Assembly: GCA_903928175.1 (NCBI GenBank)
Contig: CAIYQA010000444.1
Coordinates: 1 to 44,203, forward strand
Reading direction: 5' to 3'
Length of the DNA: 44,203 nucleotides
DNA from: an uncultured Spartobacteria bacterium
GTDB lineage: Bacteria > Verrucomicrobiota > Verrucomicrobiia > Chthoniobacterales > Chthoniobacteraceae
Shown here: one piece after another, positions 1 to 44,203 of the stretch
Layout of the letters: the number at the start of each line of letters is the position of its first letter
Numbering within the stretch: the first letter of the stretch is position 1
Made by a program: the position numbers and the translations under genes
The notes under the pieces: generated by a model
The model's input: only the letters and a program-made list of their open reading frames with translations
Databases searched by the model: none
Told to the model about the DNA's origin: nothing

Positions 1-162
1 CTTCATCCGGGCAATCGCGGCGATGCTCTCATATTTGGCTTGGCGGATCGCCGCAGCCTGCGTTTGGTAGTACCAATACCCGGCACCTAAAAGAGCCAGG
101 GCGATGAAAAGGAATGCCGCGACAAAAGTCCGGCGGACGATGCGGAGTTTCGGAGGGGTCAT
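1..162 (-). CDS. 5' fragment (54 codons) of a membrane-anchored protein; gene continues beyond the left edge
   Basis: ATG is the reverse complement of 160-162 and the frame stays open to base 1. Translation is MTPPKLRIVRRTFVAAFLFIALALLGAGYWYYQTQAAAIRQAKYESIAAIARMK: a basic N-terminus, then one hydrophobic helix. It is missing from the ORF track only because it has no in-window stop. Function not assignable. Confidence 0.45.
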   Translation of the reverse strand, partial: MTPPKLRIVRRTFVAAFLFIALALLGAGYWYYQTQAAAIRQAKYESIAAIARMK

Positions 163-368
163 GGCTCTCGCTGGGTCTGGATATATTGGGGGGAAAAGGC
201 AACTGCGCAGGGGGTTGGGAAATCCCTGCGGATACCCTGGACATCCGCGAGGACTCCCGCACCTCACACCGGTGCCGCAAATTTATAAAGGAATCCCCTA
301 AATATCAATCATTATCCCCCAAAGCGGACTCACTGCGGAGCTTTGGCGCTGGCGGATGCGGGGCAGAT

Positions 369-396
369 TGAACATCCCCCATTCCGCACTGTCTTA
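369..396 (+). promoter_or_regulatory. Candidate ECF-type promoter (tGAAC-N17-GTCtta) upstream of the peptidase/sigma block
   Basis: Sequence is tgaacatcccccattccgcactgtctta. GAAC (370-373) and GTC (391-393) are 17 nt apart, which fits the generic ECF -35 GAAC / -10 (C)GTC architecture. It ends 28 nt before the ATG at 424. Motif match only. Confidence 0.3.
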
Positions 397-423
397 TTTT
401 TCGATTCCTCCTAGAGTATTATT

Positions 424-1113
424 ATGTTCACCATATCCATTGTCTTGATCGTCATCGCGCTGGTGCTGGGGCTCTGGGCCCAGTTCCGGGTAAAAAGCGC
501 GTTTGAAAAGTATTCCCAAATTGGGATTTCCGCGGATATGACTGGGGCCGACGTGGCCCGGGCAATTCTTGTCGCCGCGAATATCCGGGACGTGGAGGTT
601 GCCGAGATCGACGGCGTGCTGGGCGATCATTACGACCCGGCCGCCAAGCGGCTCTGTCTTTCGAGCGAGGTCTATCGCACCCCTTCGGTGGCGGCGGCGG
701 GCATTGCGGCGCACGAAACCGGCCACGCGATCCAGCATGCCCGGGGGTACGCTCCGTTGCAGGCCCGCATGGCGGTGGTGCCGGTCACCCAGTTCACCTC
801 GCAACTGCTGCCCTTTATCATGTTTGGCGGGTTTTTCTTTCACCTGATTCCGGGCCAGTTGGCCATCAACCTGGCCGCGCTCTGTTACGGGGTGCTGACC
901 GTGTTTCAATTGATCACCCTGCCCGTGGAGTTTGATGCCTCCCGCCGGGCCAAAATCATCCTCGGCCAGATGGGGATTATCCAACCGGGCGCGGAAGCGT
1001 TGGGGGTGGACCGCGTGCTCAACGCGGCGGCCCTCACCTATCTCGCCGCGTTTGTCTCCTCGCTGGGCTGGCTCTTGTACTTCCTCTCCCTTGGAAACCG
1101 CCGCAACGATTAA
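424..1113 (+). CDS. Membrane-bound neutral zinc metallopeptidase, YugP-like (COG2738 / Zn_peptidase_2 type)
   Basis: 229 aa. N-terminal TM helix (MFTISIVLIVIALVLGLWAQF), HExxH motif in GIAAHETGHAIQH, and C-terminal hydrophobic helices. The layout is typical of the YugP family. Confidence 0.8.
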   Translation: MFTISIVLIVIALVLGLWAQFRVKSAFEKYSQIGISADMTGADVARAILVAANIRDVEVAEIDGVLGDHYDPAAKRLCLSSEVYRTPSVAAAGIAAHETGHAIQHARGYAPLQARMAVVPVTQFTSQLLPFIMFGGFFFHLIPGQLAINLAALCYGVLTVFQLITLPVEFDASRRAKIILGQMGIIQPGAEALGVDRVLNAAALTYLAAFVSSLGWLLYFLSLGNRRND

Positions 1114-1130
1114 CTTTGGCAATGTTGTTG

Positions 1131-1163
1131 CCGGATTGCCGGAAAAACTGTTAGGCAATCCGG
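1131..1163 (+). other. Perfect 10-bp stem-loop ending 2 nt before the sigma-factor start codon
   Basis: ccggattgcc (1131-1140) / 13-nt loop / ggcaatccgg (1154-1163), with the ATG at 1166. A second small hairpin, ggcaa-tgttg-ttgcc (1118-1132), overlaps it by 2 nt. Confidence 0.5.
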
Positions 1164-1165
1164 TG

Positions 1166-1750
1166 ATGACCGACGAACCCGCGCCGAACGAAGACGCCCG
1201 GCTGGTCGCCCGCACGCAAGCGGGCGATCCGGCGGCGTTTGACGTGCTCGTGGTCAAATATTCCCCCCGCCTCTACGGATTGGTCTATAACATGACCTCC
1301 AACCACGAGGACACCAACGATCTCCTCCAGGACGTGTTCGCAAAGGCTTACCGATCCATCGGGGGATTCCGGGGCAACTCCGCCTTTTATACCTGGATTC
1401 ACTCGATCGCGGTGAATATGACGATCAATTTCCTCAAAAAACGGGGTCGCCGCCTGACCATGAGCCTGGACGACATGGACTCGGGGGTGGAGCACGACAA
1501 GGATTTTATCGAGATGACCTCCTCCACGAATCCCGTGCGGGAAGCCAATCTGAGCGAACTGCAAATCAGATTGAACGAGGCCATGATGAAACTGTCTTAC
1601 GACCATAGAGCCGTGGTAACCATGTTTGACATTCAAGGGATGCCTCACGCCGAAATCGCCAAGATCCTGGGCGTTTCGGAAGGGACTGTGCGTTCCCGGC
1701 TTTTCTACGCTCACCGTCAGTTGCAAAATTATCTGGAGGAATTCCATTAA
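1166..1750 (+). CDS. ECF (sigma-70 family, group 4) RNA polymerase sigma factor
   Basis: Internal ATG of track ORF 932..1750, chosen at MTDEPAPNED. Region 2 is DLLQDVFAKAYRSIGGFRGNSAFYTWIHSIAVNMTINFLKKR. Region 4 HTH is MPHAEIAKILGVSEGTVRSRLFYAHRQL. GTG at 1163 is an alternative start. Confidence 0.9.
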   Translation: MTDEPAPNEDARLVARTQAGDPAAFDVLVVKYSPRLYGLVYNMTSNHEDTNDLLQDVFAKAYRSIGGFRGNSAFYTWIHSIAVNMTINFLKKRGRRLTMSLDDMDSGVEHDKDFIEMTSSTNPVREANLSELQIRLNEAMMKLSYDHRAVVTMFDIQGMPHAEIAKILGVSEGTVRSRLFYAHRQLQNYLEEFH

Positions 1751-1754
1751 ACCT

Positions 1755-2270
1755 ATGTCCCTAGACGACCAGACGCTTTCCACGCTTTTGCGGCTCAAAC
1801 GTTTCGAACAGCCGCCTCCCGGCTATTTCGATGATTTTCTGCGGGAATTCCAAAGCCGCCAGCGGAAGGAATTGCTCCGGCGTCCGGTTTGGAGCCTTGC
1901 CTGGGACCGGTTGGAAGCGTTCTGGTTTCACACCTTCACCGTCGCCCGGCTCTCCTACGCAACCGCGAGCCTTGCTGTGCTTTGCATCGCCGGGGCGCTG
2001 ACGTTCAACATGCTCCAGAATCCCGGCAGCAGCGTGCGCGCTTCCGCGGAAATCCTGGCCGCCAATGCCACGCACGCCCCGGTTGTCCAACCCGCCATGC
2101 AGGTTGCTTCGGCTCCGCGGGCCCGCACGATCAATGCCGCGCTTTCCCCCCAAATCCGTATTCCGGACGGGATGTTGGATGCCTCGGTCGCGCCCGTGGC
2201 GAGCGGGCAGCACCCGCGCTATATCCTCGACACGCGTCCGGTCAGCTATGAGCCGCCTTTCAGCTTCTAA
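1755..2270 (+). CDS. Putative anti-sigma factor (single-pass membrane protein)
   Basis: ATG lies 4 nt after the sigma stop. 171 aa with a cytoplasmic N-terminus (MSLDDQTLSTLLRLKRFEQPPPGYFDDFLREF), one TM helix (LSYATASLAVLCIAGALTF) and an extracytoplasmic tail. There is no HxxxCxxC zinc motif. The call rests on position and topology only. Confidence 0.45.
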   Translation: MSLDDQTLSTLLRLKRFEQPPPGYFDDFLREFQSRQRKELLRRPVWSLAWDRLEAFWFHTFTVARLSYATASLAVLCIAGALTFNMLQNPGSSVRASAEILAANATHAPVVQPAMQVASAPRARTINAALSPQIRIPDGMLDASVAPVASGQHPRYILDTRPVSYEPPFSF

Positions 2271-3297
2271 ATTGCTGGCGCTCGTCGCTTTTTGGGGTGC
2301 GCTGGCGCTCGCGTCGCCCGTGTTTGCCGGACCCGTGGCTGATTCGCTTTCCACGGAAGTCCGCGACGTTTTTGAACGGTGCAAGGGAGCGGTCGTCAAA
2401 GTGGAGGCCACCGATAACACCGGGCAACTCTGCGGCACCGGGTTTTTCATTGATCCCAACGGCACCCTGCTTACCTCCTATTCTGTTGGAGGCGAGAGCC
2501 GTGATTTCTTCGTCATTTTACCCGATAAAACCCGGATGGCGGCGCGCCTTTTGATTGCCGACCCCCGCGCTGGCATCGCGATGCTCAAGGCGGAGAACGT
2601 TCCGTGCGGCACCCCGTTTCTGCCGCTGGCCAAACCGGGGGAACTCGCTGTCGCCACTCCGGTCGTCGCCGTCGCGTATCCCATGGACATGCCGCTCACG
2701 CCGAGCTTCGGCATGATTGCCGGATTGGATCTCAAATACCTGGGCCGTTATTTCGCCACGACTCACATCCGGGCCAGCGTCCCGGTGCAACGCGGCCAGG
2801 GCGGCGCGCCGCTGCTCAACATGCAGGGGGAAGTCCTCGGCGTCATCATCAGCAGTATCGACAACGGCTCCGCCTGCTTCGCCATCCCCGCCGAGGCGGT
2901 GGAAAAAGTCCATCGCGACTACGACCGCTACGGCGCGGTGCGTCCCGGCTGGCTCGGCGTGATTGTTCGCGCGGCGACGAACGGCACCCAGGGGTCCACC
3001 GCCGAGGTCGAACGCCTCGAAACCGGCGCACCGGCCATCAAGGCCGGATTATTACCTGGCGATATTCTTTTGAAGATCGGCGCAATCGCCATCAAATCGC
3101 CTCAGGACGTATTGAACGCCTCGTTTTTTCTCACCGCCGGGGAAAGCATCCCCGTGGTCGTCTGGCGCGGCGACAAGGAGCTCACCTTCCAGGCCGAACC
3201 GGCCGAACGGTCCACCTGCGAATACCGCATCCCTGGTCTCCAGGCGATTCCGACCTCCTCCGCCAACAACGAGGATATTACCTTGCGGCTGAGGTAG
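2248..3297 (+). CDS. Secreted HtrA/DegP-fold protein with C-terminal PDZ domain; catalytic triad not conserved (predicted pseudoprotease)
   Basis: Start chosen at MSRLSASKLLALVAFWGALALASPVFAGP (signal peptide); it overlaps the upstream gene by 23 nt. Trypsin-fold blocks align to E. coli DegP as I recall it. GTGFFIDPNGTLLTSYSV matches GSGVIIDADKGYVVTNNHV (His->Ser). DPRAGIAMLK matches DPRSDIALIQ (Asp->Gly). QRGQGGAPLLN matches NRGNSGGALVN (Ser->Gly). The PDZ region includes APAIKAGLLPGDILLKIG. Confidence 0.8.
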   Translation: MSRLSASKLLALVAFWGALALASPVFAGPVADSLSTEVRDVFERCKGAVVKVEATDNTGQLCGTGFFIDPNGTLLTSYSVGGESRDFFVILPDKTRMAARLLIADPRAGIAMLKAENVPCGTPFLPLAKPGELAVATPVVAVAYPMDMPLTPSFGMIAGLDLKYLGRYFATTHIRASVPVQRGQGGAPLLNMQGEVLGVIISSIDNGSACFAIPAEAVEKVHRDYDRYGAVRPGWLGVIVRAATNGTQGSTAEVERLETGAPAIKAGLLPGDILLKIGAIAIKSPQDVLNASFFLTAGESIPVVVWRGDKELTFQAEPAERSTCEYRIPGLQAIPTSSANNEDITLRLR

Positions 3298-3395
3298 TGA
3301 GGTCTTGTGCGGAATAGCCGTACAATTGATCGGCTTTACCGAACAAATCGCGCGGTTTCCCTCGTTCCCAAGCTCCAGCTTGGGGACGCACCTTT

Positions 3396-3601
3396 CCTGA
3401 GCGCCAACGGCGCGGCTCCATACCAGCCTGGGGCAACGCCCCAGGACCCGGAGTGAAAAAACGCCAGGGCTGAAGGCCCGCACCATCTTTCGCGATGGTT
3501 ATGGTGCGGGCCTTCAGCCCTCATGATTTGCCGCGAAAATTCCTGGGCCTGCGCTTCGCTCCAGCCCAGGCTGGTATGGAACCGCGCCTTTGGCGCTCAG
3601 G
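3396..3601. repeat. Nested-palindrome intergenic element (family A, copy 1)
   Basis: Outer 36-nt arms at 3396-3431 and 3566-3601 have 2 mismatches. The inner perfect 20-bp inverted repeat is gggctgaaggcccgcaccat (3467-3486) / atggtgcgggccttcagccc (3501-3520). There is also a small hairpin cctgggg-caacg-ccccagg (3428-3446). It shares long strings with 43687-43875. Confidence 0.85.
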
Positions 3602-3716
3602 AAAACACCGCCCTCGCATTCAAAGAGTCTGAGCATTTGTGAGAGGTGGCATTTGTGAGATGCACCGGATGTTTTCCTCCCTCCGGGCTGGCATCTCCTG
3701 TCCCTTTTGTATAAGA

Positions 3717-6700
3717 ATGGGACTACACTCTCCCGTGAACGGCCTCTTCCTCCATACCGGCAACCGGCTTGAAATGCTGGCGGCGGAACTGGCTGCCGTG
3801 ATGGCGCAGCCGCTCGCCTCGCCCTTCACTCCGGAGATCGTGATGGTGCAAAGCCTCGGGATGCGCCGCTGGCTCTCGCTACAACTCGCGGAGCATCTCG
3901 GCATCTGCATGAACGCCGCGTTCCCCTTCCCCCGCACTTTTCTCGACGAGACGTTGCGGCGGCTCGTGCCGGAGATGGCCCCGGCGGATGCCTTCGCGCC
4001 GGATTTGCTGACGTGGAAAATCCACCGGCTGCTCCCGGCGCTGCTGCGCCGCCCCGAGTTCGCCCCGGTGAGCGCGTATGCTGGAGACGGCGACGGACTC
4101 AAGCTCTACCAACTGGCCACGCGCCTCGCGGGAATATTCGATCAATACCTGGTTTACCGGCCCGCGATGCTGCTGGAATGGGAGCGCGCGCGGCCCGGCG
4201 ATTTGCTCAAGCTCAAGGCCAACGCCGCCTGGCAGGCAACGCTGTGGCGCGAGTTGAATCGGGAACAGGCGCTCCACTTCGGCGCGGTGGTTGAGCGTTT
4301 GCAACAGAATCGTTTTGATTCCAACGCGCAGTGGCCAGAGCGGGTGTCGATCTTTGGGATCGCTTCGCTTCCCCCGGCGCAGATGGAAGTGTTTTTCGCA
4401 CTCGCCGCACACTTGCCCGTCCACCTCTTCCTGCTTGCTCCGTCGCGCGAATACCACGCCGATGATTGGACGCCCAAGCAGCGCGCCCGGCGCGGCCTGG
4501 AGCCCTTGGGCGAAGGCCATCCGCTGCTCACTTCGCTGGGCAAACTCAACGCGCAGTTCACAAACCTGCTGCTCGAAGCGGATGAGCGCGCGGGGCATCG
4601 CCTATCGGATGCCCGGGAGCATTTTGTGGAACCGTCTGGCGCAACGCTGCTACACGGCCTCCAGCGGGATATTTTGCTGGCGCAAAGCCGGGGGGCGCTC
4701 ACGGAATTGCCGCCGCAATGCATCGCGCCCGATGACACCTCCTTGCAACTCCACGTCTGCCATTCGCCGATGCGCGAGGTGGAGATTCTTTACGATCAAC
4801 TCCTGGCGTTGCTGGCCGAAGAGCCGTCGTTGCGGCCGCGCGACATCCTCGTGATGACACCGGAAATCGAGCGGTACGCGCCGTTGATCCACGCGGTCTT
4901 CGGCTGCCCGGAAGACGCGGCGTTGCGCATCCCTTACAGCATCGCCGACCGCCAACCGCGCAGCGACAGCCCTGCGATTCACACCTTCCTGAGCCTGCTG
5001 GAATGCGTCGGAACACGCTTCACCGCGCCGGAGGGATTCGCGCTGCTGCAAAGCCCGGTGTTCCGCCAAAAATACGGGTTCGATGACGCGGAACTCGCGC
5101 GCCTGCGGCATTGGATTCACGAGAGCGGCATCCGCTGGGGCATTGACGCCGCACACCGCGCCGCGCTGGGGTTGCCGGATTTTGCGGAAAACACGTGGCG
5201 GCACGGGATCGATCGGCTGCTGCTGGGCTACGCGATGCCGGGCGCAAACCGGACGCTGTTTGAAGGGATCCTCCCGCAAGACGACGTGGAGGGCGGCGAT
5301 GCAGAATTGCTCGGGCGTTTTGTCGCGGCGATGGAAAGTGTTTTCGCGGCCCTGGCGCTGCTGGATACGCCCCGGAAGCTCGGGGACTGGCCGGGTGCTT
5401 TGCGGGAGGTTATCGATGCGCTTTTTGGCGAAGAGGAGGGCGATGCAGCCCGCGATGTGCGTACGTTGCGCGAGGCGGTGGATCGGCTCGAACGCATTGC
5501 GCAAGCCGCTGGGCCGGAGCAAAGGGTGGAGTTCCCTGCTCTGCGCGAGCATCTTGCAGGGTTGATGGGCGAGGCGGAACAGCGCGGCGGATTCCTCCGT
5601 GGCGGCGTGACTTTCTGCGCGCTCAAGCCGATGCGCAGCATTCCCGCGCGGGTGATCTGGCTGATGGGAATGAACGAGGCGATCTTCCCGCGTCGCACAC
5701 AGCCCCCGCAATTCGATCTGATCAGCTCGGAGCCCCAACCCGGCGACCGCTCGCCGCGCGACGATGACCGCTACCTCTTTCTTGAAGCGCTGCTCTCCGC
5801 CCGCGACCAGTTGCGCATCAGCCACGTGGGACGTTCGGTGGTCAATCCCGACAAACTCCCGCCATCTGTGGTCGTAAGTGAATTGCTCGATTACCTGGAT
5901 CAATCGTGCGTGTTCCCGGAACATGAGAACGCCCGAAATTTTTTGACCGTCGAACACCGACTCCACGCGTTTGCCCGCAGCTACTTTGAACCCGGCGGGC
6001 GGCTCTTCAGCTACTCTGCCGCGAATGCCTCGGCGGCTGGTGCCGTGAGGGGGATTGCGGCAGTGCCGTTCCTGAGCGGGCCGCTTTCGGAACCGGAGGC
6101 GGAAGCGCGCAATGTGGAACTCGCCGACCTGCTCGCGTTTGTCGTGAATCCCGCCGCGTTTTTTTTGCGTCGGCGGCTGGGCATCCGGTTGGATGAAAGC
6201 GATCCTACGTTGGAAGAAACCGAACCGCTCTCGCCCGACGCCCTGCAACTCCATAAAGTTTGTGGTGAGCTTTTTGACTCCCGGATTTCGGGCGTGCCCC
6301 CTCCCGGTGACGCGGCCCTCTTCGCCCGCGCCTTGCTGCCGCCCGGAAGCTTGGGCGCAAACTATTACTTGGCAAGGGATGCCTCCGCAAAAGCGCTCGC
6401 ATCCACCCTCACCCGGCTCCTCGCCACCACGACACGCGATGAGCCTCGCGTGATTGATCTGCGCCTTGGCACTTTCACGCTCACGGGACGCATCGAGGCG
6501 CTCTATCAAGGGCGGCTCGCATTTTTCCGGCCCGCGAAGTTGAAAGCCAAGGACCGTCTTCGCGCCTGGACCGCGCACCTCGCCTGGACCGCGCACCTCG
6601 CCTGGTGCGCCGCCTGCGAGGCAGTCCCGCCGCCCACGCTCCTGGCCGGGGACGGGGAGGCCGTGCAGTTCGCACCTCAACCGCAGGCGCAACTCGAAGC

Positions 6701-6980
6701 GCTGCTGGAACTTTACTGGCGCGGACTGCAAGCGCCGCTCCCGTTTTTCCCGAGCGCTTCGCTGGAGTTCGCCGCAACGCAGGACAAGAAAGGCGCGCCA
6801 CTGGAGCGGGCCCGCGCGATCTGGCGCGGTAACATGCGCGCCAAAGGTGAAGGCGACGAGGCGGCCTTCCGGCTTTGTTTCGGCGGCGCGGAAGCGGATC
6901 CGCTCGACGAGGAATTTGAACGGCTCGCCCTTGCCATTTATGCGCCCCTGCTGGACGCGGAGGAACCCGCCACCACGTGA
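3717..6980 (+). CDS. recC: Exodeoxyribonuclease V gamma subunit RecC
   Basis: Start chosen at MGLHSPVNGLFLHTGNRLEMLAAELA, an internal ATG of track ORF 3639..6980. The N-terminus LFLHTGNRLEMLA...EIVMVQSLGMRRWLSLQLAEHLGICMNAAFPFP matches the RecC N-terminal signature. About 1087 aa. Followed directly by recB and recD. Confidence 0.9.
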   Translation: MGLHSPVNGLFLHTGNRLEMLAAELAAVMAQPLASPFTPEIVMVQSLGMRRWLSLQLAEHLGICMNAAFPFPRTFLDETLRRLVPEMAPADAFAPDLLTWKIHRLLPALLRRPEFAPVSAYAGDGDGLKLYQLATRLAGIFDQYLVYRPAMLLEWERARPGDLLKLKANAAWQATLWRELNREQALHFGAVVERLQQNRFDSNAQWPERVSIFGIASLPPAQMEVFFALAAHLPVHLFLLAPSREYHADDWTPKQRARRGLEPLGEGHPLLTSLGKLNAQFTNLLLEADERAGHRLSDAREHFVEPSGATLLHGLQRDILLAQSRGALTELPPQCIAPDDTSLQLHVCHSPMREVEILYDQLLALLAEEPSLRPRDILVMTPEIERYAPLIHAVFGCPEDAALRIPYSIADRQPRSDSPAIHTFLSLLECVGTRFTAPEGFALLQSPVFRQKYGFDDAELARLRHWIHESGIRWGIDAAHRAALGLPDFAENTWRHGIDRLLLGYAMPGANRTLFEGILPQDDVEGGDAELLGRFVAAMESVFAALALLDTPRKLGDWPGALREVIDALFGEEEGDAARDVRTLREAVDRLERIAQAAGPEQRVEFPALREHLAGLMGEAEQRGGFLRGGVTFCALKPMRSIPARVIWLMGMNEAIFPRRTQPPQFDLISSEPQPGDRSPRDDDRYLFLEALLSARDQLRISHVGRSVVNPDKLPPSVVVSELLDYLDQSCVFPEHENARNFLTVEHRLHAFARSYFEPGGRLFSYSAANASAAGAVRGIAAVPFLSGPLSEPEAEARNVELADLLAFVVNPAAFFLRRRLGIRLDESDPTLEETEPLSPDALQLHKVCGELFDSRISGVPPPGDAALFARALLPPGSLGANYYLARDASAKALASTLTRLLATTTRDEPRVIDLRLGTFTLTGRIEALYQGRLAFFRPAKLKAKDRLRAWTAHLAWTAHLAWCAACEAVPPPTLLAGDGEAVQFAPQPQAQLEALLELYWRGLQAPLPFFPSASLEFAATQDKKGAPLERARAIWRGNMRAKGEGDEAAFRLCFGGAEADPLDEEFERLALAIYAPLLDAEEPATT

Positions 6981-9900
6981 ACTCCATGCAACCCTTTCAC
7001 GTCCATTCCGTGCCGCTGGAAAAAGGCACCACGCTGATCGAGGCAAGCGCTGGCACCGGCAAGACGTATTCCATCGCGGCGCTGTTCCTGCGATTGGTGC
7101 TGGAGGAGAACGCGCCGGTGCAATCCATCCTGGCTGTCACTTACACCACGGCAGCCACGCAGGAATTGCGCGAGCGGGTGCGCGTGCGGTTGCATGCGGC
7201 GCTTGCCGAATTGAAGAGCGGCAAGGCATCCGACCCGATCGTCGTGCAATATCTGGAAAAAAATCCGGACCCCAAGCCGGGTATCCGGGCGCTCGAACTC
7301 GCAGTGCAGTCGTTCGACGAAGCCCGGATTTTCACCATCCACGGTTTCTGCCAACGGCTGTTGCAGGAGCATGCTTTTGAAAGCGGCGCGCGGTATGGGG
7401 CGCAACTGGTCACCGATTCCAAACCGCTGCTGGAGGAAGTCACGCACGATTTTTGGCGCATCTGTTTTTATACCGCTCCCGCACTGCTTGCGGCACTGGC
7501 GCTGGAGCGCGGGGTATCGCCGGAGGACTGGGTGGAGTTGCTCCAGCAGAGTCGCAATCATCCCGAGTTGGTGATTTTACCGAAACCCGGGCGTGATTCC
7601 TGCGAGCAAATCGCAGCCCAGCTTGAGGACGCATTTGCGTCGATCCGGGCAGAATGGCAACGTAACGGCGCGGCAATCGAAACGCTCTTAAATGGCGACA
7701 CCGACCTCAAACCAAGCGAACGGAAACGGCGCATTGATCTGCTGAATGTTTTTCGCCGCCTGGAAGCGGATCCCGACACGGAAACCATCGAGGCGCTGAA
7801 CGCCTTCAGCGCCCCGGCGATGGAGGCCGCCACCGGCAAAAACAAAACAACGCCGAAGCATCTCTTTTTCGACCGCTGCGAAGCCTTTCGCACGCGCTCC
7901 GAGGCTTATTTCGAACGGCTCACCCATGAGTTTCTTGCGTATGCCAATGCCGAACTCCCCGCGCGCAAACTCCGGCGCAACGTATGGACCTATGACGATT
8001 TTCTGACCCTCGTCCACGCGGCGTTGCACGGCCCAAACGGCGACAATCTCGCGCGTGGGGTCGGCGCAAAATACCGCGCGGCATTGATCGACGAATTCCA
8101 GGACACCGATCCGCTGCAATACGCGATTTTCCGACGCCTGTTCGGACAGGGCGGGCACTGGTTGTTCTTTATCGGCGATCCCAAGCAGGCGATCTATGGG
8201 TTCCGGGGAGCGGACGTCTTCACGTATTTGCAAGCCGCCCAATCCGCCACGCGCAAATACACGCTGGAGACCAATTGGCGCTCCGACCAGGCGTTGCTCA
8301 ACGGCTTTAACCCGTTTTTTGCGCGGCGGGACAAGCCGTTTGTGGTTGAACATATTGAATATTATCCGGTTCATTCTTCAAAATCGGAGATTCCCGGGGA
8401 CCCGTCGCCTCCGCTCCAGTTCCGCTATCTCCAGTCCGGCGGTGGAAAAGAATTCAATCAGGAAACAGCCACACGGCACATGGCCGGGGCCGCAGCCGCC
8501 GACATTGCGCGGCTGCACAAAGGGGGAGGCGGAACCTGGCAGTGGAGCGATCTTGCCGTGCTGACGCGCACCCACCGACAGGCTTTTGCGGTGCAGGCCG
8601 CCCTGCGGCGGCGCGGCATTCGCAGTGTGCTGCACACGGAGGAAAGTGTGTTCCATGCTCAGGAAGCCGCGGAGCTTGCGCGGGTTCTGGAGGCAGTGCT
8701 GCTGCCGGGAAACAATGCCACCCTTCGCCCGGCCCTGGCCACTTCGCTCCTGGCGCTCAACGGCAATGCCATCGCGCTGCTCACACCCGAGGCGCACCAG
8801 CAATGGGTGGAGCGCTTTGCGGCTTGGCACGGCCTCTGGCGCGAGGGCGGTTTCGCCGCAATGTTTCGCTGCCTGCTCTCCGAGCACGATCTGCGCCGCC
8901 GTGTGATGGAGCAACCGGGGGGCGAACGCCGCCTCACCAACACGCTCCATCTCGCCGAACTTCTCCACGAGGCCGAAGCCGCGCACGGGTTCACTCCAGA
9001 GGCGCTGGTTGAGTGGCTTGGCGAACAACGTGCGGCACAACGCTCCGCACCCGAAGCGGCCCAGCTCCGGCTTGAAAGCGACGGCGACGCCGTGCAGGTC
9101 GTGACGGTTCACAAAAGCAAGGGGCTGGAATACGATGTGGTCCTCTGCCCATTTCTCTGGTGCCCGGCAGATACCCCGAGGCGCGACCGCGTTCAATTCC
9201 ACGATACCGAAGGACGCCTCACGCTCGACCTGCGCGGGAAACGCGGCGCGGATTCCGAAACGGTGGAACGTCATAGGCTCGAAGCTTTGGCAGAGGAAGT
9301 GCGGCTGCTGTATGTCGCCGTCACTCGCGCCCGGCACCGCTGCCTGATCTATGCCGGGGATATCCAAAAGCCAGGCCCCTCGGCGCTCGGCCACCTGCTG
9401 GGGGACGAGATTTTATCCGGCATCGAATCACTCGCCGCCGAACATCCGCAAAGCATCGCCCGCACATTTATTGACCCGGACGAGCCCGCCCGCCTCGCGC
9501 CTCAAACCGAGGCCGCACCTGTTTCCCGGCTCGTTGCGCGCGCCTTTCCAGGCTCAATCCAATGCCCGGCTTTCCTCACGAGCTTCACCGGCCTGACGCA
9601 GGAAACCAGCCGCGAGGAACCCGAGCGCGACCACCCGCTGGAACCCGCTCCGTTTTCCGAACCGCAACCGTTGGCAACGGAAGGCATCTTCCAATTCGAA
9701 AAAGGTGCGCAGGCGGGCGAGTTTTTTCATGACGTGCTGGAGCATCTCGATTTCGAGAGACCGGAGCAGCTCAGGCAGCTCGTTCCCGCCAAGCTCGCCG
9801 CGTACGGATTTTCGGGAACGCCGCACGCGGATGCCCTGGAAGCCAAGCTCGCAGAACTCCTTGAGGTGGAGCTTGCGCCGGGTCTGCGCCTCCGCAAAAT

Positions 9901-10396
9901 CCCGAAGGCAGACCGCATCGCAGAGGTCGAGTTTTCCACCCGGCTTCCGTTGCTGCGGCCCGAGGATTTGCGCGCGCTCTTCACCGGTCACGCATCGCCC
10001 GCGCTGGACCCGGAGGCATTGGGGCGGCTTCGGTTCTCGCCTGTGGCAGGGTTTTTGCGCGGATTCATCGACCTGCTTTTCCGCTACGAAGGACTCTATT
10101 ACATTGTGGATTGGAAATCGAACTGGCTGGGGAACCGGCCTGAGGATTATGACCCGGCGGGCATTGCGACGGCGATGCGAGTGCACCATTACGCCCTCCA
10201 GGCGCATCTCTATGTGCTGGCTGCGGACCGTTTCCTGGCCACGCGACTGCCGGATTACGATTACGAAACGCATTTCGGCGGGGTGTTTTATCTTTTCCTG
10301 CGTGGGGTCGATGCCGACAACCCCGAGCGCGGCGTGTTCCGCTGCCGTCCCGCTTTGGCGCTCGTGGAAAAACTCCGCGCGCTCTCCCGCGATTGA
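6977..10396 (+). CDS. recB: Exodeoxyribonuclease V beta subunit RecB (UvrD-type helicase plus PD-(D/E)xK nuclease)
   Basis: Motifs: EASAGTGKTYSI (Walker A), TIHGFCQRLL, FIGDPKQAIYGFRGAD, VTVHKSKGLEYDVV, LLYVAVTRARHR, and the C-terminal nuclease motif GFIDLLFRYEGLYYIVDWKSNWLG. The GTG start at 6977 overlaps the recC stop (GTGA); ATG at 6986 is an alternative. Confidence 0.93.
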   Translation: MNSMQPFHVHSVPLEKGTTLIEASAGTGKTYSIAALFLRLVLEENAPVQSILAVTYTTAATQELRERVRVRLHAALAELKSGKASDPIVVQYLEKNPDPKPGIRALELAVQSFDEARIFTIHGFCQRLLQEHAFESGARYGAQLVTDSKPLLEEVTHDFWRICFYTAPALLAALALERGVSPEDWVELLQQSRNHPELVILPKPGRDSCEQIAAQLEDAFASIRAEWQRNGAAIETLLNGDTDLKPSERKRRIDLLNVFRRLEADPDTETIEALNAFSAPAMEAATGKNKTTPKHLFFDRCEAFRTRSEAYFERLTHEFLAYANAELPARKLRRNVWTYDDFLTLVHAALHGPNGDNLARGVGAKYRAALIDEFQDTDPLQYAIFRRLFGQGGHWLFFIGDPKQAIYGFRGADVFTYLQAAQSATRKYTLETNWRSDQALLNGFNPFFARRDKPFVVEHIEYYPVHSSKSEIPGDPSPPLQFRYLQSGGGKEFNQETATRHMAGAAAADIARLHKGGGGTWQWSDLAVLTRTHRQAFAVQAALRRRGIRSVLHTEESVFHAQEAAELARVLEAVLLPGNNATLRPALATSLLALNGNAIALLTPEAHQQWVERFAAWHGLWREGGFAAMFRCLLSEHDLRRRVMEQPGGERRLTNTLHLAELLHEAEAAHGFTPEALVEWLGEQRAAQRSAPEAAQLRLESDGDAVQVVTVHKSKGLEYDVVLCPFLWCPADTPRRDRVQFHDTEGRLTLDLRGKRGADSETVERHRLEALAEEVRLLYVAVTRARHRCLIYAGDIQKPGPSALGHLLGDEILSGIESLAAEHPQSIARTFIDPDEPARLAPQTEAAPVSRLVARAFPGSIQCPAFLTSFTGLTQETSREEPERDHPLEPAPFSEPQPLATEGIFQFEKGAQAGEFFHDVLEHLDFERPEQLRQLVPAKLAAYGFSGTPHADALEAKLAELLEVELAPGLRLRKIPKADRIAEVEFSTRLPLLRPEDLRALFTGHASPALDPEALGRLRFSPVAGFLRGFIDLLFRYEGLYYIVDWKSNWLGNRPEDYDPAGIATAMRVHHYALQAHLYVLAADRFLATRLPDYDYETHFGGVFYLFLRGVDADNPERGVFRCRPALALVEKLRALSRD

Positions 10397-10399
10397 CCC

Positions 10400-12169
10400 A
10401 TGAAGATGCCTCACGCAAAGACACAAAGACGCAAAGAGGAAAGGCGGGACGCTGACGATTCCCTTTTTGCAGACCTCGACCTGCATTTCGCCCGCTTCAT
10501 TGCGCGTTTTGGCGGGGGGGAGATGGCGGCACGCGCGGCAGGTTTCCTGAGTCGCGCAGTGCGGCAGGGGCACATCTGTCTCGACCTCTCCATCGCTCCT
10601 TTGACGGATGCGGGCGAGCCTGTGGCGTGGGCGCCGCTTGCGGAATGGCTGGCGGCGCTCGGGGAATGCCGCGCGGTGGCTGCGCCGGATTCAAGCGCGC
10701 CCACTCCGCTCGTGCTCGATGCTGCCGGGCGGCTCTATCTCCGGCGTTATTTTGAATACGAAACCGCCCTGGCTCGCATGCTGCTCCAACGGGCAACCCC
10801 GGGGCGCAACGGTTCGCAGGAGGGCCAGGAGGCTGCGATCGCATCGGCGCTTGCACAACCGCTCACCATCATCTCGGGCGGGCCGGGGACAGGAAAAACC
10901 ACCACGGTGGTATCCATCCTTTTGCGGTTGATGCAACCGGGCTTGCAGCCGCTTCGCATCGCGCTCACCGCGCCTACCGGAAAAGCCGCAGCCCGGCTTG
11001 AACAGACGATCCGCGATGGATTGAACACACAAGGCCGCACCGATCTGCTTGCCGCGATTCCCCGCGCTTCAACGCTACACCGCCTGTTGGGGATCTGCCG
11101 CGGCTCACCCCTGTTCCGGCATCATGCAGGGAATCCGCTCGCGCTCGATTTATTGGTCGTCGATGAAGCATCCATGGTTCCGCTGCCGCTCATGGCGAAA
11201 CTTTTCGACGCATTGCCGCAGGCGACCCGCGCGATCCTGCTGGGCGACCGCGACCAGTTGGCCTCGGTGGATCCCGGCAACATTCTCGCCGACATCGTGG
11301 ATGCCGCCGCGATTCCCGGCAATGCGCTCCACGGCACACTTGCCCTCTTGAAAAAGAATTACCGCTTTGGCAATGAGAGCGCCATTTACCGGCTCTGCGA
11401 GGCGGTTCGTGCGGGAAAGGGTTGCAGCGCGCTGGAATTACTAAGTGTGCAAAGTCTCGCCGATCTCGGCAGCGCTCCCCTCCCCGCGCCGCAGCAACTC
11501 TCCAACGCGCTGCGCGAACCGGTGCTGGCAGGCTACGGCGCCTATATGCGCGAGCCGGATCCGGCAAAGGCGCTGGAAGCCTTGGGCCGATTCCGAGTCC
11601 TCTGCGCCTTGCGCAAGGGGCCCTACGGGGTCGAGGAACTCAACCGCCGCATCGCCGCGCTCTTGCGGGAAGCGGGGCTCATTCAGGGTTCACACCCGCT
11701 TTATGCCGGGATGCCGCTCCTCATCACCCGCAACGATCCCCATCTCGGCCTTTTCAACGGCGACATCGCCGTGTTGCTGCCGGATCCAGCCCAAGCCGAT
11801 GCTCCCGAAAAGCCTCTCTGGGCCTGGTTTCCCGGCGAGGGTTCCGAATTGCGCCGGATTGCGCCGACCCAACTTCCCGAGCACGAACCGGCTTTCGCCA
11901 TGACCGTTCACAAAAGCCAGGGCTCGGAATTTGAGCGCGTGCTGCTGATGTTGCCCGAGCGCGACACCCCCGTGCTCACCCGCGAATGGATTTATACCGG
12001 CCTCACTCGCGCGCGGAGCCGGATGGATGTCTGGTTCCATCCCGAGGTCTTTGAGCGCGGCGTGGCGCGGCGCACCGAGCGGACTTCGGGGCTGCGGGAT
12101 GCGCTTGCCGCAAAGAAATCAATCCACTCAGAGGATTGGCCGCAAAAAGGCGCAAGATGCGCAAAATGA
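10400..12169 (+). CDS. recD: Exodeoxyribonuclease V alpha subunit RecD
   Basis: ATG lies 3 nt after the recB stop. Motifs: ISGGPGTGKTTTV, LLVVDEASMV, LLGDRDQLASV, MTVHKSQGSEFERV, IYTGLTRAR. The first ~13 and last ~10 codons lie inside CGCAAA-rich repeat sequence. Confidence 0.92.
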   Translation: MKMPHAKTQRRKEERRDADDSLFADLDLHFARFIARFGGGEMAARAAGFLSRAVRQGHICLDLSIAPLTDAGEPVAWAPLAEWLAALGECRAVAAPDSSAPTPLVLDAAGRLYLRRYFEYETALARMLLQRATPGRNGSQEGQEAAIASALAQPLTIISGGPGTGKTTTVVSILLRLMQPGLQPLRIALTAPTGKAAARLEQTIRDGLNTQGRTDLLAAIPRASTLHRLLGICRGSPLFRHHAGNPLALDLLVVDEASMVPLPLMAKLFDALPQATRAILLGDRDQLASVDPGNILADIVDAAAIPGNALHGTLALLKKNYRFGNESAIYRLCEAVRAGKGCSALELLSVQSLADLGSAPLPAPQQLSNALREPVLAGYGAYMREPDPAKALEALGRFRVLCALRKGPYGVEELNRRIAALLREAGLIQGSHPLYAGMPLLITRNDPHLGLFNGDIAVLLPDPAQADAPEKPLWAWFPGEGSELRRIAPTQLPEHEPAFAMTVHKSQGSEFERVLLMLPERDTPVLTREWIYTGLTRARSRMDVWFHPEVFERGVARRTERTSGLRDALAAKKSIHSEDWPQKGARCAK

Positions 12170-12227
12170 AGAGAAGATCGCCAGACAGCTATTCCGAATT
12201 TTTGCGCTTTTTGCGCCTTTTTGCGGC
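12139..12227. repeat. 28-nt-arm inverted repeat between convergent recD and glnK; probable bidirectional terminator / dispersed CGCAAA-type element
   Basis: gccgcaaaaaggcgcaagatgcgcaaaa (12139-12166) pairs with ttttgcgctttttgcgcctttttgcggc (12200-12227) at 26 of 28 positions, with a 33-nt loop. The left arm contains the recD stop codon (12167-12169 abuts it). Confidence 0.7.
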
Positions 12228-12326
12228 TATTAATCGGTACAAAAAATCCGGCCCGGCTGCCCAAACCACTAGACAACCGGACCGGAGTATTACCGCTGCC
12301 GGGAATGACCCCGGCTCCCTTTTGTG

Positions 12327-12668
<342 letters not shown>

Positions 12669-12694
12669 TCAGGTTTCCCTAGGGTTGAGGTGGA

Positions 12695-14194
12695 TTAAAG
12701 GATGTAGCCTTCTTCGCCGTGTTCGGAGAGGTCCAGACCGACGGTCTCGACTTCGGGAGTGGGCCGTAAGGCTGTGACAAGCTTGATGGCATAGGCGATC
12801 ACCGCAGTGCCGACAACGGCCAGCACGATGGTTACGCCCATGGCCTTGAGTTGTTCGATCCAGAGCGTGTGGCCCACGATGTCCTTGAGATTGGTCGCGA
12901 GGTTCGCGTTCACTTCATGCACGGCGAGCACGCCGGTCATGAATGCGCCGAGCGTTCCGCCCACGGCGTGCACGCCGAAGGTGTCGAGCGCGTCGTCATA
13001 GCCAAACCACGCTTTCAACTTGAAGACCGCGAAGAACGGGATCAGGCCCGCGAGGACGCCGATGATGACGGCTCCCGTGGCGTTGACGAACCCGGTCGCC
13101 GGGGTGATCACGACGAGACCTGCGACAGCGCCCGAGCAGAAGCCGAGCACGCTGGCCTTGCCGCGCACCACGTATTCCGCAAACGCCCAGGTGGCGCAGG
13201 CGATTGCCGTGGCGAGCGTGGTGGTCATGAAGGCATTGGCGGCAACACCGTCCGCAGCGACCGCGCTGCCCGCGTTGAATCCATACCAGCCGACCCAGAG
13301 CATGCCGGTGCCGACCATGCAGAGCACGAGGTTGTGCGGGGCGAAGTTTTCTTTGCCGAACCCTTTGCGTTTGCCGAGGATCAAGCAGAGGATTAGCGCG
13401 CTCCAACCCGAGGACATGTGCACCACGGTGCCGCCCGCGAAGTCAATCGCCTTGATTCCGGCCTTGGCGTTCCAGACGCCGTTCATGAAGCCGTCCACGC
13501 CCCAGACCATGTGGGCCAGCGGGAAATAGACGATGAACATCCAGGCAGTGATGAACGTCAGCACCGCCGCGAAGCGCATGCGCTCGGCGATGGCGCCGAT
13601 GATGAGCGCCGGGGTGATGATCGCGAACATCATTTGATACATCGCGAAGACGTTGTGCGACACCCAGTAGGCGTAGTTTGTGTTGGGAGCGGAGCCGACG
13701 CCGTTCAGGAACTTGAAGGTCAGCCCACCGAGGAACGGGGTTCCCGCATCAAATACGAGGGAGTAACCGACCGCCCACCAGAGGATCGTGACCAATCCGG
13801 TGATGCCCAAGCATTGGGCAAGCACGGAGAGGACGTTCTTGCGCCGCACCAGGCCGCCGTAGAAGAGGGCCAGGCCGGGCAGGGTCATGAAGAGCACCAG
13901 CGCGGCGGAGGTCATCATCCAGGCGTTGTGGCCGGGACCTGAGGTGCCCACGGAGGGGGTCGTCAGGCCTTCCGGGATCGCCGGAGCGCCGTCCTTGTCC
14001 TTCGCGGTTTTCAACGGCGTCGTGGGATCGCTGTTGGTGAGGTAGGCTTCGAGCCCGGCCACACGTTGTTCGAGCGTGGGAGCGGGTACGGTTTTGGTTT
14101 CTTCGGCGACGCACGGGACGGCGGAACCGGCCACCAATGCGGCGATTGCACCGGCACACGCTAAACGCGCCAGGATGTTTTTGAGTTTATACAT
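12695..14194 (-). CDS. amtB: Ammonium transporter (Amt family), paralogue 2
   Basis: Start chosen at MYKLKNILARLACAGAIAALVAG. This aligns with the N-terminus of the upstream paralogue and leaves the -24/-12 element outside the gene. Signal peptide present. Amt signatures: FAGGTVVHMSSGWSALILCLILGKR and FGVHAVGGTLGAFMTG. Confidence 0.9.
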   Translation of the reverse strand: MYKLKNILARLACAGAIAALVAGSAVPCVAEETKTVPAPTLEQRVAGLEAYLTNSDPTTPLKTAKDKDGAPAIPEGLTTPSVGTSGPGHNAWMMTSAALVLFMTLPGLALFYGGLVRRKNVLSVLAQCLGITGLVTILWWAVGYSLVFDAGTPFLGGLTFKFLNGVGSAPNTNYAYWVSHNVFAMYQMMFAIITPALIIGAIAERMRFAAVLTFITAWMFIVYFPLAHMVWGVDGFMNGVWNAKAGIKAIDFAGGTVVHMSSGWSALILCLILGKRKGFGKENFAPHNLVLCMVGTGMLWVGWYGFNAGSAVAADGVAANAFMTTTLATAIACATWAFAEYVVRGKASVLGFCSGAVAGLVVITPATGFVNATGAVIIGVLAGLIPFFAVFKLKAWFGYDDALDTFGVHAVGGTLGAFMTGVLAVHEVNANLATNLKDIVGHTLWIEQLKAMGVTIVLAVVGTAVIAYAIKLVTALRPTPEVETVGLDLSEHGEEGYIL

Positions 14195-14270
14195 TTTTAA
14201 TGGATGGTTCGGTTTTGGATCCGCCACGCTTGCCGTTGTTGATTGCAAGCGCAGCCTCGAGACCGCCTTT

Positions 14271-14286
14271 AGCAGCACCCGTGCCA
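14271..14286 (-). promoter_or_regulatory. Sigma-54-type -24/-12 element for amt(2)-glnK
   Basis: The minus strand reads TGGCACgggtgCTGCT (consensus TGGCAC-N5-TTGCW), with GG and GC correctly spaced. It lies ~77 nt upstream of the ATG at 14194 and downstream of the terminator at 14384-14419. Confidence 0.45.
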
Positions 14287-14383
14287 ACCGCTCTTTTTGA
14301 AACCAAATCCCTCCTTTTTACTCTGGAAATTAAAATTTTTTGGGTCAGATCGAATCATACCAACTGCTTTGTGTGACCTGTAT

Positions 14384-14419
14384 AAAAAGCGCCATCAGAG
14401 GGGCTGATGGCGCTTTTTT
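14384..14419 (-). terminator. Rho-independent terminator after amt(1); symmetric, so potentially bidirectional
   Basis: aaaaa-gcgccatcag-agggg-ctgatggcgc-tttttt: a 10-bp perfect GC-rich stem with A/T runs on both sides, 32 nt downstream of the amt(1) stop (14451). Confidence 0.75.
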
Positions 14420-14450
14420 GTCAGAACTTCTTCCTGGGGCAACTGCCTTT

Positions 14451-15941
14451 TTATAGGATATAGCCTTCCTCGCCGTGCTCGGAGAGATCGAGGCCGGAGT
14501 GTTCCTCTTCCGGGGTAATCCGGACGGCCATCATCGCCCGGACAGCATAGGCCACCAATGCGGTGCCGACAGTCGCCACCAGGAACGTCAACCCCATTGC
14601 TTTGAGTTGTTCGATCCAGAGGCCGTTGTTTACGAGCTTGGCAAGGCCGTTGGCTTGCGCGGCGACTCCAGCGAGGTTCGGGTTGACCGCGACATCGGCC
14701 AGAAGCCCCGTCATCAACATCCCGAGCGTCCCGGCAACCCCGTGCACGCCGAAGACATCCAGCGAGTCGTCGTATTTGAACCAGGCTTTCAACTTATACA
14801 CCGCGAGAAACGGAATGACTCCGCCGAGGATGCCGATCAGCATCGCGCCGGAGGCGTTGACGAACCCGCACGCGGGCGTGATCGCGACCAACCCGGCGAC
14901 AATGCCCGAGCAGAATCCGAGCACGCTGGCCTTGCCGCGCACAAAATATTCCGCGAGCGCCCACGTGCCGCTGGCCACTGCCCCGGCGAGGGTGGTGGTG
15001 AGGAAAGCGTTGGATGCCACGCCATCGGCGGCGACTGCGCTCCCGGCGTTGAAGCCATACCAGCCGACCCACAGCATTCCCGCGCCTACCATACAAAATA
15101 CCATGCTGTGCGGGGCAAAGAGTTCCTTCCCGTAATTCATCCTCTTGCCCACAATCAAGCAAAGCACCAGCGAACTCCACCCCGAGGCCATTTCCACCAC
15201 GGTGCCGCCCGCGAAATCAATCGCGCGGATGGCGGCATGCGGATTCCACACGCCGTTCATGAGCCCGTCCACGCCCCAAGCCATGTGCGTGATGGGGATG
15301 TAAACCACAAACATCCAGAGCCCGACAAAGGTCAGGATCGCCTGGAAACGCATCCGCTCCGCCACCGCGCCGACGATCAGCGCCGGGGTGATGATGGCGA
15401 ACATCATCTGGAACATCGCATAGACATTGTGCGAGACCCACGGGGAATAGGCGCAGTTGGGAACGGAAGTCACCCCGCGCAAAAACGCATAATCGAGCCC
15501 GCCAAAAATCCGCCCCAGCGCGCCGCCCCCCGGCGCAAACGCCAGCGAGTAGCCGACCGCCCACCAGATCACCGTCACCAGCGTCGTCACCCCAAGACAT
15601 TGTGCGAGGACGGAGAGGACGTTCTTGCGGCGCACCAGGCCGCCGTAGAAAATTGCCAACCCCGGCAGGGTCATGAAAAGCACGGCGGCGGCGGAAAGCA
15701 TCATCCAGGTGTTATGGCCGGGGCCGGGCACCCCCACGGCGGGGGTGGTCAAACCGGCGGGGGTTTTTCCATTGGCGTCCACCAGGGCCGCCGCGGGATC
15801 AGTGTTTTGGAAATACGCCTCCATCGCCGCGAGCCGCTGCTCGACGGTGGGGGTGGGTTTGGATTCGAGGGCGGACGCGGGAACGGCCGACAACACGACA
15901 AATGCGCCTACGCAAGCGAGGCGCGAAAGGAGGTTACTCAT
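14451..15941 (-). CDS. amtB: Ammonium transporter (Amt family), paralogue 1
   Basis: 496 aa. Signal peptide MSNLLSRLACVGAFVVLSAVPASA. Signatures FAGGTVVEMASGWSSLVLCLIVGKR and FGVHGVAGTLGMLMTG. Collinear with the downstream paralogue over its full length. Confidence 0.93.
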   Translation of the reverse strand: MSNLLSRLACVGAFVVLSAVPASALESKPTPTVEQRLAAMEAYFQNTDPAAALVDANGKTPAGLTTPAVGVPGPGHNTWMMLSAAAVLFMTLPGLAIFYGGLVRRKNVLSVLAQCLGVTTLVTVIWWAVGYSLAFAPGGGALGRIFGGLDYAFLRGVTSVPNCAYSPWVSHNVYAMFQMMFAIITPALIVGAVAERMRFQAILTFVGLWMFVVYIPITHMAWGVDGLMNGVWNPHAAIRAIDFAGGTVVEMASGWSSLVLCLIVGKRMNYGKELFAPHSMVFCMVGAGMLWVGWYGFNAGSAVAADGVASNAFLTTTLAGAVASGTWALAEYFVRGKASVLGFCSGIVAGLVAITPACGFVNASGAMLIGILGGVIPFLAVYKLKAWFKYDDSLDVFGVHGVAGTLGMLMTGLLADVAVNPNLAGVAAQANGLAKLVNNGLWIEQLKAMGLTFLVATVGTALVAYAVRAMMAVRITPEEEHSGLDLSEHGEEGYIL

Positions 15942-16026
15942 TCGCTACGGGGTGTGGTTTGGATGTGGTTTGAAGGCCGCGCCTCAACGTGGTTTGCGAA
16001 TCAGCGCGGCGGGAGAGCGGGGATTT

Positions 16027-16042
16027 AGCAACCCTTATGCCA
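16027..16042 (-). promoter_or_regulatory. Sigma-54-type -24/-12 element for amt(1)
   Basis: The minus strand reads TGGCATaagggTTGCT (consensus TGGCAC-N5-TTGCW), ~86 nt upstream of the ATG at 15941. Confidence 0.55.
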
Positions 16043-16139
16043 GACTCCAGCTTTCCCCGAGAAAGAAGCGGCTTTCTCTGTAAAAAAATGCATAAATTCC
16101 CGCAGTTGGCGGAAAAATGCACAAAGTATCTGTATAAAG

Positions 16140-16157
16140 AACGCCAGTTTTGGCGTT
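16140..16157 (-). terminator. Weak candidate terminator hairpin downstream of polX
   Basis: aacgcca-gttt-tggcgtt has a 7-bp stem. The T-tail on the minus strand is poor (ctttat) and the T-rich run is stronger on the plus strand. Low confidence. Confidence 0.25.
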
Positions 16158-16242
16158 GTTGGTTTTATTTAGACAGGGGCTCTTGGGAGAGTTGGCTATT
16201 TTTAGCCGGTTTTTTTGGGAGGGAGGCCGGAGCATCTCTCTG

Positions 16243-16296
16243 TAGGTCCTATAGGACTTATAGGTCGTATAGGTCGTATAGGACCTATAGGACCTA
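16243..16296. repeat. Six tandem 9-bp units TAGGWCNTA
   Basis: Units are taggtccta, taggactta, taggtcgta, taggtcgta, taggaccta, taggaccta. The first unit is the reverse complement of the last two. The last unit contains the polX stop codon (16294-16296). Confidence 0.9.
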
Positions 16297-18042
16297 TTTC
16301 CGCTTCGCCGCGAGCACGGCTTCGATTTTCCCGAGCGGGAGGGTGTTCACCACGTCGGCGCGGGTCAGCCAGCCTTTGCGGGCCGCCTGCACGCCAAACC
16401 AGAGGTGCTTGAAGCCGTCGATGCTGTGCGCGTCGGGATTGATGACGCAGCGCACCCCCTTCTCTTTGGCGAGCGGCCACCAGCGCCAGTCCATGTCGAG
16501 CCGCTGCGGATTGCCGTTCAACTCAATGAGCGTCCCGGTCTGCGCTGCCGCCTCGATGACGGCGGGGATGTCGAGCGCATACGGTTTGCGCGTGAGCAGA
16601 AGGCGGCCCGTCATGTGTCCCAGCATGGTGACGTGGGGATTTGAGATTGCCTTGACGATGCGCCGCGTCATCTCCGCCTCGGGCAGGTTGAACACGGAAT
16701 GGACGCTCGCGACCACGTAGTCGAGCCGGGAGAGGATTTCGTCGGAAAAATCGAGCGCCCCGTCCTTGAGGATGTCGCATTCGACCCCGGCGAAAAGGCG
16801 AAAACCGTCGTCATACGTGGCGTTGAGCTGCTGGATGGCTTCGATCTGCGCCAGCAGGCGCGCCTCATCAAGGCCGTGCGCCTGGTAGGAACTCTTGGAA
16901 TGGTCGGCGATGCCGAGGTATTGCAGGCCGAGCGCGTGCGCGGCGCGGGCCATCTCCTCCAGCGCGTTGCGCCCGTCGCTGGCCGTGGTATGGCAATGGA
17001 AGGTGCCGCGCAGGTTCTCCAGAGAGATCAAATCAGGCAGCGTGTGCGCCTCGGCGGCGGCGAATTCGCCCAGGTTTTCGCGGAGTTCCGGCGGGACCCA
17101 GTCGAGCCCGAGCGCCCGGTAGAGATCGCGTTCCTCCACGATCTCGGGGATCGGCTCCGGCGTGACGCGCCCCTCTTCCACGGGAGAAAGCCGGTATTCG
17201 TTGAGGGACCAACCGTGCTGGAGCGCCCGCCCGCGCAGGACGATGTTGTGCTCTTTGCTGCCGGTGAAGTAGTTCAAGGCGAAGGGATATTGCGCGTTGC
17301 TCACCACGCGCAGATCGGCCTGCACGCCGTCCCGCAGCCGCACGCTGGATTTGGTGGGCCCGCTGGCGATGACGCTTTTCACCAGCGGATGCTGGGTGAA
17401 AAACCCGGTGATGTTCTCCGGGCGCATCGAGGCGACCACGAAATCGAGATCGTGCACGACCTCCTTGCGCCGCCGGTAGCTGCCGCCGATGGCTAGTTGG
17501 GAGACATCCGGGTGGCTACGCAGATCGTCATAAAGCGCCTCCGCCGCGTCCGCCACATCGCCGAGCAGGAAATTGCCGGCCACGCTTTTGCGTTGCTCGA
17601 TGGATTGCAAAATATTGCATGCGGTTTTCGCTCCAAATCCGCCCAAGGCCGCCACGCGTCCGTCTTTGCAGGCAGCCTCCAATTCCTCGAGCGTGGTGAT
17701 CCCAAGCTTGTCATACAGGGCGCGGATTTTTTTCGGTCCCACCCCCATCAGCTCGAACATTTCGAAAACCCCCGGCGGGAACTCCGCCTTCAACTCTTCG
17801 TAATAGGGAAGATGGCCCGTCTGGACGAGCGTGGCGATTTTTTCGGCAATCGCAGCCCCGATCCCGGGGATTTCCGTGAGCCGCTCTTCTTTTGCGGCGA
17901 CTTCGAGATTTCCCGAGTAGGTCTCGACCGCACGCGCGGCATTTTGATAGGCGCGAATCTTGAAAGGGTTCTCGCCCTTCAATTCCAAAAGTTGCGTGAT
18001 CGCCTCCAGAATCGCGGCCACCTGGTCCTTCGTCATGCTCAT
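16294..18042 (-). CDS. polX: Family X DNA polymerase with C-terminal PHP domain (PolX)
   Basis: 582 aa. HhH N-terminus (ENPFKIRAYQNAARAVE, GIGAAIAEKI), nucleotidyltransferase block (RRRKEVVHDLDFVVAS), and PHP metal-binding motif (TFHCHTTASDGRN ... GIADHSKS). Confidence 0.9.
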   Translation of the reverse strand: MSMTKDQVAAILEAITQLLELKGENPFKIRAYQNAARAVETYSGNLEVAAKEERLTEIPGIGAAIAEKIATLVQTGHLPYYEELKAEFPPGVFEMFELMGVGPKKIRALYDKLGITTLEELEAACKDGRVAALGGFGAKTACNILQSIEQRKSVAGNFLLGDVADAAEALYDDLRSHPDVSQLAIGGSYRRRKEVVHDLDFVVASMRPENITGFFTQHPLVKSVIASGPTKSSVRLRDGVQADLRVVSNAQYPFALNYFTGSKEHNIVLRGRALQHGWSLNEYRLSPVEEGRVTPEPIPEIVEERDLYRALGLDWVPPELRENLGEFAAAEAHTLPDLISLENLRGTFHCHTTASDGRNALEEMARAAHALGLQYLGIADHSKSSYQAHGLDEARLLAQIEAIQQLNATYDDGFRLFAGVECDILKDGALDFSDEILSRLDYVVASVHSVFNLPEAEMTRRIVKAISNPHVTMLGHMTGRLLLTRKPYALDIPAVIEAAAQTGTLIELNGNPQRLDMDWRWWPLAKEKGVRCVINPDAHSIDGFKHLWFGVQAARKGWLTRADVVNTLPLGKIEAVLAAKRK

Positions 18043-18105
18043 GAACGAAACGTAATCACTCGCAGGGCGGGGTGCAAGCCGGGTGTGGTGTGGCCCGGGC
18101 TGAGA

Positions 18106-19830
18106 TCAGTCCGTCTCGGCGAGCAACTCGTCGGACTGGGTGACGCGGACGACCTCCTCCACGGTGGTCTGGCCGCGCAGCACGCGCCGCCAGCCGTCCT
18201 GGCGCAAGGTTTCCATGCCGTCCTGTGTCGCGCGGGCTTTGAGTTGTGCGCCGGTGGCTTTCTGGATGATCAGGCTGCGCAACCCCTGCCCCACGGCGCA
18301 AAATTCGTAAATGGCGGTGCGCCCCCGGTAGCCGGTCTGGCGGCAGCTCTCGCACCCTTTGCCGTGCCGGAATTTTTGCCCGGGCGGGATGGGGCAGCCG
18401 ATTTCGCGGAGGTAATCCTCCGGGTACTCGATCCACTCGGCGCAATCCGGACAAACCGTGCGCACGAGGCGCTGGGCCACAAATGCGCGCACGACCGAGG
18501 CGACGAGGAACGGCTCGATTTCCATGTCCAGGAGGCGGGTGATGCCGCCCACAGCGTCGTTGGTGTGGAGCGTGGAAAAGACCAGGTGGCCGGTCATGGC
18601 GGCGCGGATGGCGATTTCCGCCGTCTCCACATCGCGGATTTCGCCGACCATCACGACGTTGGGGTCCTGGCGCAAAATGGCGCGCAGTCCATTGGCAAAA
18701 GTCAGGCCGATCTCGGGTTTGACGTCGATCTGCGAGACGCCGGGCAGCCGGTATTCGACCGGCTCCTCGATGGTGACGATGCGGCGTTCGACCGAGTTGA
18801 TGGACGAGAGAAACGAGTAGAGCGAGGTGGATTTGCCGGAACCGGTCGGCCCGGTGACAAGAATGATGCCGTTGGGTTCGCGCAGCAGTCGGCGGACGAG
18901 ATCGGCTTGCTCTTGACTCAAGTCGAGCCGCTCGAAGCCGAAGCTGCGGGTCTCGTCACGGTTGAGCAAGCGCAGGGAGATGCTTTCGCCGGTGACGGTG
19001 GGGATGGTGGAAACGCGCACGTCAATGGCGGTCCCGGTGTGTTGCAGGTTGATGCGGCCGTCCTGCGGAAGGCGTTTTTCGGCGATATCCATGTGGGCCA
19101 TCACTTTGAGGCGCGAGATGATGGCGCTTTGCAAAACGCGCAACTGTGGCGGCACGGCGACTTCATGCAGGATGCCGTCGATGCGGTAGCGGATGCGCAG
19201 ATCGTTCTCCAGCGGCTCCACGTGGATGTCGGTGGCCCGCTCGTAGAGGGCTTCGCGGATGATCTGGTTGACGAATTTGACCACCGAGGCCTCCGGGTCG
19301 TCGGCATCGGCGTTCAGGTCAGTGGCTGCGCCTTCCTGATCGGCCAAATCCAGGGAACGGGTGTTTTGAAGCAGTTCCTCGAAGGTTTCCGCCCCGACGC
19401 CGTACACGGCCTTGATGGTGCGCAGAAGCTGGGTGCGCGGCACGAGCACCCATTCGATTTTTTTGCCATTGGCAAGCTGCGCGGCAAGTTGCCGGGCCAT
19501 GCCGTTGAAAGCGTCGTAGGTGGCCAGGCGCAAGCTTTCCTCGCTTACGGCGAGAGGGAGGATGTGGTGCTTGAAGACGAACCGACTGGGCAACGCGGAA
19601 AGCGCGGCGCGGTCGAACCGCGAAATATTGAGCGTCTCCACCGGGGTGTTGAAGAGCAGGCCGAGTTGCTCGGTAAAGCGGATTTCATCGACCTGGCCTG
19701 AATTGAGGACTTCGTTGGTCCACGACGCACCGGGAGTGCGCAAGGAGGCGAGAGCCTTGGCGGTTTCAAGGTCTTCCAGGCCGCTTTCGAGCAGCACATC
19801 CAGGAGCGACTTGCGTTGCATGTTTTTCAT
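18106..19830 (-). CDS. gspE: GspE/PilB-family secretion ATPase (type II secretion / type IV pilus assembly)
   Basis: 574 aa. T2SSE N-terminal domain, Walker A VTGPTGSGKSTSLY, EEPVEY and MVGEIRD boxes, and a tetracysteine CPDC...CESC cluster. Confidence 0.9.
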   Translation of the reverse strand: MKNMQRKSLLDVLLESGLEDLETAKALASLRTPGASWTNEVLNSGQVDEIRFTEQLGLLFNTPVETLNISRFDRAALSALPSRFVFKHHILPLAVSEESLRLATYDAFNGMARQLAAQLANGKKIEWVLVPRTQLLRTIKAVYGVGAETFEELLQNTRSLDLADQEGAATDLNADADDPEASVVKFVNQIIREALYERATDIHVEPLENDLRIRYRIDGILHEVAVPPQLRVLQSAIISRLKVMAHMDIAEKRLPQDGRINLQHTGTAIDVRVSTIPTVTGESISLRLLNRDETRSFGFERLDLSQEQADLVRRLLREPNGIILVTGPTGSGKSTSLYSFLSSINSVERRIVTIEEPVEYRLPGVSQIDVKPEIGLTFANGLRAILRQDPNVVMVGEIRDVETAEIAIRAAMTGHLVFSTLHTNDAVGGITRLLDMEIEPFLVASVVRAFVAQRLVRTVCPDCAEWIEYPEDYLREIGCPIPPGQKFRHGKGCESCRQTGYRGRTAIYEFCAVGQGLRSLIIQKATGAQLKARATQDGMETLRQDGWRRVLRGQTTVEEVVRVTQSDELLAETD

Positions 19831-19851
19831 TCGCCGAACCGTTACCCCGTT

Positions 19852-22278
19852 CTATTCCTCGGGGCGCAAAAAGGCTTTGGGGAAGGCGAACCCGTGCGGA
19901 GCTTTGGGGTCCTCTTTTTTCACGCGGGCCTGCGGCGGGTCAATGGAGTTTTCAAGATCCGGGGGAAAATTGGTTTTTTCCAATGCTTTTTCTCCGGCCT
20001 TGATCGCCTCCACGGGGCCGCCCGTGACGGTGGGCCGGATCAGGACGATCAGTTCGGTGCGCTGGAGGGTCCGCTGGGTGGTGCCGAAGAGCGGCCCAAT
20101 GAGGGGGATGCGGTGCAACACCGGGATGCCGGATTTGGTGGTCTGCTTTTGCTCACTGACCAACCCGCCAAGCACAATGGTGGCTTCGTTGGCGACGGAG
20201 ACGGTGGTGTCAATGGAGCGCGTGGTGACGGTGGGGATGTCGTTGCCGCTGATGTTGGTGGAGCCGCTGATGTTGTTGGCTTCCTGGGTGATCTTCAAGG
20301 TGACTTCCCCCTCGGAGTTGATGAGCGGCAGGACGGAAAGTTTCAAGAGCACATCGATATATTCGATGTTGGTATTGCTCACCAGGCCATTGCCGGTGGT
20401 GCCGTAGCCATAGCTGCTGTTGATGGTGCCGGGAACCGCAACGGATTCGCCCGAGCTGATCACTGCCGGCCGGTTATTGCTGGTAAAGATCATGGGCCGC
20501 GAGGTGACGCGGAAGCGGCCCGTGGATTCGAGGGCGTGAACGATGACGTCAAACGAATGGCTCACGCCGACCAAACCGGTTAAGCCGGTGGTCCCCGGAA
20601 GGCTTGCCACGGAGATAATGTTGGCAAGGCTCACGCTGTTGGTGCCGAGCCCCGGAACGGCTACAGGGAGTCCGGCAGCGCCGGTCCCGGTCCCCGAGAG
20701 GACGGTGGAACCCGAGGCGGCCAGCACCCTGGCAAGATTTCCCTGGTTGAAGAGGTAATCCAAGCCGAATTCCTCGTCGTTGTTGAGGGTCAGTTCGCCA
20801 ATGACAGCCGTGAGCAGGACTTGCGGCGCGCGCACGTCGATTTGATCGAGCAGCTTGAATACTTTTTGCTTCATCTCGTCATTGCCCACGACGATGATGG
20901 CGTTGATCCGGTTGTCGGCGATGATTTTGGTGTTGCGGACGATCCGCCCTTCCGGTGCGGTATCTGTCTGCTGGGTGGTGTTCCCCGACCCGAAAGCGCC
21001 GGGGCTGATGCCGCTGGAGCCACCGCGCGTGCCGCTGGACCCTCTCCGGGAACTCTCGTTTCCGCTGAGGTTCCCCGTGCTGTTGCCGACGGGGTTGGCC
21101 GCGCCGGCGGCGCGCCCGGTATCGAGTTTTTCCACTTTCACGCCCGGCTCTGCGATGGAACCGGCGACGATATCCAGGACGTCTCCCGCCAGAACGAAGC
21201 GCAGCGGGCGCGTGGTCGGTTCCCCCAGCGGCAGGCTGGTGTCAAGCTCGGCGATCAGGCTGCGAAGGAAGGGGAGATTGACCGGACGGGTGACCACATG
21301 GATGCGGTTGGTGCGCAGGTCGGCTTCGATCTTGATTTTTCCCGCGATGAGGGAGTCTTCGGAAAGGGTCACCACTCCACTGGACGCGGCGTTGGGCGGC
21401 GTGCCGGGAGGGCCCGGCACGATACCGCCCGCGCTGGGGGTTTTCTCGAACATTTTGGTAAGGCGCTCGACGACCTCTTTTGCATCGGCCCGCTGCAACT
21501 GGAAAAACTCGCTGACGACCTCCGCCGGTTTGGTATCGAGCCGGGCGACGATCTGCGCGATATTGCGAATGACATCCGAATATTCAGTCACCAGGACCGC
21601 CTGGGATTTCGGCAGCGCGATGATGCTCGTGATGGACGGGGTGGGCGAGACGATCTGGGTGAGCGTTTGCTGGACCTCCACAGGGTCGGCGTATTCGAGT
21701 TTGAAAAGAAAGGAGACCACCTGGTTGCTTTCCGGCAACTGGCTCAGTTCGGAGAGGATGGGGATATTAAATTGGCGGGCGTTTTTGGAGGTATTGATGA
21801 CTTTGACGATGTCGCCCGGGCCGGAGATCAGCGTAAAATTATTGAGGGAAAAAACCGTCTCCAAAATGCGGATGGCCTCCAGCCGGGAAACCGGCTTGGT
21901 GACGCGCACAGTGATTTTCCCCTGCACGGTGCTGTCGTACAGGGCTTTTTTCCCGGTGAGTTGCTCGTAGAGCGGGAGCACCTGGGTGATGTCGGTGTTG
22001 GGGAAATCAATGGATTGAACCATCTCGTCCCCGGAGGCCGGGGACGCCGTGCGGCCTGCCGGAACGGCGGCGGACGGGAACGCGCGGCTCGTGGGAAACG
22101 GAGTGGGCTGGAAGGTCGATCCCGCGTTGGGCGAACGCAACGGTCGGGAAGGAAGGCCCGCATCCGGGGTCGGACCCGGTACCTGCGCCAGGAGAGCGCT
22201 GGAAAAAACCGCCAGGGTGGCCAGCAAAACGGAGCGAATGGGCAAATGCACGAGCCTATTTAAAAGCGCCCGCCCCAT
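19852..22278 (-). CDS. gspD: Outer-membrane secretin (GspD/PilQ family)
   Basis: 808 aa. Signal peptide, N0-like domain (IDFPNTDITQVLPLYEQLTGKKALYDSTVQGKITV), Gly/Ser-rich linker, and a C-terminal secretin domain ending in GIPVLHRIPLIGPLFG. It stops 21 nt before the gspE start. Confidence 0.88.
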   Translation of the reverse strand: MGRALLNRLVHLPIRSVLLATLAVFSSALLAQVPGPTPDAGLPSRPLRSPNAGSTFQPTPFPTSRAFPSAAVPAGRTASPASGDEMVQSIDFPNTDITQVLPLYEQLTGKKALYDSTVQGKITVRVTKPVSRLEAIRILETVFSLNNFTLISGPGDIVKVINTSKNARQFNIPILSELSQLPESNQVVSFLFKLEYADPVEVQQTLTQIVSPTPSITSIIALPKSQAVLVTEYSDVIRNIAQIVARLDTKPAEVVSEFFQLQRADAKEVVERLTKMFEKTPSAGGIVPGPPGTPPNAASSGVVTLSEDSLIAGKIKIEADLRTNRIHVVTRPVNLPFLRSLIAELDTSLPLGEPTTRPLRFVLAGDVLDIVAGSIAEPGVKVEKLDTGRAAGAANPVGNSTGNLSGNESSRRGSSGTRGGSSGISPGAFGSGNTTQQTDTAPEGRIVRNTKIIADNRINAIIVVGNDEMKQKVFKLLDQIDVRAPQVLLTAVIGELTLNNDEEFGLDYLFNQGNLARVLAASGSTVLSGTGTGAAGLPVAVPGLGTNSVSLANIISVASLPGTTGLTGLVGVSHSFDVIVHALESTGRFRVTSRPMIFTSNNRPAVISSGESVAVPGTINSSYGYGTTGNGLVSNTNIEYIDVLLKLSVLPLINSEGEVTLKITQEANNISGSTNISGNDIPTVTTRSIDTTVSVANEATIVLGGLVSEQKQTTKSGIPVLHRIPLIGPLFGTTQRTLQRTELIVLIRPTVTGGPVEAIKAGEKALEKTNFPPDLENSIDPPQARVKKEDPKAPHGFAFPKAFLRPEE

Positions 22279-22347
22279 CTGTAAAGGGAGGTTTTGCGAT
22301 TTTTCCTCGGGATTTCCCGCGAGGCCCTGCCCCGCAGGGCGGATTGC

Positions 22348-22527
22348 CTAGCAAATATGGGCGCGTACTTTGTGCCCTTCGCTCTGGAACCGGACGCGGC
22401 CCGTTTCGATCAAATCTGCGACGGCGACGATGGTTTCGCTTTTGCTGCGGCTGCAACTGCTCACCAATTGGATGAGCTCGCCCAGGTTGTGAACCGCCCT
22501 CTGGATTTTGCGTGGGATTTTTTTCAT
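22348..22527 (-). CDS. Hypothetical small protein (59 aa)
   Basis: Internal ATG of track ORF 22348..22632: MKKIPRKIQRAVHNLGELIQLVSSCSRSKSETIVAVADLIETGRVRFQSEGHKVRAHIC. Same strand as the secretin and 69 nt upstream of it. No recognisable motif, and coding status is uncertain. Confidence 0.35.
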   Translation of the reverse strand: MKKIPRKIQRAVHNLGELIQLVSSCSRSKSETIVAVADLIETGRVRFQSEGHKVRAHIC

Positions 22528-22665
22528 ATGCTGGTTGGTTCTGTGTGAATAGAAAGCATGCGCCGTGCCTACGCTGTAATAGACCGTTGCGGGCCGGGCA
22601 CGTTCATTCCCGTGTAATAAAATACGACACAAAGCGCTGGAATTTGGACATTCCTGGGATGCAGT

Positions 22666-25242
22666 TCAGCCTTTTTTGAAATTCAAACGCCCCCCGCTGG
22701 CGTCCACATGGATGGTGTCACCGTCCTTGAACCGGCCTTCCAGCAGTTCCAGGCTCAATGGATCGAGCAGGGAGCGCTGGATGGCCCGTTTGAGCGGACG
22801 CGCGCCGTACACCGGATCGTACCCTTCCTGGGCGAGGAATTCCTCGGCTTCCCCGGTGACGTTGAGGACGATATTGCGCTCCGTGAGCCGGGCGGCGACA
22901 CGGGCGATCTGGATTGCGACGATCTGCTTCAAGTCGTCGTCGCTGAGCCGGTCGAACATCACGATTTCGTCCACGCGGTTGAGGAACTCCGGCCGGAAAT
23001 GGCCGCGCAAGGCATCCAGGACGGCGGCTTCGCGCTGTTCGGGGTTCTCGTCTTCGAGCAGGTACTGGCTGCCGATGTTGGATGTCATGATGAGGACCGT
23101 GTTTTTGAAATCGACCGTGCGCCCCTGGCCGTCGGTAATGCGGCCGTCGTCGAGCACCTGGAGCAGGACGTTAAAGACGTCGTGATGAGCCTTCTCGATT
23201 TCGTCGAAGAGGACGACGGAATACGGTTTGCGCCGGACGGCTTCGGAGAGCTGCCCGCCTTCCTCGTAGCCGACGTAGCCGGGAGGCGCGCCGATCAAGC
23301 GGGCAACGGTGTGTTTCTCCATGTATTCGCTCATGTCGATGCGCACCATGTTGTTTTCGTCGTCGAAGAGGAACTCGGCGAGCGCGCGGGCCAGCTCGGT
23401 TTTGCCGACGCCGGTGGGGCCAAGGAAGATGAACGAGCCGATGGGACGGCGGGGATCGCCCAGGCCGCTGCGGGCGCGCCGGACGGCATTTGAGACGGCG
23501 CTGATGGCCTTGCGCTGACCGATGACGCGCTGCCCGAGCCGCGCTTCCATGTGAACGAGTTTTTCGCGTTCGCCTTCCTGCAAGCGGGAGACCGGGATGC
23601 CGGTCCAGCTTGAGACGACCTCGGCGATGTCTTCCTCTGTGACTTCCTCCTTGAGCATCTGGCGGCCGTCGCCCTGCATGGTGCCGAGCTTGGCTTTGTG
23701 TTCCTCCAGTTCGCGGGTCAGCTTGGGAATGCGGTCATACTTGAGCTCGCTGGCTTTCGTGAGGTCGCCCCGACGCTCCAACTGTTCCAGTTCGGTGCGC
23801 AGCGCGTCGATCTGTTCCTGGAGTTTGCGCGATTTGTCGATCTCTCCTTTTTCGCTCTGCCACTGGGCTTTCATGCGGGCGCTTTGTTCGCGCAGGTCGG
23901 CGAGTTCCTTTTCAATTTTGGCGAGTCGTTCGCGGCTGGCTTCGTCCTTCTCTTTTTTGAGCGCCTGCCGCTCCATTTCGAGCTGCATGATCTGCCGCTC
24001 GATCTGGTCGATCTCGGTGGGCATGGAGTCGAGTTCGATCTTCAATCGCGAGGCCGCTTCGTCCATCAAATCGACGGCTTTATCCGGGAGAAACCGGTCG
24101 CTGATGTAGCGGTGGGAAAGCGTGGCGGCGGCGACAAGCGCGGCGTCCTGGATGCGCACGCCGTGGTGGACTTCGTAGCGTTCCTTGAGCCCGCGCAGGA
24201 TGGCGATGGTGTCGGGTACGCTTGGCTCATCGACTTGAACCGGCTGGAAGCGGCGTTCGAGCGCGGCGTCTTTTTCGATATGCTTGCGGTATTCGTCGAG
24301 GGTGGTCGCGCCGATGGTGCGCAGCTCGCCGCGCGCGAGTTGGGGCTTGAGCATGTTGGAGGCGTCCACGGCCCCTTCCGCCGCGCCCGCGCCGACGATG
24401 GTGTGCAGTTCGTCGATGAAGAGGATGACTTCGCCCTGGGAGTCGGTGACTTCTTTGAGGAAGGCTTTGAGCCGGTCCTCGAATTCGCCCCGGAACTTGG
24501 CCCCGGCGAGCATGGAGCCGATGTCGAGCGCGACGATCCGCTTGTTTTTGAGCGATTCGGGCACGTCGCCGCTGACGACCCGGCGGGCGAGCCCTTCGAC
24601 GATGGCGGTCTTGCCGACGCCGGGTTCACCGATCAAGACCGGGTTGTTCTTGGTGCGCCGGGAGAGGACTTGCATCACGCGGCGGATCTCGTTGTCGCGC
24701 CCGATGACGGGGTCGATCTTGCCCCGGCGCGCCATCTCGGTGAGGTCGCGCCCGTATTTTTCAAGGGATTGGTTTTTGGCCTCGGGGTTTTGATCCGTTA
24801 CGCGCTGGGAGCCGCGCACCTGCTGGAGCGCCTGCATGAGGCGGTCCTTGGTGACGCCCGCTTCCTTGAGGAACCGGCCTGCGGTGGTTTTGCCATCGAC
24901 GAGGGCCAGCAGGAAATGTTCGGCGCTCAGGAATTCATCCTTCATGCGGGCCATCTCCTTTTCAGCGGCTTCGAGGGTGGTTCGCAATTCGATCCCTATA
25001 AAAACTTGCACCGTGCCCTGGACGCGCGGACGGCGGGCAATTTCAGTTTTGAGCTTTTCCTGGAGAGGGGCTACCGCGATGCCCATTTTGTCCAGCAGCG
25101 GGCGGGTAACCCCCTCGGGTTGGTCAACCAGGGTGAGCAGCACGCCCTCGGCGTCGAGTTCTGAGATTCCGAGGTTGGCCGCCGTCTCCTGAGCTGAGGC
25201 GAGCGCCTCCTGCATTTTGGCCGTCAGTTTGTCCAGTCGCAT
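22666..25242 (-). CDS. clpB: ATP-dependent chaperone ClpB
   Basis: 858 aa. Clp N-domain, two AAA+ modules ([15 protein letters not shown] and [15 protein letters not shown]), and the long coiled-coil middle domain characteristic of ClpB. Confidence 0.96.
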
Positions 25243-25364
25243 AGGATTTTCCTTTCGCGTTCAATTTATCAAGGAAAGCGGCGGAGTGCAATGGGGTGAA
25301 ATAGGTATGCCTGGGTTCCTGCCTTTGGTTGCATTTGTCCGGGAAACCCGATACAATTGCGGGT

Positions 25365-25862
25365 ATGAAACGATTCCGTGCACCGTGGGGCCGCTGTCTG
25401 GTGTGGATGTCTTTGCTCAGTGTGGTGGTCTGCGCGGTGGCGGCGGTTTCGGTTTGGATGGTGCCGCATCACCCGGCCTCGCGAGCGATGCTTTTCCTGC
25501 TCCAAGAGGGAACTGCCGGATTGATTCTGGCGCTTCTTGTGGGAGCGGCGCTTTTTACCGTGCGCGGTTACACGGTCGCTCCGGATGTGATTCTCGTGCA
25601 CCGGCTCCTCTGGAACACGCCCCTGCCGCGCGAAGGGCTGCTTTCCGCCACAGTCCAAACGCAGGCGATGCAGGGCAGCCTCAAATTGTTTGGCAACGGC
25701 GGGATGTTTTCCTTCACCGGCTGGTTTTGGAGCAAGACCCTGGGCCGTTTCCGGGCCTATGCCACCAATTTGAATTGCACAGTGGTGCTCCGATGGGAAA
25801 AGCGGACGGCCGTGGTTTCGCCGGATAACGCGGAGGAGTTTGTGCGGGAGTTGATGGGGTAG
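25365..25862 (+). CDS. Membrane protein with C-terminal bacterial PH-like domain (tentative)
   Basis: Start at MKRFRAPWGR. Two TM helices, then FGNGGMFSFTGWFWSKTLGRFRAYATNLNCTVVLRWEKRTAVVSPDNAEEFVREL, which resembles bPH-type domains. Coding is likely; the family call is tentative. Confidence 0.5.
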   Translation: MKRFRAPWGRCLVWMSLLSVVVCAVAAVSVWMVPHHPASRAMLFLLQEGTAGLILALLVGAALFTVRGYTVAPDVILVHRLLWNTPLPREGLLSATVQTQAMQGSLKLFGNGGMFSFTGWFWSKTLGRFRAYATNLNCTVVLRWEKRTAVVSPDNAEEFVRELMG

Positions 25863-25878
25863 CCTTCTTGGGGTAGCC

Positions 25879-26035
25879 TTCTCATTAACACCGGGCTTCA
25901 GCCCGGTGAAAGCCTACACACACGGCACAAGCCGTTTTAACGGCTTATCTTGGAATGCTCCGGACCGGAAGCCGTTGAAACGGCTGGGTCTCCGCTATGT
26001 CGCAGCACCGGGCTGAAGCCCGGTGTTAATGAGAA
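25879..26035. mobile_element. 157-bp MITE-like element with perfect 30-bp terminal inverted repeats
   Basis: ttctcattaacaccgggcttcagcccggtg (25879-25908) is the exact reverse complement of caccgggctgaagcccggtgttaatgagaa (26006-26035). Internal sub-hairpins: aagccgttttaacggctt and gaagccgttgaaacggct. No coding capacity. Confidence 0.8.
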
Positions 26036-26102
26036 CACTCCCATGAGAACACTCCCATGAGAACACTCCCATGAGAACACTCCCTTTCCGTGAGAACACT
26101 CC
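26029..26102. repeat. 14-bp tandem repeat (atgagaacactccc), four perfect copies plus one degenerate copy
   Basis: Perfect copies at 26029-26042, 26043-26056, 26057-26070 and 26071-26084. A partial copy tgagaacactcc lies at 26091-26102. The first copy overlaps the right TIR of the MITE. Confidence 0.9.
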
Positions 26103-26271
26103 TTTCTTAATGGAACTGCTGCTGGCTTATATTTTGTAATACTTTCTCTCCCCCCCTTTGCGTTTTTTGCGGCTTTGCGTGAGACCTTCTTCCTTCCGGC
26201 CGCGCCGGAATTTCACGCGCCGCGCTCTCCCCGGGCGTGCGGTTTGCAAAAATCCCGCTCTACGGTGCGGG

Positions 26272-28266
26272 ATGCTCAAAACCGCATTGACCCTGACTGA
26301 AGACCAACTGCAACGGATGGTGCGCTATGTGCGCAACCGCATCGAGGGAATGGACGAGGCCCGCAACAACGGATGGCTCGCCGATCGCGAGCGTTTCGAC
26401 CGGGAGTGGGACGACGATTTTTCCCATCGCGAATGGGAGAATGCCGTGTTCGCCAAATCCAACGAATCGCTGAATATGATTGGGTCGGGCGTGGATTACA
26501 TCCGCTCCCGTATGATCGAGGAGATTTTCGGCGCGAAACCGTGGTTCGCCGCCGATCCGCGCCAGCCCGGTGGGCACGATCCGCTCGTGGCCGAACAAGT
26601 CGGGAGGCATCTGCGCTGGAAGCTCGGGCCGGATCAGATCGATTTCGAGGCGGTTTCGGCGGATTTGGTGACGCAAGCCTGCAAGCTGGGTGAATGCGTG
26701 GCCAAGCTCTTCTACAAGACGGAGGAGGAGCGGTTTGAGCGGATTGCGTCGATCCTGTGGGACACGCAAGCCAACGCGCCGGTGCTGACGCCGGATGGCG
26801 AGTTTGTGTTTGAAGACGGCTCGCTGGATGCGCTGGCGCAAACATTGGCGGCCCCGCTGGATATGGTCATGGAATGGCATCCCGGAGAGCCGGGAGAAAT
26901 GGTTTCCCCGGAGGCGTTGCCGCCCGGGTTGTGTTGGAAGGAGCAGATCGTTTCGGAGCGCATGGTGCGTTCCACGGGAGCCCGGGCGGTGCCGCTGCAT
27001 CCCAAGGAATTTTATTGTCCGCTCAACGCGCCCTCGGTTCACGAGGCGGATTTCGTGGCACACCTGACCTCAATGCGGCTCTCGGAATTGTGCGGGCATC
27101 TCGGCATTGCGCTCGATGACGCCACAAGCGAAGAGGATGAGAGCGCGGACGGGTATTTGAAGCGGGCGCTTTTGCAGATTCGGGCCACTGCGGGTGCGGA
27201 ACCCAAGCCGGAATCCGAGCAGCCGCTTTCGGGTGAGGGGGAGGAAATTCCGGTGGCCGACGCGGACCCGGAGTTTCGCATGTTGGAAGCGTATTTCCGC
27301 TTCGACCCGCGTGGGGATGGGCGCCCGTGCCGGGTGTTCCTGATGGTGGCGTATGATTACGACGTGCCGATTTTCTGGGACTACATCGCCAATGTCACGC
27401 CTGACGGCAAATATCCGTTCGAGGCGGTGGTGGTGAACAAGGAACCACACCGCTGGTATGGGAAAAGTTGGTTCAAAAAATATGAGCGCTTCCAGCATTT
27501 GATCGACAAGCTCACCAACCAGATTCTCTATCGCAACGATCTCGCGGCCAACCCGGTCAAGTTCCGCCGCAAGGAAGCGGTGGTGCAATGGCAGGACGAT
27601 CAGCCGTTCGAGATCGGGCCGGACAAGGTGTTCGACCTCAACGACGGCTACACGGCGGAAGACGCATTGCAAACGGCGCGCATTCCGGAGCTCGATGAGC
27701 AGACGAAATTCTTGCTCGAAATGGTGATCGCAAATTGGCGGATGCGGGCCGGGATGGCAACGGCGACGCAGGGGACGTTTGGCGGATTGCCCAGCGAACG
27801 GACCGCGACGGGCATTACACAAGTGGCGTCCACGGGGCGGACGATGTTCCAGCCGCAGTTGATGGAGGTGAAGCGGGGCTTGGAGGCGGTGTTGCGGCAG
27901 GTGGTGGAATACCAATATACCTACCTGGATGCTGATGAGACGTTCACGTACATGGAGGGAGATCAGCGCCGCCTCGGGCTCTTGAGCCGGGAAAGCGTGC
28001 GGGATTTGGAATTCAATGTGGAGCTGACGCTGACGCTTTCCAAACAGGATCAAAACCTGGAGGCGTCCAAGTTGGCGGTGGATTTCTTTGGGCAATTCCT
28101 GGCCGTTCCGGATGCGTTTAAACCGGTCGCGGCCCCGCTCTTCACGACGGTGTACAAGAACCTGCAAATCGACCATGCAGACGATTATTTCCAACGCGTG
28201 GTGGAGATCGCCCGGCGGCAGGCGACGCCGGAAGCCGTTGATCCCGCCGGGGGCGGCTCGCTTTGA
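26272..28266 (+). CDS. Phage portal-like protein (podovirus / P22-T7-type connector), orphan
   Basis: 664 aa from the ATG at 26272; the track ORF begins at a non-ATG codon at 26158 inside repeat sequence. The central block EAYFRFDPRGDGRPCRVFLMVAYDYDVPIFWDYIANVTPDGKYPFEAVVVNKEPHRWYGKSWFKKYERFQHLIDKLTNQILYRNDLAANP, together with the later GGLPSERTATGITQVAS, follows the pattern I recall for portal proteins: a D-x-DGDG turn, PF, YG-x-S, then long helices and a tunnel-loop-like ER-TA-I segment (T7 gp8 has ESYGRSYIEEYLGDLRSLENL and RTGERVTAEEI). Assignment is from memory of motifs, not from a search. Confidence 0.55.
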   Translation: MLKTALTLTEDQLQRMVRYVRNRIEGMDEARNNGWLADRERFDREWDDDFSHREWENAVFAKSNESLNMIGSGVDYIRSRMIEEIFGAKPWFAADPRQPGGHDPLVAEQVGRHLRWKLGPDQIDFEAVSADLVTQACKLGECVAKLFYKTEEERFERIASILWDTQANAPVLTPDGEFVFEDGSLDALAQTLAAPLDMVMEWHPGEPGEMVSPEALPPGLCWKEQIVSERMVRSTGARAVPLHPKEFYCPLNAPSVHEADFVAHLTSMRLSELCGHLGIALDDATSEEDESADGYLKRALLQIRATAGAEPKPESEQPLSGEGEEIPVADADPEFRMLEAYFRFDPRGDGRPCRVFLMVAYDYDVPIFWDYIANVTPDGKYPFEAVVVNKEPHRWYGKSWFKKYERFQHLIDKLTNQILYRNDLAANPVKFRRKEAVVQWQDDQPFEIGPDKVFDLNDGYTAEDALQTARIPELDEQTKFLLEMVIANWRMRAGMATATQGTFGGLPSERTATGITQVASTGRTMFQPQLMEVKRGLEAVLRQVVEYQYTYLDADETFTYMEGDQRRLGLLSRESVRDLEFNVELTLTLSKQDQNLEASKLAVDFFGQFLAVPDAFKPVAAPLFTTVYKNLQIDHADDYFQRVVEIARRQATPEAVDPAGGGSL

Positions 28267-28280
28267 CGCCGGAGCAAAAG

Positions 28281-28535
28281 ATGGAGCGGGCGGCAGCGAT
28301 TGCGGAGGAATTGACGGTCCTTCACCGCGTCCCCCGCGAGGCGGCGACGCTGCTTGATCGCGAGATGGAGCGGCTCGTCGCGTTTCACACCGAGAAATGC
28401 TGCGATCCGCGGCTCTCCGCCGAGCAAAGCGCGCAGCACAAGGAGGCGCGCGCGTTGGCCCGCGGGCTGGTGGGGTTCTTTGAGAAGCGCAAGGCGGCGC
28501 TCAAGGAGGAGATGGGGAAATTGCGGCGGGGGTAA
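28281..28535 (+). CDS. Small helical protein downstream of the portal-like gene (possible scaffold remnant or partner)
   Basis: MERAAAIAEELTVLHRVPREAATLLDREMERLVAFHTEKCCDPRLSAEQSAQHKEARALARGLVGFFEKRKAALKEEMGKLRRG. An alternative TTG start at 28263 overlaps the portal stop. Charged and helical. No recognisable family. Confidence 0.4.
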   Translation: MERAAAIAEELTVLHRVPREAATLLDREMERLVAFHTEKCCDPRLSAEQSAQHKEARALARGLVGFFEKRKAALKEEMGKLRRG

Positions 28536-28569
28536 TACAATTTTTGATTTCCTCAACGCATGTTCCAAA

Positions 28570-30741
28570 TCACGCCCGACTCCGCAACGCGCAATACAGC
28601 CGCAGCGGGCCATATTCAAACTTCCCGCCGAGCAATTCCCTGGCTGTGCTGAGGACGCCGGTGGATTTTTCGAGCGCGGTGGACATCAAGCGCTGATCTT
28701 CTTCGCTGAAGAACGTGTCGAGCCGCAACGGTTCTCCGCTTTCCACTGCGGCCACGAGGTGGCCATAGATGGTGCTGGAAACGAAGCTGCGGTGCTGCGC
28801 GATTTGCTCGGCGTTCATCCCGGAACGATACAGGCGCAAGGTTTCTCGCGCCGTGTCGTTCAGGCTTGTTGTTGCGCGCGCTTTCATGGCAGGCGGAGGG
28901 GTTGGGATCGTGAATGAATCCTCGAAAATCTGCCTCGGGTAGGTGCGCAGATAGGCGGCGATTTCGTCGAGAAACGGCTCTGCGTAGGCTTCCAACTTCT
29001 GCCTGCCGACGCCCGAGATGCGCGCGAATTCTTCATGGGTCTCCGGGTAGCGGTTGGCCATCTCGCGCAATGCCACGTCGGAGAAAATGATGTAGGCCGC
29101 CACGTCGTGTTCGTCGGCGATGCGGCGGCGCAAGGCGCGGAGCCGCTCGAAGAGTTGTTCGTCGCATGGAATGTCGCCGCTGCGATGGGTGCTCTGCGGC
29201 TTCGGCTCGACGGTTTTGGTCAGCAACACTTTGCGCCGCTGGGTAAGGACCTCGCGCCCTTCCTGCGTCAGTTCGATCACCGAGAACTTCTCGCTGGTTT
29301 GCCGCAAATAACCCAACCGGATCAGTTCCCGGCCCACCGCCTGCCACTCGGCGCGTTTGAGTTCCTTGCCGATGCCGTAGGTGGAAAGCGCATCATGCCG
29401 CCATTTGCGCACCATGTCCGTCTCCGCTCCGGTCAGCACTTCGATGAGGTGGTTGAGACCGAAACCGTGCCCGGATTTCTCCCATACGCGGTAAACGCAC
29501 GACAGAAATTTCTGCGCCACAAGCGTGCCGTCAAAGGTCTCGCGCGGCGTCAGGCAGTTGTCGCATCCGCCGCACGGCTCCTCCGCCCATTCCTCGCCGA
29601 AGTAGCGCAACAGCGCCACGCGGCGGCATGCGGACGACTCGGCGTAATGCACCATTTTCTGCAATTGCTCGCGCGCGATTTGCTGCTCCTGCAACGTGGG
29701 TTTCTCGTCAATAAATCCGTTCTGCTTCACCACATCCGCGGCGCTGAAAAGCAGGAGGCATTCGCTCGGGAGGCCGTCGCGCCCGGCCCGCCCGGTCTCC
29801 TGGTAATAGCCCTCGATGTTTTTCGGCAGATCGTAATGGACCACATACCGGACGTTCGGTTTGTTGATGCCCATGCCAAAGGCGATGGTCGCGGCGATCA
29901 CGCGCACTTCGTCGCGCAGGAAGAGTTCCTGGTGGTGGTTGCGCTCTTTGGCTGTGAGGCCCGCGTGGTAAGGCAGCGCTTTGATGCCGTCCTCGGTGAG
30001 CCGTTGCGCCACGCTCTCGGCGGATTTCCGACTGAAACAGTAAACAATCCCGCTTTCGTTGCGCCGTTTGCGCACAAACTCGCGCACCTGCTCGTACGGT
30101 TTGGATTTGGGGATGACTCGGTAGATGAGATTGGGGCGGTTGAAGCTGGCGACGTAAGTGCGCGAATCGTCCAGGCGCAATTGCCGCACAATGTCTTCGC
30201 GCACCCGCTCGGTCGCCGTAGCGGTCAATGCCATGATCGGCACGCCGGGAAAATGGTCGCGCAAGGTCGAGAGTTGACGGTATTCCGGTCGGAAATCGTG
30301 CCCCCATTCGCTGATGCAGTGCGCCTCGTCGATGGCGATGAGGTTCACGTTCCAGCGCTTCAAATCGTCCAGCATTCCTGAAAGCATGAGCCGTTCCGGC
30401 GCGGCGTAGAGCAACCGGTATTCGCCGAGGTGCAGGCCGCGCAGTCGCTTGCGCCCTTCGCCTTGCGCGAGCGCGGAGTTGAGGAACGTGGCCGCGATTC
30501 CGCTCGCTTGCAGCGCGTCCACCTGGTCTTTCATCAGCGAAATGAGCGGGGAGACGACCACCGTCAGCCCTGGTTTCATCAAGGCCGGGAGCTGGAAGCA
30601 AAGTGATTTCCCGCCGCCGGTCGGCAGCAGCGCAAACACGTCCCGGCCCGAAAGCGCATCGAGGATGATTTCCTCCTGCAAGGGGCGAAACGCCGTGAAG
30701 CCAAACGATTGCTTCAAGGTTTCCAATAATGGCTGCTTCAT
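28570..30741 (-). CDS. recQ: ATP-dependent DNA helicase RecQ (with RQC, HRDC and an extra C-terminal HTH-like domain)
   Basis: FGFTAFRPLQEEII, LLPTGGGKSLCFQLPAL, IAIDEAHCISEWGHDFRPEY, the Zn-binding CRR...CGGCDNC, and an HRDC-like block (LRALRRRIADEHDVAAYIIFSDVALREMA). The ATG at 30741 is preferred; a GTG at 30759 is the track start. Confidence 0.93.
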   Translation of the reverse strand: MKQPLLETLKQSFGFTAFRPLQEEIILDALSGRDVFALLPTGGGKSLCFQLPALMKPGLTVVVSPLISLMKDQVDALQASGIAATFLNSALAQGEGRKRLRGLHLGEYRLLYAAPERLMLSGMLDDLKRWNVNLIAIDEAHCISEWGHDFRPEYRQLSTLRDHFPGVPIMALTATATERVREDIVRQLRLDDSRTYVASFNRPNLIYRVIPKSKPYEQVREFVRKRRNESGIVYCFSRKSAESVAQRLTEDGIKALPYHAGLTAKERNHHQELFLRDEVRVIAATIAFGMGINKPNVRYVVHYDLPKNIEGYYQETGRAGRDGLPSECLLLFSAADVVKQNGFIDEKPTLQEQQIAREQLQKMVHYAESSACRRVALLRYFGEEWAEEPCGGCDNCLTPRETFDGTLVAQKFLSCVYRVWEKSGHGFGLNHLIEVLTGAETDMVRKWRHDALSTYGIGKELKRAEWQAVGRELIRLGYLRQTSEKFSVIELTQEGREVLTQRRKVLLTKTVEPKPQSTHRSGDIPCDEQLFERLRALRRRIADEHDVAAYIIFSDVALREMANRYPETHEEFARISGVGRQKLEAYAEPFLDEIAAYLRTYPRQIFEDSFTIPTPPPAMKARATTSLNDTARETLRLYRSGMNAEQIAQHRSFVSSTIYGHLVAAVESGEPLRLDTFFSEEDQRLMSTALEKSTGVLSTARELLGGKFEYGPLRLYCALRSRA

Positions 30742-30769
30742 GGGTGGGCAATATGACACGGAAGCAGCG

Positions 30770-30947
30770 GATCAGGAACTCAGGAAATCAGGAAAATAGG
30801 GAAAGGCGGAACGGTCGCTTGGAGTTGCTTGCGGGGTCCCTCGCTGCGCTCGGGATGACAAGCATGCTGGTTGCCTTTTCCTCCATTCCTCCATTTCCCC
30901 AGTCCAATCCTGAATTCCTGAGTTCCTGAGTTCGTGAGTTCCTGATC
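30770..30947. repeat. MITE-like element filling the recQ / ubiD-family intergenic gap
   Basis: Termini are gatcaggaactca... (30770-) and ...tgagttcctgatc (-30947), inverted over 13 bp. Both ends are built from reiterated tcaggaa(a/c) / ttcctga octamers. The core contains ccctcgctgcgctcgggatgacaag. Confidence 0.6.
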
Positions 30948-30952
30948 TTTTT

Positions 30953-32476
30953 TTAGCTGCCTGAGCCCTGATCCACCCGCGCCTTCACTGCCGCGTCCAT
31001 TTGGATGATCGGCGGCCATTCGCGCTGGAATCCTTCGCCGGGGAGTTTTTTCGTGGCGTCTATGCCGAGTTTGCTGCCGACGCCCACTGCGCTGGTTGCG
31101 TGGTCGAGCACGTCTGCCGGGCCTTTGGTGAAAAGGGAGTCCCGCTGCGGATCGGTGTTGGAACAGAGCCGGAACAAAACCTCGCTCGTGTTGTGGACGT
31201 CCACCTCCTCGTCCACCACGATCAGGTATTTGGTGAACATCATTTGCCCCATGCCCCAGAGGCCGTGCATGACTTTATACGCCTGCATCGGGTAGGTTTT
31301 CTTGATCGATACCACGACAAGATTGTGGAATACCCCTTCCGCCGGGAGCGCGATATCCACGATCTCGGGGAAGTTCATCTTGAAAATCGGGAGGAAGAGT
31401 TTCACCGAAGCCGCGCCGATGTAGAAATCCTCCATGGGCGGAATGCCAACAATCGTCGCGGGATAGACGGCGTTTTTGCGGTGCGTGACGGCGGTGATGT
31501 GGAAGACGGGATACGGCTCCGGGAGCGTGTAGTATCCGGTGTGATCCCCGAACGGCCCCTCCGACCGCAACGGCTCCACCGGGTCGATATACCCCTCGAT
31601 CACGATGTCCGCGTCCGCCGGGACTTCCAGATCGCTCGTCTCGCATTTCACCAGCTCGATGGACTGCCGCCGCAGATAACCCGCCATCAGAAACTCGTCC
31701 AACCCGTCCGGAAGCGGCGCGGTGGCGCAGAACGTGTACACGGGGTCGCCTCCCAGCACCACGGCCACAGGCATCCGTTTGCCGGTCTCGTAATAGCGGC
31801 GCCCGTGGCGCGCGCCCACTTTTTGCAATTGCCAATGCATTCCCGTCGTGCGGTCGTCGTACACCTGCATCCGGTACATTCCGACGTTGCGCTCGCCCGT
31901 GTCCGGGTCCTGGGTAATGACGCAGGGCAGCGTGATAAAGCGACCGCCGTCGAGCGGCCAACATTTCAAAATAGGGAGGTCCAGGAGCGTCGGCGGGAAC
32001 GGCTCCGTTCCGTTTTTCCAATCCGGCGCAGGCGGCCAGGGCGCGGTGCGGCTTTCGGGGGCGCCAAGGCGATGCACCACTTCTTTGCAAGGCCCGCTCT
32101 TTACCTGCTTGGGCCGGGCGTGGCGCAGTTCGATGGCGGTGCGGAAGAGCCCCAGCGCTTCGCGGAAGCCGGTCGGCGGCTTGGCTTTCATCAGCGCGCC
32201 GATCTCCGCCGCGACAGCGTCCACGGACTCCGCGCCCATGCTCAGCGCCATCCGTTTCCACGACCCGAGCGTGTTGATCGCGAGCGGGAACGGCGAAACT
32301 TTTCCGTTCACCGTCGGCTTTTCAAAAAGCAGCGCCTTGCCGCCGCCGGGTTGCTTCATCTCGCGGTCGGCGAACTCGGTGATCTCGAGTTCGGTCGCCA
32401 CCGGCTGCGAGATGCGTTTGAGCTCGCCCGCGCGCTCGAGCGCGGCGAGGTAGTCGGAATACGAAGCGTAGGCCAT
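30953..32476 (-). CDS. UbiD-family (prenylated-FMN dependent) decarboxylase
   Basis: MAYASYSDYLAALERAGELKRISQPVATELEITEFADR...GGKALLFEKP aligns with the UbiD N-terminus. About 507 aa. The GTG at 32491 is the track start and the ATG at 32476 is preferred. Confidence 0.88.
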   Translation of the reverse strand: MAYASYSDYLAALERAGELKRISQPVATELEITEFADREMKQPGGGKALLFEKPTVNGKVSPFPLAINTLGSWKRMALSMGAESVDAVAAEIGALMKAKPPTGFREALGLFRTAIELRHARPKQVKSGPCKEVVHRLGAPESRTAPWPPAPDWKNGTEPFPPTLLDLPILKCWPLDGGRFITLPCVITQDPDTGERNVGMYRMQVYDDRTTGMHWQLQKVGARHGRRYYETGKRMPVAVVLGGDPVYTFCATAPLPDGLDEFLMAGYLRRQSIELVKCETSDLEVPADADIVIEGYIDPVEPLRSEGPFGDHTGYYTLPEPYPVFHITAVTHRKNAVYPATIVGIPPMEDFYIGAASVKLFLPIFKMNFPEIVDIALPAEGVFHNLVVVSIKKTYPMQAYKVMHGLWGMGQMMFTKYLIVVDEEVDVHNTSEVLFRLCSNTDPQRDSLFTKGPADVLDHATSAVGVGSKLGIDATKKLPGEGFQREWPPIIQMDAAVKARVDQGSGS

Positions 32477-32551
32477 GGCGTATTGAGTCACGGATCGGGG
32501 GGCGATGAACAGAACGAATTTCGCTTGCGATTCGGGCGAACAAGACGGCTA

Positions 32552-33280
32552 ATGAAAGTAATGCGCGCTTTTTTTCAAAGTCCCCTCTCCTGGCTCGCGC
32601 TTTTTTGCGCCGCTTTGAGCGTCGGACTTTGGGAATGGTCGCGCCGCCTGCCCGAGTCCCATTGGGAAGCCGCACCCTCCACGCTCGCTGCCAGCGAAAC
32701 CGCATCCAGCCCCGAGCCCGCTTCTGCCCAGGAAAATCCTCCCGGCGAAACCACCCCGGTACCCACCGCATCCCCTTCGCTTTCGACAGCAAATTCGGTC
32801 CAACCCGCGCCATCCCCGGCTCCCGAGACATTGGCTGCCCCCTCCCCTGCCCCAGAGCCAGTTCCGGCAGCCAGTCCCGCTCCGGCCCCCTCGGATGCCG
32901 CGTTGACGGGCCCGCTTCCTGCAAATCCGGAACCGGCCGCCTCCGCGCCGCTCGCCCCATCTCCCGCACCCTCCGTCATTCCACCGGCACCGCTCGATTT
33001 TGCGGAGATCGCGCGGCAACCGGAGCTTTGGCCCAAGCAAGTCGTCCTTCTGGGCTCGGTGCGGTTCCCGGTGATCCTCAATGGCGTGAATGTCGGCAAT
33101 ATCCAGATGCCGCCGGGGCGCGCCGTCCTGCTGCGCAAAGTCAATTTCGACGGCACCGTGGAAATCGAGCTCCAAGGTTCCCAGGCCAGCCATGCCAAAG
33201 TGAAAGCCCAGGTGACGGACCTCCTGGCCCGCGCGCAAGCCGTTGCGGCAGCCCGAAAAAGCGCCGCGCCCACTCCCTGA
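32552..33280 (+). CDS. Hypothetical N-terminally anchored protein with a long Pro/Ala/Ser-rich linker and a ~85-aa C-terminal domain
   Basis: This is the only plausible part of track ORF 31001..33280; the upstream part is antisense to the UbiD-family gene. MKVMRAFFQSPLSWLALFCAALSVGLW (TM), ~130 aa of PAPS-rich low complexity, then LDFAEIARQPELWPKQVVLLGSVRFPVILNGVNVGNIQMPPGRAVLLRKVNFDGTVEIELQG. Confidence 0.6.
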   Translation: MKVMRAFFQSPLSWLALFCAALSVGLWEWSRRLPESHWEAAPSTLAASETASSPEPASAQENPPGETTPVPTASPSLSTANSVQPAPSPAPETLAAPSPAPEPVPAASPAPAPSDAALTGPLPANPEPAASAPLAPSPAPSVIPPAPLDFAEIARQPELWPKQVVLLGSVRFPVILNGVNVGNIQMPPGRAVLLRKVNFDGTVEIELQGSQASHAKVKAQVTDLLARAQAVAAARKSAAPTP

Positions 33281-33416
33281 GCGGCTTTGATCTGGCAGCA
33301 GCGCAGTCCGTTTTGGCCGCCATTTGCAAAAAACAGTTGCCGCCGCCCGCCAGACCCACTAACCTGCTTTCCCGCTGCGGAACGTCCTTCGACGCGAAGC
33401 GCGGCCTCGAAAGAGC

Positions 33417-33491
33417 GCGCGGTTAGCTCAGTGGTAGAGCGCCTGCTTCACACGCAGGAAGTCGCAGGTTCAAACCCTGCACCGCGCACCA
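33417..33491 (+). tRNA. tRNA-Val (anticodon CAC), CCA encoded
   Basis: Manual cloverleaf: acceptor GCGCGGT/ACCGCGC, D stem GCTC/GAGC, anticodon stem CCTGC/GCAGG with loop TTCACAC, variable AAGTC, T stem GCAGG/CCTGC with loop TTCAAAC, discriminator A, CCA. Confidence 0.93.
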
Positions 33492-33494
33492 TTT
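33465..33494 (+). repeat. attL-like copy of a 30-bp direct repeat (tRNA-Val T-arm to 3' end)
   Basis: caggttcaaaccctgcaccgcgcaccattt is identical to 37340-37369. Confidence 0.9.
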
Positions 33495-33505
33495 AATAGC
33501 CTCCC

Positions 33506-36500
33506 TTACCGGCTCGAGCAGGAATCCAGGGTACGCTCAGTTTTTGATTTACCCTTTACGACAATGGTCTTCCCACCGAGTTGAATAGAGTGATCCCCGC
33601 TCTTCAGTGGCAGGGGAAGGCTGATGGAGGCGGGATGCTCATCGGTGCCCGCCACGCGGATGCACCGCAGACATTGACCATCTATCGACAAAGGCATTGG
33701 CCAAGTGACATATCGAGGCCCGTTCGCACCCGTACAAGCGCATTCCGCCCGAAGGGAGCCCTCGACATAATCCAGTTTCTTGACGACGATGCGCGGCGTT
33801 GACGCGGTCTCCCCGGACACGGTAACGACCTCCCGAGGATTCACATTGAATCCTTCGATCATCAGCCGCAGCGCGGCAGATCCCGGTGCCGCACTTCGGC
33901 AGGTCACGCTTAATTCCCTTTTTTCGCCAGGCATCAGGGTGATGGCATTGTCATTCCAGTAGGCGGGCAGCACTTGTTCGCCAAGAGCCCCCTTGAGGAC
34001 GTCCATCCAGACATGGACGGCCGGGGCAGCCCCCTTGTTTTGCAGGGCGATTTTCATATGCGTTTCCCCCTTGTTCACCTGCTTTTCGATCACCTTGGCA
34101 GCGACATCGACGGCCGGAAGGCTTGCTAATTCTGTGTGTTGGGTCCACGTCGTGTCGCGTTCCAGTTCGGCGCCCTTGCTGTCGAGCATTTCCAGCCTCA
34201 GAAAGTGGAATCTTCCGTCGGCAACCCGTTGCGGGGCCTTGCCCAGCGAGGTCGTTGCATCCGCCAAGGCCGTAACGGGATACTCCTGCGCCGCTTCTTG
34301 CCTGCCCTCAATGGAAAATAGCGTCGCCCGCACCTTGACCTCTTTATTTTCGCCCAGGGTGCTTGCCACTTGCAGGGTCTGGTCATCGGGGGCGTATTGA
34401 ATATGCAGAGGGCGAGCCGCCGATTTGAGCCGATAATAGGCTGCCGTCGGTTGCAGATACCAGTCATACATCTGGAACCAGAAATCGGGCCAGGCGGCAT
34501 TGGCCATCCAGAAAAGGGTCCCGTTGTTGCGTGGCCGATTTTTGTTGGCAGCCTCAACGATCGCGCGTACGGCTTCCGCTCCGACCACTTCCGCCATCGC
34601 CACATAATCGGCAATGCCGCCGGGTGCCGCCATGGTGTTACTCACATTCCGAGCCAGGGCCGATTGGCCGGAATATCCGTGCTCCAGCAGCGCTTGGCGG
34701 GTCGTTGCCGGGGGATCGACAGATTCATCGGGATGGGGAATTGCCCGAACAAGGCTGTTGTAGCGAGGCACCAGTTCCAGTCCGATTTCGTTTTTGAACA
34801 CGAAATTGGGATTGTCCCCATAAAGTTTGAAGTAAACGTCCACGGGCTGCAAGGAATAGGGACCAAAGCTGGTGGTTCCCAAAGGCTCGCGCGCCCAAGG
34901 GGGAAGGGTTCCGGTGCTCGGAAGCCACGGCCGCCTGGGGTCGAGCTTGGGGAGGATTTCATCCTGGAGAGCCCTGCCGATATCCTCCTGCATGTTGCAT
35001 TCATTGGTCCCGCACCAGGCCAGTAGGGAGGTCCGGCCGCGCAGGCGCAGAATGACATCGCGCATGTTGGAGAGGTAGAGGTCCTTGTCGATCTTGGGGA
35101 GATCGGCCTCTTTCTTTTCCCACGCGCAGCCAAATGAGCTTCGCGCCATGTCCTGCCAGATGAGCAATCCGCGCCGGTCGGCTTCGTCGAAAAACGCGTC
35201 CGGGGGAATAATGCCAACTCCACAAATGCGGGACAGTGTGTGATTGCCCTCGACCATCATGCGCACTTCGTCCCGGTAGCGCTGCGCGTTCCATGTCAGA
35301 AGAAAATCGGGCACAAACGCGCCGCCTTCCATCCGGATGGGCCGGCCATTCACGGTAAAAATGCGCGCGGTTAATTCCTTGGGATATTGGTAGGGATGCG
35401 TGCCGTCGGCCGGGGGATTCAAAACGCCGGCAAACTCTTTTGGCCTGAAGAAATACCCGAGTTTTCGAATGCCGAATTGGACTTCCGGCAAACGATGGCT
35501 GGTCTTCCCATCAATGTTCACCGACAGGGCAAGGCGGTAGAGCGGCTGCTCCCCATACCCGTGCGGCCACCACAACCGCGGGTTTCTTATTTTCAGTTCC
35601 GGGAATTCATTCGCGTCCAAAACCATATCCCTGACCGCGCCAGCCCCCAGTTGAACCTTGTGACGCAGGACGATTTGCTTTCCGGCAAAACCGATCGGCG
35701 AAATTTCTGCCACCACTTCGGATTCGACCGGTTTTTCTCCGGTATGGCGCATTTGAAAACAGAGTTGGAGTGAGGCCTCCTTGCCCGCCGGAAGCTCGAC
35801 ATCGGTCATCACCGCCGCATCGCGTAGCGTCACGGGACCGCTGGCCTCAATCCAGACATGCTGCCAGATTCCCATGTTGCGGTCGCGGGCGGGAGCCACC
35901 CAGTCCCACCCAAGCGTGCTCAACTGGGTCAAGTTCTTCATGAATGTCATATCCGTCCCCGGGGATCGGAAGCCGGGTTTGCCGGGGACATCCACTGGGA
36001 AAATGCGCACGGCAAGGGCGTTGGCCTGGCCCGCCCTGGCCTGTGAGCTGATGTTAAACCGAAACCGCCTGAACATCCCCACCATGTTCTTCTCGCTCTC
36101 GATCTGAATGCCGTTGACCCAGACCGCCGCACGATAGTTGATCCCGTCAAAGTTCAGCCACACGGTGCGGCCTGCATACGCCTCCGGAAGAGTAAAGTTC
36201 GTGCGGAACCACCACGGCTTGCGCCAGGGACTGGTTTCGGAAGAAGCATCGGGGATGGCGTTGTTGTTCGCGCCTGCATAAGGATCGGGAAAGACGCCGT
36301 TCCGCACCAGTGCGCCGAGCACAGTGGTTGGCACGGTCGTCGAACTCCACGTACCAGCATCGTAGCCGGGCGAGGAGAACGCCTTGCCGTCCTCCCCCAC
36401 CTTGGTTTCCTCGGCCAAGGCCCAGCCCTCATGCAAAACCATGGCTCCAGCCGGCACTTTGGCCAGCGGTTCGGCGTCAATGGCACCAAAGGAAAGCGGG

Positions 36501-36574
36501 GCGGCCCCCGCCGCCACAGCCCCCGCAGCGACCAGAAACCCGCACATCAGAAGCAATTTACTAATCATGGCCAT
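33506..36574 (-). CDS. Secreted glycoside hydrolase family 2 (beta-mannosidase / exo-beta-glucosaminidase-like)
   Basis: Start chosen at MAMAMISKLLLMCGFLVAAGAVAAGAA (signal peptide). About 1022 aa. It has the GH2-style sugar-binding, Ig-like and TIM-barrel order, with the acid/base NE in LLAWCGTNECNM. The subfamily is not resolvable by eye. Confidence 0.75.
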   Translation of the reverse strand: MAMISKLLLMCGFLVAAGAVAAGAAPLSFGAIDAEPLAKVPAGAMVLHEGWALAEETKVGEDGKAFSSPGYDAGTWSSTTVPTTVLGALVRNGVFPDPYAGANNNAIPDASSETSPWRKPWWFRTNFTLPEAYAGRTVWLNFDGINYRAAVWVNGIQIESEKNMVGMFRRFRFNISSQARAGQANALAVRIFPVDVPGKPGFRSPGTDMTFMKNLTQLSTLGWDWVAPARDRNMGIWQHVWIEASGPVTLRDAAVMTDVELPAGKEASLQLCFQMRHTGEKPVESEVVAEISPIGFAGKQIVLRHKVQLGAGAVRDMVLDANEFPELKIRNPRLWWPHGYGEQPLYRLALSVNIDGKTSHRLPEVQFGIRKLGYFFRPKEFAGVLNPPADGTHPYQYPKELTARIFTVNGRPIRMEGGAFVPDFLLTWNAQRYRDEVRMMVEGNHTLSRICGVGIIPPDAFFDEADRRGLLIWQDMARSSFGCAWEKKEADLPKIDKDLYLSNMRDVILRLRGRTSLLAWCGTNECNMQEDIGRALQDEILPKLDPRRPWLPSTGTLPPWAREPLGTTSFGPYSLQPVDVYFKLYGDNPNFVFKNEIGLELVPRYNSLVRAIPHPDESVDPPATTRQALLEHGYSGQSALARNVSNTMAAPGGIADYVAMAEVVGAEAVRAIVEAANKNRPRNNGTLFWMANAAWPDFWFQMYDWYLQPTAAYYRLKSAARPLHIQYAPDDQTLQVASTLGENKEVKVRATLFSIEGRQEAAQEYPVTALADATTSLGKAPQRVADGRFHFLRLEMLDSKGAELERDTTWTQHTELASLPAVDVAAKVIEKQVNKGETHMKIALQNKGAAPAVHVWMDVLKGALGEQVLPAYWNDNAITLMPGEKRELSVTCRSAAPGSAALRLMIEGFNVNPREVVTVSGETASTPRIVVKKLDYVEGSLRAECACTGANGPRYVTWPMPLSIDGQCLRCIRVAGTDEHPASISLPLPLKSGDHSIQLGGKTIVVKGKSKTERTLDSCSSR

Positions 36575-36908
36575 GGCCAATCGTTGGGGAAAATTTAGGT
36601 GAGCGAAAATTCGCTCTGCGAAAAACTCATCTGCCGGTTCATGCCGCGTATTCTGTATGATCTTGAACCCCAAGACCAGAACTGATGAAATCAGCGTGTT
36701 CCTAGATACCTTGTATTCAGAAAAACTGCTAGAAAATTTGTCACAGACGTTGGCAGAGGTAAGCGGAAAATGAACTGCCTCCTGAACTACGCAAGGAAGG
36801 CATCGTATGAATTCTGGGGCATGAAAGGCAGCGGCGCATTGGAACTCGGGGCCGAGCCAGCGGAATGGCAGACAAAGAAAATGCGCATATTGTTAAATTG
36901 TTCGCATT

Positions 36909-37208
36909 ATGAACCTCATTCTGGCTTCTTCCCAGGCGCAAACCACGGTGATCGTGACTTATTCAGAAAAAGTAGGAGTGGAAACTTCCAGCCTCCCCAA
37001 CACCTCGGAAATCACATTCGACAATCTTTCCGTCGGTTATCACACTGCTGCTCATGACTCCGCGTTGACCTGGACAGGAGTAGGCACTTTCGACAACCTC
37101 AATATCGAGAGCCTAGGGCCCGATGGCGGGGCAAACAACACAAACTACATGGTGGTAACTGCGCGCTTCGCTTGCCGGAAGCGTGCGAGCGCACGATTGC
37201 AAGAATGA
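36909..37208 (+). pseudogene. Possible gene fragment in AT-rich islet DNA
   Basis: 99-aa ORF MNLILASSQAQTTVIVTYSEK...; its N-terminus looks like the tail of a truncated signal peptide. It lies in low-GC sequence (25 of 60 G+C in 36721-36780). Very uncertain. Confidence 0.2.
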
Positions 37209-37339
37209 CCGCTTGAAGAGCAAGCGGCAGCGAAGGCCACGATGTGGCAACTTCGGAGAGTTCAGCGTCCGATTTTGACGCTTGCGGCAGTATGTATGGC
37301 AGCCCTCGCGTAAGTCCTTGGAAATCAGAGCATGCTCGA

Positions 37340-37369
37340 CAGGTTCAAACCCTGCACCGCGCACCATTT
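37340..37369 (+). repeat. attR-like copy of the 30-bp direct repeat (orphan tRNA-Val 3' fragment)
   Basis: Identical to 33465-33494. Upstream sequence does not form the rest of a tRNA. Confidence 0.9.
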
Positions 37370-37373
37370 CTTC

Positions 37374-37455
37374 TGCCGGGGAGGGGACTCGAACCCCTAT
37401 ACCTTGCGGTACCAGATCCTAAGTCTGGCGCGTCTGCCAATTTCGCCACCCCGGC
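37374..37455 (-). tRNA. tRNA-Leu (anticodon TAG)
   Basis: Reverse complement is GCCGGGG TG GCG AAATTGGCAGA CGC G CCAGA CTTAGGA TCTGG TACCGCAAGGTAT AGGGG TTCGAGT CCCCT CCCCGGC A. Long variable arm; CCA not encoded. Confidence 0.9.
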
Positions 37456-37529
37456 TTGCAGAATCCCTCTATTGAAAGCCGTTTAGAATCCGAATCGCAA
37501 GCGAATACGCGGACCGTTGCGCACCGCGC

Positions 37530-38837
37530 CTACTTCACTTCGCTGGCGCGCGGCGGTTTTTCCACCAGCACTGTCGCGGTGAAGAACGTCGCCAGCGTGA
37601 GCACCAAGAGCGCCATAAAATACACGCTGTAGCGGTTCCACTCGAAGGCCCCGTGCGGCCCCACGGCGACTTGGAGGCCGTTCATGGCATCAAGGCAGAT
37701 ACCCCACAGGACGGGCGAAAACCCAAGGCACACGCTGGTGATCACTGTGTAAAAAGCGAAAAAATGCGAGCGCCCCATCTCGGGCATGACGTTCATGATG
37801 AGACGGAGGTTGGCCAGGTTGATCGCGGACCCGGCCACTCCGGCCAGCACAAAGATGAGCAGCAGCGGAAGGGTGGTCGTGGCGATGAGCCCCGAGGCAA
37901 ATCCCACCCAACCCGCGAGGTGAACCATGTAAAGGGCCAGCGCCCAGCGCAACATCCGTTTGGAGCCGACGGCGTCGAGCACCCGCCCAAGCACCCCGAG
38001 CGAGCCAGCTCCGGCGATAAAGCTCACGGCCATCAAATACAAAATGCTGTTTTCACCAAGGCCCGCCCGCCCCTTGAGAAACGAGACGGTAAACACCGCG
38101 ACACTGCCAATGGCGAAGGCGAAGAGCAGGTTGAAGCCGACCAGGCGCGCAAAGGGCGGGAAGGTCACAATCGCGTGCCACGGCACCTTCATTCCGCTTT
38201 GTCTGAGCGACTCCTGCGCCTCCACGTCCGGCACGCGGTTCAGGTAAAAAAGAGAGGCGGCCCCGCCAAAAGCCGAGATCAGGAACGCGAGCGAGAATTC
38301 CCACGGCTGGGAATCCTTTTGGAGCACCAACCCGCAGAAGAGCAGCGCCACGAGCGAGCCGGTCTGCAGGAAGCGTTGGTCGCGGGAAAGAAACCGGGCG
38401 CGGATTTCCTCCGGCAAAATTTCCGTCAGCCACGGCAGCCATGCTCCGCTGGCAATGCCGCGCAGGAGGTTGAAAATGAATTGCAGGGCGAGCAGCAGCG
38501 CCAGTTTCCACCCATTGCCCAAAAAACTGAGAAGCGGAATAGCAACCACGGCAAACACGCAAAGGTTGCGCGTGGACCATCCCGCCAGGACAAAGCGCCT
38601 GTAGCCGAAGCGGTGAATGTAATGGGCGGCGGGGATTTGGAAAATGGTGAGCAGCGGCGTCAGCGAGGCCAGAATACCGAGCAGGGTGGCGCTGGCACCG
38701 AGGCTCTTGGCATAAAGGATCACCGGCGGCCCCAGAAAAATCTGGAATGAGACCGCATTATAAAAGCTGAACCAGTTGGCATTGGTAACACCGTCGGGAA
38801 AAGCGGCTGGCGGTGTGAATTTCAAGGGACGTTTCAA
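37530..38837 (-). CDS. MFS transporter
   Basis: 435 aa and about 12 hydrophobic segments. The GYRRFVLAGW-type loop between TM2 and TM3 is typical of MFS proteins. The track start is a TTG with no nearby ATG, so the start is uncertain. Substrate unknown. Confidence 0.8.
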   Translation of the reverse strand: MKRPLKFTPPAAFPDGVTNANWFSFYNAVSFQIFLGPPVILYAKSLGASATLLGILASLTPLLTIFQIPAAHYIHRFGYRRFVLAGWSTRNLCVFAVVAIPLLSFLGNGWKLALLLALQFIFNLLRGIASGAWLPWLTEILPEEIRARFLSRDQRFLQTGSLVALLFCGLVLQKDSQPWEFSLAFLISAFGGAASLFYLNRVPDVEAQESLRQSGMKVPWHAIVTFPPFARLVGFNLLFAFAIGSVAVFTVSFLKGRAGLGENSILYLMAVSFIAGAGSLGVLGRVLDAVGSKRMLRWALALYMVHLAGWVGFASGLIATTTLPLLLIFVLAGVAGSAINLANLRLIMNVMPEMGRSHFFAFYTVITSVCLGFSPVLWGICLDAMNGLQVAVGPHGAFEWNRYSVYFMALLVLTLATFFTATVLVEKPPRASEVK

Positions 38838-38927
38838 TGGGAAAGCACCAGACTATCCACGAAGAGCACCGAAATGCCAGTCTCCGCAGCAAATCGACGG
38901 TGGAAAAAAATCCGGCTCTCGTTTCTT

Positions 38928-39169
38928 CCTCGTTGCCAAGTTGCACTTGGCAATGCCACTTATCCGCGAAGTTGCACTTCGCAAGCTTGCCATGTATCCA
39001 AGCTCCCCGGGTTCAGAGTAAGGCTCGCTGCGCTCGCGGTGAACCGGCAGTGCAACTGCCTGAGTTATTGCGTTATCCCCTGCGGGGCTCTGCAAAGTGC
39101 GCTTCGCGTCAGAGAAGCTGCTACGCAGCAGGGCAGTCCCAAGTATAACTTGGGAACGAGGCAACGAGG
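38928..39169. repeat. Structured ~240-bp palindromic element between the MFS gene and tRNA-Leu(CAG)
   Basis: Termini are cctcgttgcc (38928-38937) and ggcaacgagg (39160-39169). Sub-hairpins: ccaagttgcacttgg, gcgaagttgcacttcgc, ggcagtgcaactgcc, cccaagtataacttggg. Its left end resembles 3359-3385 (ccctcgttcccaagctccagcttgggg). Confidence 0.7.
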
Positions 39170-39198
39170 TAAATGAGGGGGGAGAAAAAGAGGGGGGG

Positions 39199-39279
39199 TG
39201 CTCACGAGAGGAGTCGAACCTCCACGGGTTTCCCCATACGGTCCTGAGCCGTACGCGTCTGCCATTCCGCCACGTGAGC
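39199..39279 (-). tRNA. tRNA-Leu (anticodon CAG)
   Basis: Reverse complement is GCTCACG TG GCG GAATGGCAGA CGC G TACGG CTCAGGA CCGTA TGGGGAAACCCGT GGAGG TTCGACT CCTCT CGTGAGC A. CCA not encoded. Confidence 0.9.
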
Positions 39280-39452
39280 GTTCCCCGAAGTTCCCAGCAA
39301 GCTGGGAGTGGGCGAATGTGCCCGGATTCCAAAAGAAATGCAACTGGCAAATTGAAGGCGAAATTTCCGACACGCGGATGTTGAGATACGCCTAATGCCA
39401 TTGGTGCGTCATTCACCTTGCGACGGCGCCAAATCAGTAAAATGTAATTTGC

Positions 39453-40439
39453 CTAGGAAGTCCGGTCAGAATGGCGGAAATACTTCTTCACAAAAAGAAG
39501 GTATCCAAGCCACGGGATCACGGCGGCAAGGGAGAGCCAAACTACGTTATGGCCATGAAGGAAACGGAGATGCTCTAGGCGCGTTAACTTTTCCCCTGAG
39601 TATCCTGCCAGCTTGTAAAATTCCATGACACCACGTTGATAATACGTAATAGCGGCCGCGATCGGAAGGATGCAAACGGCAATGACGCTGACCCACCAAC
39701 CGCGAAAATCGAGGTTATAAAATGCCCAAGCTACGCAGAACCAAAGGGCAGAAAATAGAAAATAGACAACTATTCCGGGCAGTCCCGCGAGATAGATTCC
39801 AAAGAAGGGGATCGCTCCGTGAAAGCTGAATGAAATCAGGATCATGGAAGTTGCTTTGAATGCCATATAGAGGCTGACCGCAAGCACGGGCAAGGGGCAG
39901 CGATCTGTCCAGCGCACTATGGGGTCTCGCCTTTCGCATGTTGCCTTGACGCTCTCGCCTCCATAGAAAAACGCCCAAATGGCTGGCAGGATTACAAACA
40001 TCACGCCGAAAACTCCGCCCATAATGACCAGGATCCATTTGGCGGTTTCGGGGAGTTGGTGCCCAGATGATTGAGTTGCCTGCATACGCGCGAGGAACGT
40101 CCCTGACATAGCGACAAGGAATGCCATAATTACTAGACCGAGAATCAGGGTGCTCCAAGACATGATAAGCAAGAGCGCCCGAGCCCAGCGCCGGGCCATG
40201 ATAGAGCCAATTCCCAGCCAGATGAACGCCACAGCCAGTCCTCCATATATGAAGACAGCCATCATGCTTTGATGTGGAATGCCTGCTTTCTGTCGGGACA
40301 TTGATTGTCCAAGAAGCAAGAGTGGCACCAACAATGCGCCCAGTAACCCGCCCAGAATCGTCAGGGTGCCAAAGAATGTCAGACTGGTTTTGCGGTCTTT
40401 GAATTCCATGGGGAGGGATGGCGTAATTTCCTGATTCAT
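39453..40439 (-). CDS. Hypothetical polytopic membrane protein (~8 TM), AT-richer than its neighbours
   Basis: This is the real part of track ORF 39453..41432, starting at MNQEITPSLPMEFKDRK (ATG at 40439; alternative ATG at 40409). It contains many hydrophobic helices. No recognisable family. Confidence 0.65.
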   Translation of the reverse strand: MNQEITPSLPMEFKDRKTSLTFFGTLTILGGLLGALLVPLLLLGQSMSRQKAGIPHQSMMAVFIYGGLAVAFIWLGIGSIMARRWARALLLIMSWSTLILGLVIMAFLVAMSGTFLARMQATQSSGHQLPETAKWILVIMGGVFGVMFVILPAIWAFFYGGESVKATCERRDPIVRWTDRCPLPVLAVSLYMAFKATSMILISFSFHGAIPFFGIYLAGLPGIVVYFLFSALWFCVAWAFYNLDFRGWWVSVIAVCILPIAAAITYYQRGVMEFYKLAGYSGEKLTRLEHLRFLHGHNVVWLSLAAVIPWLGYLLFVKKYFRHSDRTS

Positions 40440-40561
40440 AAAGACGATTCTTTTTCCAACAGCAGTAATATTTTCGAGTAGATCGAAGGGGGTTATCGCT
40501 GACAAGTCAATAACGGGGATAGAAGGAATTTTCTGGTGCGAAGCCAAGCCGGATGCGTTTA

Positions 40562-43447
40562 CTACTGGCAGCCGCCCATCACGCACACGAGATTCCGGTC
40601 GCCGTACACGTTGTCCACGCGACCCACGGCGGGCCAGAATTTGCTTTCGCGCGTCCACGGGGCCGGGTAGGCGGCCTGCTCGCGGGGATAGGGGTGCGCC
40701 CAGGCGTCGCTCACGACGGATTGCGCGGTGTGCGGGGCGTTTTTGAGCGGGTTGTCCTTGGGGTCGAGCGCGCCGCTTTCCACAGCGAGGATTTCGCCGT
40801 GAATGGCGATCATCGCATCGCAAAAACGGTCCAGCTCCGCTTTCGATTCGCTCTCGGTCGGCTCCACCATCAGCGTTCCCGGCACGGGCCAGGACATCGT
40901 GGGGGCATGGAAACCATAATCGATGAGGCGCTTGGCAACGTCTTCCACGTCGATGCCCGTGCGCGTTTTTAATTCGCGCAGGTCGAGGATGCATTCGTGG
41001 GCCACCAGGCCGCTCTTGCCTTTGTAGAGGACGGGGTAAAACGGTTCGAGCCGCCGCGCGATGTAGTTGGCGTTGAGGATGGCGTATTCGGTGGCGGCCT
41101 TGAGCCCTGCGCCGCCCATCATGCGAATATAAACCCAGGGGATCACCAGCACCGAGGCGCTTCCCCACGGGGCCGAGGCGACCGCGCCGGCCTGGCCTTT
41201 TCCGCCCGGTTTGATGATCGAGTGGGAGGGCAGGAACGGTTTCAAGTGCGCTGCCACCCCGATGGGGCCGACGCCGGGACCGCCGCCGCCGTGCGGGATG
41301 GCGAAGGTCTTGTGCAAGTTGAGATGGCAGACGTCCGCACCGATCAGGCCGGGGCTGGTGAGGCCGACCTGCGCGTTCATATTCGCTCCGTCCATGTACA
41401 CCTGCCCGCCGTGAGCGTGGACGATTTCGCAAATCTCGCGGATCGTTTCCTCAAACACTCCGTGCGTGCTCGGGTAGGTGATCATGAGGGCGGCGAGGTC
41501 GCCCTTGTGCTGCTCTGCCTTGGCGCGCAGATCGGCGACATTGATGTCGCCGTCCTCGCTGCAAAGCACCGGCACGACTTTGAACCCGGCCATCGCGGCG
41601 CTGGCGGGATTGGTGCCGTGGGCGGATTGCGGGATGAGGCAGATGTCGCGGCCTCCTTCGCCCCGGCTTTCGTGATAGCCGCGCACGGCAAGCAACCCGG
41701 CGTATTCCCCGGCGGACCCGGCGTTGGGTTGGAGCGAAACGGCGGCGAACCCGGTGATCTCCGCCAGCCAGTTTTCCAGTTTGCGGAAAAGGTGCGCGTA
41801 ACCTTGCGCCTGCTCGACGGGTGCAAACGGGTGCAGTTTGGCAAATAGCGGCCAGGTCAACGCGAGCATTTCGCTCGTGGCGTTGAGTTTCATCGTGCAG
41901 GAGCCGAGCGCGATCATCGAGGTCGTCAGCGAGAGGTCTTTGACTTCCAAACGGCGAATGTAGCGGAGCATCTCCGTCTCGGTGTGGTGCTCGTTGAAAA
42001 CCGGCTGCGTGAGGAACGCGCTCTTGCGCGCAAGCCCCTCCGGGAATGCGGCTTGCGCTTGCTGCGCGAGCGCGGTCAGTTCCAGCTCGGCTTCCTTGCC
42101 GTGGTTGAAAATCGTGAAGAGCTCGACCAGATCATCGGTGGTTTCATCCAGGGAAATCGTGACGGTGTGTTCATCGAGCACGCGCAGGTTCACGCGGCGG
42201 GCTTCCGCCAGGTTCACGATCTCCGCGGCTTGCACGGAACCCAAATCCACCCGCACGGTGTCAAAGAACGGCCCGCTTGCCACATTCCAGCCGAGCTTGC
42301 GCAGGCCTGCCGCGAGCGTGACGGCGCAAAGGCGGATGCGCCGCGCGATTTGCCTGAGCCCTTCGGGCCCGTGGTAAACGGCATACATGGAAGCCAGCAC
42401 CGCGAGGAGCACTTGCGCGGTGCAGATATTGCTGGTCGCTTTCTCGCGACGGATGTGTTGCTCGCGGGTGCCAAGCGCGAGGCGCAGCGCCGCGTTGCCT
42501 TGTGAGTCGCGGGAAACTCCGACGAGCCGCCCCGGCATCGCGCGTTTGAAGGCATCGCGCGTGGCGAAGTAGGCCGCGTGCGGTCCGCCGTAGCCCATCG
42601 GCACGCCGAAACGCTGGGTGGTGCCCACCGCGACATCGGCTCCCATTTCACCCGGGGATTTGAGGAGGGTCAACGCCAGCAGATCGGCGGCGACAATCGC
42701 CATTGCGCCGTGGTGGTGCGCTTTTTCGATGAATGCCGTGGGATCGCTGATCGCCCCGTCGATTCCGGGAACTTGCAACAGAACGGCGAAAGTTTTTTTG
42801 CTGAAATCGTATGCGCTTTCCTCACCGACGATCACGTGCAAACCCAGCGCCGCAGCCCGCGTTTGGACGACGGCGATGGTCTGCGGGTGGCATTGGCTGG
42901 ACACAAAGATCGTCTGGGCGTCCGCCGTTTTGGAAAGCGTGCGGCAGAGGTGCATTGCTTCGGCCGCGGCAGTCCCCTCGTCGAGCATGGAGGCGTTGGC
43001 GATGTCCATCCCGGTCAACTCCACGACCATTGTCTGAAAATTCAGGAGCGCTTCGAGGCGGCCTTGCGAGATTTCCGCCTGGTAAGGGGTATAGGCGGTG
43101 TACCAGCCGGGGTTTTGCAGGATATTGCGCGCAATGACCGGCGGCGTGATCGTGTCGTAATACCCCATGCCGATATGCGAGCGGAAAAGCTGGTTTTTCA
43201 TCGCGATCCGGCCCAGTTCCTCCAGCGTCGCGTGTTCACCCTTGGGCGTCGGGAGAACAAGCGGCCAGGGAAGCCGGATGCCCGCAGGCACCGCCGTGTC
43301 CACAAGGGCATCGAGCGATTCAAAGCCGAGCGTGGAAAGCATGGCCGCTGTCTCTTCTGTGTTGGAGCCGAGATGGCGTCGTGCAAAGGAATCGGCGGGG
43401 GCAAAAGCGGCGGGCAGGGCGGAAGCGGATGAAGAAGAAGCGGGCAT
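40562..43447 (-). CDS. gcvP: Glycine dehydrogenase (decarboxylating), glycine cleavage system P protein, single-chain form
   Basis: 961 aa. FARRHLG N-terminus, [21 protein letters not shown], and the PLP-lysine motif [25 protein letters not shown]. Confidence 0.96.
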
Positions 43448-43501
43448 CCCGACACGTTAAATTTCTGAGGGGGCAAATCAACCCAAAATCAGGTAATCCC
43501 C

Positions 43502-43630
43502 AGGGCAAACGCATCTAAATTTTTCTCTCTGTAATTTGTCAGGGAAGTCACTGCCGCAAAATCCACATCGTTATTCTAAAAATTTTACAGAGAAGGCGGC
43601 AGTTTCTCTGATTTTAGATGCGTTTGCCCT
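43502..43630. mobile_element. 129-bp MITE with 18-bp perfect TIRs and 11-bp flanking direct repeats
   Basis: TIRs are agggcaaacgcatctaaa (43502-43519) and tttagatgcgtttgccct (43613-43630). Flanking aggtaatcccc lies at 43491-43501 and 43632-43642, with one extra g at 43631. No ORF. Confidence 0.8.
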
Positions 43631-43686
43631 GAGGTAATCCCCCATCCCTGGGTGTGAATCAAAGTAGTGTGAGTTCCGGAACGCTT

Positions 43687-43875
43687 CAGGGCCAACGGCC
43701 CGTAGGCATACCAGCCTGGGGCATCGCCCCAGGATATGGAGCAAAGAAGCGCCAAGGGCTGAAGGCCCGACGCATTCCCCCCTCGGATGCGTCGGGCTTA
43801 CAGCCCTTGGCCCTCCTTTGGCTGGAGACCCAGCCCGTTGGGCTGGGCTGGTATGCGCACGCGCCGTTGGCGCTA
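43687..43875. repeat. Nested-palindrome intergenic element (family A, copy 2)
   Basis: It shares cataccagcctggggca(a/t)cgccccagga and agggctgaaggcccg with 3396-3601. Its outer arms are ~43690-43716 and 43846-43873, and its inner arms are gccaagggctgaaggcccgacgcat / atgcgtcgggcttacagcccttggc. Confidence 0.75.
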
Positions 43876-43988
43876 CAAATACTCCTCAGGCCAGGCTTGC
43901 CCCCTTTTAATCACGCCCCCCGCGAGCTCGTCCCTAGACCAGTTTCGGTTTAATTTGTCGCATTCCTCTCGCCCCGAAGGGGCTGAGT

Positions 43989-44158
43989 AAACCAGCCCAG
44001 GGCAGCGCCCTGGGTATGCGTGTGAGAGAGCCGTGCCCTGCAAGGGCACTGGGAAACGCTCTTGCTCAATCCGCTCCCCCTTACCAGCGCCCTTGCAGGG
44101 CGCAACCGGTTGTTGCGCGGCACCCAGGGCGACGCTGCGCTCTGCCCTGGGCTGGTTT
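43989..44158. repeat. Nested-palindrome intergenic element (related style, different sequence)
   Basis: Perfect 17-bp outer arms: aaaccagcccagggcag (43989-44005) and ctgccctgggctggttt (44142-44158). Inner hairpins: gtgccctgcaagggcac and gcgcccttgcagggcgc. Confidence 0.75.
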
Positions 44159-44203
44159 CCCTTGCGCTTTCAGCGCACAATCAATGCGACAACGTCAAAC
44201 GAA

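Follow-up and report, generated by a model that had tools for sequence, protein, structure and literature searches.

Phage head genes in bacterial chromosomes

Gene transfer agents (GTAs) such as RcGTA of Rhodobacter capsulatus, BaGTA, and VSH-1 have their genes for the terminase large subunit (TerL), portal, protease, and capsid together in a cluster of some 15 kb, and descend from siphovirus-like ancestors. To our knowledge they occur in few lineages only, always as compact clusters and mostly of siphovirus-like ancestry, and we know of none in the phylum Verrucomicrobiota. Capsid-forming phage-inducible chromosomal islands (cf-PICIs) encode their own capsid, portal, and terminase and have no tails, which a helper phage supplies; they are compact and mobile, and also carry an integrase, regulators, and replication genes. 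Encapsulins are domesticated HK97-fold capsid proteins accompanied by a small cargo gene, with no portal and no terminase.

The locus described here is a gene for a phage portal, the ring-forming protein of the vertex where DNA enters the head, with a small partner, found in the window (the whole 44,203-nt stretch of DNA that was analysed) and compared with its relatives. It resembles GTAs in that TerL, portal, and capsid genes of phage origin have become part of the chromosome and pass vertically under purifying selection. Integrase and replication genes are likewise missing, some genes sit at separate loci, and the promoters are apparently host-specific. Unlike in GTAs, the ancestor had a podophage-type (SU10/N4-like) portal, the phylum is Verrucomicrobiota, and the genes are dispersed singly or in pairs. 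We know of no precedent for such scattering of GTA-type genes. An incomplete literature search returned nothing relevant. Chromosomal capsid, portal, and terminase genes with no tail genes found also recall cf-PICIs; however, these modules are dispersed and syntenic with core genes, and do not make up a satellite. As in encapsulins, a single phage structural gene and a small partner are kept as a two-gene operon, whereas the exapted gene here is a portal and TerL is co-retained.

The portal gene and its small partner

Table 1. Features of the portal locus and the related capsid gene. Positions are those of the window unless a contig is named.
Feature	Position	Strand	Details
bPH_5 membrane-protein gene, left neighbour	25329..25862	+	Pfam PF10882, 7.5e-11
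MITE-like inverted repeat, left of portal	25858-26056		
14-nt tandem repeats, left of portal	26029-26103		
Promoter-like leader of portal module	26210..26274	+	three boxes
Leader box 1	26210-26218	+	ATTTCACGC
Leader box 2	26234-26243	+	GGCGTGCGGT
Leader box 3	26260-26274	+	CTACGGTGCGGG then ATG
Portal gene	26272..28266	+	664 aa plus stop
Small partner gene	28263..28535	+	90 aa; four predicted helices; TTG start
Convergent recQ, right neighbour of the pair	28570..30759	-	
Major-capsid gene fragment	L031:6042-6329		96 aa; phrog_334, 1e-10

By its sequence and predicted structure, the 664-aa product is a genuine, intact phage portal protein of podovirus type. It matches Pfam PF23899 SU10_portal over residues 74–559 (E=4.6e-23; 81.9 bits against a cut-off of 30) and the PHROG portal family phrog_1216 (3.9e-18). 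The top Foldseek matches of its AlphaFold2 monomer model (pLDDT 72, pTM 0.65) are the portals of Pa223, N4, DEV, A4, SU10, Pan3, PaP3, T7, and P22, with probability 1.0. The best 50 of 80 matches in the PDB (E <= 0.001) are all portal or portal-tail entries, and the best match in BFVD is also a portal (1.1e-23). The original prediction had named a podovirus-type portal and quoted three peptide strings, all of which are found in the translation; Pfam, PHROG, and the fold search agree with it, the last returning the portal fold with podophage portals as top matches.

The secondary-structure elements follow the order wing, stem helix, clip, stem helix, tunnel loop, long helix, and crown, from which the domain boundaries were drawn. 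This order and the fold are the same in the SU10_portal family (PF23899) and N4-like phages used for comparison (Pa223, N4, DEV; PDB 9nwm, 9yf8, 9bgm, 7z44). The host copy differs from these portals in lying amid housekeeping genes and in its low sequence identity of 10–16% (best PDB E=1.1e-15, TM 0.4–0.5). Sequence searches of the PDB and of 50,697 GenBank phage records gave no match to the portal, nor did a peptide-pattern scan of IMG/VR, and the family is known from metagenomes and MAGs only.

The stem, clip, and tunnel loop are the best-conserved regions, with a majority-residue frequency of 0.84–0.94, and this conservation is largely common to the phage copies. The clip (427–471) is the most conserved stretch of all (0.94), yet it is modelled with low confidence in the monomer. 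The most conserved parts are those that face terminase and DNA in real portals, and the pattern in the aligned sequences fits a functioning portal.

The longest frame spanning the gene is an ORF at 26158..28266 (+), which would give a 702-aa protein from a TTG at 26158. This reading was rejected, as the extension covers a conserved non-coding motif and occurs in no orthologue; the 664-aa reading is therefore correct. In all orthologues the start is MLKTALTLT, from the ATG at 26272. The G+C content of the gene is 0.597–0.603 against about 0.53–0.66 in the rest of the window, which together with the intact ORF confirms the host-like composition and uninterrupted frame noted earlier.

The 90-aa partner is translationally coupled to the portal and came with it from the phage ancestor. 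Its start codon, TTG, shares 4 nt with the end of the portal gene (cTTGA), and an NTGA overlap is retained in 18/21 host copies. In all loci long enough to show it, including those in phage context, a homologue lies after the portal, so the coupling proposed for this ORF stands. The mean column identity of the small protein is 80%, and residues invariant in a 16-sequence alignment include H42, E44, C46, C47, D48, H59, and E61. Its AlphaFold2 model has a pLDDT of 96.8. No relatives were found in Pfam, PHROG, PDB, or PADLOC, the fold search returned generic helical bundles only, and a profile search against 1.84 billion representatives yielded no more than 7 matches. This Cys/His protein would represent a new portal-associated family, strictly co-inherited and without known relatives. 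A programmed frameshift fusing the two ORFs was considered and rejected, since the frame offset is -1 in host copies and +1 in phage copies.

Genomic surroundings

The annotatable ORFs of the window are cellular and occupy 26 kb on the left side of the pair and 16 kb on the right. They encode an ECF sigma factor, HtrA, RecC/RecB/RecD, two Amt, PolX, GspE, GspD, ClpB, RecQ, UbiD, GH2, MFS, and GcvP, and are joined by three tRNAs. A tblastn search of the window with the TerL and capsid sequences of relatives gave no match. These annotations and the empty search show the original prediction to be correct that nothing else viral lies in the 44 kb, and the flanks are also as it described them, with MITE-like and tandem repeats on the left and convergent recQ on the right. 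The window contains neither a contiguous phage cluster with integrase and attachment sites nor a decaying remnant of one.

The bPH_5 gene stands beside the portal after ClpB in the window and in L004, L006, L008, L027–L029, and L031, and after PPK2 in a second synteny group (L011, L012, L022). It is absent at L005, L007, L021, and most other loci, and its membership of the system is uncertain.

Distribution, ancestry, and selection

Sixteen species-level Chthoniobacteraceae genomes and dozens of metagenome contigs carry the pair intact in host context, and the portal proteins form 52 clusters. The pair always lies amid housekeeping genes, and at least seven distinct gene neighbourhoods surround it. 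The host copies group in one clade nested among phage-context portals (45–52% identity), and in the syntenic group, where ClpB/RecQ synteny is kept, portal identity declines in parallel with ClpB identity. The dN/dS is 0.07–0.22 for the portal and 0.05–0.25 for the small gene, in comparisons with dS from 0.6 to above 2. No integrase was found in any annotated flank of the portal or TerL loci, and the 12 annotated loci have no integrase, regulator, or replication genes within 10 kb of any module. One contig, L049, was left out as chimeric.

The intact pair, the housekeeping sites, the single clade, and the dN/dS of 0.05–0.25 argue for domestication rather than decay. On this comparison of sequences the pair is domesticated, and is inherited vertically under purifying selection in a clade of Chthoniobacteraceae. 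Long residence under selection had been predicted from composition and frame, and the dN/dS values bear it out. Orthologues embedded in complete prophages are found only among the phage relatives of 45–52% identity, and not in the host clade.

The phage-context loci have PHROG tail, lysis, and giant-protein matches. In the closest phage relatives an ORF of 2,600–2,900 aa lies just upstream of the portal. N4-like phages carry giant virion proteins, which this ORF recalls by analogy.

TerL and capsid genes in relatives

The description of the portal as an orphan holds within the window and does not extend to relatives, where TerL lies beside the portal or elsewhere in the chromosome. In one branch of the clade (L001, L016, L018), TerL immediately precedes the portal. 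In the LacPavin MAG, the closest relative of the window (portal 92% identical), it is on another contig than the portal, between SRP54/S16 and purM-like (AIRS-domain) genes, and at L051 it stands alone amid housekeeping genes. Host-type TerL forms about 55 clusters, many of them on contigs that reach 986 kb.

The relatives' TerL matches phrog_2 (5e-12), and its profile matches T4 gp17 at 4e-9. The motifs KPRQKGSST, LHVSE, ETTANG, and HDDDV are invariant, and TerL by its sequence retains ATPase and nuclease motifs. Its dN/dS is 0.13–0.24. The LacPavin copy has one frameshift, and the nearest other copies (84–89% identity) are intact.

A capsid module was seen once only, on a 6.3-kb metagenome contig (L031) that ends with the capsid fragment; the capsid gene lies 1.3 kb past the small partner gene. 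The capsid ORF scores 35.1 bits against Pfam Phage_capsid_3 (cut-off 23) and is preceded by an acidic, helical, scaffold-like ORF of 206 aa and by the promoter-like motif of the portal module. An exact-sequence look-up of both ORFs returned nothing, as did a peptide-pattern scan of IMG/VR with the capsid fragment. The host-type phage-derived set found comprises TerL, portal, small partner, scaffold-like ORF, and capsid fragment; no host-type tail, adaptor, or lysis genes were found in the related contigs examined. With TerL in relatives and a capsid gene on one contig, the premise of a lone orphan fails, on which the earlier ideas of a decoy, a sensor, or a channel had been built.

The upstream leader

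The leader motif is kept before the portal in 16 aligned host loci, irrespective of the upstream gene, and is absent upstream of phage-context portals. We infer that the leader acts as a promoter. Among the 21 matches to box 2 listed for 788 kb of related DNA, 17 precede portal genes, one lies before TerL (L050), one before the scaffold and capsid genes (L031), and two are distinct stray sites. TerL genes carry two of the three boxes, boxes 2 and 3; the distance to box 1 is reduced there, which makes co-regulation no more than a suggestion. The conserved motif provides a handle for locating the remaining genes and the regulator. Other GCKTGCGGT sites in the window were considered as regulon markers and set aside, as they lie inside coding regions or have no box 1. 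No consensus RNA structure was found in the conserved leader. A hairpin lies ahead of the ATG at some loci and is not general.

Possible roles

The presence of TerL in relatives and of a capsid gene on one contig suggests a GTA-like particle system. We give slightly better than an even chance to the explanation that the portal is one module of a dispersed, phage-derived head and packaging set, captured from a podophage, vertically inherited, and probably GTA-like. A Chthoniobacteraceae clade would have captured this set from a podophage-like lineage carrying giant proteins. The window's own genome would also hold TerL and capsid genes elsewhere, with the modules co-regulated through the common motif. 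At a single capsid vertex, twelve portal subunits would form a ring through which TerL would pump DNA, with the small protein serving the portal as an assembly factor or plug and perhaps binding metal. What is made may be a GTA-like particle that benefits the host. Counting against this explanation are the tail, adaptor, and lysis genes of host type that were not found, the capsid seen once and as a fragment, the frameshift in the LacPavin TerL, the reduced distance to box 1 before TerL, and a scattering of genes that known GTAs have together.

A more specific form of this explanation is put forward tentatively, as a real possibility short of a probable one. It holds that the Verrucomicrobiota (Chthoniobacteraceae) have an unrecognised GTA-like system, in which head genes of a podophage with an N4/SU10-type portal persist as one- or two-gene modules linked only by a promoter motif. 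If true, a selected TerL, portal, and capsid set in a family that is widespread in fresh water and soil would extend the range of domesticated particle systems to another phylum and another type of ancestral phage, and a GTA-like system would have survived the complete break-up of its gene cluster. A system so completely fragmented would escape genome scans designed to detect clusters.

Related phages do infect the family, as one MAG has a host-type copy together with one in phage context, the latter at the end of a 151-kb contig. It is conceivable, if rather unlikely, that the portal, its partner, TerL, and perhaps the capsid target incoming phages related to the ancestral one, in a form of anti-phage interference or piracy. 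They could co-assemble into phage procapsids, or bind the terminase or adaptor through the conserved clip; assembly would be poisoned, or packaging diverted to host DNA, much as by a chromosomally fixed, helper-dependent satellite. The clip consensus of host and phage copies is about 82% identical against about 50% for the whole protein, which would suit such binding. The phage copies also carry a C-terminal low-complexity tail of 40–130 aa that the host copies lack, as a dominant-negative form might, and the tail genes not found would fit helper dependence. However, the genes occupy stable, syntenic sites in the core genome, outside defence islands, and evolve at housekeeping-like rates with low dN/dS and no sign of an arms race. 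The portal, small protein, and bPH_5 have no match at E<=1 in PADLOC-DB v2, and thus none to known defence families. A passive decoy would have no use for catalytic motifs, yet TerL retains all of them, and the co-existence of a host-type copy with a related prophage means that exclusion is at best partial. Fv1 is a Gag-derived restriction factor, and if the interference reading were true the locus would be a bacterial counterpart of such factors.

Portal and TerL are unlinked in the window's lineage, the portal and its partner are preceded by a conserved motif of their own, and a bPH_5 membrane-protein gene repeatedly lies next to them. These observations would fit a portal ring exapted with its small partner as a cellular channel or scaffold, the TerL and capsid of relatives being a separate leftover. 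This is improbable, as TerL is equally under purifying selection and has a similar number of clusters (about 55 vs 52), and related motif boxes stand ahead of TerL and the capsid module. Moreover, conservation is greatest where real portals face terminase and DNA, and the portal has no signal peptide and no membrane segment.

The original suggestion of a last surviving piece of a degraded prophage, an inert remnant awaiting deletion, is rejected as highly improbable: the 44 kb hold no further phage genes and TerL is frameshifted in one MAG, but the portal frame is intact in 16/16 host-context species genomes and dozens of metagenome contigs, dN/dS stays at 0.05–0.25 at dS of 0.6 to above 2, and the coupling overlap and upstream motif are conserved.

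Phage DNA that is probably more recent is seen at one relative. Contig L018 starts with holin-like and endolysin-like genes that are 68–77% identical to those of phage contig L024. These were considered as part of the old set and rejected; as they are far closer to L024 than the portals are, they are treated as a younger phage fragment.

Portal protein and gene model

The 664-aa protein is a portal protein, as the original prediction had proposed. It matches Pfam SU10_portal (PF23899) at 81.9 bits (cut-off 30) and phrog_1216 'portal protein' at 3.9e-18, and the peptides quoted in that prediction, FRFDPRGDGRPCRV, WYGKSWFKKYERFQHLIDKL and GGLPSERTATGI, all occur in the translation. An AlphaFold2 model built from 26 homologues (pLDDT 72) found only portals among the best 50 of 80 PDB matches, with E down to 1e-15 (Pa223, N4, DEV, cyanophage A4, SU10, Pan3, VP1, PaP3, T7 and P22), and portals again in BFVD (best E 1e-23). 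Plain sequence search found no match in the PDB or in 50,697 GenBank phages, indicating a distant branch of the family. Judging by the order of elements in the model, helices 400-426, 427-471, 472-493, 494-511 and 512-550 would represent stem, clip, stem, tunnel loop and long helix. Stem, clip and tunnel loop are the most conserved regions of host portals, the homologues lying among housekeeping genes, and also those most shared with copies in phage-like clusters.

Orthologues start in all cases at the ATG at 26272 (MLKTALTLT) and a conserved non-coding motif lies 5' of it, so the 664-aa gene model is correct within the longer ORF. The host-like base composition noted earlier holds, being the same as that of neighbouring genes. 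The remaining annotatable ORFs of the window are cellular (ECF sigma factor, HtrA, RecBCD, two Amt, PolX, GspE/GspD, ClpB, RecQ, UbiD, GH2, MFS and GcvP), accompanied by three tRNAs. To the left of the portal lie a bPH_5 membrane-protein gene and, between the stop of that gene and the promoter-like motif of the portal, a MITE-like element whose 51-nt terminal inverted repeats are 82% complementary, followed by 3-4 copies of the 14-nt tandem repeat ATGAGAACACTCCC. Neither the orthologous intergenic regions nor any of the 52 loci compared contain this element.

Coordinates of the features in the window and in homologous loci (L numbers)
Feature	Locus	Position	Strand	Remark
Portal gene	window	26272-28266	+	664 aa
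ORF containing portal	window	26158..28266	+	
90-aa ORF	window	28263..28535	+	begins 4 nt before portal stop (cTTGA)
recQ	window	28570..30759		convergent, right of portal pair
MITE-like element	window	25855-26103 (with adjoining repeats)		
Terminal inverted repeats	window	25858-25908 / 26006-26056		
14-nt direct duplication	window	25855-25882		TGGGGTAGCCTTCT
tRNA-Leu	window	39197-39279		
Membrane-protein ORF	window	39453-39850	-	small, multi-pass
Small ORF, phage copies	L020	6164-6433		
	L024	12033-12302		
	L042	2368-2658		
TerL adjoining portal	L001	7450-9228		host-type
	L016/L036	about 7585-9396		host-type
	L018	6279-8033		host-type
TerL among housekeeping genes	L050	9905-11706		host-type, isolated
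	L051	10001-11776		host-type, isolated
Second module	L031	5295-6329		scaffold-like ORF, capsid fragment
98-aa ORF	L001	9236-9532	-	
Small ORFs at contig start	L018/L052	147-2126		same strand
Giant ORFs 5' of portal	L024	1895-9865		phrog_11358 match
	L002	30-4133		
	contig of P0056			
Wadjet-like cluster	L022	15171-21132		
Composite ORF	L049	67-1353		
TerL-portal region	L085	1021-8193		IMG/VR

The small partner

The 90-aa ORF has a homologue 3' of the portal in every locus extending far enough, including all four phage-context loci, which indicates that the pair was inherited as a unit. The stop/start overlap NTGA recurs in 18 of 21 host copies with ATG, GTG or TTG as start codon, in line with the coupling originally suggested. 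In phage copies the small ORF starts 92-122 nt within a longer portal ORF and is read in a different frame. The portal stretch that it overlaps is a low-complexity C-terminal tail of 40-130 aa, which host portals have lost.

Four helices are predicted with very high confidence for the 90-aa protein. Residues H42, E44, C46, C47, D48, H59 and E61 are invariant in a 16-sequence alignment (H59 is not invariant in a larger set of 27), and the protein may hold a metal site. Only 7 matches came from a profile search against 1.84 billion representatives, and a fold search gave none; the protein is without relatives outside the portal-carrying lineage.

Terminase and capsid genes in related genomes

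Beyond the window the portal is not the lone gene it had been taken for. When all ORFs of phage-context contigs were compared by tblastn with 660 kb of host loci, a 592-aa gene was found directly 5' of the portal in L001/L019, L016/L036 and L018, with a homologue on phage contig L042. Its product is a terminase large subunit (TerL), matching phrog_2 (5e-12) and, by profile, the T4 gp17 nuclease domain (4e-9), with the invariant motifs KPRQKGSST (Walker-A-like), LHVSE, ETTANG and HDDDV. Searching a database with this TerL gave host-type clusters at 59-75% identity, about 55 in all, a number matching the 52 host-type portal clusters; many of these TerL clusters are found on long chromosomal contigs. 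The LacPavin MAG, with a portal sharing 92% identity with that of the window, has TerL on a different contig (L050), flanked 5' by the genes for ribosomal protein S16 and SRP54 and 3' by purM-like (AIRS-domain) genes; on a 986-kb contig (L051) it stands alone among housekeeping genes. The LacPavin copy carries one frameshift, near position 11146, and its nearest relatives (84-89% identity) are intact.

A second module begins ~0.6 kb 3' of the portal pair in L031, whose portal shares 82% identity with that of the window. This contig carries, in order, ClpB, bPH_5, portal, small gene, FeS_assembly_P (minus strand), a 206-aa ORF and an ORF truncated by the contig end. This end fragment matches phrog_334 'major head protein' (1e-10), Pfam Phage_capsid_3 (35.1 bits, cut-off 23) and annotated capsid genes of several podophages, and by these matches is part of a major-capsid gene. 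The acidic, helical 206-aa ORF is scaffold-like in position and composition only. Tail genes, lysis genes and a full-length capsid gene of the host-type set were not found in the host loci examined.

A conserved 98-aa ORF lies just 5' of the portal on the opposite strand in L001, L016, L018 and L043, between TerL and portal where TerL is present; its copies are 50-64% identical to each other. The small ORFs at the L018/L052 contig start include two membrane-protein-like and an endolysin-like one. Identities of 37-77% link some of them to genes of phage contig L024, the closest far exceeding the portal similarity; on these identities the region, which lies 4 kb from the TerL-portal module, looks like a phage fragment of more recent origin. 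TerL relatives at 33-40% identity occur on 252 viral contigs in IMG/VR, and lengths of about 50-68 kb are common among the longer contigs. Two (L085 and L086) carry a portal 24-26% identical to the window's, ~3.7 kb 3' of TerL.

Shared upstream motif

Every host portal has ATTTGACGC, ~15 nt, GGGCGTGCGGTTT and then CTACGGTGCGGG-ATG in front of it, independent of the upstream gene, and the motif is absent before phage portal copies. The L031 scaffold/capsid module is preceded by a motif of the same architecture. TerL in L050 and L051 follows box 2 and box 3 of the motif (GCTTGCGGT and CTTACG..GG.GGG-ATG), and L052 has box 1 and box 3 without box 2; spacing to box 1 is shorter in the TerL cases than at portals. 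Elsewhere, box 2 occurs at two distinct sites only among the matches listed (788 kb, both strands). No RNA structure is predicted in the conserved leader, and the motif may be a common promoter or operator. A lone GCTTGCGGT box also lies 33 nt 5' of the ATG of the window's small membrane-protein ORF, the remaining motif being absent; this ORF sits beside tRNA-Leu in the window's lowest-G+C kilobase (0.533).

Distribution and descent

Portal homologues form 61 clusters at 45-92% identity in a large protein collection, those with names all being Verrucomicrobia or Chthoniobacteraceae. Seventeen loci occur in 16 species-representative genomes, one MAG having both a host-context (L019) and a phage-context (L020) copy, and 23 metagenome contigs carry additional copies. 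Every locus with a portal at least 59% identical to the window's has housekeeping flanks, of at least seven different neighbourhoods, such as ClpB-bPH_5-portal-small-RecQ-UbiD in the window's group and PPK2-(bPH_5)-portal-small-...-FeS_assembly_P in a second. No integrase was found in any housekeeping-type flank.

Copies at 45-52% identity lie in one-directional clusters of genes without known function, with PHROG matches to tail proteins and a holin. Directly 5' of the portal is an ORF of 1,367 to 2,885 aa; the one in L024 matches a PHROG of unknown function (profile of 3,431 positions). One cluster lies at one end of a contig of 151 kb that was binned to a Chthoniobacteraceae MAG. The copies at 45-52% identity belong to phages or prophages infecting the same host family. 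N4-like phages package giant proteins in the virion, and the giant ORFs may by analogy encode such proteins.

All host-context copies form one clade beside the phage copies in a neighbour-joining tree, indicating a single capture and subsequent descent. In the group syntenic with ClpB, portal identity (77-92%) declines in parallel with ClpB identity (88-96%).

A probable dispersed head and packaging gene set

By the Nei-Gojobori method, dN/dS is 0.07-0.22 for the portal, 0.05-0.25 for the small gene and 0.13-0.24 for TerL; dS between the window and other host copies ranges from 0.6 to above 2. Best supported is a reading in which the genes belong to a domesticated, dispersed head and packaging set. 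One capture of phage genes would have been followed by vertical descent in the host clade, with head and packaging genes dispersed over the chromosome; the product would most likely be a particle resembling a gene transfer agent (GTA). The conserved stem, clip and tunnel loop, the TerL catalytic motifs and purifying selection resemble a working packaging vertex, unlike a passive decoy.

The main rival, a system that interferes with, or pirates, incoming phages related to the ancestral one, is less probable: it would account for the lack of tails and for the portal's lost C-terminal tail, yet core-genome behaviour and low dN/dS speak against a role in an arms race, and there was no match to any known defence family. 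A decaying prophage remnant is rejected, as dN/dS is low and every host portal copy is intact. The observation behind the original prediction is confirmed and its interpretation holds for portal identity, domestication and coupling to the partner; the lone gene and the scar fall away.

The gene set is like GTAs in evolutionary signature; in several defining features, however, it departs from them or may do so. It differs in its ancestor, with a podophage-type portal and giant-ORF phages as nearest relatives, in its phylum (Verrucomicrobiota) and in the extreme scattering of its genes, and we know of no GTA with such an ancestor, in this phylum or so scattered.

Other features of the loci

The cluster in L022 comprises Wadjet-like JetA/JetB/SMC-type ATPase genes between FeS_assembly_P and a Macro-domain gene; the otherwise syntenic L021 lacks it. 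In L049, an unrelated N-terminus, portal residues 250-455 and a DnaJ-like C-terminus are fused in one ORF, which most likely reflects a chimera of metagenome assembly.
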